From a candidate division WOR-3 bacterium (lineage in GTDB: Bacteria > Hydrothermota > Tepidihabitantia > Tepidihabitantales > Tepidihabitantaceae), in the NCBI GenBank assembly GCA_026418295.1, contig JAOABP010000001.1:96094-160093 (forward strand): a DNA stretch of 64,000 bases, in the 5' to 3' direction. The translations under genes and the position numbers were made by a program. Positions within the stretch are counted from its first letter, which is position 1; every line of letters starts with the position of its first letter. The notes beneath the pieces were generated by a model. It worked only from the letters and a program-made list of their open reading frames with translations, made no database searches and was not told the DNA's origin. Positions 1 through 64,000 of this stretch are shown here, in pieces.

Positions 1-1
1 T

Positions 2-508
2 CAGACTGCAATCTGCCGTCTCAGTTCCGGCGCTCGCACCAACCCCTGCCGCATCTCTGCCCTTGCCACCAATGCCCTCTTTCCCTTGCGAAAAGGTGAT
101 GAGGTCCTTATCTGCTTCCCTGACGGCTGCCCCCTTACCGGCATTATCCTTTGCCCCTTATTCGGCGCCACCCCTGTCCCGCCCGTTCCTGAAAAGGCTT
201 TTGGTCTGGTCCAGGGCTCCCAAAAAGTTATTTTTGATGACAAAGGAAATATCCTCTGCGAGGTCCAATCGGTGGACATCTCGGCTTCAGGACAAATTAA
301 AATTGATGCCCCGACAGTTCTCCTTGCCGGTGCTCAGGCATCTGCGGTCCGATACGAAGAACTCGCCATTGCGCTCAACACCCTTGTTACCCTTCTCGCC
401 TCCCATACCCATATCTGCAACGCCATTGGCAAGCCCTCTGGTCCTCCGGTTCCCACCCCTGCGATTGAACTTACCCCTGCCCGGGCACTCAAAACCAAAC
501 TCACATGA
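2..508 (+). CDS. Phage baseplate spike/assembly protein (gpV-like), 5'-truncated by the window edge
   Basis: Frame is open from base 2; KGDEVLICFPDG OB-fold-like motif and C-terminal HTH (SHTHIC) tip motif; overlaps next gene (ATGA). Confidence 0.75.
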   Translation, partial: QTAICRLSSGARTNPCRISALATNALFPLRKGDEVLICFPDGCPLTGIILCPLFGATPVPPVPEKAFGLVQGSQKVIFDDKGNILCEVQSVDISASGQIKIDAPTVLLAGAQASAVRYEELAIALNTLVTLLASHTHICNAIGKPSGPPVPTPAIELTPARALKTKLT

Positions 509-894
509 CCTCCCTTTTAGGCTCTGACCTGTTTTTTGATAACCTGCGGCAACTCACAATTGAAAATGGTGACCTTACCCTTATTTCTGACCTTGATTGT
601 CTTATTGCCAACCTCTACGACCGCCTCCAGAGTGCCCGGGGTGCGCTCATCGCCCATCCCGACTTTGGCGCCGACCTTGCCTCCTTCATTGCCGAAAACC
701 CATCCCCTGATTTTCTCCTTGATATTGCTGCCCGTGCCCGCATTGAGCTGAAAAAAGACCCCAGGATTGATGATGTCCTTTCCTGCTCAGCTGAAATCCA
801 GTCTGACAATACCATTCTTATCATCGCTGACCTCAAAACCATCACCGGCAACATCCTTACCAACCTTATTTTCCCCCTTTACCTCCATGCTTAG
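505..894 (+). CDS. Phage baseplate wedge protein (gp25/gpW/DUF2634-like)
   Basis: GDL...RLQSARGALIAHPDFGA...DPRIDDV pattern; position between spike and gpJ. Confidence 0.75.
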   Translation: MTSLLGSDLFFDNLRQLTIENGDLTLISDLDCLIANLYDRLQSARGALIAHPDFGADLASFIAENPSPDFLLDIAARARIELKKDPRIDDVLSCSAEIQSDNTILIIADLKTITGNILTNLIFPLYLHA

Positions 895-927
895 AACCAA
901 AAATCAAAAACCATTCAGTGAGGTCCA

Positions 928-2025
928 ATGAAATCATTAAAACAATTCTACGAACAGATGCGGGACTACTTCCTCTCTCAACTTCCTGATATATACCTCA
1001 ACTTCAACATCGGCTCCCGCATCCGCTCCTTATTTGAATCTATCGCCAGTGTCCTTGAAGAACTTTCATTTGAAGCCGACACTGAATACCAGAATCTCTA
1101 CATTCATTCCGCGTTTGGCTCCCGTCTCACAATGCGTGCCCGGGAACTGGGCATTGAGCGCAAACCTGCGCAAAAGGCGACCGGCTGGTTTCGCTTCTTC
1201 GGTCCTGCCCAGACTCAAATACCCTCAGGCACCCGGATTGCCAATGCCGACCCTGACATCACCGATAACCCGATTATCTTCCAGACCACCCAAACTGGCG
1301 AAATCCCTGATACCGGTCAGATTGATATTCCGATTGAAGCCATTGAGCCCGGCGCCCTATACAACCTCCCAACCGGCGCCCTTTCCTATATCATTGATGA
1401 GATTCCTGATGTCACCGGTTCCAACCCCTCTCCGACCGCGGGCGGCGCTGATGAAGAAACCGATGAAGACCTTCGTCATCGCTGCTTTCTTGCCCCATAT
1501 CGCCTTGCCCGTTCAATAGAACGCTGCTGGGAATCACTTGCCTGCGACATCACCGGTGTTGCCCGTGCCAAATGTCTCTCCTGTTCTCCCTCCCCTGGCA
1601 AATTCCGCATCTATATCTGGTCCCGTGATGCCGCAGGCAGACTTGTTTCCCCCTCTCCCCAGCTCATCACCACTGTTCAGGAATATCTCAATCAATTTGT
1701 CCCTGTTTGTATCACCCTTACTGTTACCCAGCCCACCGGCCCTTATCAGGACATTATTGCCTATCTCAAAATCTCTGAAACCGCTCAATTCAATGAAATT
1801 ATGCCTCTGGTCAAAACTGCGCTCGAATCTGTTTTCTCCGCACTTTTACCTGGTGAAACCTTAACCCGTGCCCGGCTCATTGCGGCGGCAATGTCCATTC
1901 CTGGTGTCATCAACTTCCGCCTTGCCCTGCCTCTTGATGATGTTACCCCTCAGGAAACTGAAACCATCTATCCCGGCACTATCACCATTCACCCCTGGGA
2001 ATGGGACAGCCAATTTGAACTATGA
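928..2025 (+). CDS. Phage baseplate J/gp47 family protein
   Basis: GIERKPAQKATG, IPSGTRI, AIEPGALYN, GGADEETDEDLRHR motifs typical of Baseplate_J; SD GAGG upstream. Confidence 0.9.
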   Translation: MKSLKQFYEQMRDYFLSQLPDIYLNFNIGSRIRSLFESIASVLEELSFEADTEYQNLYIHSAFGSRLTMRARELGIERKPAQKATGWFRFFGPAQTQIPSGTRIANADPDITDNPIIFQTTQTGEIPDTGQIDIPIEAIEPGALYNLPTGALSYIIDEIPDVTGSNPSPTAGGADEETDEDLRHRCFLAPYRLARSIERCWESLACDITGVARAKCLSCSPSPGKFRIYIWSRDAAGRLVSPSPQLITTVQEYLNQFVPVCITLTVTQPTGPYQDIIAYLKISETAQFNEIMPLVKTALESVFSALLPGETLTRARLIAAAMSIPGVINFRLALPLDDVTPQETETIYPGTITIHPWEWDSQFEL

Positions 2026-2744
2026 CCCTTCTTGACCGCCTCCTGGCCGCACTCCCTCCCTTCCTCCGCCCCCATAGCCCGAGCGGCGTCACCCATCACC
2101 TCCTCAGTGCGATTGCCACCGCATTTCAGACCCTTCAGACTCAATTCCGCCTTCTCCGCGCCCGGGGTGCTATTCACCGCTGGGACCCCGAATTCGTTGA
2201 ATATTACGCATCAGATAAACGCAAAGATGATATCGCCCGGATTGCCGTCTCCCGCCTTTTATCCAAACGCTCCAACGAGACCTGGGAACAATTTGAACAG
2301 CGTGTCCAGAATTTTCTTGGTTCCGAAAACTGGGCTGACCCTTCCCATCAAAATTATACCGTCACCGGTGATATATCACGCTGGGGCTCCGGTACTGGCA
2401 TTACCCTCGAATTAGAGCACACCGGACTTAAAGTTGATGCTATCTATCCTGGTGGTACCGAGCACGACCAGTGGAAAGTCTGGGACAAAGAACACGAACC
2501 ATCTGACCCGCTTGAACTTGCCAAAACTTACGACCTCGGCCACGAACCCCCTTCTAACCAGCGTCTTACCAAACTCTATTCCCTCCACTATCTTGATTGG
2601 ACATTTTATATTATCCTCTCCAACCCCCAAAATATTGATTACTCCCCGGATGAAATCAAAACCATTGTCAAATTGACCAAACCGGTCTGGACCCAGGCGA
2701 TGGCAAAACTCCCTGACTCCGAAACCTGGACCAGAATAATCTAA
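2022..2744 (+). CDS. Phage baseplate/tail protein (gpI-like position)
   Basis: Translationally coupled to gpJ; LPPFL N-terminus and IVKLTKPVWT C-terminus resemble gpI/DUF2313 proteins. Confidence 0.6.
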   Translation: MTLLDRLLAALPPFLRPHSPSGVTHHLLSAIATAFQTLQTQFRLLRARGAIHRWDPEFVEYYASDKRKDDIARIAVSRLLSKRSNETWEQFEQRVQNFLGSENWADPSHQNYTVTGDISRWGSGTGITLELEHTGLKVDAIYPGGTEHDQWKVWDKEHEPSDPLELAKTYDLGHEPPSNQRLTKLYSLHYLDWTFYIILSNPQNIDYSPDEIKTIVKLTKPVWTQAMAKLPDSETWTRII

Positions 2745-2759
2745 TGTTTCCCTTTTTCT

Positions 2760-2819
2760 GTCATTTCGAGCCCCCCCTTCCGTCATTTCGAGCGGAGCGA
2801 AGCGAAGTCGAGAAATCCC
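2760..2819. repeat. REP-like palindromic element (GTCATTTCGAGC twice; second copy completes an ATTTCGAG...TCGAGAAAT hairpin)
   Basis: Direct repeat at 2760-2771 and 2782-2793; imperfect palindrome gtcatttcgagcggagcgaagcgaagtcgagaaatccc in an intergenic gap. Confidence 0.55.
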
Positions 2820-2898
2820 TCGATTCAGTACAGGCTTTATCGAAAAACCCCTCTTTTCCCTGGGGGGGCTTTATTAACTTTAACCCGATGGAGGTCTT

Positions 2899-4236
2899 AT
2901 GGCAAACCTTAAAAGAAAACATCAGGCTTTCAACACCCATTTTCTCCGGGTAGAAGATTTTAATTATCGTAACGATGCCATTCTTGACCAGATTGCCGCA
3001 CGCACCAAAGAGTTCGCCACCAAAGGGGTCTTAAAAGGCTACGGTTCAGACCTTGCCCCTTCCATCGAAGACAATCAAATCAAAATTTCCTCTGGTCTTG
3101 CCTATATTAATGGCAACCGGGTTGAAATCACCACCGCTCAATTCCTTCCCATCACTTCTGGTCATTACATCGTCTATCTTGCCCATCAGGAAACCCCTGA
3201 CACCGACCCTGATGCCCAGCGCCAGGATGACGATGGGCAATGGCATACCGTCTGGTTCCGGGATGGCTTCATTCTTGGCACAATTGATTATGACCTCTGG
3301 ACCAACCCCCCTGATAAACTTGCCCTCTGCTTAATTTACAATATAGGTGGACAACTTATCCTTACCGATTATCGCACCTATATCAAATTATCCATCCTTC
3401 TTCCTGACAATTCTGTAGATACCGCCCAGCTCAAAGACCTTGCCGTTACCAACCCGAAACTTGCTCTCGGTGCGGTTGGCTCTTCCAATATTCAAAATAA
3501 TGCGATTACAACCGAAAAAATCGCCAATGAAGCGGTTACCAGCGGTCGTATCGCTCCGGGTGCGGTCACCGGCGCCAAAATCGCCACCTGGGCTGTTACT
3601 CAGGAAAAGATTATGAATGGTGCGGTTGATGATTCCAAACTTGCTAACAATGCGGTCACAACCGAAAAACTCGCCGATGGAGCGGTCATCGAACAAAAAC
3701 TCGCCGATGGAGCGGTCATCGAACAAAAACTCGCTGATGGAGCGGTCACCGAACAAAAACTCGCTGATGGAGCGGTCACCCCTACCAAAGCCGGTTCCGA
3801 AACCGTTGTTTCTGTCATTTATTCCACCTCTGGCATATATCCTAAAGCCGGCTCACCTGAGACTGGCGCCCGAATTGGTGATTTAATTACAGTTGCCGCC
3901 CCGTCTTATGTCCTCGGTGCCCTATTCGAGCGTTCGCAATCCATCCGCAAAATCCGCATCCGCTTTGCCGCCCGGCGAACCTTCTCGGGACCCCCAACCC
4001 CAGTATATTTAAGAGCCCAGAAACGCTCTGGTACCTCTCCAACCCTTGAAGCCGGTCCGGTTCTAATAGAATATTATAACCCCGTCCCCAGTGATTTGAT
4101 GCGCCAATGGCTCGAATATACCATTGAACTTGACCTCACCCAATCCCCAGATTATGGACGCTGGGCGGTCTGGCTTTATCAGTATGAGGATTTTGAAACT
4201 GAATATGGTGAAATTGAAATCGTCGCCCTCTCCTGA
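2899..4236 (+). CDS. Phage tail fibre protein with 10-aa (AVTxxKLADG) repeats
   Basis: SD GGAGG; N-terminal [13 protein letters not shown] fibre-attachment-like segment; central repeats; divergent C-terminal domain. Confidence 0.75.
3661..3780 (+). repeat. Four tandem 30-bp repeats within the tail fibre gene
   Basis: gaacaaaaactcgc(c/t)gatggagcggtca(t/c)c repeated; degenerate 10-aa periodicity extends upstream. Confidence 0.9.
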
Positions 4237-4272
4237 TATGAACCATAAACCCCGGACTATGAACTTTGAACC

Positions 4273-4602
4273 ATGAAAGCCTTTGAAGCCGCGCAAATTA
4301 TGCTTCTCCAGCGCGCCCTTCCCGAGCGTGACCAGGTCCAGCATCTCTGGCGACTTTACCACGACCATGCCCTGACCATCGTCCAGATTCGGTTTCACCA
4401 GCAGAGCTCCACATTACGAATACCGGCAACCGCCGTCCCCGCTCTAAAACGCGAATTAGATGACTGGCTTAATTCGGTTTGTGTTCAGGCTAACATCACC
4501 TTTCTTTCACCACAGACAAAAGATGTCTTTTTCCGTAACCTTTTCCCGGATTACACCCCACCCGACCCCAGCCCTTTTCTTTCCCATCAACGCCGCTGGT
4601 AA
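4273..4602 (+). CDS. Hypothetical protein, last gene of the prophage
   Basis: 109-aa ORF with phage-like base composition; no motif recognised. Confidence 0.55.
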   Translation: MKAFEAAQIMLLQRALPERDQVQHLWRLYHDHALTIVQIRFHQQSSTLRIPATAVPALKRELDDWLNSVCVQANITFLSPQTKDVFFRNLFPDYTPPDPSPFLSHQRRW

Positions 4603-4645
4603 CAAATACAGAAAGGAACTGGCATGAATATATTATATAAACCAG

Positions 4646-4719
4646 AGTGAAATTTACCGCAACCTTTCACAGTGAAGCCTACCGCAACTCTTCACAGTGA
4701 AGCCTGACGCATTATTCAC
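4646..4719. repeat. Three tandem 24-25-bp repeats AGTGAA-N13/14-TTCAC near the prophage end (candidate transposase/repressor sites)
   Basis: agtgaaatttaccgcaacctttcac / agtgaagcctaccgcaactcttcac / agtgaagcctgacgcattattcac; CCGCAAC core recurs at the terminus (4807-4813). Confidence 0.75.
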
Positions 4720-4814
4720 TTTTGCCCTATTTCGTTCCGTTACAGACCTACAAAACACGCAAAAACCGACCAAATGACACGCCCTGCCCCCCCCTTCCCG
4801 TTTCCCCCGCAACA

Positions 4815-5471
4815 GAACACTGGCTCAGGGATGATTTGACACTGCAGGTTGAGGCGTATTACAAGGATTACCGGCATCTGCTGGAGGCACGCTACGGTGA
4901 GGTGTTCACCCCGCCGGACTCACTGCTTGATGCCCGTGGTTATTCACTCGGTGCAGAACTGCTGGTCAGAAAAACCGCGGGCCGGGTCAATGGCTGGCTC
5001 GCCTATTCCTGGATGTGGACCAGGAGGGAGGCGGGCGGTGAGACCTATTATCCTCATTATGACCGCCGGCACAGTCTGAACCTGGTGCTTAACTTTCCGG
5101 CAGTGCTTTTGGGGTATGATCTCAGCCTGCGCTGGACACTGGGTACCGGCCTGCCCTATGCCGGGATTGCCGGTTTTTATTACCGGACGATTGAGCGGCC
5201 CGGGGGTCCGGCAGAAAGACAGCTGGAGCTGATTTACAGTGACCGGGATGCCTTCCGGTATCCGGCATATCACCGGCTGGATCTCAGCCTGAGCCGGACC
5301 GGCAGGCTGGGCAGGTTTGAGGCTTCGGTATTTCTGGATATCATCAATCTTTACAATGCCCGGAATGTTCTGCTATATTACTGGGACACCGCTGCGGATG
5401 GCAGACCGGTGCGCCATCAGGTCAGTATGCTGCCAACTCTGCCGACACTGGGCATCAGGATGAAATTCTGA
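4815..5471 (+). pseudogene. 3' fragment of a TonB-dependent receptor gene interrupted by the prophage
   Basis: EHWL...VEAYYKDY, YSLGAELLVRK, GWLAYSW, YDRRHSLNL, YHRLDLSL, NLYNARN and terminal aromatic F are barrel motifs; no host start or plug domain. Confidence 0.8.
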
Positions 5472-6268
5472 TGAGCCGGACCATAACTGCTCTCCTGGCC
5501 GGTCTGATTGCCGGGTTTGTTTCCTGTGAGCTGACACCGGAGCAGCAGTTTACACCGCAACTGGTTGTGCATGCCCGGCTCCAGAGCGGTAATGGTGTTG
5601 TCCGGGTCCATGTCAACCGCTCCTACCGGCTGGAGGAGAGTTACAACCCGGAGTTTACCGGTGCCGAGGTGCGGATATTCAGTCGTGAGGATACGATGGA
5701 TTTTGAATATGTTGCCGGAGACTCCTATCAGACGCGGGGTCCGGTGCCGGTAGCCGAGCAGGATACCTGGTTCCTTGAGGTGGCAAAACCCGGGTTTGAC
5801 ACGGTGCGCGGCAGGACGATAGTGCCGGCCGGGTTTGAAATTGTCTTTCCCCAGGCTGGTGATACGGTTACGGTCCGGGATTCAATGGTCTGGAGCCGGA
5901 GCCGGGGCAGTAAGGGGTATTATCTCTCCTTCCGGCAGATTGCGGAGCAGGATACATTTTATATTGATGCCCTGATTCCCAATGACTCCTTTGATGTCAG
6001 TTATGATTCACTTTTTGTTCGAATTCCGGATATGCTGTTTCTGATGCTGGTTGCACCGCCCCCCGATTCCCCGCCGGCACTGTGCACCCTGCGGGTATGG
6101 GCGCTGGACACCGGTTACTACGACTGGGTGTCCGGGGCAGCCGGAATGAATCCGCTCAAACCCAGCCGGTTGAGCGGCGGTCTCGGGGTTTTCGGGTCGG
6201 CGGTTGAACGGCTGGTACCGGTCTGGGTTCTGCCGGATACCGGTGCGCCCCTGAGGTCCGGGCGCTGA
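5471..6268 (+). CDS. DUF4249-like lipoprotein (TonB receptor partner)
   Basis: Lipobox FVS-C; PQLVVHARL; C-terminal SRLSGGLGVFGS; coupled to the receptor gene. Confidence 0.7.
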   Translation: MSRTITALLAGLIAGFVSCELTPEQQFTPQLVVHARLQSGNGVVRVHVNRSYRLEESYNPEFTGAEVRIFSREDTMDFEYVAGDSYQTRGPVPVAEQDTWFLEVAKPGFDTVRGRTIVPAGFEIVFPQAGDTVTVRDSMVWSRSRGSKGYYLSFRQIAEQDTFYIDALIPNDSFDVSYDSLFVRIPDMLFLMLVAPPPDSPPALCTLRVWALDTGYYDWVSGAAGMNPLKPSRLSGGLGVFGSAVERLVPVWVLPDTGAPLRSGR

Positions 6269-6287
6269 AAAATTCCGGTTTTTCCTC

Positions 6288-6316
6288 TTGACTTTGCTTA
6301 AATCTGCAGTTATGAT
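6288..6316 (+). promoter_or_regulatory. Sigma70-type promoter (likely leaderless transcript)
   Basis: TTGACT-17-TATGAT, ATG 8 nt downstream, no SD. Confidence 0.55.
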
Positions 6317-6324
6317 AACCTGCT

Positions 6325-7359
6325 ATGCCAAAAACATATAGTGAGATTGAAAACTGGATTCTTGCCGAAGTGAATCCGGTTCTTTCCAACAGTGTTGACC
6401 AGACCTATGAACGGCTGGTGCGGATCCGGGCACGGATGCCGGCAATTGATGTGCCTCAGGATTTGAACCGGGAGGAGGATTTCAGTGAGGAGGCGGTCGT
6501 CCGGGAGCTGGCGCTTTATTTTCAGGGGTGTGAGCAGGTACTGGATGTCGGGTGTGGTGATGGCTGGCCTCTGCTGCGGCTGGCAAACCACCTGCCCCAG
6601 GTCACCGGTATAGATGCTTCCACGCGCCGGATCGCAGTCGCCACCGAAAATGCCCGGCGCCTGGGACTGAAGAATGTCACCCTGAAGCAGATGTCCGCTA
6701 CCGAGCTTGCATTCGGTGACAATACCTTTGACGGTGTGGTTGCGGTAAATGTCGTGGAGCAGACACCGGAACCCTATCAGGTGCTCCGTGAGATTTACCG
6801 GGTGCTCAAGCCCGGCGGCAGACTCAAGATTTACTTCGAGGCGGGTAACGATACAGAGAAAGGCACAACGGAACGGGTTTTCCTTACCGAAACCGATATC
6901 TCGCTCGGGTATCATTATGTCCTGCGACATCACCGCCCTCCCTGGGAGCGGAACTATCTGATTGAGTTTACCCCGACCCCGGAAATGAAGGAGGAGTTCC
7001 GGCGTCTGCAGGAGCTGATTGACCGGCTCGGTCCGGTGCCGGCGCAGGTGCCCGAGCTCGGCCTGGAATTTCTGACGCGCAACCGGAGCGGAATCAAGGG
7101 CGGGACCTGGTATGAGATTGAACACTTTACGAGCGAGACGATGCGGGACACAGTAGAGGAGCTCGGCTTTACCGATGTCCGGATTGTCTATTCTGCCGGC
7201 ACACTTGCCCGGCGCTTCCAGCCGCAGATTGCCGGACAGGGGCTCTCGCCGGTCCAGCTGCAGGCGGTCTGTCAGGGGCTGGCGGTAGTGAGCGCCGAAA
7301 TTAACGCCCCGTCCGCCTCTGGTGAACCGGTGGTGGCGGTAAAACCCGAAAGGGGGTAA
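6325..7359 (+). CDS. Class I SAM-dependent methyltransferase
   Basis: VLDVGCGDG, TGIDAS, FDGVVA, EIYRVLKPGG motifs. Confidence 0.85.
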   Translation: MPKTYSEIENWILAEVNPVLSNSVDQTYERLVRIRARMPAIDVPQDLNREEDFSEEAVVRELALYFQGCEQVLDVGCGDGWPLLRLANHLPQVTGIDASTRRIAVATENARRLGLKNVTLKQMSATELAFGDNTFDGVVAVNVVEQTPEPYQVLREIYRVLKPGGRLKIYFEAGNDTEKGTTERVFLTETDISLGYHYVLRHHRPPWERNYLIEFTPTPEMKEEFRRLQELIDRLGPVPAQVPELGLEFLTRNRSGIKGGTWYEIEHFTSETMRDTVEELGFTDVRIVYSAGTLARRFQPQIAGQGLSPVQLQAVCQGLAVVSAEINAPSASGEPVVAVKPERG

Positions 7360-7362
7360 GTA

Positions 7363-8649
7363 ATGAGAATCAGGGCAGCGGTCTGGTGCCGGTATGCGGC
7401 AGCCGGGTTGGGTCTGATCAGCCTGGCATTTTCGGCTTGCAAAACAGCACCGCCCGGCAAGCCGTTGGGTGCGACCTATGCGGAGCTGGGCAAGGCTGAG
7501 ATCTGGAAAATACCGGCAAGGAGTGAAGCACAGACGGTCGGTCTGAAGGTTGGGGATGTGATCATTGGTTACAACGATGAGCCGGTCCGGGATGTCAATG
7601 AGTATTTTCATCTGGAAAGGGAGGCGGTGACCGCGGGTTCTGGTGAAAAGGTCCGGCTGACCGTGCTCCGGGATGACCAGGAGCTCAGCTTTGAAGTCCG
7701 GCGGATACCGCTCGGTTTTCTCCCGAAGTCAAGAATGTATGGTGCCAGTCTGGCAAAGGCGCTGGATGATGTTATTCAGCATTACGGGCAGCCCGGGATG
7801 TATGACTGGCTGGCAGCGCTGACCGGGGAGTCGTTTGCCGTGATGCTGGAGGAGAATAACCCTTATTCCTGGGGAACGGACGGTCTGGCAGAAAATTATA
7901 TTAGCACCGTTGAGCAGTTTACCGGTCTTTCACTCCGGCTCCGTTACAGCCGGGAAAGTGAGGAGGTAGATTCTGCTGCTCCGGATCCGGGTTTACAGGT
8001 GATCCGGAAACTGCTGGCTCAGAACCGGGATCTGGTTGTCCTGGGGAAATGGGGGGATCAGCCGGCACTCCTCTGGGGCATTCCGGTCCGGATCAATCCC
8101 GCCGACTCAACAGTTCTGGGCTGGACTCTGGACTATGGCACCGAGCAGACACTGACTGGAGAAGTTGTCTCGGTTTATGAGGTCGGTTTCCGGGGTCCGG
8201 TAACGCCGGAGCCGGCAGATATGCTCTCCAGTGTGCTTGAGCAGGCGCTGGAGCTGGGACTGCGCTCCAGTGACCGCGGGTGGCATTCCGGACTGGAGGC
8301 ATATGATATTGTCCTGAAACAGCTGGAACAGTTTCCGGTTGTGCCGGAGGGAATTGATGCCGGTAATGAATGCTTTTACCGTCTGGTCTGGCGTCTGATG
8401 GCGAAAAAGGAGAGCGCCAACCGTTTTCTCAACGAGATGAAGCAGGTTCTGCCCGAACAGGCGGATCTGATTGAGGAGGTTCTGGGAAGAAACCGGGCGA
8501 TCATCGGGAAACTGGAAGGGGTGATGGCAGCAAACCTCCGGCTGGATTCGCCGGCAAATCAGCAGAAGGCGGCCCGGGTTATTGCAGAAATTCAGGAGAT
8601 TGAAAACGACCTGCTCGGGCTTTATGAGGAGCTGATTGGCGACTTGTAA
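7363..8649 (+). CDS. PDZ-domain-containing lipoprotein
   Basis: Lipobox FSA-C; SEAQTVGLKVGDVIIGYND...LTVLRD PDZ pattern. Confidence 0.7.
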   Translation: MRIRAAVWCRYAAAGLGLISLAFSACKTAPPGKPLGATYAELGKAEIWKIPARSEAQTVGLKVGDVIIGYNDEPVRDVNEYFHLEREAVTAGSGEKVRLTVLRDDQELSFEVRRIPLGFLPKSRMYGASLAKALDDVIQHYGQPGMYDWLAALTGESFAVMLEENNPYSWGTDGLAENYISTVEQFTGLSLRLRYSRESEEVDSAAPDPGLQVIRKLLAQNRDLVVLGKWGDQPALLWGIPVRINPADSTVLGWTLDYGTEQTLTGEVVSVYEVGFRGPVTPEPADMLSSVLEQALELGLRSSDRGWHSGLEAYDIVLKQLEQFPVVPEGIDAGNECFYRLVWRLMAKKESANRFLNEMKQVLPEQADLIEEVLGRNRAIIGKLEGVMAANLRLDSPANQQKAARVIAEIQEIENDLLGLYEELIGDL

Positions 8650-10602
8650 TCAGGGTCCCTCATCATAGATATCGTCGTAGCCCTCTGCCCAGTCGTGAAG
8701 CCAGTTCTGCTGGCGCAGCAGTTCCGGGTCAAGGGGGCTGTTGAACAGTGCGATACAGTATTTTCCGGACCAGGCGATCTCGTTATTTCTGATCGTCGGG
8801 CTTGAGGTGCGCACCACCACTTCGGCAGTTGCACCACCGCCCCCACCAAAAAACAGCTGACAGTGGTCAATGACAGTCCCGGAACCGGTATAGGGTGCAA
8901 ACTCCAGCGCCCGCCAGGAGCCGGGTGTTGTCGTATCACCGGTAAACCGGATTGAATCCGGCACCCCGATTGCAATCAGCTTGCCCGGACCCAGTTCGCC
9001 AATCCGCAGTCCGCAGTTGCGGGTGAACTGCAGTTCGACGCCGGGGTTGAGAAACAGCGCCGGTGCGAACGGAGAACCGACATCAACACTGCCGGTCAGA
9101 CGGTATGGTGCCTGGTGATTCTGCCAGACCGCATCCTGAGTAATGACACCTCCGACAACCTCAATATAATTTCTGCCATTCCCGTTCAGCCGGTTGCCCA
9201 CACCCATGGTGCTGACAAACTGGGCTTCAATATGGACCGGGAATGAGGCACAGCTGCTGATGGTATTGTTCTCAAACTGCTCAAATCCGGTGCCGATGCA
9301 GTAGATTCCGGCGCTGGCGCTGGCAACCAGTTCGGTTCCTGCTATCCTGACCGGGGCATAACAGATTATTGCCGCAACGCCATTTCCACCCGCATTTTCA
9401 ATCCGGCAGTCCTTGAACCGGCACTGCCCGGCTATGCTCCAGTTCCAGAACTCAATTCCTCCCCAGAAATTGCGGTCAATTCCGGCAAAGACGATTTCAC
9501 CGCTGCTGCCGTCTGCCACCAGACCGCCGGGTCTGCCCACTCCGATCCGGAGCCGGGCAGAATCGGCAAAAAGCAGAGAGCAGCCCGGGCTGATGAAAAC
9601 CACCGGTGCCGAGTCGCCGGCGACGGTGATGGTGCCGGTGACGAGATACGGGACATCCGGATTGGGCAGGTTAATGGTGCGCTCGATTGCGCCCGGTGTG
9701 ATGGTTATCCGGTCCAGCCGGTTACCGGTAAGACGGTTGCCGGCACCGAGCGTGCCTGCTGCCTGCGGGCTGAGCACCAGCGGTGCACCATCACAGCCGG
9801 TCACCGTATTATTCCGGAAGCTGCTGAATCCGGGTCCGGAGACGACAAGCCCGTTGCCGGCACTGCGACGGAAGATACTGTTTTCAATGCTGATCCGGCT
9901 GCTGTTGACTGCCAGTAATGCGCCATTACTGCCGCCAAACTCAAATATGCAGTTGTTCAGAATGCAGCTGCCCGCTTCGGCATGAGGGTTGAATTCAATC
10001 CGGTTCCAGCAGTTCAGACTGTCGCTGGCGGTGAACCGGACCGGCCGGGAAAGGGTGCCTTCTGCCCGCAATCCCGCCGGAGCGAAAGAGCCGACCGTAA
10101 TCGTGGCACCAGGACTGAGCCGGATTTCGGCACCGGCCTCAATCGTGAGCTGTGCCTCAACCCGCAAGGTTCCCAGCACATAATGGGGACTGGCATCAGC
10201 CCGCCACAGCTCATCACTGGTAATCGTTCCGGAATGATAGCTGCCGGGCAGGGGAAAGCTGAGGAACTCGACCGGCGGGGAGCTGTCGCAGTTACCGGCA
10301 CGGTCGTAGGCGATTGCCAGCAGCGTGTGCACCGTTCCTGCCGGATAACTGCCACCGTCAAACACAAATTCAAACAGGGTGTCTCTGCCCAGGGAATCGG
10401 CAGCGATCAGCGAGTCGTCAACTGTCAGCTGTACCAGCCGGACCTGCTGGTCATCGTTTGCCACGACCAGAATGGTATCAGCACCGGCGAGTGTGTCGCC
10501 TTCCTGCGGAAAGACAATCCGGATACGGGGCGGGGTTATGTCCGGTTGCGGGCAGCCGGCAAGCAGCAGTCCGGCAGCAAGAAGCCAGACCCGCCTTACC
10601 AT
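8650..10602 (-). CDS. Lipoprotein with Ig-like domain and right-handed beta-helix repeats
   Basis: Lipobox LAG-C; DITPPRIRIVFP...HTLLAIAYDRAGN Ig-like domain; three repeats of PY.V.G.....L.I.PG..L.F. Confidence 0.7.
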   Translation of the reverse strand: MVRRVWLLAAGLLLAGCPQPDITPPRIRIVFPQEGDTLAGADTILVVANDDQQVRLVQLTVDDSLIAADSLGRDTLFEFVFDGGSYPAGTVHTLLAIAYDRAGNCDSSPPVEFLSFPLPGSYHSGTITSDELWRADASPHYVLGTLRVEAQLTIEAGAEIRLSPGATITVGSFAPAGLRAEGTLSRPVRFTASDSLNCWNRIEFNPHAEAGSCILNNCIFEFGGSNGALLAVNSSRISIENSIFRRSAGNGLVVSGPGFSSFRNNTVTGCDGAPLVLSPQAAGTLGAGNRLTGNRLDRITITPGAIERTINLPNPDVPYLVTGTITVAGDSAPVVFISPGCSLLFADSARLRIGVGRPGGLVADGSSGEIVFAGIDRNFWGGIEFWNWSIAGQCRFKDCRIENAGGNGVAAIICYAPVRIAGTELVASASAGIYCIGTGFEQFENNTISSCASFPVHIEAQFVSTMGVGNRLNGNGRNYIEVVGGVITQDAVWQNHQAPYRLTGSVDVGSPFAPALFLNPGVELQFTRNCGLRIGELGPGKLIAIGVPDSIRFTGDTTTPGSWRALEFAPYTGSGTVIDHCQLFFGGGGGATAEVVVRTSSPTIRNNEIAWSGKYCIALFNSPLDPELLRQQNWLHDWAEGYDDIYDEGP

Positions 10603-11399
10603 ATCTTGCCGAAGGAATCAAAGACCCAGCTTCCCTGCTCCTGCCGGAGATAGAGCTCCAGACTGCGGTAGCGCCGGAGTGCCGATCTGCCGGCAGGGGA
10701 AACCGGATAGAAGTCAACCACCGCCAGTGCCAGCGTGCCGAAGATCCGCAGCTGACCCAGCTGGAGGAAGTAGGGGATGGTGCGGGGCAGGCGGGTTCGG
10801 GGGTCAAGCTCGGCGCTCAGCCAGCGGACCGGACGGGAGCGGAGGAAGGAGAGTGATTCCGGAGGAAAGAGGGGCTGAAGGATGAATATCGTATCGGGCA
10901 GATTCAGGCGCTGAGCACGGATTCTTTTCAGGCTTTCGTAGCCGAGCGCATGGTCCAGTGCCGCCAGTGCCAGCTGGCGCATTGCCGGTGTGTCCCGGGA
11001 GCCGAACTGGAAATCCGGGTTCAGGATATTGGAGATCCAGACAAGCTGCCAGCCGGAGTCGGAAAAGAGCCAGTTCTGATACAGATAGTCGTTTTCCTCC
11101 TCACCGGCAAAGCGGAGATAGGTGGATACATGGGCACCCCGGCCCCGGGTATCAACCACCTGCGGCTGGATCCGGTTGATGCGCCGGTTCTGATGCCAGA
11201 CCCGGACCGCGGAGTCAAAGCGGGCAAACGGGATCTCCCGGCGGAATGCGGGCACAAACAGCCGGTAGATGGTCCGGCTGTCGCCGTTGACCAGGGCGTT
11301 GCACACCTGCTGCACCTTGAGTTCAAGCTGATATTCCGGCTTGGGTTCGGTTGCCCAGACCGCGGTCAGGGCAAAGAGTAGAGGGTAGATTTTCAGCAA
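10596..11399 (-). CDS. Secreted hypothetical protein (NTF2-like N-terminal region possible)
   Basis: 267-aa ORF with signal-peptide-like N-terminus; TTG start abuts the tRNA-Asp 3' end; overlaps the next gene. Confidence 0.6.
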   Translation of the reverse strand: MLKIYPLLFALTAVWATEPKPEYQLELKVQQVCNALVNGDSRTIYRLFVPAFRREIPFARFDSAVRVWHQNRRINRIQPQVVDTRGRGAHVSTYLRFAGEEENDYLYQNWLFSDSGWQLVWISNILNPDFQFGSRDTPAMRQLALAALDHALGYESLKRIRAQRLNLPDTIFILQPLFPPESLSFLRSRPVRWLSAELDPRTRLPRTIPYFLQLGQLRIFGTLALAVVDFYPVSPAGRSALRRYRSLELYLRQEQGSWVFDSFGKIW

Positions 11400-11474
11400 C
11401 GGGCCCGACCAGATTTGAACTGGCGATCTTCGCCGTGACAGGGCGACGTGTTAACCAGGCTACACTACGGGCCC
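11400..11474 (-). tRNA. tRNA-Asp(GTC), CCA not encoded
   Basis: GGGCCCGTAGTGTAGCCTGGTTAACACGTCGCCCTGTCACGGCGAAGATCGCCAGTTCAAATCTGGTCGGGCCCG cloverleaf; upstream TTGACA promoter. Confidence 0.95.
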
Positions 11475-11584
11475 GATGTTTAATGATAATAAATTTACCC
11501 CTGAATGTCAAATAGGTTTAACAAGGTTTGTTTGACTGCTGCCCGGCGCACAATATAATTGACTGAAGCAAACTGGAGGCAAAT

Positions 11585-12130
11585 TTGGACCGGGAAACTG
11601 CCTGGAACCTGATTAACAGTTCGGTGAAGAATCAGAATCTGATCAAGCATATGCTGGCAACCGAAGCCTGCCTGCGGGCGCTGGCACGGCGGCTGGGTCA
11701 GGATGAGGAAAAATGGGGGCTTGCCGGTCTGGTTCATGACCTGGATTATGAGCAGACCAAGGATGATCCGGCAAGCCATGCGATGGTCGCCGCCCAGATT
11801 CTTGCGGGTCACAATGTTGACCCGGAGGTGGTGCAGGCGGTCAAGGCACATTCGGGCAATGTTGAGCCGGTTTCACTGCTGGACAAGGCGATCGTAGCCA
11901 CCGATCCGGTAACCGGTCTGATTGTTGCGGCGGCGCTGATGCACCCGACGAAGAAACTGGCAAATGTGGACACCGATTTTGTCCTGCGCCGGTTCAAGGA
12001 CCGGCGGTTTGCTGCGGGTGCGAACCGGGAGCAGATTCAGCGCTGCTCCGAACTGGGGCTGTCGCTTGAGGAGTTTGTCACCATCTGTCTCGGGGCGATG
12101 CAGTGCATCGCGGGTCAGCTCGGGCTGTAA
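11585..12130 (+). CDS. HDIG/HD-domain metal-dependent phosphohydrolase
   Basis: KHMLA...[12 protein letters not shown]...H...DPVTGLI...FAAGANRE; SD GGAGG. Confidence 0.85.
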
Positions 12131-12132
12131 TT

Positions 12133-13005
12133 ATGTCCGGTAAACCGCTTACTTTTCAGGAACTGATCCTCAAACTTCAGCAATACTGGGCAGACCGGGG
12201 TTGTGCGGTCCTTTCCCCCTACAACTCCGAGGTCGGTGCCGGTACCTTCAATCCCGCAACCTTTCTCCGGGTCCTGGACTCCAGACCCTGGAATGTGGTC
12301 TACTGCGAGCCTTCAAAAAGGCCCCGGGATGGCAGATATGCCCAGAATCCGCTCCGGGTCCAGCAGTTCTGGCAGCTGCAGGTGATCCTCAAGCCCGCGC
12401 CCGCCGATGTCCAGGACCGGTATCTGCAGAGCCTGGCGGCGATCGGCATCGACCTGAAGAAGAATGACATCCGGTTCACCGAGGATGACTGGGAGTCGCC
12501 GACGCTCGGTGCCTGGGGTCTGGGCTGGCAGGTGGAGCTGAATGGAATTGAGATCACCCAGTTCACCTATTTCCAGCAGTGCGGTTCAATTGACCTGAAG
12601 GTGATTCCGGTGGAGCTGACCTACGGGCTGGAGCGGATTGCGATGTTCATCCAGAATGTCAGCTCGATCTTTGATGTCCGCTGGAATGACAGTCTGACCT
12701 GGGGTGATGTCTACCGGCAGAATGAGGAGGAGTTCTCCTGCTACAACTTTGAGCAGGCGGATGTGGAGCTGCACCGGTATCTGTTTGACCGGTACGAGCA
12801 GGAGGCACAGCGGCTCCTGAAACTGGGGCTGGTCTATCCCGGCTATGACTGTGTGATCAAGTGCTCCCACTTCTTCAATATGCTGGAGGCCCGGGGTGCG
12901 ATCAGCGTCACCGAGCGCCAGAACTACATCGCCCGGGTCCGGCGAATTGCCCGCCAGGCAGCGCTTGCCTATCTTGCCAAGGTTGAGCCCGAGCCGGGAA
13001 AATAA
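12133..13005 (+). CDS. glyQ: Glycine--tRNA ligase alpha subunit
   Basis: [54 protein letters not shown]. Confidence 0.97.
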
Positions 13006-13068
13006 GAACCCGTCCGTTTAACCGTTTTTTTAATTTCTCCCCGCGGTAAATTTTACATAAAAAAATGG

Positions 13069-13134
13069 TGTCGGGAGCAGGGAAACAAGGGGGTATTTTG
13101 GTGGGTTGGGAAGGAGGGATACCTGCTCCCGACA
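13069..13134 (-). terminator. Long-loop inverted repeat between convergent glyQ and clpB (probable clpB terminator)
   Basis: 13-bp perfect IR tgtcgggagcagg/cctgctcccgaca with 40-nt loop; T-run follows on the minus strand. Confidence 0.5.
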
Positions 13135-13151
13135 AAACTCCAGATTGTAAA

Positions 13152-15698
<2,547 letters not shown>

Positions 15699-15850
15699 AC
15701 TCAATTATTTAGACTGCCTCGTTATCCTCTCCGGTGCAGCGTTTTTCCGGCAGAAAACCCGTTCAGCGCCGGCTTTACCGGTGATGCGGGGGTAAAGGCG
15801 TGGTTTTGCTTTTACAAATGAAGTAAGCTGATATTTTTAGATGGGCAAGA

Positions 15851-18613
15851 TTAAGAAATTATACGTTGTACAAGATCAGAAAATTCCGGTATTTTACCTT
15901 CATACTCCCTTTTAAACTCTTCAAATTCACTCTGATAGATCTTTATAAATTTCCAATCGCATCCGGTCAGAGTGCTGATTCTTTCACACCAGGTTTTTAT
16001 CGCTTTGTCCTTCTGTTCGGCATCCTCATACTCTCGGCCCCGTGTTTCAATGATCCAGTGAACTTCTTTTCCATTGCCGGTTTGAACGGCTACAAAGTCA
16101 GGAAAGTAGAGTCTGATTGCTCCCCGGGAACTCAGATAGTCAACAGAAAACAGGTTCGCAAGTGCGGCAAAGCGGCTGATGTCGGGGCAGCGGTCAAGAA
16201 ATTTTGCAAACTCCTCTTCATAGTTGTTGTAGACAGCGACGAAGTTGAATACAGTTTTTTTGCATCGGACATGTTTTCTCCTCCAGGTGAAATCAGGGAA
16301 TTCAGAGAGTCTTATCTTGGTTATACCAGTGGCAGCCTTTCGGGTTTCAACTGAGATCATCCCCAGCTCTTTTGCCAGAGTGTCGACGATTGCCTCCTGA
16401 ACGGAAATATCATTCAGGTTTTTTCTTAATCTGACATCTTCGATATCCCTGATTTTGGTTTCGAAGCATCTTTCAAGTATGTATCGTTCTATTATCGGAT
16501 AAAGGACATTAAAGTCGCAGGCAATCCTTGCCCTTTTGCGGACCTCTTTTGTAATGTAGGCCACGAGCTCCCTGCCGGCAGGGTAGATCTCTGGTACAAT
16601 AACTGCTTTATGGACCTCAGTCATGGTAAAGGGGAACTCCATCTTTAACAGGATCTTTTTTGTTTCATCAAGCTTGTCCGAATTATAAACCGGGGGAATT
16701 TTCTGGGGATCCAGTTCTTCGAGCTTTTTGTAGTTTCTTACCAGACTCGGTTCAGTCTGGGGAATTGCTATGTCGTACTCCAGCCTTGATCTCTCGTGCG
16801 AAATAATTATCGGCAGTGGCGGCGGGATCTTTACTGTGTTGATCCCGACCCCTTCCTTCTCCAGTTCCCGGACGAACGCCTCAAAAGCCTGAGTGCCGAT
16901 TACCTCAAGTGTCTGAGTGTGAGCAGGACTGACACCCCGCATCAGCCTCAAGCCCCGGCCGATTGCCTGTTCGGGCAGAATCTCCGCCTTGGAGGTGAAC
17001 GGTCTCAGCCCCAGGACGATGGTGACATTCTGGACATCCCATCCTTCCCGCAGCATCAGGTTGCTGACGATTATCTTCACCTCATTATCCGGTTCGTCAA
17101 CCTGGCGCACCAGCTGCCTCAAAACCGGCAGATCTTTTTCTGAAATCTTGATCTCGGTTTCTGCCGCTGCCCCCTCCCGGGATTTAACATGGATGACAAT
17201 CACCTCCTTATCGGGAGAGCGGAATCCCAGGTCCTTTCTTTTTCTTATCGCCATGGCAATTTGATCGGCATAATCGTTTCTTTCCGCCATGATAAAGAGC
17301 ACGGGTTTTTTGCCGACAGCCGAGTAAGTTTTATAATGTTCACGCCATCGTTCCAGCGCCGCACTGATCCAGTCCCCGTATTTCTGAATGACATTGTCCC
17401 TGGTTATGTCTTCCGGGTCCTTCCGGTCTACCCGGTGAACAATCAGAGGTACCTTGACGATCCGGTCTTCAACCGCCTGAGCAAGTGGATAGTCAACGAT
17501 TATCCAGGGGTAATAGGTTCCGGTCTGGGTTTTCGGTGTGGCGGAGAAATCAAGCCAGAGGTTTACTCCGCCTGGGAGCGAATTGTGGATACTCATCAGG
17601 GTCTGATGCCATTTCAGCTCCTCATCGTGAACATGATGGGCCTCATCGTTAATTACCATCAGGCTGCTGAGTTTCTTTATTCTATCGGTCAGGGTTTCGG
17701 AGGACTTTGTCAGATCCTTCTGGGGAGCTTCTCCGAGAATTTCCTCAAGGATGTTTTCCGGAGAAAAGTCAGCACTTCTTGACTCATACAACTGCTGGAT
17801 GTTGTTTACGATCAGATTGCCGGACGGGTTCAGAGGTGAGTCATCCTCCCGCAGTGTAACCCTGATTTGCCAGTTCGGCCGCCAGGCAGGAGGGATCAGC
17901 GGCAGGTTATAAAATATTCTGCTGTCGACAAAATCCTTGGCCAGCCTTTCATAGACAATAACATTGGGCGCAATAATCAGGAAATTATCGGGATACCTTT
18001 TGTCCTTTTCCCTCAGCCGGTTGAAATAGGACCAGACGATGATCAGAGCCATCGCATAAGTCTTGCCCGTGCCGGTTGCCATCTTGAAGGCGTATCTCAA
18101 TAATCCCTTTTCCGGCAGATCCTGCTCGCCCTGCTGCTGCAGTTCCGGAAAGTAGCGGATGATTTTTCTCCTGCCCTGCAGGTCTTCGGCAAATTCAACC
18201 GCATTCTGAAACAGGTCCTTTCTGAAATTTTCGGCGTAATTTCTGATTACCGGTTCAAGGTCGTCAAACTTTCTTACTTCAAAAAGGTAGATCAGGGTTT
18301 CCACCGCCTCCCGCTGGCAGAACCAGTAGCGGAACAGTTCGCCATTGATCATGTGGTCGTTGAAAAACCAGAAATAGAGCAGTTCCCGGGTGGTTTCGGT
18401 TATGCCCGGATAGTCCTCGTCGCGCCATCGGTCAACTTCGGACCTTAACTTATTAACCAGCAGCATCCTGCTGGGTCTGCGGCCTTCCACCACCTTGTAG
18501 GAGTTTTCTCCGTCGTTGACAAGATGGGAGGCAGGTTTGCTGGACGGATCCCGGTCTTCGATATAAGGCAGGGTTTTATCATACTGAATCCAGGTTCTCG
18601 GCGGCTGTGCCAT
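15851..18613 (-). CDS. res: Type III restriction enzyme Res subunit (SF2 helicase + PD-(D/E)XK domain)
   Basis: FKMATGTGKT, INDEAHH, MLREGWDV, EQAIGRGLR, FPDFV...IIETRG. Confidence 0.88.
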   Translation of the reverse strand: MAQPPRTWIQYDKTLPYIEDRDPSSKPASHLVNDGENSYKVVEGRRPSRMLLVNKLRSEVDRWRDEDYPGITETTRELLYFWFFNDHMINGELFRYWFCQREAVETLIYLFEVRKFDDLEPVIRNYAENFRKDLFQNAVEFAEDLQGRRKIIRYFPELQQQGEQDLPEKGLLRYAFKMATGTGKTYAMALIIVWSYFNRLREKDKRYPDNFLIIAPNVIVYERLAKDFVDSRIFYNLPLIPPAWRPNWQIRVTLREDDSPLNPSGNLIVNNIQQLYESRSADFSPENILEEILGEAPQKDLTKSSETLTDRIKKLSSLMVINDEAHHVHDEELKWHQTLMSIHNSLPGGVNLWLDFSATPKTQTGTYYPWIIVDYPLAQAVEDRIVKVPLIVHRVDRKDPEDITRDNVIQKYGDWISAALERWREHYKTYSAVGKKPVLFIMAERNDYADQIAMAIRKRKDLGFRSPDKEVIVIHVKSREGAAAETEIKISEKDLPVLRQLVRQVDEPDNEVKIIVSNLMLREGWDVQNVTIVLGLRPFTSKAEILPEQAIGRGLRLMRGVSPAHTQTLEVIGTQAFEAFVRELEKEGVGINTVKIPPPLPIIISHERSRLEYDIAIPQTEPSLVRNYKKLEELDPQKIPPVYNSDKLDETKKILLKMEFPFTMTEVHKAVIVPEIYPAGRELVAYITKEVRKRARIACDFNVLYPIIERYILERCFETKIRDIEDVRLRKNLNDISVQEAIVDTLAKELGMISVETRKAATGITKIRLSEFPDFTWRRKHVRCKKTVFNFVAVYNNYEEEFAKFLDRCPDISRFAALANLFSVDYLSSRGAIRLYFPDFVAVQTGNGKEVHWIIETRGREYEDAEQKDKAIKTWCERISTLTGCDWKFIKIYQSEFEEFKREYEGKIPEFSDLVQRIIS

Positions 18614-20671
18614 TTATTTTACCTCCACTTCATAGATCTGCGAGGTGTCAATGCCAAAGATGTCAATGACCTTCACATAGATCCGGTAGCGGCCCGCCTT
18701 TTCGTAGGAGTGGGTTGCCTTCAGGTTCAGGCTCCGGTCCTTTCTGGTCCGGTAGGATGTCCAGCCGTTATGAAAGGTGTCGTTTTTGAAATCAAAGTCC
18801 ACCGCCCAGTAGTCAATCCAGTCGCTCCATTTCCTGATTTTGTCTCTGACCTCCTCCGGAATCAGATCGGTATGGGGAATTACGAAGTCTTTCAGTTCAA
18901 CCGTCACCTGCTTTCCGGTAATTTTTATGTCAGCCTTGAAATGGGCGAGTTCAAAGAACTGGATATCACCACGGCGAACCGCCTCCGTGTCCAGAACATC
19001 CATGGGAATGATTCTGAGCTTCAGTTTTACCCCTTCTTTCCGGGCAATCTCCTGAATGGCATCGTTCAGGCCCATTTCCCATTCCCAGCCGAGGATGTGG
19101 AGTTCGCGCTGCCCCTGGGACTTGCATTCTCTGATTGCGTCAATGCACTCCTGAATTGTGACCGGGGAGTCAACCGCACCGACATAAATCAGGGCGTTGG
19201 ATTTCCTGCCATGGAGGTGGGTAAAGCCGGAAATCGGCTCGGCACCGTAAAGCTTCAGGATGAAGGTCAGGTATTCATAGAGCGCCTGCTTCTCGTCCTT
19301 GCCGGAAAAGGTTTTTACCTGCCAGAGCTGGCGTTCATACTTACCCAGGTTCAGGATTTCAAAAGGCCTTGCCTTTTTGCCATACTTCTTGCCCTCATTT
19401 TCCAGATCCCTGGAGTTTTCAATTTCCAGAAGGCGTTTTCTGGTAATGTGAATGGCATAGCGGGACAGGTCGCAGCCGATCCAGCGCCTGCCCAGTTTTT
19501 CCGCAACCGCCAGTGTTGTACCTGAACCGCAGAAGAAGTCGGCAACGAGGTCTCCGGGGTTCGAGGAGGCAAGAATGATGCGTGTTAATAATTCTTCTGA
19601 TTTCTGAGTTCTAAAGTTCTCAGTGTAGTCGTACCCTTTGATGTCTAACCAGTTGTTATCGCATATGGCTTCTGCTTGAGGCGGTATCCAATAGACTGGT
19701 TTTGCGTCCCCAAACCGCCAAACGAACTCTAAATTTTTACCAGTGCGTATCCAGTATTCTTCCAAACTTTCGGCCGTTTTCTTGCTTTCTTTTAGATATC
19801 TTTTGTAATTTTCTACAGCTTTATAAGCTCGTTCCTTTGACCATTTCCATTGTCCCTTAGTTATATTAACACCAAGTAATTCATATCTCATTGTAGGGCG
19901 GTCGGCGTTGTTCCACATACTCTGCCACCTTCCAACCTTCTGATATTCCGCAGATTTTCTCAATGGCGGATTGAATATTGCATTTGGATTTTTGGAATAC
20001 CAGAGAAGATAGTCATTGAATATATTCATTCTTTTAAAGTCTACAAATTGATACTGTAAATTTTTTGTCTGCCCCCTCCTTGTAATTATCTCATTCCTGA
20101 AATTCTCATACCCGAAAATCTCATCCATCATCACCTTCACATAATGGCCCACATGCCAGTCCAGATGGACATAGATCGAGCCGTTTTCCGCCAGAAGTTC
20201 CCGCATCAGAACCAGCCGTTCATACATCATCTGAAGATATGAGTCCAGCCCCTTTCCCCAGGTGTCGCGGTATGCCTTTTCTTCAATAACGGAGTGTTCC
20301 TTTGCGACCTCCTCCGCCTCTTCGCCAATCTGGATTTTGAACTTGAAGTCGGCGCCGGTGGCAAACGGCGGGTCAATGTAGATAAGATTTATTTTCCCGG
20401 CAAATTTCTCCAGCAGTGAGGACATCACCAGCTTGTTATCGCCCCAGATGAGTTTGTTGCGCCAGCCCTGTTCAAATGTATCCCCCTCTTCACCTTTCCA
20501 GTAGTCAAAGAGAGTTCCCAGCGGTTTTTCCCGGCCGGTTCTCGGCTTATTTATTACCTCCACCATCTGGAAGGGGTAGGGACCGGGTCTTTCAACCGGC
20601 CGGCGGTTGCCGTCTTCGTCGTATTTGCCGAGCCAGACAAGTTCTGTTCTGTTGATTTCTATTCTGGCCAT
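18614..20671 (-). CDS. mod: Type III Mod subunit, beta-class amino-methyltransferase
   Basis: LIYIDPPF (motif IV) before DFFCGSGTT (motif I), TRD between them; adjacent to res. Confidence 0.9.
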   Translation of the reverse strand: MARIEINRTELVWLGKYDEDGNRRPVERPGPYPFQMVEVINKPRTGREKPLGTLFDYWKGEEGDTFEQGWRNKLIWGDNKLVMSSLLEKFAGKINLIYIDPPFATGADFKFKIQIGEEAEEVAKEHSVIEEKAYRDTWGKGLDSYLQMMYERLVLMRELLAENGSIYVHLDWHVGHYVKVMMDEIFGYENFRNEIITRRGQTKNLQYQFVDFKRMNIFNDYLLWYSKNPNAIFNPPLRKSAEYQKVGRWQSMWNNADRPTMRYELLGVNITKGQWKWSKERAYKAVENYKRYLKESKKTAESLEEYWIRTGKNLEFVWRFGDAKPVYWIPPQAEAICDNNWLDIKGYDYTENFRTQKSEELLTRIILASSNPGDLVADFFCGSGTTLAVAEKLGRRWIGCDLSRYAIHITRKRLLEIENSRDLENEGKKYGKKARPFEILNLGKYERQLWQVKTFSGKDEKQALYEYLTFILKLYGAEPISGFTHLHGRKSNALIYVGAVDSPVTIQECIDAIRECKSQGQRELHILGWEWEMGLNDAIQEIARKEGVKLKLRIIPMDVLDTEAVRRGDIQFFELAHFKADIKITGKQVTVELKDFVIPHTDLIPEEVRDKIRKWSDWIDYWAVDFDFKNDTFHNGWTSYRTRKDRSLNLKATHSYEKAGRYRIYVKVIDIFGIDTSQIYEVEVK

Positions 20672-20672
20672 T

Positions 20673-23507
20673 TTAGCGCTCCTCCCATTCCCGGGGTTTA
20701 AATCTTATGATGCCGTTCTGTGAGCAGTAGAACCGGAAGTCGCACTCCTTGCAGACCTTTTCCGGGTCCGGCTGCTGCTCAACCTGAAAGTGTTTGGCCC
20801 TTATTCTCTGCACTACCTGGTCAAAATGCCTGCCCGCCTCCTCAACATCCGCTTCGCAGTATCTTAACTCCTGGAGGGCATCAACTCTTTCCGGCTCACC
20901 GGTCCAGTAAATATACATCTTCTCTACCTCCCGGTTGTATCTTTCGCGGATGATGTGGGCGTAGAGACAGAGCTGGCGCCGGTATCGGTCAATGATGGGG
21001 TGGCCGGGTGCCGGCCTGGTCTGGGTCTTGAAGTCGAGAAGTTCCAGTTTACCCTCCTCACCCAGGAGGAGATCGATCTTGCCGGTGATTATGTAGTCCT
21101 CCTTCTCTACCGACACCTCCACTTCGGTTTCCCTGATTCGGGAAAGCAGATCGCGGTTCTGGTTATAGTAGTTTTGCACCTGCCTCAATGCGAACTCCTT
21201 TCCGGCTCGGCTGATCGGACGCAGCCCGGTAAGCAGCAGCGCCTGATAGTTGTCCTCCAGCCAGTTTTCAATCTGGTCACGGAAGATTTTTTTCTGTCCC
21301 TCCAGAACCGCCCGGTGAATGTCCTCAATGGTGTGGTGCACCAGTGCACCGAAGAGAACCTGGCCCGCCCGGGAGGGTTGAAACTGATAGTCATGATAGA
21401 AAAGATACTGCAGGGGGCAGGTTTCGTAGATATTGACACCGGTGAGGGAATAGCTCTTTTTCGGGATGAACTGCGGTCGGGAGGAAAAGCGCTGGGCCGC
21501 CAGGGTTTCGCTTTCAATGCGGGGATACTGATCAAGCCCCTCCCAGATCGGGGCAAACCATTCCTTCGGGTGTTCAGGGGTTGACAGGACCAGTATTTTC
21601 TGCGCCCGGGAAAAGGCGACATAGTAATGTCGCAACCGGTCAAATTGGGTCATCTGGTCTTCAGTTTCGTAGGTTCCCCTCCGGGAAAATGGCAGCAGGT
21701 CACGGTCAACGTGTTTCTGAACGATGAATCGCTTGTGCAGCGAATTAACGATCACAACTGGAAATTCCAGTCCCTTGGCCTGGTGAATAGTCATAATCTG
21801 GACATGGCCTTTCGGGATTGGATTGTCCGGATCTTCATACTCGTCAATGCCGGAATCCAGAAGGAAATTAAAGAAGCTGCGGAAGAGGTGTGATTTTATG
21901 TGCTCCTTGTTCTTGGCCGTAACCAGGGAAATGTTGTAATAGTCCTGGAAAATTGAAATCAGTCTTGAGAAAATGGCAAGATTATAGGCGGAGTTTTCAT
22001 CCTTCAGATATGATGAAAACGGTTCATGGGCAAGCAGTCCGTAAAGATAGTCCAGGACCGTCAGGTCAAGTGAGCCGGTCTGCAGATTTTCAATCTCGCG
22101 CCGCTTTTTTTTGAGATAATGTTTCAGGGAATGGTGCCGAGCAGCTGCATTGGCGAGAACTTTCAATGAATTTTCCAGGTGTTCCCGGTGCGGGTAGTCG
22201 TTTTTAAATTCTTTCATAAAGCCGAAAATTATTGCATAGGCGGCAAGCAGCAGTTTGATCTCCTCATTTTCAAAAAATCGCTTGGCACGCGGGGCAAAAT
22301 AGGGAATGTTGTTTTTCCTTAACGCTTCAATGTAGTGGCTACTGTTCTCAGCCCGGATGCTCTTCATCAGCAGGGCGACATCGGCCCAGTCCTGAATTAT
22401 GTTGTTATCCTTCAGGAATTTCAACAGCTTAACCACTCGTGCTGCCTCATCCTTTTCATCTTTTCCCCAGATGCAGAATACCGCCGGGTAATCCGGAAAT
22501 TTTCCCTCTGGATCGGGCTGAACCTGTTTGGGATACCGGAAGCCGTTCCATTCTGTTGAGGTTATGAATTTATTATAGCGCTGGATGATATCCGGGTGGC
22601 TCCGGTAGTTTATGGTCAATTTGATCTGTCTGCAGTGCGGGAAATGGCTGGGAAACTCAAGGATATTGCGCACGGTTGCTCCCCGGAAGCGGTAAAGGGC
22701 CTGGTCTTCATCACCGACAACGCAGATGTTATTTTCCGGTCGGGCAAGTTTTAAGAGGATCTGTTCCTGAATGTAGTTTGTGTCCTGGTATTCATCAACC
22801 ATGATATATTTTATGTTCTTTTTGATCCGGGGATAAATTTCCCGATTTTTCAGCAGATCAAGGAAAATCTTCTGCAGGTGGGAAAAATCCACCCGGTTTT
22901 TCTCCCGGAGTTTCTCCTGGTACTTACGGTAGGATTTGGCGAGGAGGCGCAGGAATCCATCCTCGGCTTCAGCTAAACGGTCAACATCAATCAGTTCCTC
23001 GGTGATTTTGTTGAAGTATCTGCAGATGATGCTGATTGATTCCCACTTTCCCCGCCATCTGCCCCAGAACAACCCGTTGCGGTTCGGTGCCAATGCGTCA
23101 AAGTGCTCGTAGATAAAAAATTGCTGGGTCAATTCGTCAAGAATTGAGTATCCCCTTCTAAGCGGAGTGTGTGTCAAAAATTTGACAATGAAATCGTTGC
23201 ACAGGCTGTGAATTGTGCCCACCCGTAACTGGTGAAGGTTGTCTTTATAATTCAGCTTTTGCGCCAGCTGACTTACCCGGTCTCTTAATTCAAATGCCGC
23301 CTTTTCCGTGAAGGTGGTAAGGACGATTTCTTCCGGCTGTGCCCTGCCGGAAAGCAGGAGGTAGAGCGTTCTTGCGACCATGGTCAGGGTCTTGCCGGTT
23401 CCCGGGCCGGCGATGATCAGCACCGGACCTTCCGTGGCCTTAACAGCTGCCAGCTGATCGTGGTTCAGAGTCGGGATCACCGATTTTATCCGCTCAATGG
23501 CGTTCAC
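20673..23507 (-). CDS. UvrD/REP SF1 helicase fused to a C-terminal Fe-S PD-(D/E)XK nuclease
   Basis: AGPGTGKT, VDEYQDTN, GDEDQALYRFRGA, MTIHQAKGLEF; ETCP...GKIDL...DFKT...QLCLYA...CKECDFRFYC. Confidence 0.88.
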   Translation of the reverse strand: MNAIERIKSVIPTLNHDQLAAVKATEGPVLIIAGPGTGKTLTMVARTLYLLLSGRAQPEEIVLTTFTEKAAFELRDRVSQLAQKLNYKDNLHQLRVGTIHSLCNDFIVKFLTHTPLRRGYSILDELTQQFFIYEHFDALAPNRNGLFWGRWRGKWESISIICRYFNKITEELIDVDRLAEAEDGFLRLLAKSYRKYQEKLREKNRVDFSHLQKIFLDLLKNREIYPRIKKNIKYIMVDEYQDTNYIQEQILLKLARPENNICVVGDEDQALYRFRGATVRNILEFPSHFPHCRQIKLTINYRSHPDIIQRYNKFITSTEWNGFRYPKQVQPDPEGKFPDYPAVFCIWGKDEKDEAARVVKLLKFLKDNNIIQDWADVALLMKSIRAENSSHYIEALRKNNIPYFAPRAKRFFENEEIKLLLAAYAIIFGFMKEFKNDYPHREHLENSLKVLANAAARHHSLKHYLKKKRREIENLQTGSLDLTVLDYLYGLLAHEPFSSYLKDENSAYNLAIFSRLISIFQDYYNISLVTAKNKEHIKSHLFRSFFNFLLDSGIDEYEDPDNPIPKGHVQIMTIHQAKGLEFPVVIVNSLHKRFIVQKHVDRDLLPFSRRGTYETEDQMTQFDRLRHYYVAFSRAQKILVLSTPEHPKEWFAPIWEGLDQYPRIESETLAAQRFSSRPQFIPKKSYSLTGVNIYETCPLQYLFYHDYQFQPSRAGQVLFGALVHHTIEDIHRAVLEGQKKIFRDQIENWLEDNYQALLLTGLRPISRAGKEFALRQVQNYYNQNRDLLSRIRETEVEVSVEKEDYIITGKIDLLLGEEGKLELLDFKTQTRPAPGHPIIDRYRRQLCLYAHIIRERYNREVEKMYIYWTGEPERVDALQELRYCEADVEEAGRHFDQVVQRIRAKHFQVEQQPDPEKVCKECDFRFYCSQNGIIRFKPREWEER

Positions 23508-24217
23508 AGCAGCCTCTCCTTTCTGAAGCTGAAATAACCGGCCGGGGATACAATAATATGGTCAAAGAGCACCATACCCACAGCCTGGGTGGCGATATCC
23601 AGTACCCGCGTCAGGTTCTTATCGTACTCTGAGGGTTCCGGACTGCCGTTAGGATGGTTGTGGGCAACAATAATCCCGTAGGCCTTGTGTCTGATTCCTT
23701 CTTCGATTATCTTCCGGGGATAGACAACGGTCTTGTCAATCGTCCCGGAAAAGTGAAACTCCTGAGCCGGAAAACTTTCATCCTTCATAATCCTGGCGTT
23801 ACTGTCCAGATAGATTACATGAAACTCCTCTTCTTTTTTGTCCCCAATCCTTGCCATCCAGTATGTCACAATTTCGTCAATGTTTTCATTCACCGGCACC
23901 GCTTCGGCCCTCTGTTTGTGATAGATGGCGTTGATCTCCCTGATCAGTTTCAGAAGTGTGGTGAATTTCTGTTTTATGTAGGGCACCGAAGTCAGGGAAT
24001 CTTCATCTGCTTCAAATATTCCCCTGATTGAGCCAAATCTGTCCAGCAGTTCCTTGGCAACCGGCTTGACATCTCTCCGGGGCAGGACATAAGTCAGGAG
24101 AAGTTCGACAATCTCATATTCCTGCAGGCTGTGCGGCCCGATCCGGTTAAACCGGTTCCTTAACCGCTGGCGGTGCCCGTGGCGGTGATCTTTTTCTGAT
24201 TTATTTTCAGGTTTCAC
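23504..24217 (-). CDS. radC: RadC family (JAB domain) protein
   Basis: GHRQRLR, YEIVELLL, GTIDKTVVYPR, AHNHPNG..EPS..D, LFDHIIV. Confidence 0.92.
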   Translation of the reverse strand: MKPENKSEKDHRHGHRQRLRNRFNRIGPHSLQEYEIVELLLTYVLPRRDVKPVAKELLDRFGSIRGIFEADEDSLTSVPYIKQKFTTLLKLIREINAIYHKQRAEAVPVNENIDEIVTYWMARIGDKKEEEFHVIYLDSNARIMKDESFPAQEFHFSGTIDKTVVYPRKIIEEGIRHKAYGIIVAHNHPNGSPEPSEYDKNLTRVLDIATQAVGMVLFDHIIVSPAGYFSFRKERLL

Positions 24218-24728
24218 ATTTTAACATCTTAATTCTTCTGCTACCTGCGGCTCATAGTCAACATTTTGTCTTTTATTTAATAAGAGTTGCAAGCTCAAGT
24301 CAATTTTTTCACTGGGTATGACTAGTGGGCTGTGTTATAAAAATGTCAGAGCCCTTTCGGACGCCTGATTTCACCGCCGGATTGGCGTGGAGGTGTAACT
24401 TTATTTTTTACAATGTGATGGCGATTTGGCACCGGAGAAGGTCTGCTCCGGGGGCAGTTCCCCCTACCCTCCTGGCAGGGGCGGGTGGTTTGGAGTTAAG
24501 CGGTGGGGATTTTGTGGGTTGTGGTGGCTTGTGCGGTTCTGGTGGTGGCGGTTGCTGGTTTGAGATGTCAGTTTGTGGCTGGATTGGGGGGATGGCGGGT
24601 TTTGGGTCCGGAGGGTGGATGGTTGTGGGAGATGGTGGCAGGGGTTGACAGGGGCGTTGTGCCGGCTATTTTTTGCGGTATGAGTTTTCCGGGCAGAGCT
24701 GTTGCCGGAAAAGGAAAGGAGGTTATCA

Positions 24729-25532
24729 GTGAGCTGGCTGAATCAGCTGAAGTCGGCGGCAGATGAGGTGTTTTCGGTCCTGGGGTCAGGTTACCGGGAG
24801 TCGGTTTATGAGGAGGCGCTGGCGCATGAGCTGCGGTTGCGCGGTATCGCCTATGAACGGCAGCGGAATTTTGAGATTCTTTACAAGGGTTACAAGGTTT
24901 CCGAGGGCAGGGTGGATCTGATTCTCAATCCGCTCTGGGCAGGAACTTCCAAGGCCGAGGCGGTGGTGGAGCTGAAGGCGGTGAAGCGGGTTAATGAGGC
25001 GCATATCCGGCAGGCGCAGGTTTATATGGCATCGCTGGGAATCCGGCAGGGGGTGGTGCTGAGTTTCGGGGACAGTGTGCTGGTCGAGGAGGTGGCGCCG
25101 CCGAAGGAGCGGGTGGAGCGGAAGGTGGTTGAGCCGAAGCCGGGCAGAGGCGCGCAGGTGAGCGCCGGACTTTTGACCCGGTGTGCGCAGGCGGTTTTTG
25201 ACTATTTCGGTTCGGAGTTTATCTACCGGGAGGGGACCGAGAGGCTGTTTCCCGCAGCGATCGGGGTGGAGCTGCGGCTTGCCGGGGTGCGGTTTGCAGC
25301 GGCAAGTTATCAGCTGCTTTACAAGTGCCATCCGGTGGATGAGGTCGGGTTTGATTTTGTGTTTGACCGCAGTCAGGTGGCGCAGGTGGTTTTTTACCGT
25401 GATGAGGAGGAGCGGGCAGAGCAGGTGCTGGAGTTTACCGGGCTGGTGCGCCATTTCGGGCTGAAGCGGGGTTATCTGGTGGCAATTCCGGCGGGTGCTG
25501 AGGGCAAGGTCAGGGTGGTTGCGGTCAGTTAA
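24729..25532 (+). CDS. GxxExxY family PD-(D/E)XK protein with a second, degenerate copy of the domain
   Basis: LGSGYRESVYEEAL...VDL...VELKAV...QAQVYM; SD AGGAGGT before GTG 24729. Confidence 0.8.
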   Translation: MSWLNQLKSAADEVFSVLGSGYRESVYEEALAHELRLRGIAYERQRNFEILYKGYKVSEGRVDLILNPLWAGTSKAEAVVELKAVKRVNEAHIRQAQVYMASLGIRQGVVLSFGDSVLVEEVAPPKERVERKVVEPKPGRGAQVSAGLLTRCAQAVFDYFGSEFIYREGTERLFPAAIGVELRLAGVRFAAASYQLLYKCHPVDEVGFDFVFDRSQVAQVVFYRDEEERAEQVLEFTGLVRHFGLKRGYLVAIPAGAEGKVRVVAVS

Positions 25533-25550
25533 CCGGAGACAGGAGGGGAT

Positions 25551-26720
25551 ATGAGCAGGAGCAGGCTGGTGTTGACCGTTTTATTACTGCTTCTCGGTGC
25601 CGGGCCGGTCTGTGTCCATGAGGATGCCGGGGAGAAGTTGTCCCCGCCGGTGATTGTCGGTCCGGCAGTCTGGTATACCAACAGTCTGTTTACCATCAGT
25701 CTGACCGGGGGCAGAGTTGAGGGCAGGCGTCTGAGTTATCAGGTAATGGTGGACACAGGTGCGCCCGAGAGCTGGACCGCCTATTTTCCGGATGCGGAGA
25801 CGATTCGCCATTATCTCTGCTTTACAACCACCGGTGTCCATTCGGTCCGGGCGCGGGTGCGGGACACCAAGGGGCTGGAGTCAGACTGGTCAGCACCGTA
25901 TCAGGTTACGATTGTGCAGAGTCCGCCGATGCCCGAGAGTCTTGCCGGACCGGACGCCGGGGTGGCGGGTTATGAGTATCAGTTTCAGGTGCGGGTGAGG
26001 GATCCGGATGGTGATTCGGTGGCGGTGCGGTTTGACTGGGGTGATGGCACCGTTTCTCCCTGGAGCGGTTGTCAGCCCTCAGGTTCCCTTTTCAGCCTGA
26101 GCCATGTTTATCAGGATACCGGGATCTATTTTATCCGGGCGCAGGCGCGGGATGTCCAGGGCGATACCAGCGGGTGGTGTGATCCGCTGCGGTTTGATGT
26201 GTGCCGGCGCTGGGTGACGGTGCTGAACGAGGGGTTTGAGCAGGGGTTTCCGGGTCCGGGCTGGCAGGTGCGGGGTGAGCCGACCTGGGATACAACCGGT
26301 TACCGGCAGCAGGCGGGCAGGTTCAGTATCTGGTGTGCCGGCTCCTCGCGGGAGCCGTCTCAGGGCTATCCGCCGCAGATGGGCGCAATTGCCATCTACG
26401 GACCGTTTTCACTGGCTGATGCGGACAGCGGCCGGGTTGAGTTCTGGCACTGGACCGATTCGGAATACGGGCATGACATGCTGTTCTGGTTTGTGATGGT
26501 GGACAGCGTTAATTATTACATCTGCGGTCAGGCAGGGGGGAATGTCCGTTCCTGGCAGCGGGTGGAGATTGATCTGACCGATGTGCCGGGGCTGGGCAGT
26601 GTCTGCGGCCGGGAGCGGGTCTGGGTCGGATGGGTGTTTAACAGTGACCTGAGCACCGAGTATGAGGGTGCGTATCTGGACGGGGTTGTGATCCGGAAGT
26701 GTGTCTTCCGGCAGGAGTAA
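25551..26720 (+). CDS. Secreted PKD-domain protein with C-terminal jelly-roll (immune inhibitor A/MAM-like) domain
   Basis: Signal peptide; DPDGDSVAVRFDWGDG, EGFEQGFP, GAYLDGVVI. Confidence 0.65.
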   Translation: MSRSRLVLTVLLLLLGAGPVCVHEDAGEKLSPPVIVGPAVWYTNSLFTISLTGGRVEGRRLSYQVMVDTGAPESWTAYFPDAETIRHYLCFTTTGVHSVRARVRDTKGLESDWSAPYQVTIVQSPPMPESLAGPDAGVAGYEYQFQVRVRDPDGDSVAVRFDWGDGTVSPWSGCQPSGSLFSLSHVYQDTGIYFIRAQARDVQGDTSGWCDPLRFDVCRRWVTVLNEGFEQGFPGPGWQVRGEPTWDTTGYRQQAGRFSIWCAGSSREPSQGYPPQMGAIAIYGPFSLADADSGRVEFWHWTDSEYGHDMLFWFVMVDSVNYYICGQAGGNVRSWQRVEIDLTDVPGLGSVCGRERVWVGWVFNSDLSTEYEGAYLDGVVIRKCVFRQE

Positions 26721-26750
26721 AAAAAGAACCGCCCCGCAGGGGGCGGTTCT
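26719..26750 (-). terminator. Rho-independent terminator
   Basis: agaaccgcccc-gcag-ggggcggttct with adjacent A-run, between convergent genes. Confidence 0.8.
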
Positions 26751-26774
26751 GACCGAGCCGAAAAAGGAGGCACC

Positions 26775-27320
26775 TTATTTCTGCGGGCAGCAGTTCGGCT
26801 CCTGAGGTCCGAATTGTTTCTGCTCCATACAGCGGTGCCGGCGCATCATCCTTCTGCCCATGCCCATTCCCGGTCCCATGCCCATGCCGAACATATGGCG
26901 CATCTGTCGGCGCTGCTCGGGGGTGAGGAGCTGGGCGATTTCCAGCCGGTGGTTGGTCCGGGTGAGTTCCAGTTTGTTGCGCAGTTCGCTCAGTTCCTTT
27001 ACCTTGGCGATGATCGCCTTGGAGTCCAGCTTGTCCGCATCCCAGAGCGCCTGAAGTTCCAGCTCCTTGATTCTGAGTTCGGTTTCGAGTGGCATGATCT
27101 CCTTCAGGTGTTTGATGCGCAGGCTCTGGAGCTGTTCCCGCTGGGCATCGGTGAGCTGAGGCATCATCGGCTCCATCATCGGCTCCATCATCGGCATCTG
27201 GGGCATCTGGGGTTGGGGTGCATTCTGCTCCTGGGCAAGTAGAGGAGCGACGGTCAGCATCAGCCCGGCAAGGAGCAGGCTGACGGTAAAGTGTTTATGT
27301 TTTTTCATATTTTCCTCCAT
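26775..27320 (-). CDS. Spy/CpxP family periplasmic chaperone
   Basis: Signal peptide; LTDAQ and LLTPEQ (LTxxQ) motifs; Met/Gly-rich tails. Confidence 0.8.
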   Translation of the reverse strand: MEENMKKHKHFTVSLLLAGLMLTVAPLLAQEQNAPQPQMPQMPMMEPMMEPMMPQLTDAQREQLQSLRIKHLKEIMPLETELRIKELELQALWDADKLDSKAIIAKVKELSELRNKLELTRTNHRLEIAQLLTPEQRRQMRHMFGMGMGPGMGMGRRMMRRHRCMEQKQFGPQEPNCCPQK

Positions 27321-27328
27321 TTTTGGGT

Positions 27329-27814
27329 TTATCTTTTAAATCTTCTTTGAAGCCGTTCCGGTTTCCGATGCTCAAATTCCGGCGGTGGTGGCGGGTGTCG
27401 GGGACCTTCCATCATCCGGCACCAGCCGCGGCGCAGCCGTTCCCGGTGTTCGGGCGGCAGAACCATTCCGGTCTGTCTGCCGGTTTCATAGACGAGCCGG
27501 TTCATCTGCTGGTGGATTTCACCGATGGTTTTCAGGGTGCGCTCCACTTCCGCACTTTCCGGGTTTTCCTCCAGCGCCAGCCGGGCAAGCCGGTGCCGGG
27601 CATACCAGTATTCCAGCCGGAGCGAGTCCATCTGCAGGTGATAGGCGTCAAGGAGCGGTTCAATCTGGCGCGGGGCAATCTGTTTTATCTGGCGCAGGAC
27701 CCGGACCCGGCGGTTGAGCCGGCGCAGCCTCAGCCATGCCAGGCTGCCGAAGGCGGCAAGGTTGATCGCCAGCGATACCGCCAGCAGGACATAAAGCCAG
27801 CGGGTTTTCATCAT
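27329..27814 (-). CDS. Periplasmic heavy-metal sensor-like protein (Metal_resist/CpxP-like)
   Basis: LLAVSLAINLA TM segment, helical bundle, LPPEHRERL. Confidence 0.7.
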   Translation of the reverse strand: MMKTRWLYVLLAVSLAINLAAFGSLAWLRLRRLNRRVRVLRQIKQIAPRQIEPLLDAYHLQMDSLRLEYWYARHRLARLALEENPESAEVERTLKTIGEIHQQMNRLVYETGRQTGMVLPPEHRERLRRGWCRMMEGPRHPPPPPEFEHRKPERLQRRFKR

Positions 27815-28230
27815 CTGCCTCCGTTTCCGGGCGCAAACAGTTCTTCAATTGTGGGTTCGGAGTTGAGCGCTGCCAGTTCCGGGCTGGTGCTGCTGCCGGT
27901 TGCCAGAGTTGAGCCGAGTATGATGCCCAGTCCGATGCCGGCAAGCACGAGCAGTGAGACCGCAGTCTGCCAGAGGAGTTTTGGCAGAAGGGATGCGGGT
28001 TTGAGCGCACCAATGCGGGCAAGGGTGCGGGCGGTAAAGTAGGGCGGAATTTCCGGCACGGTTACCGACCGGAGCAGTCTGTGCTCCGACTGGAGCAGTT
28101 CATACTCCTGCCGGCACCCGGCACACTCTGCCAGGTGACGGTTTACCGCCTCCTGCTCTGGTCCGGACAGTTCGCGGTCCAGATGCCGGGACAGGAGTTT
28201 AAGCACCTTTGAGCATTTCATCGTCTTCAT
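27811..28230 (-). CDS. Zinc-binding anti-sigma factor (zf-HC2)
   Basis: LSRHLDREL...HLAECAGC plus one TM helix; downstream of the ECF sigma. Confidence 0.88.
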   Translation of the reverse strand: MKTMKCSKVLKLLSRHLDRELSGPEQEAVNRHLAECAGCRQEYELLQSEHRLLRSVTVPEIPPYFTARTLARIGALKPASLLPKLLWQTAVSLLVLAGIGLGIILGSTLATGSSTSPELAALNSEPTIEELFAPGNGGR

Positions 28231-28234
28231 TTAT

Positions 28235-28264
28235 TTAGACCCCTGTGGTTGTTCTTTCCTGCGG
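28235..28264 (-). promoter_or_regulatory. Putative ECF-sigma promoter (CCGCAGGAA-N15-GTCTAA)
   Basis: Same motif with identical spacing lies upstream of the sigma gene (28839-28868). Confidence 0.55.
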
Positions 28265-28269
28265 TGATT

Positions 28270-28827
28270 TCACAAAAGCCCCCTCTGCCGGGCAGGTTCT
28301 AGCAGGGTCTTGAGCCGGGTCCGGGCACGGACCAGAAGGGAGTCCACCGCCCGGACCGATCTGCCCATCAGCCGGGCGATTTCATTGTAACTTAAATTTT
28401 CATACACCTTCAGCACGAGCGCGGTCCGCTGGTCCGGCGGGAGCTGAAGCAGTGCCTGCTGAACCAGTTCTTCCTGCTGGCGCCGGTGATAGTCCGCCTC
28501 CGGTTCAGTTGCCGGATCCGCGGGCTGGAGTTCGCTCAGCTCTTCGGTTTTCCGGGTCCGGGTTCTGAAATTGAGGGTCAGGTTAATGGCAATCTGGTAG
28601 AGCCAGGTTTTGAAGCTGCTTCTGCCTTTGAAGCCCGCAAGCTTCTGCCAGGCGCGGACAAACGCCTGCTGGCACAGCTCCTCGGCATCAGCCGGATTCT
28701 GAACCATCCGGTAGATAAAGGCGTAAAGACCCTGCTGGTGACGCCGGACCAGCTGTTCATAGGCGGTCAGGTTACCCTGCTGCGCCCGCAGAACCAGCTG
28801 TTCATCATTCAGTTCTGTTTCCGGCAC
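28270..28827 (-). CDS. ECF sigma-70 factor
   Basis: DAEELCQQAFVRAW, SSFKTWLYQIAIN, LPPDQR...LSYNEIA...VDSLLVRAR. Confidence 0.92.
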   Translation of the reverse strand: MPETELNDEQLVLRAQQGNLTAYEQLVRRHQQGLYAFIYRMVQNPADAEELCQQAFVRAWQKLAGFKGRSSFKTWLYQIAINLTLNFRTRTRKTEELSELQPADPATEPEADYHRRQQEELVQQALLQLPPDQRTALVLKVYENLSYNEIARLMGRSVRAVDSLLVRARTRLKTLLEPARQRGLL

Positions 28828-28838
28828 CGGCGTATTAA

Positions 28839-28868
28839 TTAGACCCGGCAGCCGGCAGATTACTGCGG
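28839..28868 (-). promoter_or_regulatory. Putative ECF-sigma promoter (CCGCAGTAA-N15-GTCTAA)
   Basis: Matches the motif at 28235-28264. Confidence 0.55.
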
Positions 28869-29510
28869 TCCGCCGGCAAATTTCAGCAGTTCGGCAAGAA
28901 ACCGGTCTTCGGGCAGTGCACCTTCAAGGTGGTGCAGACCGTTGATGACCGTTTTCGGCACCGCACTGACCTGATAGTAGTTTGCCAGCACCGGGAACTC
29001 CTGGGCATCAATTGCGGAGGCGGTGATGTTTTCATTTTCCATGGCGAAACGGTGCGCCAGACCCGCCATCATCGGACAGTAGGGGCAGGTCAGGGTAACA
29101 AAGACATCAATCTTGACCGGGCTGGTGATCGTCTGCAGTTTTTCCCGGGTCTGGGGTTTGAGTCCGCTGTTTCTTCTGCCGGCAAGCTGGAGTGCATTGA
29201 GTAAAGTGGTGAACTCATAACCTGCCGGGATGCCGTAGAACCGGATGCCGTAGTCCTTTTCCCCTTCCACCACCAGTGCGGGCACCCGCTCAATCCGGTA
29301 TTTCTCCACCGCCTCCTTGTCCTGCTGGAAGTCGTGGACCGAAAGCGTAATCTTGTCTGAAAGCCCGGCAATTTCCTCTGCCAGCTGGCGGTTTTCCCGG
29401 CAGAACTGGCACTCCATCTCCTGGGTGAAGACCAGGAGTTTTACCGGGTGCTCAAGATTGTTAAGTATCTGCTGTGCCTGAATTCTGACCGCTTCGTTGA
29501 GCAGTGACAT
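28860..29510 (-). CDS. Protein disulfide oxidoreductase (two thioredoxin folds, AhpF-NTD/PDO-like)
   Basis: CQFC and CPYC motifs, GIPAGYEF, VPKTVIN. Confidence 0.9.
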   Translation of the reverse strand: MSLLNEAVRIQAQQILNNLEHPVKLLVFTQEMECQFCRENRQLAEEIAGLSDKITLSVHDFQQDKEAVEKYRIERVPALVVEGEKDYGIRFYGIPAGYEFTTLLNALQLAGRRNSGLKPQTREKLQTITSPVKIDVFVTLTCPYCPMMAGLAHRFAMENENITASAIDAQEFPVLANYYQVSAVPKTVINGLHHLEGALPEDRFLAELLKFAGGPQ

Positions 29511-29540
29511 AAACCTCCTTTATTATATTAGACCGGCAAA

Positions 29541-32495
29541 TCACCGGTAAGGGGTTCTGGAATTAACGCAAATCACCCGGCGGACCGCGGTGCCGGTATC
29601 GGTGGCAAGCAGCAGGAAGTAGGTGCCGGAGGGCAGGGGTCGGCCGGAGTCGGCGGTCAGGTTCCACAAAAGCCGGTGATTGCCGGCGGGCTGAAGCTGG
29701 TTGACCAGGGTCCTGACCTTCTGTCCGGCAGGGTTGTAAACCGCAAGCCGGACTTGAGCGGTCCGGGGCAGAACATAGGAGATTGCGGTCTGAAGGCGGG
29801 GATGGGAAGGTTGAACTGAGAGCCGGGGTGCGGCAGGAATTGACGGATGAGCCGGGCTGGTGACACCAGTCATTAGCCGGTAGCTGACAGTCTGATAATT
29901 GAGCTGAGCCTGATTTGTCCGGGTCCGGGTGCGGAGCTGAAGCCAGCTGTATTCGTTCGGGGTCGGGATTTCAGTGCCGGGCATAAAATCCTGCCAGGGG
30001 GTCCAGCTGATTACGCCGGCATCGTCAAACCGGGCAATTCCGGTGCCGGAGTCCGGACCGGCGCTGGTGAGCCAGAGGTCAAGGAAGCCGGTATTTGTCA
30101 GGGGTGCAATTGAGCCCGATTCAAACCGCCAGTCAAATGTGCCCCAAAGCGGGGTGACAAGACTGCAGACCTGAACCGGTATCCCGCCGGTCCGGCTGGG
30201 GTAGAGGTTGAGCCGGATGTTTGCCGGACCGGCATTTTCACCTCTGACCCAGGAGTAAACTGTCAGGTCACCGGAGTCGGCGGGCAGGGGATAACGCTCC
30301 TCAATGCTGGTGATGATGGTGCCGGTGCCGGCGGGCCGGCGCTGGGCAAGGGAGCGCTGGCCGCGGCGGGCAAGCGGGTCATAGAACTCATCCGGCTGAT
30401 TGAGCAGCCACATCGTTGCCCCTTCATCTTCCATATTGCCGAACCAGATCAGGTCTCTGCCGAGCCGGAACTGCCAGTCTGCTGCCGGGCTGATGCTTGT
30501 GAGCCGGCTGATATCGGCATTTGCGTCCAGGCGCAGGGGTGGGGAGACAAACCAGCCGGAATCGGGCAGAACCGGGGTGGAAGTTGTGAGTTCTGAGGTG
30601 TAGCGGTTGAGGTTGCCGGTATCCAGGATTACGGTGGCAAGCACCGATTCCCGGTTGACAATCACATAAGTGCCGAGTTCCCTTGACAGCCGCGCAAGGT
30701 GACGCAGGATCGCAATTCCCAGTTCACCGGTTGCGGGCGTGGGCAGATAGTCATCAATAAAGACCGGGATGAGGAGAAAGTGCCGGAACCCCTGTTCATC
30801 GAGCCGGGTATGGAGAATCACGGTGGGGTAGGTCTCCGGATACTCCTGGTCAAAGGCGAAGTTGCCGAGCGAATGGGCGATTACCTTTCCCTGATAAACC
30901 TCAATCCCCTGCAGGATGTGGGGATGGTGGCAGACAATCAGGTCGGCACCGTTGTCAATGATGCGGTGACGCAGGGTACGGGCGTTGTCCTGTGGTCTTT
31001 CTGCCCGGGGCGAGAACCATTCATCATCTGCTCCGAAACCGGGTGTCTCCTGATACTCCTCACCCGCATGGAGCTGGACGATGACGAAGTCGGCAACCTG
31101 ACGGGTGCGGGCGATTGTGTGAAAAATCCGCCAGCTGTCCTGCTCGGCAAAACCGGGCTTGTTGTAGCCGGCGTTGAGAAAGGGCTGGTAGTTGTCATAC
31201 TGCCCGGTCCGGTCGCTGAAGGCAAGAAATCCCAGATTAACCCCGGATTTGACGATGAAGGCGGGCTGGAACGCCTGGTAGATGTCCTCACCGGCACCGC
31301 AGCTGATTATCCCGGAGGAGTCCAGAACCTGACGGGTCTGAAGCAGACCCTCCAGACCGTAGTCCAGAATGTGGTTGTTTGCCAGTGAGACGAGGTCAAT
31401 CCCGGCATAACTGAGACCTCGGACATTGGATGGCCTACCGCGGAAAATAATCGGCTTGGTCGGATGCGGGGTGCCGCGGTCAGTCAGCGGGCATTCCAGA
31501 TTGGCAACGGTGAGGTCGGCGCTGTCTGCGAGCAGGTGCCGGATCCGGGCAAAGACACCCTCAGGTCCGAGTGTATCAATGATACCGCCGGGCTGTTCGT
31601 ATCTGCGGGCAAGCATGATGTCACCCGCAAAGTTCAGTTTCAGGGGCAGGCGGGACGGTCCGGGTTCAATCCGGACCCGGGTTGTGTCCCGTGCCCATCT
31701 GCCGGTGGAGTCGCTGACCTGACAGAGCACGGTGAACAGGTGGTCGTCGCGGATGATGTAGGTGTGCAGCGGGCAGGAGTCCTGACTGGTGGAGTCGTCG
31801 CCAAAGGACCAGAAGAAGCGATGGTATCGTGAGTCCGGGTCAGTGACCCGCGAATAAAACTGAACCGTGACACTCCAGGTGCCATCGCCATTTTTTGTTC
31901 CGGACCGGAGTTCGTGCCAGATTTCCAGCTCCGGTGCTGCCGGCAGGTCCGGAGTGATGTTGAGGATGTCGTCAAAGAGCACACTGCCGGTCCGGCTGCT
32001 GTCGTGGTCATTGACAAATACCAGACCGCTGATGGTGGCAAGCCGGCCGAACCGGGCAAGCCAGTCTTCCCCCACGGGCAGAAGATACCGATTCCAGGTG
32101 CGGACCGGGAAGGCACCCTGATAAACGGTGCTCCAGCGGGCGGGGTCAACCTTTTCCCGGCCGGCAAGGGCGTAAACCAGGGTTTCGCCCTCACCGATCA
32201 GGCCGAAGCCCTGAATTTCGCCGACCGCTTCAATGCAGGCGGCAACCGCAAGCACCGTGCCGGTGTCAAGGGTAAAGGGGGAAACCGGTTCAATCTTCCA
32301 GGTGTTGCCGATCAGCTTCAGGCTGAAGTGTGAACCCTGATGGGTATTAGAGGAATCCAGGAGCCAGAGGTCGGGGTCCTGGTCCTCGCCCGGAAAGGAG
32401 TAAAGTTCAACTGCACCTGATTCAAAGTTTTCAACCGTATCGGCACAGGCGGGCGGGCTGACAGTTACCAGCAGAAAAAGGAGCAGTCCGTTCAT
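29541..32495 (-). CDS. Secreted CapA/PGA_cap metallophosphatase with PKD domain and FlgD-Ig/T9SS-like CTD
   Basis: AGDIML, ANLECPL, LANNHILDYG, HAGEEY, HHPHILQ, SLGNFAF; CTD VYNPAGQKVRTL...SGTYF. Confidence 0.85.
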   Translation of the reverse strand: MNGLLLFLLVTVSPPACADTVENFESGAVELYSFPGEDQDPDLWLLDSSNTHQGSHFSLKLIGNTWKIEPVSPFTLDTGTVLAVAACIEAVGEIQGFGLIGEGETLVYALAGREKVDPARWSTVYQGAFPVRTWNRYLLPVGEDWLARFGRLATISGLVFVNDHDSSRTGSVLFDDILNITPDLPAAPELEIWHELRSGTKNGDGTWSVTVQFYSRVTDPDSRYHRFFWSFGDDSTSQDSCPLHTYIIRDDHLFTVLCQVSDSTGRWARDTTRVRIEPGPSRLPLKLNFAGDIMLARRYEQPGGIIDTLGPEGVFARIRHLLADSADLTVANLECPLTDRGTPHPTKPIIFRGRPSNVRGLSYAGIDLVSLANNHILDYGLEGLLQTRQVLDSSGIISCGAGEDIYQAFQPAFIVKSGVNLGFLAFSDRTGQYDNYQPFLNAGYNKPGFAEQDSWRIFHTIARTRQVADFVIVQLHAGEEYQETPGFGADDEWFSPRAERPQDNARTLRHRIIDNGADLIVCHHPHILQGIEVYQGKVIAHSLGNFAFDQEYPETYPTVILHTRLDEQGFRHFLLIPVFIDDYLPTPATGELGIAILRHLARLSRELGTYVIVNRESVLATVILDTGNLNRYTSELTTSTPVLPDSGWFVSPPLRLDANADISRLTSISPAADWQFRLGRDLIWFGNMEDEGATMWLLNQPDEFYDPLARRGQRSLAQRRPAGTGTIITSIEERYPLPADSGDLTVYSWVRGENAGPANIRLNLYPSRTGGIPVQVCSLVTPLWGTFDWRFESGSIAPLTNTGFLDLWLTSAGPDSGTGIARFDDAGVISWTPWQDFMPGTEIPTPNEYSWLQLRTRTRTNQAQLNYQTVSYRLMTGVTSPAHPSIPAAPRLSVQPSHPRLQTAISYVLPRTAQVRLAVYNPAGQKVRTLVNQLQPAGNHRLLWNLTADSGRPLPSGTYFLLLATDTGTAVRRVICVNSRTPYR

Positions 32496-32630
32496 GATGG
32501 GTCCGCAGGATTAATTCTATCCGGACGGGGGTGCGGGTCAAACTTCAGTCGCGGTCCAGCCCGATTTGACAGTTTGAGTCTGCCGGCTATGATTGAAGAA
32601 AACCATTTTCAGCTTTAAAGGAGCAGAGAA

Positions 32631-34145
32631 ATGAGAAGAATCATTGAATGCGTTCCCAATTTCAGTGAGGGCCGGCGGCCTGAGGTTATTGAACAGATTG
32701 TCAGCAGTATCAGGTCTGTGACCGGCGTGACGCTGCTGGATCAGGAGATGAATGCGGACCACAACCGGGCGGTGATCAGCTTTGTCGGCGAGCCCGAGGC
32801 GGTGCTGGAGGCGGCGTTCCGGGCAACCAAGACCGCATCGGAACTGATTGATCTGACCAAACACCAGGGTGAGCATCCGCGGATCGGTGCCACTGATGTT
32901 ATTCCATTTGTACCGATTTCCGGTGTGACCCAGGCGGAGTGCATTGAGCTGGCAAAGCGGCTGGGTAAACGGATTGCCGATGAACTGGGGATTCCGGTTT
33001 ACCTCTATGAACTGGCAGCGACCAGGCCGGACCGGCAGGACCTGGCGAACATCCGGCAGGGTGAGTTTGAGGGGTTGCGGGAGGCGATCCGGACCGATCC
33101 GGACCGGGCACCGGACTTCGGCCGGCCCGAGCTGCATCCGACCGCCGGTGCAACCGTGGTCGGGGTACGGGCACCGCTGATTGCCTACAATATCAACCTT
33201 TCCACTCCGGATGTGAAGATTGCCGAGAAGATCGCCAAGGCGATCCGGTTCCGCTCCGGCGGGTTCCGCTATGTCAAGGCGCTGGGTTTTGAGCTCAAGG
33301 AGAAGAACTGTGCCCAGGTGTCGATCAATATGACCGACTATACCAAGACTCCGCTTTACCGGGTGTTCGAGACGGTGAAGCGGGAGGCGCAGCGCTACGG
33401 GGTAAATGTGGTGGAGTCGGAGATTGTCGGGCTGGTCCCGCAGGCGGCGCTCGTGGACTGCGCCAGGTTCTATCTCCAGCTGAATGAGTTCAAGAAGGAG
33501 CAGATTCTGGAGAACCGGCTGGTGCCGGCTCAGGGTCTGCCTGACTTTCTGAGTGAACTGGCATCTTCCGCACCGGTGCCGGGTGGCGGAACCGCAGCCG
33601 CGCTTAATGGTGCGATCGGAACTGCGCTGTTCACGATGGTGGCGAGCCTGACGATCGGCAAGAAGGGTTACGAGGAGTTTGAGGAGGAGCTGAAGGTGGT
33701 GAAAGACCGGCTGATTCCCCTGCGCGAGCGGTTTATCAGTCTGATGGATGAGGATGCGGAGTCGTTCAAGGCGGTAATGCAGGCATACAAGCTGCCGAAG
33801 ATGACCGAGGCTGAACGCCAGGAGCGGGAGCAGGCGGTGAGTGAGGCGCTGAAAAAGGCGGCCGAAGTGCCGCTCCGGACGATGAGGCTGGCGCTGGATG
33901 TGCTGAAACTGGCAAAACCGGTCGTAGAATACGGCAATAAGAATTCAATCAGTGATGCCGGGGTGGCAACGCTTAATCTTGATGCTGCTTTCCGGGGTGC
34001 CCGGCTCAATGTGCTGATCAACCTCGGAGGGATCAAGGACCGGGATTTTGTTGCCGGCATGCAGGAGACGCTGGATGAACTGACCTCAGAGCTGGAAGGG
34101 CTGGTTAAAAGTTATCTGGATACGGTTGCCAGAAGGATGAGTTAA
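32631..34145 (+). CDS. ftcD: Glutamate formimidoyltransferase / formiminotetrahydrofolate cyclodeaminase fusion
   Basis: IECVPNFSEGR, DHNRAV, HPRIGATDVIPF; C-terminal LASSAPVPGGG, GNKNSISDA. Confidence 0.93.
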   Translation: MRRIIECVPNFSEGRRPEVIEQIVSSIRSVTGVTLLDQEMNADHNRAVISFVGEPEAVLEAAFRATKTASELIDLTKHQGEHPRIGATDVIPFVPISGVTQAECIELAKRLGKRIADELGIPVYLYELAATRPDRQDLANIRQGEFEGLREAIRTDPDRAPDFGRPELHPTAGATVVGVRAPLIAYNINLSTPDVKIAEKIAKAIRFRSGGFRYVKALGFELKEKNCAQVSINMTDYTKTPLYRVFETVKREAQRYGVNVVESEIVGLVPQAALVDCARFYLQLNEFKKEQILENRLVPAQGLPDFLSELASSAPVPGGGTAAALNGAIGTALFTMVASLTIGKKGYEEFEEELKVVKDRLIPLRERFISLMDEDAESFKAVMQAYKLPKMTEAERQEREQAVSEALKKAAEVPLRTMRLALDVLKLAKPVVEYGNKNSISDAGVATLNLDAAFRGARLNVLINLGGIKDRDFVAGMQETLDELTSELEGLVKSYLDTVARRMS

Positions 34146-34174
34146 CCGGTTATCCGGCGAAAGGCGGTCGGTCA

Positions 34175-35023
34175 TTGAGGGGCAGTCAGCCGGCGGTAGT
34201 TGACCTGCATCTGCATACCATTTTTTCCGATGGCCTGTTTACACCTGAAGAGCTGGTCATCCGGGCAGAGCAGACGGGTTTTACCGCGATTGCGATCACC
34301 GATCACGATTCGGTTGAGGGGATTGAGCGGGCAAGGGTGCAGGGGAAACGGCTGGGGGTGGAGGTTGTCCCTGGTGTAGAACTCAGCAGTAATGTCAACG
34401 GCACTGATGTCCATATCCTCGGTTACTATATCGATTACCGGAGTCCTGCGGTGCAGGAGTTCTTTACCCGGGTGCGGGAGTTCCGGCTCCAGCGGGCAGA
34501 GCGGATGGTAAATAAGCTGAATGAACTGGCAGGTGGGCGATGGCGGGTGAGTTTTGAGCGGGTCAAGGAGATTGCCGGTGCGGGTGCGGTCGGCAGACCG
34601 CATGTGGCGCAGGCGCTGGTGGAGGCGGGCGGGGTGGCAAGCATGAGTGAGGCGTTTGAAAAGTATATCGGCTATGACGGTCCGGCATACTTTCCCAAGC
34701 TGCGACTGACCCCAGCAGAGGTGATTGAGCGGATACACCAGGCGGGCGGGCTGGCGGTGATCGCCCATCCGGCAACCTATGGTAATGACGGGCTGGTGTA
34801 TCTGGTGATCGCTGCGGGCGTGGACGGAATCGAGGTCTGGCATCCGGAGCATAATCAACGGGCAGTGGATCATTATCTGGAGCTCGCCCAGAAGAACAGA
34901 CTGCTGGTCACGGGCGGTTCCGACTGTCATGGTGGACGCAAGTTTGGACGGGTTTACTTAGGCGACATCCGGCTGCCCTATCAGTATCTGATGGCGCTCA
35001 AGCGCCGGGCGAAGAAATGCTGA
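34175..35023 (+). CDS. PHP-domain phosphoesterase
   Basis: DLHLHTIFSDG, AITDHD, HILGY, GRPHVA, AHP, TGGSDCHG. Confidence 0.9.
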   Translation: MRGSQPAVVDLHLHTIFSDGLFTPEELVIRAEQTGFTAIAITDHDSVEGIERARVQGKRLGVEVVPGVELSSNVNGTDVHILGYYIDYRSPAVQEFFTRVREFRLQRAERMVNKLNELAGGRWRVSFERVKEIAGAGAVGRPHVAQALVEAGGVASMSEAFEKYIGYDGPAYFPKLRLTPAEVIERIHQAGGLAVIAHPATYGNDGLVYLVIAAGVDGIEVWHPEHNQRAVDHYLELAQKNRLLVTGGSDCHGGRKFGRVYLGDIRLPYQYLMALKRRAKKC

Positions 35024-35637
35024 ATCTGCTGCTGGTGCCGTTGCTTCTGGGCCAGCTTCAGCTTGCCCGGCTGAAATACGGCGGTGGTGGTGACTGGTAT
35101 AATGATCCGGAGATCATTCCCAATCTGTGCCGGGAGCTTAACCGGCGCACGACGATCCGCTGTCTCACCGATGAGGCGCAGGTGTCACTGCTGGATGAGC
35201 GACTTTACCAGTATCCGTTTCTCTTTATGACCGGTCATGGCAATATCAGTTTCTCCGAGGAGGAGGTGGCAAGGCTCCGGCGTTATCTGGAGGCGGGCGG
35301 ATTTCTCTACGCGGATGATGACTACGGGATGGATGAGTCCTTCCGCCGGGAGCTGAAGAAGGTTTTCCCCAATTCGGAGCTGGTGGAACTGCCGTTTGAT
35401 CATCCGATTTACCACTGCTTTTATGACTTTCCCAGCGGTCTGCCGAAAATCCATGAGCATTATGATGGTCCGCCGAAGGGTTACGGGCTTTACCTCGGCG
35501 GCAGGATGGTGGTTTTTTATACCTATAACTCCAATATTTCCGATGGCTGGACCGACCGGTATAACGACCCGCTAGAGGTCCGGGAGCAGGCGCTGCGGAT
35601 GGGGGTCAACATCATCTGCTATTTCCTGACCCACTGA
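35017..35637 (+). CDS. DUF4159 domain protein
   Basis: LARLKYGGGGDWYND, YPFLFMTGHG, GGFLYADD, LPKIHEH. Confidence 0.85.
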   Translation: MLNLLLVPLLLGQLQLARLKYGGGGDWYNDPEIIPNLCRELNRRTTIRCLTDEAQVSLLDERLYQYPFLFMTGHGNISFSEEEVARLRRYLEAGGFLYADDDYGMDESFRRELKKVFPNSELVELPFDHPIYHCFYDFPSGLPKIHEHYDGPPKGYGLYLGGRMVVFYTYNSNISDGWTDRYNDPLEVREQALRMGVNIICYFLTH

Positions 35638-35814
35638 GGGCAGAGGGTTAAGTATTATTTTTTCAAACTTGTTATAATACCGCTGCCGGATTTTCCCGAT
35701 CAGTGCTGGTGCGTAAAGCGGTCCGGTTGATCCGAATTGGAGGATTTGTCGAGCCGGAGGGTTCGGCTAAGCGGGCTTGATTTGGATTGTGGCCGGTTTA
35801 TACTTTCAATTCCG

Positions 35815-38652
35815 ATGCAGGATGTGATTTCAATCCGCGGGGCGAGAGAGCACAATCTGAAAAATATCAGCGTGGACATTCCGCGAAACAAACTGGTGGT
35901 GATCACCGGGATTTCCGGTTCGGGTAAATCTTCCCTGGCATTTGATACCATTTATGCTGAAGGGCAGCGCCGGTATATTGAGTCACTTTCCGCCTATGCG
36001 AGACAGTTTCTCGGGATGCTGGAAAAGCCGGACTGTGACCAGATTACCGGGCTGTCTCCGGCAATCGCAATTGAACAGCGGACGGGTGCCCGCAATCCCC
36101 GGTCAACCGTGGGCACCACAACCGAGATTTATGACTATCTGCGTCTGCTTTTTGCCCGGGTGGGCAGGCCCTTCTGTCCGAAATGTGATCGGCCTATCAG
36201 TTCCCAGACCAGTGATCAGATTGTTGACAGTCTGCTCAGTCTGCCGCCCGGCACCGGTATTGTGATTCTGGCGCCACTGGTGCGGGGCAGAAAGGGGGAG
36301 TACCGCGACCAGCTCCAGCAGGCTAAACGGCGGGGTTACATCCGGGTGCGGGTGGACGGGCAAATTTATGAGCTTGAGGAGGTGCCGCCGCTGGAGAAAT
36401 ACAAGAAGCACAATATTGAGCTGGTGATCGACCGGCTGGCGGTCCGGTCTGAGGTGCGCAAGCGGCTTGCCGATTCAGTGGAGCTGGCGCTGAACGAGGG
36501 GCAGGGCAGATGTATTGTGCTGGTTGGTACGGGTAACGGGAAAGGGAAGGTCGAGGAGCGGATATTCTCCTCTGCGTTTGCCTGTCCGGATTGCGGTTTT
36601 TCGTTTGAGGAGATTACACCCAGGCTGTTTTCTTTTAATTCGCCCTATGGTGCCTGTCCCAAATGTCACGGTCTGGGGACAAAGATGGAGATTGACCCTG
36701 AGCGGTTGATCGCCGACCCGGAACTTTCAATTCTTGATGGCGCGATCGAACCCTGGGGAGAGGCGCGGGAGAAGAGTGGCTGGCTTTTAGGCAAACTGGA
36801 AGCACTCGCAAAAAGATTTAAATTCAGCCTGGAGACGCCGTGGAAGGATCTGCCTCCGAGTGCACGGCAGGCAATTCTCTACGGGACCGAAGAGGAGTTG
36901 AGATTCAAGTACGAGAGTGACGAATGGGAGTATACCTGGCAGGACCGTTATGAGGGACTGGTGCCGTATCTGGAGCGAATTTACCGGGAGACCGAGTCCG
37001 AGGCGCGACGGGAATGGGTAGAGCAGTTTATGTCGGTTCTGCCCTGTCCGGAGTGCCGCGGCACAAGATTGAAGCCTGAGGCGCTGGCGGTGAAGATTGC
37101 CGGGCGGAACATTGCTGAGTTAACCAGTATGTCGGTGAAGGAGGCGCTGCGGTTCTTTGACGAGTTGAGGCTGAGTCCGAAGGAACAGGCGGTGGCGCGG
37201 GAGGTGATTAAAGAAATCAGGCGGCGGCTGGGGTTCATGCAGCAGGTTGGGTTGGATTATCTGACTCTGGACCGGACAACCGAAAGCCTTGGAGGGGGCG
37301 AGGCGCAGCGGGTTCGGCTGGCGACCCAGATCGGTTCCGGGCTGACGGGGGTGGTTTATATTTTGGATGAGCCGTCAATCGGTCTACACCAGCGGGATAA
37401 CCGGAAACTGCTTTCCACACTCAAGGGTTTGCGGGATCTGGGTAATACGGTAATTGTGGTTGAACACGACGAGGAGACTATTCGCGAAGCGGACTGGGTG
37501 ATTGATCTCGGCCCGGGTGCCGGTGCGCAGGGTGGAAGAGTAGTGGTGCAGGGCAGACCGGAAGATCTCATGGCCTGCCCGGAGTCGCTCACCGGTGCCT
37601 ACCTGGCCGGTAGGCGCCGGATTGAGGTGCCGAAGGAACGGCGTCAACCGCAGCGCGGTTTCCTCCGGATTGAGGGGTGCCGGGAGAACAATCTGAAAAA
37701 TATCGATGTTGAGATTCCGCTCGGGTTGCTGGTATGTGTGACTGGAGTTTCGGGTTCGGGTAAGTCCACGCTGGTCAATGATATTCTTTACCGGGCGCTG
37801 GCACGTCACTTTTACAATTCACTGGAAAAACCGGGTGCGCACAAGCGGATTGTCGGATTGGAGAAGATTGACAAGGTGATCAATATTGATCAGTCGCCGA
37901 TCGGCCGGACACCCCGCTCCAATCCTGCAACCTACACCGGTGCCTTCGGTCCGATCCGGGAGCTTTTTGCCCGGACAAAGGAGGCGCGCCGGCGCGGGTA
38001 CAAACCGGGGAGGTTTTCATTTAATGTCCGCGGGGGGAGATGTGAGGCATGTGCCGGTGACGGTATTATCCGGGTCGAGATGCATTTTCTGCCCGATGTT
38101 TATGTTACCTGCGATGTCTGCAAGGGTCGGCGTTACAACCGCGAGACACTGGAGGTGAAGTACAGGGGCAGAAATATCAGCGAGGTTCTGGCAATGAGTA
38201 TTGATGAGGCATATGATTTCTTTCTGAATATTCCTGCGGTGGAACGGAAGCTGAAGCTCCTGAAGGATGTCGGGCTGGGATATGTTCAGCTCGGTCAGCC
38301 GGCACCAACCCTGTCAGGCGGTGAGGCCCAGCGGATCAAGCTTGCCCGGGAACTGTCGAAAATCGGGACTGGCAGGACACTTTATCTTCTGGATGAGCCG
38401 ACAACCGGTCTGCATTTTGAAGATGTCCGGCTCCTGCTCGGCGTATTGAACCGGCTCGTAGAACGGGGGAATACGGTGGTGGTAATTGAGCACAATCTCG
38501 AGGTGATCAAGTGCGCCGACTGGCTGATTGATCTGGGACCGGAAGGAGGGGATGAAGGAGGACAGATCGTCTGCACCGGTCCGCCCGAACAGGTTGCCGT
38601 CTGTCCGGAATCGTGGACCGGCAGGTTTCTCAAGCCGATTCTGCAGGTTTAA
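35815..38652 (+). CDS. uvrA: Excinuclease ABC subunit A
   Basis: GAREHNLKN, two ABC ATPase modules ([16 protein letters not shown]), zinc fingers; ATG 35815. Confidence 0.98.
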
Positions 38653-38653
38653 C

Positions 38654-39460
38654 TCAGGGCGCGTTTCCCGGTTCTTTGATTGCCAGCCGTTCGATTTTAA
38701 CCGTCTGTCCAGTTATAGTATCAATATCAATGAGTACACCATTGAGCCGGATGTCGGTATCTGCGGGCTGGAGCCGGATTGGGACCTGTTCAATGAGCCG
38801 GCGCAGGGACAGGTCTTTCTTCATACCCAGCACCGAATCAAATGCACCGCACATCCCGACGTCGGTGATGTAGGCGGTGCCTCCAGGCAGAATTTCCTCG
38901 TCCGCGGTCTGAATATGGGTGTGGGTGCCGAGCACGGCGGAAACCTGACCAGCAAGGAACCAGCCCATTGCCCGTTTTTCCGCGGTGGCTTCGGCGTGGA
39001 AGTCAACGATGATAATCGAGGTCTGATTACGGATTGACGGAAGCAGAGCCCGGATGCGCTGGAACGGGCAGTCAATCGGCTTCATGAAGACTCTGCCCGC
39101 TAGGTTGATGACCGCAATTCTGCTTCCGCCTGATTTTAGCTCATAGATCCCGAAGCCCCGGCCGGGTGCTTCAGGTGGAAAATTGAGTGGGCGGAGGATT
39201 CTTTCTTCGGTGTTCAGAAACTCCCAGAGCTCGTGGCGGTCAAAGCAGTGGTCACCAGTGGTGATGCAATCGGCGCCGGCGCGCAAAAGTTCCTCAGCCA
39301 GTTTCGGGGTAATGCCGTAGCCCCCGGCAGCATTTTCACCATTGACAATGCAGAAGGTGGTGTGGAGTTCTGTCTTCAATCCGGGCAGCAGGTGTCTAAC
39401 CGCCTCCCGGCCCGGCTCGGCACAGACATCACCCAGAAACAGAATCCGTTCAGTGGGCAT
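38654..39460 (-). CDS. ymdB: YmdB-family metallophosphoesterase
   Basis: LFLGDV, NGENAAGG, DFHAEATAEK, GTHTHIQTAD; follows rny. Confidence 0.9.
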   Translation of the reverse strand: MPTERILFLGDVCAEPGREAVRHLLPGLKTELHTTFCIVNGENAAGGYGITPKLAEELLRAGADCITTGDHCFDRHELWEFLNTEERILRPLNFPPEAPGRGFGIYELKSGGSRIAVINLAGRVFMKPIDCPFQRIRALLPSIRNQTSIIIVDFHAEATAEKRAMGWFLAGQVSAVLGTHTHIQTADEEILPGGTAYITDVGMCGAFDSVLGMKKDLSLRRLIEQVPIRLQPADTDIRLNGVLIDIDTITGQTVKIERLAIKEPGNAP

Positions 39461-41018
39461 AATTGACCGCCCGGGTCTCACGGATTACCGTGACTTTGAT
39501 TTGCCCCGGGTATTTTAATTCCGACTCAATCTGACTCGCAATGCGGGCAGCAAGTTCACTGGCATCCTGGTCTGAGACCTTGGATGGTTCCACCAGTACC
39601 CGAATTTCCCGGCCGGCTTGGACTGCGTAAGCACGCTCGACGCCCGGGAATGAGGCAGCGATCGCTTCCAGGTTTTCAATCCGCTTGATATAGGTTTCAA
39701 AACTTTCCCGCCGGGCACCAGGCCGGGAGCCGGATACACCGTCAGCAGCAGCGACGAGGAAGGCATAAGCAGAGTCCATGGTTGTTTCCTCATGGTGGGC
39801 GGCAATCGCATTGACAACCAGCGGTTCTTCTCCATAGCGCCGGGCGAGCTCGGCACCAATCTGCGCATGTGTGCCCTCAATGGTCTGATCTGCCGCCTTG
39901 CCGATGTCGTGGAGCAGACCTGCACGTTTGGCAATCACCGGGTCCAGTTCCAATTCCTGTGCCATAAGTGCTGCAAGGTAAGCGACCTCCCGGCTATGGA
40001 GTAAAACATTCTGACCATAACTGGTGCGGAAGCGCAGTCTTCCCAGAAATTTCACCAGTTCCGGGTGCAGTCCTATGATACCCATCTCGAGCGCTACTTC
40101 TTCCCCGGTGGATTTAATGATTTGATCCATCTCCTGCTGAACCCGGCTGACCACCTCTTCGATTCTGGCCGGATGAATTCTGCCGTCCTGGACCAGCTTT
40201 TCCATCGCCCGACGGGCGATTTCGCGGCGGATCGGGTCGAACCCGGAAATGATGATCGCACCTGGAGTGTCATCAATCATAACTTCCACCCCGGTGATTG
40301 CCTCAAATGTGCGGATGTTTCTGCCTTCCCGGCCGATGATCCGGCCTTTGAGTTCATCAGAAGGCAGGTTGACGACCGAGACAGTGGTTTCTGAAGTATG
40401 AGCGATAGCACAGCGCTGGATGGCAGCGGCAATTACTTCCCGGGCTTCGGCTTCAGCCCGTGCCTTTGCCTCCTCTTTGATTTCCCTGATCAGCCGGGCA
40501 GCTTCAAGCCGGGCTTCGTTTTCGAGGTTGTGAATCAGTTCGCGCTTTGCCTCTTCAGCTGAGAGTCCGGCGATCCGTTCGAGCCGGGCGTTCTCCTGTT
40601 CAATCAGCTGGTCAAGACGCTCCATCTTTGCCCGGGTTAGTTTTTCCCGGGCTGCAAGATCCCGGTCCTTTTTTATAAGATCCGCCTCTTTCTGAGTCAG
40701 TACTGCTTCGCGCCGGGCAAGAAAGGCTTCCCGTTCAGCAAGTTTCTGCTCCAGTCGTTCCAGTTCCCGCCGGGCAGCCGAGGTCTGGGCTTCAAATTTT
40801 ACCCGTTCGCGGTCCCAGTCTTCCTTTGCCCGGATTTCTCCCTGACGCTGAATTTCCTCAGCCCGTTTTTTTGCCTCGGCAATGATGGCTGCACCGTCCG
40901 CCTCCCGGGCGGCAAGAAACTTCCGCGCAGCACGGCGGCTGGCATTGATGCCAACCCAGAATCCGATAATTCCGAAAACCACCGCCGCAGCGATGGGGAT
41001 GATGATGTTCCAGTTCAT
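39450..41018 (-). CDS. rny: Ribonuclease Y
   Basis: N-terminal TM helix, coiled coil, KH (KGRIIGREGRNIR), HD (LLHDIGK). Confidence 0.97.
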   Translation of the reverse strand: MNWNIIIPIAAAVVFGIIGFWVGINASRRAARKFLAAREADGAAIIAEAKKRAEEIQRQGEIRAKEDWDRERVKFEAQTSAARRELERLEQKLAEREAFLARREAVLTQKEADLIKKDRDLAAREKLTRAKMERLDQLIEQENARLERIAGLSAEEAKRELIHNLENEARLEAARLIREIKEEAKARAEAEAREVIAAAIQRCAIAHTSETTVSVVNLPSDELKGRIIGREGRNIRTFEAITGVEVMIDDTPGAIIISGFDPIRREIARRAMEKLVQDGRIHPARIEEVVSRVQQEMDQIIKSTGEEVALEMGIIGLHPELVKFLGRLRFRTSYGQNVLLHSREVAYLAALMAQELELDPVIAKRAGLLHDIGKAADQTIEGTHAQIGAELARRYGEEPLVVNAIAAHHEETTMDSAYAFLVAAADGVSGSRPGARRESFETYIKRIENLEAIAASFPGVERAYAVQAGREIRVLVEPSKVSDQDASELAARIASQIESELKYPGQIKVTVIRETRAVNYAH

Positions 41019-41037
41019 AATGCCTCCCATAAAAATA

Positions 41038-41200
41038 AACCCTGCGGTGTCGTGTAGTGCAGTCTCTGAACCCGTAAGACAGGTGGGAGCCTCAGAATGG
41101 TTTCACGCTGCCTTGCGGCGGCACTCCGCCATTCTATCGTAGCCCCCGTTTAACGGGTGTTGGCTCAAGACTCAGCTACTATCACGGACACTGCAGGGAG
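41038..41200 (-). ncRNA. ssrS: 6S RNA (ssrS)
   Basis: Conserved zapA-6S-rny synteny; terminal stem ccctgcagtgtccgtg/cacgacaccgcaggg; cttgagcc...cccacctg...gggttca motifs. Confidence 0.8.
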
Positions 41201-41468
41201 CCTTAATCACTTGATCCAGCTTTTCAATGAGCATGCCGACTCGACGCCGGAGCCATTCCTGCTGGGAACGGCTCTGCTGCAGGTATTCGTCTACCAGATT
41301 CATCGATGCCAGCACCGCAGTCCGGACGGTATTCGGCTGTTGGAACTGGGTGCTGAGTTCTTTCATCTTCCGGTCAACAATTTCAGCGACCTGCAAAACA
41401 TAATCGGCGTCCTGATCGGACCTGATATTGTATTCACTGCCAAAAACACGAACTACAAAATTCTTCAT
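41172..41468 (-). CDS. zapA: Cell division protein ZapA
   Basis: VRVFGSEYNI...VAEIVDRKM...AVLASMNL. Confidence 0.88.
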   Translation of the reverse strand: MKNFVVRVFGSEYNIRSDQDADYVLQVAEIVDRKMKELSTQFQQPNTVRTAVLASMNLVDEYLQQSRSQQEWLRRRVGMLIEKLDQVIKAPCSVRDSS

Positions 41469-41494
41469 TCCGGCTCCCTTTTTAATGATATACT

Positions 41495-41701
41495 TTACAA
41501 CAGGGAATCAATCTTGTCAATGATGGAGTTCAGCTGGTCAATCAGCTTCAGGCGCAATGTTTCCAGTCGGGCAATTTTCTCCTGCAGTTCCCGGTTTTCC
41601 CGGCGGAGCCGGCTGAGCAGTTCCACCGCCTGGTCAATCTTCCTTTCCAGCTCGTTCAGCTGTTCGTTCAGTTTCCGATCGGCAGGAAAGTCGGGTTTCA
41701 T
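41495..41701 (-). CDS. ZapB-like coiled-coil protein
   Basis: LERKIDQAVELL..LRRENREL, upstream of zapA. Confidence 0.65.
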   Translation of the reverse strand: MKPDFPADRKLNEQLNELERKIDQAVELLSRLRRENRELQEKIARLETLRLKLIDQLNSIIDKIDSLL

Positions 41702-41705
41702 CGGC

Positions 41706-42548
41706 TTATCGATGGTAGATCAGGTGCAGACCCGGTACAGGCTGAAGCCAGGATTCCAGTTCAACCGTGGCGTTCGCCCGGTTTACCAGACTGACCTTCA
41801 GCAGGGCAAAGTAACTCTGGTTGTCATGGGGGATGTAGATGCCGATGAGAGCAGGCAGGGCGGTTTCCGGGATAGTGGTATAATTGAAATAGGTGGTGGC
41901 ATTGACTGGAGGCAGGGGTGCATTTTCATCCGTGAGCGGGTTGGTGAGCCAGGTGCTGTCCCAGTTTGCAGTGGGGACAACTCCAGAGGGATCAGACGGT
42001 CCCATAGAGGGGCTGGCAAGGCGGTAGGGACCGCTGGTGCCGGTAGTGAAGTCGGTCAAGTAGAAATGGATGAAAGGGGCATTTTCTGTCTGACGCATAG
42101 AATAAGTACGGGCATAGCCGGAATCCAGATTCCAGCCATATCCGGCATTCCCCGTGCCGTCCAGTTCGGAAATGGATTTCGATGGGGTGTGGAATGGCAC
42201 TGTGCTCAGAAGTGTTGCAGATTTATACTCCGTGCCGGCGAAGATGGCGGAAATCTGGTATCTGCCGGTGATGCCGTGCGGATTGTGGAGAAAACTGGTG
42301 GCGGTGGTGTCGCCAATCTGTGTGAAGGTGGATTCACCTGCTGGACAGAAGTAAATTCGATAACTGTCAGGCATACCTTCAGCAGGTGTTGTCCAGACCA
42401 GCTGGACAGTAGTGTCACTTGCAGCGGCGATCTGCAGGTTTGCCGGCGGACCGCCGATAACCCCGCAGCCAGCCAGCAGCGCAGCCGTGGTGCCTGCGAC
42501 CAGAATCAAACCTGAATAAAAGGCTTTCTTCACACTTGCCTCCTGCAT
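41706..42548 (-). CDS. Lipoprotein with FN3-like domain (paralog of 42666-43478)
   Basis: Lipobox LAG-C; PANLQI...VQLVWTTP..G.PDSY; GNAGYGWN. Confidence 0.7.
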   Translation of the reverse strand: MQEASVKKAFYSGLILVAGTTAALLAGCGVIGGPPANLQIAAASDTTVQLVWTTPAEGMPDSYRIYFCPAGESTFTQIGDTTATSFLHNPHGITGRYQISAIFAGTEYKSATLLSTVPFHTPSKSISELDGTGNAGYGWNLDSGYARTYSMRQTENAPFIHFYLTDFTTGTSGPYRLASPSMGPSDPSGVVPTANWDSTWLTNPLTDENAPLPPVNATTYFNYTTIPETALPALIGIYIPHDNQSYFALLKVSLVNRANATVELESWLQPVPGLHLIYHR

Positions 42549-42619
42549 TTATTAATCAGGCTAATCACAGAAAACCGGTTGTCAAATTAAGACTGGTTAA
42601 GTTTTACCGATGGGATAAT

Positions 42620-42646
42620 AAAAAAGAGCCCCCATTACGGGGGCTC
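42620..42646 (-). terminator. Rho-independent terminator
   Basis: gagccccc-attac-gggggctc with adjacent A-run. Confidence 0.8.
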
Positions 42647-42665
42647 GGTGAATTAAGAACTCGGT

Positions 42666-43478
42666 TCAGTGTTGAATCAGCCGTAGTCCCTTGATAAGCT
42701 GGAACCAGCCGGACACCTGATAGGTTTTGTCCCCAGCGTTGAAGCCGTCGAGTTTGGCGAGAGCATAATAACCGTCCTGAGTGTAAATGCCAGCGAGGAA
42801 CGGTGTCTGGGTGATATCCTGATAGTTGAAATACACAGTGTTGGAATGAGCAGGCAGTGGAGCATTTTCAGCTGTCAGCGGTCCTGCAATGCCATTTACC
42901 CGCCAGGAGCCTGCCGGCACAACATTACCCGGATCGGTCGGACCCTGATCCGGACTGGCGATCGAATAGGTAGTGGTCTGGAAGTCAGTTATGTAGAAAT
43001 CGACATTGGCGGCATTCGCTGCCTGAGTCATCGAGTAGGTTGCACCCGCACCGCTGGTACGATTCCAGCCGTACCCAGAGTTTCCGGCAGCATTGAGTTC
43101 AGCGACTGTAAGTGCTGAAGTGGCTACCGGAACCGTAGATACGGTAGTCAGGCTCTGATATTCCTGAGAGCCGAACATTGCCGCTACCTTGTAGGTGCCG
43201 GTCTTGCCGTTGGGGTTATGGACGAACTGGGTCGTGGTGATGTTATTGGCGATTGTCGTGTAACCTGATGTGCCTGTTTCCTGGAAGTAGACGATGTATT
43301 TATCCGGAGTGCCTTCAGCCGGTGCATTCCAGGTAATTTTGACCGTGGAATCAGTGTCTGCAGTTACCTGCAGTCCGGTGGGTGCACCACCAACGATTGA
43401 ACTGCAGTCCGATCCTATCGAGACAACTCCCAGTACTATCCAAGCAAGGATAGTCAGTATCGGGAGCAGCCTTTTCAT
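42666..43478 (-). CDS. Lipoprotein/secreted protein with FN3-like domain
   Basis: Signal peptide with Cys; PTGLQV...VKITWNAP..G.PDKY; GNSGYGWN; SD AAGGAGG. Confidence 0.7.
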   Translation of the reverse strand: MKRLLPILTILAWIVLGVVSIGSDCSSIVGGAPTGLQVTADTDSTVKITWNAPAEGTPDKYIVYFQETGTSGYTTIANNITTTQFVHNPNGKTGTYKVAAMFGSQEYQSLTTVSTVPVATSALTVAELNAAGNSGYGWNRTSGAGATYSMTQAANAANVDFYITDFQTTTYSIASPDQGPTDPGNVVPAGSWRVNGIAGPLTAENAPLPAHSNTVYFNYQDITQTPFLAGIYTQDGYYALAKLDGFNAGDKTYQVSGWFQLIKGLRLIQH

Positions 43479-43495
43479 TATTCCTCCTTTTTTAG

Positions 43496-43750
43496 TTAAC
43501 GTCCAACCTTTGGCGGTTTGCCAGAAGGCTGTTCTGCCGGCTTAGGCTGAGGAGCCGGGGTAGGAGCCGGAGTTGGTGCCGGCTGGGCCAGTGACTCCGT
43601 TGGAGCCGGTGCCGGTGCAACCGACTCAGGAGCTGGAGCGGTTAATGTGCTTTCGGCCGCTGCCGGTTTGGGTTCCTCGCTCTTTTTGCTCGGACAACCG
43701 AGCACAAACACCAGTGCGATGATTGCACAAGCGGCGATTAGTTTTTTCAC
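43496..43750 (-). CDS. Small Pro/Ala-rich lipoprotein
   Basis: Lipobox VLG-C; PAPT/PAPE repeats; SD AAGGAGG. Confidence 0.7.
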   Translation of the reverse strand: MKKLIAACAIIALVFVLGCPSKKSEEPKPAAAESTLTAPAPESVAPAPAPTESLAQPAPTPAPTPAPQPKPAEQPSGKPPKVGR

Positions 43751-44024
43751 GGTAGTCCTCCTTTTTTATATTTTAATTCGCGGTTGAGAACGCACGCCGC
43801 ATTCTCATTCGCGCCTCAACCTTAACCTAAGGCTTGTTTCAGTCTTAGTGGCAATAATTTTAATATCCGGCGGTTTCTTGTCAAGCAGTTCATTTTTCAT
43901 AATTAAAGCAGGTTAGGTAGGGTAACCTTTAGAAACTTGTTGACAAAAGGCAATTAAGATTTACTATTTTAAGGAAGGAAAGGGGTGGGGTAGAATAAGA
44001 TTTACATAAGCAAAGGAGGTTTGG

Positions 44025-45407
44025 ATGCTGAGGATGTTATTGATGTGGATTCTGGTGTTAGCCGGACTGATGTCTGCTAATCAACCGGCGAGCCAGAACA
44101 GTGCGCTCTTGGGCACCAAGGATGGCGTACCCCTATATATCAATTATCAGGGCTATCTTACTGATGCCAGTGGTAATCCAGTTTCTGCCACACTGTCGAT
44201 GCTTTTTGAAATTTACGATGCGGAAACCGGAGGAAACCGGCTCTGGTGGCAGACGCATTCTTCGGTTCTGGTGCAGCAGGGGGTTTTCAATGTAAAGCTT
44301 CAGCTGCAGGAGAGTGATACTGCCATATTCCGGCTGGGGGAGCGGCGATGGCTGCAATTGACCGTAAGCGGGACGCGGCTTTCTCCCAGAACTGAAATTA
44401 CGAGTATGGCTTACGGTATCCATTCGGCGAAGGCAGACAATGCAGACCAGCTGGATGGGAGGCATGCGGATGAGTTTATTTTCAACAGCACCACCCTGCA
44501 GCCCAATGCCAATTTCTGGATTTCTGGCAGTGGCATCGCTGGCGGACAGTTGCGGGCATCAGCGATCGGAATCGCCAATGGCCCGGCAATCTACGGTACA
44601 AATGCCAACGGGAGAAACTTCGGCGTATGGGGGCACAATTCGAATGATTCTGGGACCGGAGTGGCAGGGAGTGGGAACAATGATACACTCTTTTATCTGC
44701 GCAACGGTTCCGGGGGCGCATTTTCAGCCCGGCGTTTCGGTTTGTTTGCTTATGCCCATGATACAAATGGAACCGGTATCGCAACTATGGGGAACCGGAT
44801 CAGCGATACCGTCTGGACGCTGGCTGCCGGATGCGGTGGTGCGTTTAACGGGACGAGATTCGGAGTTTATGGGTTGGCACGCAATTTGAGCGGTGAGCGG
44901 TGTGGCGGGTTTTTCCGCACCTACGGCGCGGATTCGATCAAGACCTATATTGCCTATAATTACAGCGGGACACGCTACGGTATACTCAGTGACGGGACGA
45001 AATCAACGATTATGGCAACCAGTTCCGGACCGCGGGTGCTTTTCTGTCCGGAGGCACCCCAGCCCTTCTTTGAGGATTTCGGCGAGGCGCAACTCGTTAA
45101 CGGTCATTGTCGGGTGAACCTGGATCCGGTATTTCTGGAGTGTATAACAGTTGATCAAGATCATCCACTCCGGGTCTTTGTCACGCTGACCGATGACTGT
45201 AATGGCGTATATGTGAAAGCGGATGAGACTGGTTTTGATGTGTATGAGTTGAATAACGGCCGGTCGAGCGCCGGGTTTTATTATCGGGTGATCGGATTAA
45301 GGCGCGGAAGCGAGGGTCTGCGATTTCCAGCAGCGCCACCAGCGCTACCAGCGCAGGCAGTGCCGCTCAAGGTTGAGATGAGCACCGAAGCCTCGCCGGA
45401 GCGGTAA
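44025..45407 (+). CDS. Secreted tail-fibre-like protein with Gly-rich beta repeats and a C-terminal chaperone-like domain
   Basis: Signal peptide; INYQGYLTD N-domain; ADNADQLDG; GVxG repeats; EAPQPFFEDFGEAQLVNG...FYYRVIG. Confidence 0.6.
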   Translation: MLRMLLMWILVLAGLMSANQPASQNSALLGTKDGVPLYINYQGYLTDASGNPVSATLSMLFEIYDAETGGNRLWWQTHSSVLVQQGVFNVKLQLQESDTAIFRLGERRWLQLTVSGTRLSPRTEITSMAYGIHSAKADNADQLDGRHADEFIFNSTTLQPNANFWISGSGIAGGQLRASAIGIANGPAIYGTNANGRNFGVWGHNSNDSGTGVAGSGNNDTLFYLRNGSGGAFSARRFGLFAYAHDTNGTGIATMGNRISDTVWTLAAGCGGAFNGTRFGVYGLARNLSGERCGGFFRTYGADSIKTYIAYNYSGTRYGILSDGTKSTIMATSSGPRVLFCPEAPQPFFEDFGEAQLVNGHCRVNLDPVFLECITVDQDHPLRVFVTLTDDCNGVYVKADETGFDVYELNNGRSSAGFYYRVIGLRRGSEGLRFPAAPPALPAQAVPLKVEMSTEASPER

Positions 45408-45434
45408 TCTGACACTCCGGTGATGGAGGTGGGT

Positions 45435-47252
45435 ATGAGGAGAATTTTTCGAATAGGTTTTACGGCACTGGTTCTGCTTGTAAGTTCCGTCGCTTCAGGG
45501 CAAAATTATCGTCTGCCAGAGTGGGTTATTGATGAAGGTGGGGTGCCGGCAAGCGGGGGAAATTACATCGGTTATGGCAGTTTTCACCAGACAACCATCG
45601 GTTATGCGACCGGTGGGAATTTCATTGCCTGGATTGGATACTGGCATCCCCGACCGAGACTGGTCCGTTATGATGTAGCCGCAGTTGAAATCATCGCTCC
45701 AGCCGGAGCAGTTGATACTATTAACCAGGTAACACCTCAAGCCCGGGTGGCAAATCTTGGCAGCAGTGAGGTGAATTTCATGGCGGTTTTTTCGATTCGG
45801 ATCGCGGGCGGCGTAATTCCGATTTATCAGAATGGGAGACCGCTGCATTTAGGACCGGGCAGAGATACAGTTGTTGATTTTGTCCCGGTGCGTCTGCCTT
45901 ATCTCGGTCCGCATATTGCCCGCTGTTCGGTAGCTCTCGCTGGTGATGAAAATCCGGGAAATGATACGGTATCACTTCTGTTCAAGGTTTTAGCACGTCC
46001 TCCATGGCCTGTGGGCTGGCATGAGGTGGAAATGATGCCTACCATACCCAGTGGTCGGGGTGTCAGTTCGGGCGGGTTTCTGGTAGTCGATCGAAGTTCC
46101 GGGCTGATTTACGCAGCAAAAGGAAACAAATGCCGCGATTTTTACCGTTATGACCCGATTAATAACAACTGGGATACACTGGCATCCTGGCCTGACGGCC
46201 GGGAGGGGAAAAAGCCGGATAAAGGGGCGAACGGGTGTTCGGATAACGCCGGGTTTGTGTATGCGGTCAAGGGCAATAATACACTGGGGTTCTGGCGGTA
46301 TAACAGTTTCTATAATGAATGGGAGCAGCTGCCTGATGTACCTTACGAACCGAGCAATCGCAAGATAAAGGGTGGTTCAGATCTGGTATTTGTAATCGAT
46401 GGCGGAATACCTTATGTGTATCTTCTGAAAGGACAGCGAAACGATTTTTGCCGGTATAATACACTGGTGCATCAGTGGGAGGTGCTGAATTCAGCGCCTG
46501 GAATTACCAAATGGGATCGGGGTTCATGGCTGGTTTATGATGGCGATACACGGATTTATGCCCACAAGGCAAAATATCACGAGTTTTACTGCTATGATCT
46601 TACAGTTCACGACTGGCTGCCAACACCCCTAGCCGGGATGCCCTATACCAGTCCCAGACTGCAGACGAGGAAACGTTCCAAAGAGGGGGGATGCGCAACC
46701 TGGGCGTATAATTCAATATTTGCGCTGAAAGGCGGTAATACCTGCGAACTGTGGCGCTATCTGCCTGACGGAGATTCTTGGACAGAAGCAGATACAATTC
46801 CCAGTTTCGGTTCGACTGGTAGAAAGAAGCGGGTGAAAGATGGTGGTGATATTGCCAGTTATGGCGAAGCAGCGCTGTTTGCCTTAAAAGGTAATAAAAC
46901 CTGTGAAGTATGGCGTTATGTACCCGGGCCCGAAATCGTCCAGCCCCAGGTGCCAGCACGCACGGCAGCAATGGGGGAGAGGGTGGATGTCAATAATAAT
47001 AATCCCCGGCTGGTTGTGGTCAATCCGGCAGGTAGTGGCAGAATCAATGTTGCATATGATCTGGGAGACAGGCGAATCGCCAGAATTGAAGTGGTTGATG
47101 TGTCCGGAAGAACCCTAATGCAGCAGATGGTATGCGGACGAACCGGAATTCTCCCTATTCAACTGGGCAGGTTCGGGAAGGGTATCTGTTTTATCCGGTT
47201 ATGCGATCAATCTTCTGTTCTGCTGTCAACTAAACTGATTGTCGTACATTAA
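45435..47252 (+). CDS. Secreted Kelch-repeat beta-propeller protein with Ig-like domain and T9SS-type CTD
   Basis: Repeated YA.KGN.T.E.WRY blades; CTD VVDVSGR...GICFIRL...KLIVVH; SD GGAGG. Confidence 0.75.
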   Translation: MRRIFRIGFTALVLLVSSVASGQNYRLPEWVIDEGGVPASGGNYIGYGSFHQTTIGYATGGNFIAWIGYWHPRPRLVRYDVAAVEIIAPAGAVDTINQVTPQARVANLGSSEVNFMAVFSIRIAGGVIPIYQNGRPLHLGPGRDTVVDFVPVRLPYLGPHIARCSVALAGDENPGNDTVSLLFKVLARPPWPVGWHEVEMMPTIPSGRGVSSGGFLVVDRSSGLIYAAKGNKCRDFYRYDPINNNWDTLASWPDGREGKKPDKGANGCSDNAGFVYAVKGNNTLGFWRYNSFYNEWEQLPDVPYEPSNRKIKGGSDLVFVIDGGIPYVYLLKGQRNDFCRYNTLVHQWEVLNSAPGITKWDRGSWLVYDGDTRIYAHKAKYHEFYCYDLTVHDWLPTPLAGMPYTSPRLQTRKRSKEGGCATWAYNSIFALKGGNTCELWRYLPDGDSWTEADTIPSFGSTGRKKRVKDGGDIASYGEAALFALKGNKTCEVWRYVPGPEIVQPQVPARTAAMGERVDVNNNNPRLVVVNPAGSGRINVAYDLGDRRIARIEVVDVSGRTLMQQMVCGRTGILPIQLGRFGKGICFIRLCDQSSVLLSTKLIVVH

Positions 47253-47258
47253 GAGCAG

Positions 47259-48908
47259 TTAGTCCAGAATCGCCTTCATATCCTCAGCTGGAGTGGTTAT
47301 GGTCATGATATTAAAATTCGACCGGAGAATCTCTACAAGACCGGGTGTTAGAAATGCCGGAAGGGAAGGTCCGAGCCGGATATTTTTCATTCCCAGATAC
47401 AACAGAGTCAATAGAACCGCAACCGCCTTCTGTTCATACCAGGAAAGAACAAGGGAAAGCGGAATTTCGTTCGGACTGGCGTTCAGTTTCTCACTGAGTG
47501 CGGTTATAAACCGGATAGCACTGTAGGAGTCGTTACACTGACCCGCATCCATTAAACGAGGCAGGTTTTCAACCGTGCCGAATTCCAGTTTGTTGAAGCG
47601 GTATTTACCGCAGGCAAGAGTGATGATCAGACAGTCCTGAGGAACCAGCTGGGCAAATTCAGTGTAATAGTTTCTCCCCGGCTTGGCACCATCACAGCCC
47701 CCGATCAGAAACAGGTGACGTAGACGCTGGGATTGAATTAATTCGGCTATTTCGTCGACTCTGCTCAGTAGAGTGTTCCGGCCAAAACCCACAGTAATAA
47801 AATGTTCAGGTCCTTCACTTGTAAATCCGGGCTGTTCCAGTGCTGTTTTGATCAGAGGCGAAAAATCATCACGATGGACATGTACCACTTTAGGCCAGGC
47901 GACAACTCCGGAGGTGAAGATCCGGTCCTTGTAGCTATCCATTGGCCGCTGCAGACAGTTGGTTGTCATCAGGATTGCCCCCGGGAACAGCGGAAATTCT
48001 TTTTGCTGATTTTGCCAGGCAGAGCCAAAGTTGCCGACGAGATGTTTATATGCCTTCAGTTTGGGATAGCCATGAGCAGGCAGCATTTCACCGTGAGTAT
48101 AGATGTTGATGTTTTTATCCTTGGTCTGCTCGAGCAACGCTTCGAGGTCCCGTAAATCGTGTCCGGATACGCAGATCGCCTTACCCCGGACCGGTGTGAC
48201 CCGGACTCGGGTAGGCACCGGGTCACCATAAGTGCCAGTATTTGCTGAATCCAGCAGTTCCATTACCTTCAGATTCAACTTGCCTACCGCCAGTGCACGG
48301 TTGAGCAGTTCGCCGGTGTCAAAGCTGTCGGCGGTCAGGTAATCCAGTAGCTCGTGAAACTGAGCAAAGATCCCGTCATCTTTTTTACCGAGAATTGCAG
48401 CATGATCAGCATAGGCGGAGGCACCTTTCAGTCCGAACAGGATTAAATCCATCAAGTCAGCCTGATCATCGCCAAACCGCCGGTGTCGGGCTTTAATACC
48501 GGCAGGCTCTGCCTGTGCCAACAGTCCATCCAGCGAGGAAGCCGGAGTCCATGCTGCCGGTCCTGCGGGGTTTTCAGGTGTTATCCCCTGTTGCTTGGCT
48601 GTCTGCTCGTAACGCAGACGGATTTTTTCCTTGAGTTCATAAGCCCGATGCAGAAGCTCCTGGAGGCGTTCAGGATCAAAGTCAACATTGGTTATCGTGG
48701 AAAACAGTGCCTCCACAGTAAACAGATTTGTTTCGTCGTCGGTAATACCCAGTCTCCGGGCACGATGGGCGTACTGAGCAATGCCTTTGATGGCATAGGT
48801 CAGCAGATCCTGAAGTGCTGCCGTAACCGGGTCCTTGCCGCAGACCCCCTGAACCGTGCAACCGGTTCCCTTGGCGGTCTGCTCACACTGATAGCAGAAC
48901 ATTTCCAT
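47259..48908 (-). CDS. hcp: Hybrid cluster protein (hydroxylamine reductase)
   Basis: MFCYQCEQT..GC...GVCGK, SGHDL, THGEMLPAH, GGCDG, GQCNDSY, SWYEQKA. Confidence 0.97.
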   Translation of the reverse strand: MEMFCYQCEQTAKGTGCTVQGVCGKDPVTAALQDLLTYAIKGIAQYAHRARRLGITDDETNLFTVEALFSTITNVDFDPERLQELLHRAYELKEKIRLRYEQTAKQQGITPENPAGPAAWTPASSLDGLLAQAEPAGIKARHRRFGDDQADLMDLILFGLKGASAYADHAAILGKKDDGIFAQFHELLDYLTADSFDTGELLNRALAVGKLNLKVMELLDSANTGTYGDPVPTRVRVTPVRGKAICVSGHDLRDLEALLEQTKDKNINIYTHGEMLPAHGYPKLKAYKHLVGNFGSAWQNQQKEFPLFPGAILMTTNCLQRPMDSYKDRIFTSGVVAWPKVVHVHRDDFSPLIKTALEQPGFTSEGPEHFITVGFGRNTLLSRVDEIAELIQSQRLRHLFLIGGCDGAKPGRNYYTEFAQLVPQDCLIITLACGKYRFNKLEFGTVENLPRLMDAGQCNDSYSAIRFITALSEKLNASPNEIPLSLVLSWYEQKAVAVLLTLLYLGMKNIRLGPSLPAFLTPGLVEILRSNFNIMTITTPAEDMKAILD

Positions 48909-48910
48909 TT

Positions 48911-49732
48911 TTACTCCTTAATTTGACCATCAATGTTGATGGTAATTTCCTGAAAGTTGATATTCCTGCTGCTCGCCATGATGGCATTACGTACCAGCTG
49001 CACCAGTCCGAAGCAACAGGGCACCTCCATGTGTAATATAGTAACCGACCTGATATCATTTTCCTGAAAGATACGGGTCAGTTTTTCCTGATAAAAGCGG
49101 GCATCGTCCAGTTTCGGGCAGCCGATCAAAAGTATCCGATTTTTTAGAAATCGCTCATGTAAATCGGGCAGAGCGAAACCGGTACAGTCGGCGGCGATCA
49201 GCAGATTGCTTTGGCTGAGATAAGGTGCATTTACCGGGACGAGCATCAGCTTAATGGGCCAGTTGGTTAATCGTGAATGACGTATCGGTAACTGATTACT
49301 GTTTTCCTCCGAGCTGTTTTCAATCCTCCGAACCTGCGTTCCCGGACAACCACAGGGCAGAGGCGGCAGATTGTCTTCGGGAATTGGTATGTTATGCTCA
49401 CGGAGATAGGTGACTGCCTGTTCATAATACAGCTGGGCGCCATGTTCCTTAAGATGACGTAAATGAGCAGTGATCGTATTAGAACCGCACCTGACGATAT
49501 TTGCCATCACCCGGTTTTCGTCGTAAGGTTCAGCCGGTCGTTCCTCAATAGTTAATGCGCCTTCGGGACAGGTGCCAACACAGGCACCCAGCCCGTCGCA
49601 AAAGAGCTCGGAAACTAACCGTGCCTTGCCATCAATAATCTGGAGGGCGCCTTCGGGACAGTTGGGGATGCACCGGCCGCAGCCGGTGCATTTTTCTTCG
49701 TCAATTCTGATGATTTTACGGACACTGCTCAC
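48911..49732 (-). CDS. 4Fe-4S ferredoxin-domain protein (hcp-associated)
   Basis: CTGCGRCIPNCP, CDGLGACVGTCP, CGCPG, LIAADC, GCPKLD, MEVPCC. Confidence 0.88.
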   Translation of the reverse strand: MSSVRKIIRIDEEKCTGCGRCIPNCPEGALQIIDGKARLVSELFCDGLGACVGTCPEGALTIEERPAEPYDENRVMANIVRCGSNTITAHLRHLKEHGAQLYYEQAVTYLREHNIPIPEDNLPPLPCGCPGTQVRRIENSSEENSNQLPIRHSRLTNWPIKLMLVPVNAPYLSQSNLLIAADCTGFALPDLHERFLKNRILLIGCPKLDDARFYQEKLTRIFQENDIRSVTILHMEVPCCFGLVQLVRNAIMASSRNINFQEITINIDGQIKE

Positions 49733-50147
49733 ATTTCCTCCTAAAGTTAATCTCGACATCCTGTAGAGTTTTTTTCTGCATCTCAGTCCTCACGGTCCGG
49801 TTCAGCTGCCGGAAAAAAAGACCGAGGGGACAGGCGTTTCCCGAACATACCGGCACTGCCAGCGGACAGCTATCAATCTGCAATGGTCCGGAAATCGCTT
49901 CATATATTTCCAGCAGTGAAATTCTGTCAGCAGCGCGGGCAAGTCGATAGCCGCCTTTCGGTCCCGGTTTTCCCTCAACAATTGCTGACTGCTCAAGCCG
50001 GGCCAGAACCTTGGCGAGGTGAGCGGAAGAGACACCAAGTACGCGGGCGATGGTGCCGATAGTCAAGGGTTTTTGACTTCTGGCTAGTAAAAATGCAGCA
50101 TGCAGTGCGAGCCGGGTCGCATCAGAAACATTGAAAAAATCAGCCAT
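49716..50147 (-). CDS. Rrf2 family transcriptional regulator
   Basis: IARVLGVSSAHLAKVL..L, GPKGGYRLA, three C-terminal Cys. Confidence 0.9.
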   Translation of the reverse strand: MADFFNVSDATRLALHAAFLLARSQKPLTIGTIARVLGVSSAHLAKVLARLEQSAIVEGKPGPKGGYRLARAADRISLLEIYEAISGPLQIDSCPLAVPVCSGNACPLGLFFRQLNRTVRTEMQKKTLQDVEINFRRKCEQCP

Positions 50148-50157
50148 AATTGTATTC

Positions 50158-50173
50158 TGGTATAATAATACCA
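50158..50173. promoter_or_regulatory. Candidate Rrf2 operator
   Basis: Perfect inverted repeat TGGTAT-AATA-ATACCA overlapping the -10 of a TTGACA promoter of the Rrf2 operon. Confidence 0.55.
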
Positions 50174-50280
50174 TATTTAAGCGTTTTGTCAATAAAAATT
50201 CAAGTCACGGTATTCAGCAGTCCGGTGGGTTGGGATTTCATTTGCCGGATGACATTTTCTCCGGTATAATAAATATAAAT

Positions 50281-51390
50281 ATGGGTACGCGTTCCAAGGT
50301 AGCGGTTCTGTTTACCAGACCTGAGACAGTACTGGATGACTATCGCCGGCTGCTCAGGCTCGCGGAAGCGGATAAGTACCTCAAGCCCGGGGTTACAACA
50401 ATTCTCAAGGATAATATCTCCTGGCATTTTCCGATGCCCGGCGCTAATACAACACCCTGGCAGCTGGAGGGAACGATACTGGGTTTGCATGATCTGGGTT
50501 ACCGGGACCTGGCAGTGGTTCAGAACAAGACGGTGGTGATTGACACTCACAAGGGTGAAGACCTCAATCGCTACGTGCCGATTTTTCAGAAGTGTGGACT
50601 GCCCGTTCTCTATAATTTCAAGGAATCGGATATGAAATGGATTCCGTTCCGGCCGAAGGCAAAGATGCTGGCGCTGGATCACATTTATCCCGAGGGTTTG
50701 CGCATTCCGGATTATTTCATCGGCAAGAATATCGTGCACCTCCCCACGGTAAAGTGTCATATCTATACGACCACTACAGGCGCAATGAAGAACGCCTTTG
50801 GCGGGCTGCTTTCTACGCACCGCCATTACACTCATACTTGGATTCATGAGACACTGGTGGACCTCTTGGCAATTCAGAAGGAAATTCATCCGGGCATTTT
50901 TGCGGTGATGGATGGTACGACTGCAGGGGATGGTCCGGGACCGAGAACAGTCCGGCCGGTGGTGAAGAATGTAATTCTAGCTTCAGCCGATCAGGTAGCA
51001 ATTGATGCGATTGCAGCAAAGATGATGGGCTTTGATCCGATGACAATTAAATATATCCGGCTGGCGCATGAACAGGGGCTGGGGGTTGGTGATCCGAAAG
51101 AGATTGAGGTGGTGGGTGATGATATTTCAAATGAGAACTGGGGATTCAAAGTTGGTCTGTCGTTCCACCGGTTTCTGGGCTGGCTCTCCTGGTATGGTCC
51201 GACCAGGTTTCTGCAGAAGCTGATCTTCCGGACCTGGCTGGTGAATATTCCGATTTTTGTCTCTGAATTCAATCACGATTTCATTCACTGGCCGTTAAAG
51301 GAACGCAAAATTTACGAGCGCTGGCGTCGTGAGACCGGCTGGGGCCGGCTCTTTCAGGAATACGAGCAGAAGGGCTGTCTGCTGCTGTAA
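50281..51390 (+). CDS. DUF362 domain protein
   Basis: LKDNISW, LPTVKCH..T..TGAMKNAFG, DGTTAGDGPGP, DQVAIDA. Confidence 0.82.
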   Translation: MGTRSKVAVLFTRPETVLDDYRRLLRLAEADKYLKPGVTTILKDNISWHFPMPGANTTPWQLEGTILGLHDLGYRDLAVVQNKTVVIDTHKGEDLNRYVPIFQKCGLPVLYNFKESDMKWIPFRPKAKMLALDHIYPEGLRIPDYFIGKNIVHLPTVKCHIYTTTTGAMKNAFGGLLSTHRHYTHTWIHETLVDLLAIQKEIHPGIFAVMDGTTAGDGPGPRTVRPVVKNVILASADQVAIDAIAAKMMGFDPMTIKYIRLAHEQGLGVGDPKEIEVVGDDISNENWGFKVGLSFHRFLGWLSWYGPTRFLQKLIFRTWLVNIPIFVSEFNHDFIHWPLKERKIYERWRRETGWGRLFQEYEQKGCLLL

Positions 51391-51415
51391 ACAGACCGCA
51401 TCGGGCGAGGTTCAA

Positions 51416-53629
51416 TTGTTTTTATTTTCAGGGGCGGTAGCAGTAATCGGTGCTCTGGGGTTGATTGCACAGGTGGTAATCTTCCGTGAATTTCTCGGGA
51501 TTTTTGCCGGCAATGAGATTTCCGCCGGCGTTTTACTTTCCATCTGGCTGTTGTTTGAAGGGCTGGGCGCCTGGTTTAGTGGCAGGTATGCACCAAGGCT
51601 GGGGAGAGGGCTTTGGGACTGGTTTACAGGAATCGGGATTTTATCCGGATTCTCAACAATTGCCAGCGTTATTTTGATAATATTCAGTCCGAAGCTGGCG
51701 GGTTTAATCCCCGGTGAAATTCTGAATCTGCACCAGCTGATAGCAATAACCATATTGGCAGTGCTGCTGCCGGCAGGCACGCACGGCGCACTGTTTTCAT
51801 TATCAGCCGAAATTTTTTCCCAGGTTGACCGACGGACCGGTGTCAGCCGGGCTTACATTTACGAAGGGCTGGGAACTTTTCTCGCCGGTCTGCTGCTTTA
51901 CTTTCTGCTCCTTTCCCGGCTTGCCGGGATCGGGATTATTCTTCTTTTCACCGGTGTGATGCTGGTTGCGCTGGCACTGATTTACCCCCGTCGAATCCCG
52001 GCGATATGCATTTTTTTGGCAGGCAGTCTGGTGGTGCTGGCGTCCTCTGCGCTTGCTGACAGTTTCAGCCGCAGTTTAATGCAGGCGGTCTGGCGCGGAC
52101 ACCGGGTGCTAGCAGTCCGCGAATCGCCTTATGGCAAGCTGGTTACACTTGAAAGAGAGGGTCGCCGGCAGGTTCTTTATGATGGAACGGTGATAATGGA
52201 CATGCCTCGGTCGGAAATTATCCGGGATGAGGAGCTGGGGTATCTGCCGATGCTGTTTCACGGTAGGCCAAGGGATGTCCTGATTCTGGGAGGGGGGAGA
52301 ATCGGGCTAATTAATGAGGTGCTGAGGTTTCCAGTTTCCCGGGTGCAGGTGATTGAGCTTGATCCGGTACTGATTGCAGAAACAGAACGGGCAGGGGGCC
52401 AGATGGTTGCTGAAATGATGTCTGAGCCAAGGGTGGAGGTAGTCACTGCTGACCCGCGCCGTTTTTTCAGTGTCTCTGATGACAGCTTTGATGTAATTAT
52501 ACTTTCCCTGCCTGCACCGGCGAATCTTAATGCCAATCGTCTCTTCAGCATTGAATTTTATCAGCAGTGTGCCCGGAGATTGAAGCCCGGTGGCATAGTG
52601 GTTACGCCGATGCCCGGCAGTGGAGACAATCTGGTTTTTGAAGCCGGAGTAATTGCCGGAATCAGACAGTCAACACTCGGCAGGGTGTTTCCCTGTGTTT
52701 ATGCCCTGGGGCTTGATGCACCGCTGATAATTGCCAGCATGCAACCGCTTGAATTTTTACCGGAAGTGCTTGCCAACCGGTTGAGAATGGAAAATCCGGG
52801 GTTGACAGTTTTAACACCGGAATATCTCTCTCATTTGCTTGATTCGTTCCGGCAGCAGCGATTCCGGAGCAAAATAGTAAATTCCAGGTTGATAAATTAT
52901 GATTTGCTGCCGGTGGAGCTGTTCTATAATCTGGTGCGCGAGAGCCGTCGGTTTTCCCCCAGAATTGCCGATCTGATGGCAAGACTGCCGCTGGCGGTTG
53001 GGCAGTTAACATTACCGCTGTTGGTAATGGTAATAGTGGTTGCCATCGCTGGCAGTCTGTTACGCTCCGGTTTTGCCCGTGGTTTCGGGATAATGAGCTC
53101 CGGTTTTGCCGGAGCTGGGGTTTCGACGCTGACAATTATGGTTTATCAGCTGCGGTTTGGTTCGGTTTATTCCGGCGTAGCAGTGCTGTTTGCCAGTTTT
53201 ATACTCGGGTCGGTGACGGGTGCATACCTGAGCGAGTGGCTCAAGAGGGTCCGGCTGGGGTTGCTTTTTCTGGGCGGTGATCTGATGTTCTTAGTGATCC
53301 TGGGGATGATGCTTCGATTGGCACGCAGTGGGGGGCAGACACTGTTGGTGTTAACACTGATGTTTGCAGGGTTGATATTAGGCTGGCAGTTCGCGGTTGC
53401 CAGCGCCGAGCGTCAGACAGTGATTTCGAGTGGCGGCAGGACCGCCGGCCTGTTAGGAATACTGGATTTCTCCGGCGGCGCAATCGGCGGATTCACAGTG
53501 GCAGTGGTGCTGGTGCCGGTCACGGGAGTTGTGAATACAATCCTGATAATTGCGGCGGTGAAATTAAGCAGTGCGGTTGCTCAGTTGTTGACATTGGGTA
53601 AATCCCGTTTTACAATCCAGCGTGTTTAA
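51416..53629 (+). CDS. Membrane-fused spermidine synthase-like protein
   Basis: Multiple TM helices flanking ESPYG, VLILGGG, IELDP, LFSIEFY...LKPGG. Confidence 0.78.
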   Translation: MFLFSGAVAVIGALGLIAQVVIFREFLGIFAGNEISAGVLLSIWLLFEGLGAWFSGRYAPRLGRGLWDWFTGIGILSGFSTIASVILIIFSPKLAGLIPGEILNLHQLIAITILAVLLPAGTHGALFSLSAEIFSQVDRRTGVSRAYIYEGLGTFLAGLLLYFLLLSRLAGIGIILLFTGVMLVALALIYPRRIPAICIFLAGSLVVLASSALADSFSRSLMQAVWRGHRVLAVRESPYGKLVTLEREGRRQVLYDGTVIMDMPRSEIIRDEELGYLPMLFHGRPRDVLILGGGRIGLINEVLRFPVSRVQVIELDPVLIAETERAGGQMVAEMMSEPRVEVVTADPRRFFSVSDDSFDVIILSLPAPANLNANRLFSIEFYQQCARRLKPGGIVVTPMPGSGDNLVFEAGVIAGIRQSTLGRVFPCVYALGLDAPLIIASMQPLEFLPEVLANRLRMENPGLTVLTPEYLSHLLDSFRQQRFRSKIVNSRLINYDLLPVELFYNLVRESRRFSPRIADLMARLPLAVGQLTLPLLVMVIVVAIAGSLLRSGFARGFGIMSSGFAGAGVSTLTIMVYQLRFGSVYSGVAVLFASFILGSVTGAYLSEWLKRVRLGLLFLGGDLMFLVILGMMLRLARSGGQTLLVLTLMFAGLILGWQFAVASAERQTVISSGGRTAGLLGILDFSGGAIGGFTVAVVLVPVTGVVNTILIIAAVKLSSAVAQLLTLGKSRFTIQRV

Positions 53630-54980
53630 TTACCGAAAAGGTAGCACAGTTTTAGTTGCCGGCTGGCTTATGCTCCTGTGCTGGACCGGAGTATATGCCC
53701 AGGAGTCCGGTGGTCTAACCGGTCTGGGAGGGATGAGTATTCAGGGGCTGCTGCAGCCGTCAGTTTCGCCCGTGCCCAGTCTTGTCGGGGTGGAGAGTCC
53801 GATAATATCGGACCAGTATATTCTGATGCCCGGCGACCGGCTGCTGGTAACGGTACGGGGAAAGGCGACATTTTCCTATCAGAGTATGATTACTTATGAA
53901 GGGAAGATTACGATCAATCTTCCGCTCGGACCACTGGCACCTTCATACGATGGCACAGGAAAGTCCCTCACGCTGGATGTAGTAGATGCTGTTACCGTTT
54001 CCGGACTTACACTGCGCCAAGCACAGGACACTCTGGCTCAGGTGATGCGTCGCTACTTCCGGGATGCTGAGGTCAAGCTTACTCTGATGGGACTGCGGTC
54101 AGCGATTGTCTTTGTAACTGGTGAGGTGCAATATCCCGGTGCCTACAATGCTTCACCGGTTGAACGGGTTTCGCAGCTGATCGCCCGGGCCGGTGGCCTG
54201 TCGCCCCTCGGGTCCAAAACCAGAATTGTATTGATCCGCGGTGGACTGCCCTTCGCCAATGTGGACATTGAGCGGTTTGAAAATGAGGGGGACCTGCAGG
54301 CAAACCCGTTCATTGAATCGGGTGATGTCATTTATGTGCCACCGGTGGAGGGGCTGGTTACGGTTCGCGGCGCGGTGTTCGGGAGGGGTGAATATCGAAT
54401 CCGGGCCTCTGCTTTGACCACTGAAAAGGAGAGAATGAGCGAAGGGGTATACGAACTGAAACCGGGCGAGCGGGTTTTTGATCTGATCCGGAAGGCGGGG
54501 GGCATTACACCCTGGGCCGATCTGCACAACTGCTATGTTGAGCGACTGGTGCTGGGGGGAAATGGAGAAAGAAAGAGAATTCCGGTCGATCTGCACCGGG
54601 TAATTTTCGAAAACGATTCCTCCCAGAATATTGAACTGGTAAATGCGGATGTGGTAGTGGTGCCGCCAATCAACTCTTTCGTCTATGTTCAGGGAGAAGT
54701 GACCAACCCCGGTTCATTTCTTTACACCCCGCATTTCCGGGTAAGTGATTATGTCGGACAGGCGGGCGGACCTACGGAAAATGGCAATTTAGCCGGGGTA
54801 ACGATTGTTCGTCAGGGGAGACGCATTCCGGCAAGATCCAATCCGGTGGTGGAGGCAGGCGATGTCATTGTTGTGCCCCGTTACGGTATCAGATGGTGGC
54901 AGGATGTGGTAACAATCGTTTCTCAAGTCGGAATTCCCACTGTTTCCCTGATTCTGACGATTATCGCGCTGCAGCGTTAA
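53622..54980 (+). CDS. SLBB-domain polysaccharide export (Wza-like) protein
   Basis: YILMPGDRL, VTGEVQYPGAY, repeated AGG...GDVIYVP SLBB units, C-terminal helix. Confidence 0.85.
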   Translation: MFNYRKGSTVLVAGWLMLLCWTGVYAQESGGLTGLGGMSIQGLLQPSVSPVPSLVGVESPIISDQYILMPGDRLLVTVRGKATFSYQSMITYEGKITINLPLGPLAPSYDGTGKSLTLDVVDAVTVSGLTLRQAQDTLAQVMRRYFRDAEVKLTLMGLRSAIVFVTGEVQYPGAYNASPVERVSQLIARAGGLSPLGSKTRIVLIRGGLPFANVDIERFENEGDLQANPFIESGDVIYVPPVEGLVTVRGAVFGRGEYRIRASALTTEKERMSEGVYELKPGERVFDLIRKAGGITPWADLHNCYVERLVLGGNGERKRIPVDLHRVIFENDSSQNIELVNADVVVVPPINSFVYVQGEVTNPGSFLYTPHFRVSDYVGQAGGPTENGNLAGVTIVRQGRRIPARSNPVVEAGDVIVVPRYGIRWWQDVVTIVSQVGIPTVSLILTIIALQR

Positions 54981-55420
54981 ATTTTCTTTTCCCTTAACGA
55001 TATTTTTCTGATTCTGCGGGTATGACGCCCATTGGTAAATTCTGTTTTCAAAAAGACCCGGACGAGCCTTTTTGCCGTTTCCGGAGTGAGCAGGTCCGCA
55101 CCAAGACACAGAATATTGGCATTGTTGTGCTCCCGGCTGAGACGGGCCATTTTTTCATTAAGGCAGAGAGCCGCCCGCACCCCTGGCAGTTTGTTGGCAG
55201 CAATGGACATGCCGATCCCGGTAGCACAGATCAGTATACCCCGGTTCGCCTTGCCGGTGCCGACCATTTTTCCGACCGCAAATGCGTAATCCGGGTAGTC
55301 GGTCCGCTCGGCAGTAAATGTGCCGCAGTCAATCGCCTGATGGCCCAAGCGGGAAAGCAGTGATTTGAGTGATTCCTTGAGGTAAAATCCGCGGTGATCT
55401 GCTCCCAGTGCAACTTTCAT
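54977..55420 (-). CDS. rpiB: Ribose 5-phosphate isomerase B
   Basis: [42 protein letters not shown]. Confidence 0.95.
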
Positions 55421-56346
55421 CGGACAAAGGTCAGCCAGCCGTAGCGGTCTTCCCGCTTGAGTTCAATGATGGCGAAGAACTCCTGCTGGAGCCGCCGGGT
55501 GACCGGTCCGCATTTGCCATTACCGATGGTGATCCGGTCAACCGAGCGGATCGGTGTGACTTCGGCAGCGCTGCCGGTGAAGAAAATTTCATCTGCCAGA
55601 TAGAGCATTTCCCGCAGCATCATCGTTTCCCGGACTTCGTAACCGAGCTCGCGGGCCAGGGTGATGATGGTATCGCGGGTAATTCCGGGAAGGATAGTGG
55701 CATGGAGCGGAGGGGTGTAGATAACGCCATTGCGTACGACAAACAGATTTTCCCCGGAGCCTTCAGAGACAAAGCCGAAGACATCAAGGGCGATACCTTC
55801 AACAAAGCCGTAGGTCAATGCCTCCATCTTGATCAGCTGGGAGTTCATATAATTGGCGCAGGTCTTGGACATTGCCGGAAAGGTATTGGGTGCCATCCGG
55901 TTCCAGGAGGAGACCATGACATCCACACCCTGTTCCAGCGCCTCCGGGCCCAGGTATTTTCCCCATTTCCAGGTAATCAGGGCAACATCGACCGGACAGC
56001 CGAACGGATTTACTCCCAGCTCCTTATAACCGCGATAGACAATCGGCCGGATGTAACATTCGTCCAGCTCGTTCTTTTTAATCAGTTCCACCGTTGCCTG
56101 ATTGATCTGTTCCCGGGTGAACGGTATTTCCATCCGGTAGATTTTTGCCGAATTGAAAAGGCGGTTGGTGTGATCTGCCAGCCGGAAGACCGCCGGGCCT
56201 TTCGGCGTTTTATAACAGCGCAAGCCTTCAAAGACACCGGTGCCGTAGTGAATCACATGGGAGCAGATATGGATTTTTGCCTCTTCCCAGGGGACATAGT
56301 TGCCATTCATCCAGATGAACCTGGACTTGGTTTCCTCAAGGCCCAT
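55417..56346 (-). CDS. ilvE: Branched-chain amino acid aminotransferase
   Basis: [39 protein letters not shown]. Confidence 0.95.
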
Positions 56347-56361
56347 TTGACCTCCTTTAAT

Positions 56362-56392
56362 AAAAGTAAAGGCGGAACCTTTGGGCTCCGCC
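56362..56392 (-). terminator. Terminator-like hairpin between tRNA-Met and ilvE
   Basis: Minus strand ggcggagcccaaaggttccgcc followed by tttactttt. Confidence 0.6.
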
Positions 56393-56445
56393 GTGCTTTT
56401 TATTGAACTGAAGTAATATAATCACCGTTGTTCTGCTTTCGTGTA

Positions 56446-56518
56446 TGGTGGCGAAGGGAGTCGAACCCCTGACCCGTGGATTATGATTCCACTGCTCTGC
56501 CAGCTGAGCTACGCCACC
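56446..56518 (-). tRNA. tRNA-Met(CAT), elongator-type, CCA not encoded
   Basis: GGTGGCGTAGCTCAGCTGGCAGAGCAGTGGAATCATAATCCACGGGTCAGGGGTTCGACTCCCTTCGCCACCA cloverleaf with paired G1-C72. Confidence 0.93.
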
Positions 56519-56631
56519 CGTTTTCAGATTTTAATTATCGGCAGGTTCAAGTCAACCTGCGCCGAGCCGGGCTGTTCGTTGACAGCGGAGCAATGTTTTT
56601 TAAGATATTACAAACCTGAAAGGAGGTATTA

Positions 56632-58854
56632 TTGAAGAGGCTACTGGTGATCGTTAGCGTCTGTTTCGGTTTACTGCTGGCACTCTGGACACCAGTCGGT
56701 CCTGGTGGTGGTAATGTGTATTCGGGTGACATCAGCAATACCAACCCGGCGGTGATCTACTTTGCCCCCTATAACAGCTCCACGCGGCTGGTAAAATCGA
56801 CTGATGAAGGGACAACCTGGGTTCAGACTACGGGTGTGCTTTCCGGTTATGTTTATGATCTGCTGGTTCATCCTGCCGATCCCAGTATCGTTTATGCCTG
56901 TCTCGGTTCTTCAATTTACAGGACAACTGACGGCGGTGCATCCTGGATGCGGTTGAATACCCCCAGTTCCAACTACTTCCGGGAGATGGCGTTCAATCCG
57001 CAAAATCCGAATGTGATCTATGCTACGGGATATTACTATGGCGCCAGCCCCTATAAGCAGGTGCTGGTCCGAAGTGATGATGGTGGCAATACCTGGTCTG
57101 CCTTTTATTTTGATACGACAACGACCAACGCCTATGGTTATTCCCTGGCAATTGATCCGGTTGATACTGCCACCGTTTATGTCGGCGGCTACCGGGCTTC
57201 GGGTTTGACGACGCTCCATCGCTCCTCAGACCGGGGTCAGACCTGGGAGGAGCTGCCGTTCGGCATCAGCGGTTATTATCCATATGCGATCTATATCAGT
57301 CCGGCAAATTCGAATCTGATTTTTGTAGCACCCTATACCAGCGGTATCTACCGTTCAACCGACCGGGGTCAGACCTGGACGCGGGTAACCAGTCTGGCTG
57401 CGGTTTACCGGCTCACCGGGGCATCCGGCAACCCGGCGGTGCTTTATGCCTCTACCAGCGGCAGTGTGTATCGCAGTCAGGATACCGGACGGACCTGGAC
57501 AGTTGTCAACCGCGGTCTGTCAGGCACCCCTAATTTCTGCCTGATGAGCAATCCGAACAGCCCGCCGACGGTATATGTCGGGACCAAAACCGGCCTGTTC
57601 CGGTCAGCCAATTATGGTGATACCTGGGAGAATCTGATTGAAGAGCTGTTCCTCAGTCAGGTCAAGGTGGTGGCGCTGGCAGATGATCCGGCGACCCTCT
57701 ATGTGGAGTGTCTGAACGATGGTGTGTATAAATCAACTGATAACGGGTCTACCTGGCGTCGCTGTCCGGATTTTCTCTCCTGCGGGAATATCATCTCCAT
57801 TGCGGTCGATCCGCGCGATCCGCTGACCGTCTGGGCGCTGGAAGGTTCGGGTTGAGGAAACGCCGAGCTCTTCAGGAGCACAGACGGCGGGTCCGTCTGG
57901 ACACAGATTGAAAGTTATCTTGGCGACGGTGCGGCAGTTGCCATGTCACCGGACAACCCTGAGGTAATTTTCACCTGCGGATACGGGTATATCAATAACG
58001 CCTACCGGATTCAGACCTCCTACACAACTGATAACGGTACCACCTGGATCCGGGATACAATCATGGATTCAATTGCCCGGGTGAATGCGTGCATTTTTGA
58101 TCCGTTTGTCCCGAACCGGATTCTGCTGGGCGGAGATTCGATCTACAATTACAAACTGCTGCTGGTGAGTACCGATCTCGGCAATACCTGGGAACATACC
58201 GGCAATGGCCTGAGCGGAATTGTCTATTCGCTGGCCGCTTCTGTCCGGACTCCGGGTCTGATGTATGCGGGCACCAGTCAGGGGTTTTACCGTTCAACTG
58301 ACGGCGGTGCCAGCTGGAACCGGACCGGCACCTTTACCATGGTCCGTTCGGTCGTAATTGACCCTGCAAATGACAGTTTAATCTATGCGGGCACAAGTAC
58401 AGGAATTTTCCGGACGAGTGATGGCGGTGCAACCTGGGTGCAGGACAACGAGGGTCTGGAGGTAACTGACATCCTGACACTGGCGTTCCGGGGCAGTGCG
58501 CCACGGATGATATTTGCCGGCACCAATGGCGGCGGAGTCTATGTCACTACACCACCGACCGGGATTGGTGAGGTGCAGTCAGGGGCTGCCTTCAGACCGG
58601 CGAAACTGCAGGTGCTGCCCAATCCAGTCCGGGGTGAATTTCAGGTTTTCGTCGATGGCGATGCGGGAGAACTGGTTCAGGGTGCGATCTATGATCCTAG
58701 TGGCAGGCTTGTGCATACGCTGACACCTCAGATCGCCGGCAGCGGCAGAGTGCACTGGCTGGTGAATATGCGGGGTTGCGGTAAAGGGGTGTATTTCCTG
58801 CGGGTCCAGGCTCGAACCGGAGAGGTTACCGGCAGGGTGGTTCTGACCGATTAG
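56632..58854 (+). CDS. Secreted BNR/Asp-box (VPS10/Ycf48-like) beta-propeller protein with T9SS-type CTD, containing one in-frame UGA (57853-57855)
   Basis: SD AGGAGGT + TTG, signal peptide; S/T-x-D-x-G-x-x-W repeats continue in frame across the UGA; CTD VLPNP...IYDPSGRLV...GVYFLRV; 740 aa if read through. Confidence 0.7.
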
Positions 58855-58907
58855 CCAGCCGTTTTTCCGGGCTTGACGCCCGGCGGTTTTCCGGATATGC
58901 TCCCTTT

Positions 58908-59810
58908 GTGGAGTTGTCACCGGAATACCGCCGGGCGCTTGTTCAGTTTCTTGATTATCTGAAAAAGGAACGGGGGTATTCATTTCATACCGTCCGCTCC
59001 TATGAGGCGGATCTGAAGCAGTTTTTTGATTTCTGCGCCGAAGTGTTGAACGGCAAGCCGCTGGCGCAGATTGAGCGGAGCGATATCCGGGACTTTGCCG
59101 GAGCGGTGATGCGCTATGGCTACACCGGCAAAAGCACTGCGCGCAAGCTCTCGGTTCTGCGCTCCTTTTTCCGGTTTCTGACCGTAACCGGGGTACTGGA
59201 GCGCAATCCGGCACGGGGGATTAAGGGACCACCGCTGGAACGCCGGCTGCCGCCACTGCTGACCGAGTTTCAGGTGCATGAGGCGCTCAAGCCGCTTGAT
59301 GAGTCAGTCCGGTCGCTGCGCGATGCGGCGATCCTGGAGACGCTTTACGGTTCGGGTCTGCGGGCTTCAGAGCTGGTCGGGCTCAACATTCAGGACATCG
59401 ACTTTGCGGCGGAGAGGATCCGGGTCCTGGGCAAGGGGGGCAAGGAGCGGATTCTGCCTCTGGGACGGAAGGAGGCGGAGGCGATTCAGCGTTATCTGGC
59501 GGTGCGGGGGTATCCGGAGGAAAAGGCAGTGTTTCTCAACCTGCGGGGCAGGCGTCTGACCACCCGTTCGGTTCAGCATATTGTCCGGCGCGCACTGAGC
59601 CGCATCAGTGGTGCCGGTGCCACCAATCCGCACGCCCTGCGCCATGCCTTTGCTACCCATCTGCTGGAGCGGGGTGCGGACCTGCGGGCGGTTCAGGAGC
59701 TCTTGGGGCATGCCTCGCTTTCGTCAACCCAGATTTACACCCATCTGACCGTGGAGCGGCTGCGCCGGATCTATGACAAGGCACACCCCCGTTCCGGCGC
59801 CGAGGATTAG
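58908..59810 (+). CDS. xerC: Tyrosine recombinase XerC
   Basis: RD.AILE.LYGSGLRASEL, GKGGKER, HALRHAFATHLLE.GADLR.VQELLGH, TQIYTH. Confidence 0.88.
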   Translation: MELSPEYRRALVQFLDYLKKERGYSFHTVRSYEADLKQFFDFCAEVLNGKPLAQIERSDIRDFAGAVMRYGYTGKSTARKLSVLRSFFRFLTVTGVLERNPARGIKGPPLERRLPPLLTEFQVHEALKPLDESVRSLRDAAILETLYGSGLRASELVGLNIQDIDFAAERIRVLGKGGKERILPLGRKEAEAIQRYLAVRGYPEEKAVFLNLRGRRLTTRSVQHIVRRALSRISGAGATNPHALRHAFATHLLERGADLRAVQELLGHASLSSTQIYTHLTVERLRRIYDKAHPRSGAED

Positions 59811-59846
59811 CTAACTTAAGTAATTTTTCAATATCTTGAAATGAAT

Positions 59847-59871
59847 ACGGGGCGGGACAAACCCGCCCCGT
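59847..59871. terminator. GC-rich hairpin between convergent genes
   Basis: acggggcggg-acaaa-cccgccccgt. Confidence 0.7.
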
Positions 59872-59898
59872 CAAGATTTACGGTTTGAGTATTAACTG

Positions 59899-61680
59899 TT
59901 AATGGACTACGCTGAAGGGAATGGTCAGCACCTCGCCGTTGGCTTCTGCTCTGATGAAGTAAACACCGGGAACGAGTCCGGCAGCATCAAATCGCAATGA
60001 ATGTCTGCCCGCACCGGTTTCGCCATTATAGATGGTGGTAACCAGCCGGCCGCTCCGGTCAAAGAGCTGCACGGTGAGGCGTGCCGGGTTTTCAACTGTG
60101 TAGTGGAGCCAGCCGGTCCGGTTGAGCGGGTTTGGGGTCACATTAAGGATATTTTCCTCCATAATCAGCCGGCGCTGTTCAGCAATTCCGGTCCAGTCGG
60201 TCCGGTCAAAATAGGCTGCCCGGTACTGCGGTGCATTCCAGGTGAGATAAAGCACACCATAGGCGTTGCCGCCGAGATACTCAATTGCCGGATGGTTCCA
60301 GTAGGGTTCGTGGTCCGCGACCGAAACCGGAGTGCTCCAGATACCGCTGTAGCGCCGCCAGACATACCTGAGCTCCCGCGGGTTGGAGTAGTAGCGGTAG
60401 ATAATCGCCGAGCCACCTCCTTCGCGTAATGCGACATCCGGTGATTCGGAGCGTATCGTTGAGTCGCCGCCCACATGGAGGTAGTACCAGGTTGAGCCCG
60501 GATTGCCACCCTGGTAGTTAACAAGATAGCGGACATGGTCGACAACAGCACCCGGGTACACGAAGGCACAGAGCACCGTATCACGCCAGGCACCGATTGC
60601 GGTATTGCAACTAGCCGCTGCCGGGTCGCTCGGATAGGAAATGAATGTCCGCCAGCCGGTTCCACGCCGGCCCACGATTTTAACATTGTTGTCAGTGGCA
60701 ACATAGGAACACCAGATGAAGGTGCTGTCATAACCTTCGTTGCAGGTGGCGTCAATACCGTGCCGGGCGTCGGTAATTCCAGGGTCTGGTGTTGAATCCC
60801 AGGAAACCGCTGAGGTGTCATCCCAGTAGTAACGGATTTTGCCGGAATAAAGCAGTGGCAGGATGTACAGCCGGTTGTCATAAAAGTCCTGATTTGCACA
60901 GATGGCGATCTGAAAGATGGAATCGGCACCTGAATACTCGGCAACGTTCACAAAATTCTGCCCGCCCTGAAAGAGGTGCTCGGCACCATTACTGGCGTAA
61001 CAGCGGCGCAGCCGGAGAATACTGTGGTTAGGTGCATGTTCATAGGTGACATAGCAGTCTGCACCCAGAACCGCAGCATTCACCGCCAGGACCGGAAATA
61101 CTGCCCACCAGGTAAAAGTTTCGGACCAGCTTGTGCCGCCATTGGTAGAAATATTCATTGACCAGCACCAGGTTCCTCCTTCGGTATATGCCAGCACCGC
61201 AAGCAGGTTGCCGGATGCCCGATGGATGTCCAGCTGGATGCAGTAGATTGAATCCCGGTTTCCAACCCGGACATCATTACCCCAGTCGGTGCCGACCGTC
61301 GGAATCGGCTCCCTCCAGGAACAGCCAATCGAAATGAACTGAGGATTTACCAGTCGGGAAAGCTCCTCAAACAGGTTAAGCGCATGCTCAAAATTGCCGT
61401 TATTCCAGGTTTCCTGAATCAGCCGGGCTAATGCCAGTGCCTCATTGGAGGCAGCTGCGGGCAGTTCGACACTGATACAGGCATTGGTTCGTTCCGCAGC
61501 TGTCAGCCGGGCAAGCCTGCGCCAGGCGGGTACCGGTACTGCAGGTTGTCCGGTGATATCCTGACGGGCATCTGAGAGATCAGCGGTGTGTTCCCCAGCG
61601 ACCGGGAATACCACCGGCAGCTCCTGCGCAGCAGCAATCGTTGCGATCAGGAGCACCGCGATCAGTTTCATGGGTTTCAT
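59899..61680 (-). CDS. Secreted beta-rich (propeller-like) protein with T9SS-type CTD
   Basis: SD AGGAG + ATG 61680, signal peptide; STNGGTSW Asp-box; CTD VTPNP...LFDRSGRLV...GVYFIR. Confidence 0.7.
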   Translation of the reverse strand: MKPMKLIAVLLIATIAAAQELPVVFPVAGEHTADLSDARQDITGQPAVPVPAWRRLARLTAAERTNACISVELPAAASNEALALARLIQETWNNGNFEHALNLFEELSRLVNPQFISIGCSWREPIPTVGTDWGNDVRVGNRDSIYCIQLDIHRASGNLLAVLAYTEGGTWCWSMNISTNGGTSWSETFTWWAVFPVLAVNAAVLGADCYVTYEHAPNHSILRLRRCYASNGAEHLFQGGQNFVNVAEYSGADSIFQIAICANQDFYDNRLYILPLLYSGKIRYYWDDTSAVSWDSTPDPGITDARHGIDATCNEGYDSTFIWCSYVATDNNVKIVGRRGTGWRTFISYPSDPAAASCNTAIGAWRDTVLCAFVYPGAVVDHVRYLVNYQGGNPGSTWYYLHVGGDSTIRSESPDVALREGGGSAIIYRYYSNPRELRYVWRRYSGIWSTPVSVADHEPYWNHPAIEYLGGNAYGVLYLTWNAPQYRAAYFDRTDWTGIAEQRRLIMEENILNVTPNPLNRTGWLHYTVENPARLTVQLFDRSGRLVTTIYNGETGAGRHSLRFDAAGLVPGVYFIRAEANGEVLTIPFSVVH

Positions 61681-61809
61681 ATGACTCTCCTTTTTAAGGG
61701 TTCCGGCATCTTCATCTCCTCTCGCCCAATTATAACCATAAGACAATATTTGTCAATAGGTTTTATCCGCCCGGCAGCTCACAGAATCCGGAGCTGGTCG
61801 TGGTGATGA

Positions 61810-62955
61810 TCAGACGATTCTGATCCGGTGCCGGGGCAGATTTCTGCCCTTCCAGCTGTTTTTCCCAATGATAGTGAGCAGGATTGAGGCAAATCCAATC
61901 AGGCTGGCATTGAGGATGATCAGCGGATGGAGCAGGAGAAGGTGGTGCGGCAGCCGGAAGCGGAAGGAGATTATGAGCCAGCAGGCGAGCTGAAGGATGA
62001 CGGTCAGCAGGGCGCACCAGAAGTTGAAATCAAACTGTGCCCGGGTGAGGGTATAAAGCGGGTGAAAGGTGATGACGAGCAGCCAGCTCCAGACAAAGAC
62101 CGCCGGCAGGAGCCGGTAGTCGAAGAGGGCAAAGAAATTTTTGGTAAAGCCGTGCCAGGCATCCTGCCAGCCCTGATACATCCGGGTGGTGACCAGCGGA
62201 GTGAGGTCAGCAAACCGCCAGTTCAGTCCGAGCCGTTTCACCTTCCGGGCGAGCGCCAGGTCCTCAGCCGCCTCGCCTCTTACCGCCTGATGACCGCCGA
62301 GCTGCCAGTAAGCGGTACGGGTGAAGAGCAGAAACTTGCCACTGGCACCGGCGAACGCCTGGGAGCGGCGCCACCGGTAGGCAACGAGCAGGGGGAGGAT
62401 GGTGATGATTGACCAGATGACAAAGGGGACGGTCAGCTGTTCACCGAAGGTCCGGACCTGATTGTGAACGATGCCGGTCAGGAGGTCCAGCCGGTAATGC
62501 TGCTGGAGAGCAACCGCCCGGCTCAGGGCGTCAGGGGCAAAGACGGTGTCGGCATCGGTGAAAAGCAGCAGGGCGCCGGTGGCGTGACCTGCCAGCTGGT
62601 GGCATGCCCAGTTTTTGCCGGTCCAGCCCGCGGGCAGGGGCTGTCCGGCAGTGAGCCGGAGCCGGGGTGAGGAGAAACTCTGCAGAATTTCAGCCGTGCG
62701 GTCCTGAGAGCGGTCATCCAGAACCAGAACCTCGTAATCCGGATAATCCTGAGCGAGCAGTGATGCGACACAGGGTCCGATCGTCGCCTCCTCGTTTCTT
62801 GCCGGAATCAGAACCGAGACCCTGGGGAAGGAGGACCGCCCGTTTTTTTCTGTCCGCCGGCGGAGCAGGAGGAGGTTGGTGATTGTGATCAGAAACTGGA
62901 CGAAGACAAAGAGCAGGATCCGGGCGGAGTCGACAAACAGGGTAAACGGTTTCAC
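61810..62955 (-). CDS. Family 2 glycosyltransferase (CruC/CrtQ-like)
   Basis: VSVLIPARNEE, DDRSQD, GWTGKNWAC, FTDADT, AEDLALA, TRMY....AW.GFTKN. Confidence 0.85.
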   Translation of the reverse strand: MKPFTLFVDSARILLFVFVQFLITITNLLLLRRRTEKNGRSSFPRVSVLIPARNEEATIGPCVASLLAQDYPDYEVLVLDDRSQDRTAEILQSFSSPRLRLTAGQPLPAGWTGKNWACHQLAGHATGALLLFTDADTVFAPDALSRAVALQQHYRLDLLTGIVHNQVRTFGEQLTVPFVIWSIITILPLLVAYRWRRSQAFAGASGKFLLFTRTAYWQLGGHQAVRGEAAEDLALARKVKRLGLNWRFADLTPLVTTRMYQGWQDAWHGFTKNFFALFDYRLLPAVFVWSWLLVITFHPLYTLTRAQFDFNFWCALLTVILQLACWLIISFRFRLPHHLLLLHPLIILNASLIGFASILLTIIGKNSWKGRNLPRHRIRIV

Positions 62956-63518
62956 CGGCGCAGCTCCCGGCGGTGCTGACAGATGACGAGCACCGCATTA
63001 CCCAGTGCGGCGGCAAAAAGCGGCAGGGAGCGGTACCGGAGTCCGACAAAGACCGGCAGACAGAGCATCGTCAGGGCGACACACCAGGCGTCCCGCTTCA
63101 GGCGCAGGATGAATTTGGTCAGAATCAGCAGGGCGCCGAGAAATACCGGAACCTGATAGAGGGTTATCCCGGACCAGACCCCGAAGGTGACCGCCAGCCC
63201 CTTGCCGCCCCGCAGGCGGAGAAACGGCGAGAAGGCATGGCCGAGCACCGGCGCGAGAATCAGAAGGAAAAGAAGGATACCGGAGATGTGGAAATGCCAG
63301 AAGCCGAGCCCGGCCGGGATCATGCCCTTGAGAAAGTCAAGGAGCAGTCCCAGGATGCCGATCACCGGACCGGCGGCGCGGAAGGCGTTGACCGCACCCG
63401 GGTTGCCGTCGCCGATCTGGCGCAGATCCCTGCCCCGGAGCCGTGCCAGCCACCAGGAGAACATCAGCGCTCCGCTGAAAAAAGCGGCAGGAACAAGGAG
63501 CAGGCCGGTCCAGTTCAT
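62952..63518 (-). CDS. PlsY-family acyltransferase
   Basis: DLRQIGDGNPGAVN, DFLKG, GHAFSPFL..RGGKGLA. Confidence 0.85.
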   Translation of the reverse strand: MNWTGLLLVPAAFFSGALMFSWWLARLRGRDLRQIGDGNPGAVNAFRAAGPVIGILGLLLDFLKGMIPAGLGFWHFHISGILLFLLILAPVLGHAFSPFLRLRGGKGLAVTFGVWSGITLYQVPVFLGALLILTKFILRLKRDAWCVALTMLCLPVFVGLRYRSLPLFAAALGNAVLVICQHRRELRR

Positions 63519-64000
63519 TCCGCGGACTCCGGGTTCAGCCTGAGCCGGTAGCCGGAATAGGTCTCGCGGACCTCAATCCGGCGGTGCATCAGGGTCCGGA
63601 TCAGCCTCAGGCTCAGCTCCATTTCCAGTTTGAACTCCACCGGCAGCCAGAAGCGCTCAATCAGGTCATACCTCAAAACCATCCGGGCGCGGTCAACGAC
63701 CCGGGGCAGTTCTGCCGGCACAAACTCCAGTTTTACCGGCTCCCAGCTTCCGGGCAGAAAGTAGCCGGTGCCGGTGATGTGGCGCCGGTCCGGCTCTTTC
63801 GGCGTGAACCGGACTGCGCGCAGTGTCTCGCAGCCGGCTGTTACCGCTCCGGCATCAGTATAAAGATAGAAATCCCGGTTTTCCAGCAGAAACGGCAGCC
63901 GGGTCTGGCGGGCAAACATCCCTTTCTGGCGCAGACTGCTGAGTACCCGGTTCCGCTGCCGTTCCTGAACCGGCTGGCGGTTGACCGCAACACTCAGAAA
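63515..64000 (-). CDS. Hypothetical protein, 5' end outside the window
   Basis: Frame is open to base 64000; beta-strand-rich C-terminus (FWLPVEF...ETYSGY); overlaps the PlsY-like start. Confidence 0.6.
   Translation of the reverse strand, partial: FLSVAVNRQPVQERQRNRVLSSLRQKGMFARQTRLPFLLENRDFYLYTDAGAVTAGCETLRAVRFTPKEPDRRHITGTGYFLPGSWEPVKLEFVPAELPRVVDRARMVLRYDLIERFWLPVEFKLEMELSLRLIRTLMHRRIEVRETYSGYRLRLNPESAE

Follow-up and report, generated by a model that had tools for sequence, protein, structure and literature searches.

A conserved in-frame UGA followed by a covarying RNA hairpin predicts a secreted twin-propeller selenoprotein in a candidate division WOR-3 bacterium

The window, the whole stretch of 64,000 nucleotides that was analysed, contains two open reading frames at 56632-57855 (407 aa) and 57943-58854 (303 aa) that share one common frame. 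Reading through 56632-58854 gave a translation of 740 residues with a single internal stop, the TGA at 57853-57855, in the context WALEGSG-*-GNAELFRSTDGGSVW. The first-pass annotation had taken this TGA to be the sole interruption of one frame, and the read-through bears this out. The predicted selenoprotein gene (56632..58854, + strand) consists of 740 codons and a TAG stop, and its start codon is TTG. A Shine-Dalgarno sequence, AGGAGG (56621..56626, +), was read 5 nt 5' of the TTG. A promoter-like site (56579..56606, +; TTGACA, a 16 nt spacer and TAAGAT) lies 26 nt 5' of the start codon; it is a consensus match alone and in itself no evidence of function. The second open reading frame had been described as having no Shine-Dalgarno sequence of its own, and inspection by eye indeed found no GGAGG-like motif before the ATG at 57943. 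The neighbouring genes are housekeeping genes that are intact under translation table 11. No conserved partner gene was found among the relatives, only local synteny in close relatives, for example with a XerC-like gene at 7 of 19 loci.

From the N to the C terminus, the parts of the predicted product are a signal peptide, a twin seven-bladed BNR/Asp-box propeller, a linker and a type IX secretion system (T9SS) C-terminal sorting domain. The signal-peptide-like N terminus (56632..56688, +; approximately residues 1-19) was recognized by eye from its hydrophobic stretch. In the AlphaFold2 model, which has a mean pLDDT of 88.7, residues 2-15 at this end of the protein form a helix of low pLDDT. 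Profile searches gave 152.4 bits for PF15902 (Sortilin-Vps10; cut-off 33) and 52.2 bits for PF02012 (BNR; cut-off 27). The match to NF045728 (F510_1955 family glycosylhydrolase), 230 bits against a cut-off of 175, is repeat-driven, being made up of 6 stretches on a 246-position profile. The T9SS type A sorting domain (58615..58842, +; residues 662-737) scored 27.9 bits with TIGR04183 (cut-off 23) and 24.5 bits with PF18962, under the cut-off of 27. The corresponding residues of the model, 659-738, form a beta-sandwich preceded by a low-confidence linker at 644-656. The placement of the signal peptide in the first half of the gene and of the sorting domain in the second half only, as originally proposed, was upheld by eye and by the TIGR04183 match, respectively. 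The genome also has a SprA translocon gene (478 bits summed over the frame). With a signal peptide seen by eye, a type A sorting domain and a translocon gene, the protein is a predicted T9SS cargo.

When the model was compared with known structures by Foldseek, the top matches were GH74 enzymes, with TMq values of 0.59-0.63 to more than 15 GH74 entries, and the profile match to 4lgn had E = 4e-37. The model shows two seven-bladed propellers in a GH74-like arrangement, together with the T9SS sorting domain. The GH74 xyloglucanases (for example 5fkq, 2ebs and 2cn2) likewise have two tandem seven-bladed BNR propellers (Foldseek E = 8e-27, TMq 0.62). However, the sequence identity is 17-20%, and Sec, the Cys/Sec pair and the T9SS domain are all missing from GH74. 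GH74 enzymes have two catalytic Asp residues in the inter-domain cleft. The profile alignment to GH74 runs with its repeats out of register and U408 is not placeable on a catalytic Asp; the protein was not classed as GH74.

An error at position 57853 had been named as a possible origin of the stop codon, and the check was run on other assemblies. Contigs of three other DNA runs from two studies (X7, X8 and X10) spanned the site with zero differences and left the TGA unchanged. Because these contigs bridge 57853 without differences, the TGA at 57853-57855 is no assembly error. TGA is also the commonest ordinary stop of the genome, where it terminates 620 of the 1269 open frames of at least 250 codons. 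Listing the in-frame TGAs ab initio across the genome gave 1230 candidates, too noisy a set for a selenoproteome census, and the stop-codon tally alone was used. In the RNA run X20, one contig matched 57873-57918 alone and then diverged; it is a conserved block of a relative and does not show expression of the gene at 56632-58854.

The TGA occupied the identical alignment column in 84 homologous frames checked by column, at identities down to approximately 30%. It was found in the 27 frames counted as relatives (L019-L038, L053-L058 and a paralogue of the same genome on C10), in 18 of 18 class-level homologues (30-37% identity) and in 14 of 15 metagenome relatives. Among the genome-contig loci it was present in 25 of 80, most of the other 55 being distant propellers without the motif; L221 and L222 have TGA at the column too. 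Among the 146 frames listed in the phylum search, 131 had exactly one in-frame TGA and 133 had in-frame TGA of any number. Neither TAA nor TAG was found at the column in any homologue (84 frames checked by column), and the reading frame continued past the UGA in all homologues. Given the shared column and the selenocysteine machinery of the genome, the codon (57853..57855, +) is predicted to be read as selenocysteine, U408, within the motif E-G-S/K-G-U-G-x-A-E-L-F. The family is distributed over uncultured WOR-3 and Fermentibacteria-type bacteria, two candidate phyla, with up to 7 copies per genome and tandem arrays among the copies.

A comparison of orthologues at this column had been proposed at the outset; 84 frames keep UGA, and the one copy with GGA is frameshifted as well. 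That copy, P0173 (metagenome gene L113), has Gly at the column, and its five nearest species homologues have one in-frame TGA each. P0173 was weighed as a refuting case and dropped, given the frameshift in L113 and the TGA in its nearest species homologues and in nearly all of the metagenome relatives. P0061 carries Leu at the column, and the rest of its loop is intact. In two homologues from Candidatus Aegiribacteria the codon is GCT (Ala) in one and TTC (Phe) in the other, and the motif is kept. Their genomes have selA, and one of them has a TGA-bearing paralogue in addition. Both UGA-less homologues keep the two downstream hairpins described below (helix 2 with 7 of 7 pairs, helix 1 with 3 of 4), and the RNA structure is therefore not strictly tied to the UGA. 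According to one published account, selenoproteins usually have many Cys homologues (PMC12013277). A search aimed at Cys orthologues, run against 5.8 billion protein clusters, found none at U408 among the best 120 of 274 matches. The sole Cys-aligned protein found was P0114, a colinear homologue (29% identity) whose Cys aligns with U408; P0114 is an orphan with no relatives on record against which its Cys conservation could be judged.

Three Cys had been reported shortly upstream of the UGA. All are present, as C362, C377 and C384, but C384 alone is invariant across the family. The Cys384 codon (TGC; 57781..57783, +) lies 24 residues before Sec and is invariant in 23 of 23 aligned Sec-bearing proteins, in which G385 is also invariant. 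The Glu404 codon (57841..57843, +) is invariant as well, and the residue ends the strand 400-404 before the Sec loop. In 15 TGA-less, loop-less paralogues, both Cys384 and the GxGUG loop are missing. The UGA position falls between two strands of one second-propeller blade in the model. U408 would sit in the loop, here enlarged, that joins strands two and three of this blade, and Cys384 would lie just ahead of its first strand. Because of general propeller geometry, Cys384 and U408 would be expected on the propeller face that bears the active site, where Cys384, Glu404 and U408 together would form a functional centre. The likeliest role of such a centre is that of a Cys/Sec site, redox-active or nucleophilic, with an extracellular substrate; next comes metal or metalloid binding, and after that a selenylsulfide of purely structural function.

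Two helices follow the UGA. Helix 1 (57867..57879, +) begins 11 nt after the UGA and pairs GCUC with GAGC across a 5-nt variable loop. Helix 2 (57881..57899, +), the proposed SECIS core, has a 7-bp stem and the loop CGGGU with an invariant GG at 57889-57890, and the loop starts 32 nt after the UGA. Its sequence, cagacgg-CGGGT-ccgtctg, folds with -9.3 kcal/mol (z = -2.98 vs shuffles). In an alignment of 43 sequences, 3 of 4 pairs of helix 1 and 3 of 7 pairs of helix 2 changed on both sides, with 97.1% and 93.4% of cells paired, respectively. For both helices together, 94.7% of cells pair, compared with 24-42% for slid partners; both-sided changes occur in 6 of 11 pairs, and 0 of 500 shuffles reached the observed covariation score. 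The codons GAG, CTC and AGC under helix 1 are fixed in 22-24 of 24 genes. The mean codon entropy of the conserved columns U+1 to U+16 is 0.66 bits, compared with 1.40 bits for 68 conserved columns elsewhere, and 0 of 5000 amino-acid-matched resamples were as low. The RNA structure 3' of the UGA is under selection.

The bSECIS model specifies a loop of 3-9 nt, a stem of 4-16 bp, a G in the first two loop positions, a spacing of 16-37 nt from the UGA and a minimum free energy of -7.5 kcal/mol or lower (PMC13188914). Helix 2 agrees with it throughout (5-nt loop, 7 bp, 32 nt, -9.3 kcal/mol), its loop having a G at position 2 and then another G. Helix 1 lies outside the canonical model, and its loop is often without a G. 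The hairpin at 57881-57899, which the first-pass annotation had put forward as a candidate SECIS, thus held up in that it covaries and fits the published model, and the proposed covariation check found the 3' hairpin conserved with compensatory changes. The alternative fold suggested at the same time, cgccg/gctc..gagc/cggcg, has the lowest energy when the 60-nt stretch is folded as a single sequence (-23.7 kcal/mol); in it, the 5' arm of helix 2 is paired with another segment. Its inner GCUC/GAGC helix is supported by covariation, but its outer cgccg/cggcg stem (alignment columns 15-19 with 39-43) is not, with both-sided changes in 0 of 5 pairs. A gathering scan of the whole window with Rfam returned two tRNAs only and no SECIS family, which is uninformative either way.

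The search for selA, selB, selC and selD found all four in the genome: selA (568 bits), selB (382 bits), selD (334 bits) and tRNA-Sec (74 bits) all scored over the curated cut-offs. The selD of the same genome carries its own in-frame TGA and is predicted to contain Sec; its signal consists of the UGA, 18 nt and then GCGC-AGUUA-GCGC. Among the phylum genomes with a family match, 68 of 70 have selA. One of the two selA-less genomes is 74% complete, and the sole family match of the other is without TGA. In every genome with a TGA copy that is complete enough to judge, selA is present.

The in-frame UGA is conserved and most likely specifies selenocysteine, signalled by an RNA hairpin of its own. 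The whole explanation, namely that 56632-58854 forms one gene encoding a secreted twin-propeller selenoprotein with SECIS-directed Sec408, in which Sec insertion is predicted, and with T9SS export, was assigned a probability of approximately 0.85. An in-ORF bacterial SECIS just 3' of the UGA at 57853-57855 would recruit SelB-GTP-Sec-tRNA(Sec). The SECIS core would be the hairpin at 57881-57899, with the invariant GG in its apical loop, preceded by the second conserved hairpin at 57867-57879. Sec would be inserted as residue 408, and the ribosome would proceed to the TAG at 58852. The product would then be exported by the Sec translocon, fold into two seven-bladed BNR propellers in the manner of GH74 and be handed by its C-terminal sorting domain to the type IX secretion system.

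The first-pass annotation had left a Sec-containing propeller and a readthrough switch side by side; every check that could be run, on the column, the hairpin, the sel genes and the assemblies, favours Sec. Programmed readthrough without Sec would have the hairpins slow or reposition the ribosome while a near-cognate tRNA reads the UGA part of the time, giving a short product without and a long product with the sorting domain. The persistence of the hairpins in the two UGA-less homologues would fit this, in that a role other than SelB recruitment is possible, as would the tolerance of Ala, Phe, Leu and Gly in rare relatives and the lack of a Cys orthologue among the best 120 of 274 matches. 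However, selA accompanies the TGA-bearing copies in every sufficiently complete genome, helix 2 has the properties of a bSECIS, and no other stop codon replaces the UGA in 84 frames. Furthermore, Cys384 and Glu404 beside the site are invariant and are lost jointly with it in the loop-less paralogues, indicating a specific functional residue at the UGA. Termination there would remove the sorting domain and end the short product inside a second-propeller blade; since this would leave a broken propeller domain, the model makes a functional isoform without the sorting domain unlikely. Taken with these points, readthrough without Sec was judged improbable.

Still less probable is an arrangement of two genes, in which translation genuinely ends at the UGA and starts anew at the ATG at 57943, through re-initiation or translational coupling, to give the downstream part as a separate product. 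Public gene callers do annotate such a split, with N-halves of 407-408 aa and C-halves of roughly 306 aa. Nevertheless, no part of the protein is more conserved than the 29 codons from the UGA to this ATG, with which an Asp-box blade is completed. The split would run through one modelled blade, the frame is preserved in all homologues and no Shine-Dalgarno-like motif precedes the ATG. For a recent nonsense mutation, a pseudogene or a sequencing error, nothing speaks but the bare presence of the stop codon, and the chance of any of these is negligible. They are refuted by the same codon in 84 frames from two candidate phyla, class-level homologues among them, by the in-frame TGAs of the phylum search and by the three independent assemblies of the organism. 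A reassignment of UGA throughout the genome, to Gly or Trp for instance, could draw on the relative in which GGA replaces UGA, but that copy is frameshifted. It is refuted by the stop-codon tally, in which TGA ends 620 of 1269 long open frames, and the neighbouring genes are intact under table 11; its probability is equally minute.

Beyond the preferred reading of a single secreted selenoprotein gene, a wider proposal was formulated that is tentative and rather less likely to be correct than not. The proteins may constitute an obligate-selenium extracellular enzyme family whose GH74-like twin propeller, either displayed or released by the T9SS, bears a Cys384/Glu404/Sec408 centre on its active-site face, with essentially no Cys version, as many as 7 copies per genome and hairpins kept in UGA-less paralogues. 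Because the hairpins are kept in paralogues that lost the UGA, the two-hairpin element may do more than recruit SelB and may, for instance, pause translation between the propellers.

The propeller gene resembles FdhF/FdhA and SelD (in-ORF SECIS) in its in-frame UGA, in a hairpin apical loop within 16-37 nt, in the G in the first two loop positions and in the presence of selA, selB, selC and selD in the genome. It differs from them in having two covarying hairpins instead of one, a beta-propeller fold and essentially no Cys orthologues. TGA-less, T9SS-sorted BNR, Sortilin-Vps10 or 'Ycf48-related' paralogues of the same genomes share its architecture, length and sorting domain at 27-32% identity but are without the 7-residue GxGUGxA loop and Cys384.

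Bacterial selenoprotein discovery leans heavily on Sec/Cys pairs and thioredoxin-like redox motifs. The propeller family has neither, which is probably why it has been split by gene callers, is unmatched in NCBIfam and is absent from the selenoprotein catalogue. Among the public entries, 407-aa proteins named 'YCF48-related' or 'hypothetical' are cut at the UGA. No selenoprotein model of NCBIfam release 20 was matched, and a search of the literature on selenoproteins together with BNR, propeller, T9SS or WOR-3 found nothing relevant. If the selenoprotein reading is true, selenium biology would gain a fold and a cellular location new to it, the latter that of a T9SS cargo, two uncultured candidate phyla would be seen to carry a selenoprotein family with many members, and hundreds of truncated gene models would be corrected. 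An invariant Cys/Glu/Sec site on a polysaccharide-hydrolase-like scaffold would be a concrete target in the search for new selenium-dependent extracellular chemistry.

Most characterised selenoproteins have a thioredoxin-like fold (PMC13188914). Nothing resembling the propeller family is contained in the 119-family selenoprotein catalogue of 2026 (PMC13188914). The predicted extracytoplasmic selenoproteins of that catalogue, namely the FCYXU-type TonB-dependent receptor, the GSU2204/MtrB-PioB outer-membrane barrel, the ExtKL cytochrome and a selenobacteriocin, are similar in being Sec proteins that leave the cytoplasm, but their folds are unrelated and none is a propeller or T9SS cargo (PMC13188914). 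The selenobacteriocin shares the local motif SGUG, a likeness of four residues that implies no homology.

The frame at 56632-58854 of the window is real and is almost certainly a selenoprotein gene (probability about 0.85). As the first-pass annotation had proposed, the open reading frames 56632-57855 and 57943-58854 were both found in the window in the same frame, and the TGA at 57853-57855 (context WALEGSG-*-GNAELFRSTDGGSVW) is the sole interruption of a joined frame of 740 residues with one stop. The gene, on the + strand, has AGGAGG 5 nt upstream of a TTG start and a promoter-like site at 56579-56606 (+). Its sole sorting domain (residues 662-737) lies downstream of the stop, and the earlier placement of the sorting signal in the second part only was correct. 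The possibility of a sequence error had also been raised. Three other DNA runs, drawn from two studies, yielded contigs that span the site without difference; the TGA is therefore present in the DNA.

Column-by-column alignment showed that orthologues keep UGA at the position of the residue designated U408. A search of 41 relatives gave dozens of full-length homologous frames, each with one TGA. The TGA column is shared by 19 orthologous loci at 85-38% identity and by one partial contig beginning at the TGA itself. A second group of paralogues, at about 33% identity, adds 7 members with TGA there, including one in the host genome (C10:154532-156676, - strand; 33% identity). The host also carries a TGA-less paralogue without the Sec loop (G000:C8:448649-450742, - strand). 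When 272 genomes of the phylum were searched, the family was matched in 70 genomes from 28 genera; exactly one in-frame TGA was present in 131 of the 146 frames listed, a TGA with further stops in 2 and none in 13, several of which are partial matches not spanning residue 408. TGA was found at the column in 18/18 class-level homologues fetched (30-37% identity), 14/15 metagenome relatives and 25/80 loci found by scanning 185,579 species genomes, although the sequences are mutually related and these counts, like the preceding ones, are not independent events. Even so, synonymous sites are saturated at 30% protein identity, and a stop codon kept through such divergence is under selection.

The record titles of the species-genome loci include Candidatus Stahlbacteria and candidate division Hyd24-12 bacterium, as well as Candidatus Fermentibacteraceae and Candidatus Fermentibacterales; the family therefore reaches a second candidate phylum. 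One genome (G010) has seven TGA-bearing frames, and two or three TGA-bearing members form tandem head-to-tail arrays at G150:C29:5087-12115 (three), G205:C225:1078-5685 and G191:C1:823740-828334. L161, a member of this bacterial T9SS family that also carries the TGA, occurs in a record titled Thermoplasmatales archaeon SM1-50, a contig that may be wrongly binned.

The nucleotides 3' of the UGA are conserved far beyond the requirement of the protein. As a control for protein constraint, codon entropy was compared at columns with at least 90% conservation across the sequences. Within 16 codons past the UGA it was 0.66 bits versus 1.40 elsewhere in the same genes, a value as low being reached in 0/5000 amino-acid-matched resamples, and each of the codons GAG, CTC, AGC and GGC past the UGA is shared by 22-24 of 24 genes. 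Covariation analysis of 43 sequences supported two helices. Helix 1 (57867-57879, GCUC/GAGC) has both-side changes in 3/4 pairs; two genes, for example, read GCUU/AAGC. Helix 2 (57881-57899), the hairpin originally noticed, has both-side changes in 3/7 pairs (8 sequences replace G-C by A-U, 3 replace A-U by G-C or C-G, and 1 replaces C-G by U-A), some of which also alter amino acids; it is identical in the host's second TGA-bearing member. Paired cells made up 94.7% of those observed versus 24-42% with slid partners, and the observed covariation score was reached by 0/500 shuffles. The alternative fold suggested earlier (cgccg/gctc-ttcag-gagc/cggcg) survives in its inner GCUC/GAGC stem, which is the covarying helix 1, whereas the outer stem showed no compensatory change. 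Helix 2 agrees with the bacterial SECIS model in section 5 of PMC13188914 on every criterion published there, namely loop length, stem length, spacing and energy: a G within the first two loop positions is followed by G, this GG being invariant, the spacing is 32 nt and the energy is -9.3 kcal/mol.

The host genome (1.8 Mb, 96.7% complete) was examined for the sel genes, and selA, selB, selD and tRNA-Sec are all present, each above the curated cut-off. Decoding follows the usual bacterial mechanism. Genome-wide recoding of UGA is excluded because TGA is the commonest ordinary stop, terminating 620 of 1269 open frames of at least 250 codons. The host selD has an in-frame TGA of its own and a single hairpin with the loop AGUUA, at a distance from the UGA comparable to that in the 56632-58854 gene. 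It immediately adjoins selB on the same strand (G000:C8:322172-325012, outside the window); many relatives have a pair of selD genes, of which only one contains TGA.

Members lacking the UGA were considered as contrary evidence. GGA at this codon had been named as a refuting case, and one metagenome copy (L113) does have it, but that copy is frameshifted (+1, about 520 nt upstream of the GGA codon) and its relatives keep TGA. It is the sole copy with GGA; its five nearest species homologues have one in-frame TGA each. Either the copy is decaying or it was poorly assembled. When 5.8 billion clusters were searched specifically for them, Cys orthologues were absent from the best 120 of 274 matches. 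One colinear protein (P0114, 29% identity), with no relatives on record, aligns Cys to U408. A further protein, P0061, carries Leu in its loop and no longer has the Cys. The most important contrary result is a pair of hairpin-bearing, UGA-less Candidatus Aegiribacteria genes, L178 and L188, with the codons GCT (Ala) and TTC (Phe) at the column and the motif retained. Their hairpins keep 7/7 pairs of helix 2 and 3/4 of helix 1, with a compensatory change, and are either 'fossil' SECIS elements or an RNA element with a further role. Both genomes encode selA; a TGA-bearing paralogue also occurs in one of them. In L188, a Cys lies one residue before the column (GTCFG).

The protein matched Sortilin-Vps10 and BNR repeats in Pfam and the T9SS type A sorting domain in NCBIfam, and the host genome has the SprA translocon gene. 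The AlphaFold2 model, for which 23 family members were used (mean pLDDT 88.7), most resembled GH74 xyloglucanases, which have two tandem seven-bladed propellers (TMq about 0.62). In the 23 Sec-bearing proteins, the invariant residues other than Asp-box Gly and Trp group at one blade: C384, G385, E404, G407, U408, G409 and L413. In the model, an eight-residue loop linking strand 400-404 to strand 413-416 contains U408; C384 directly precedes strand 387-392. From general propeller geometry, the two would lie close together on the active-site face. Fifteen TGA-less paralogues have neither the Sec loop nor Cys384.

As far as could be checked, this selenoprotein propeller family is not yet described. 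No NCBIfam release 20 selenoprotein model matched the 740-residue protein. Table 1 of a 2026 review (PMC13188914) gives 119 selenoprotein families, none of them a BNR, Sortilin, propeller or T9SS-cargo family, and the review nowhere mentions BNR, propeller, sortilin, T9SS or WOR-3. BNR, propeller, sortilin and WOR-3 are likewise absent from the main texts of the BSepDB (PMC13326102) and deep-Sep (PMC12013277) papers, whose supplementary family tables could list the family. Full-text literature searches gave nothing relevant on a selenoprotein with BNR, propeller, T9SS or WOR-3. Public gene callers cut the family at the UGA into 405-440-aa N-halves ending at its position and C-halves of about 306 aa, named 'YCF48-related', 'hypothetical' or not at all; near-identical N-terminal halves carry the label 'candidate division WOR-3 bacterium'. 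Unusual features are its fold and route of export, the almost complete lack of Cys forms, the number of copies and the presence of two hairpins.

In the window, a tRNA-Met gene (56446-56518, - strand) is encoded opposite in strand to the selenoprotein gene and 113 nt upstream of it, and a tRNA-Asp gene is at 11399-11475. A 615-aa ORF at 59902-61746 (- strand) matches nothing in Pfam, and its C-terminus, judged by eye, resembles another T9SS-type sorting tail.
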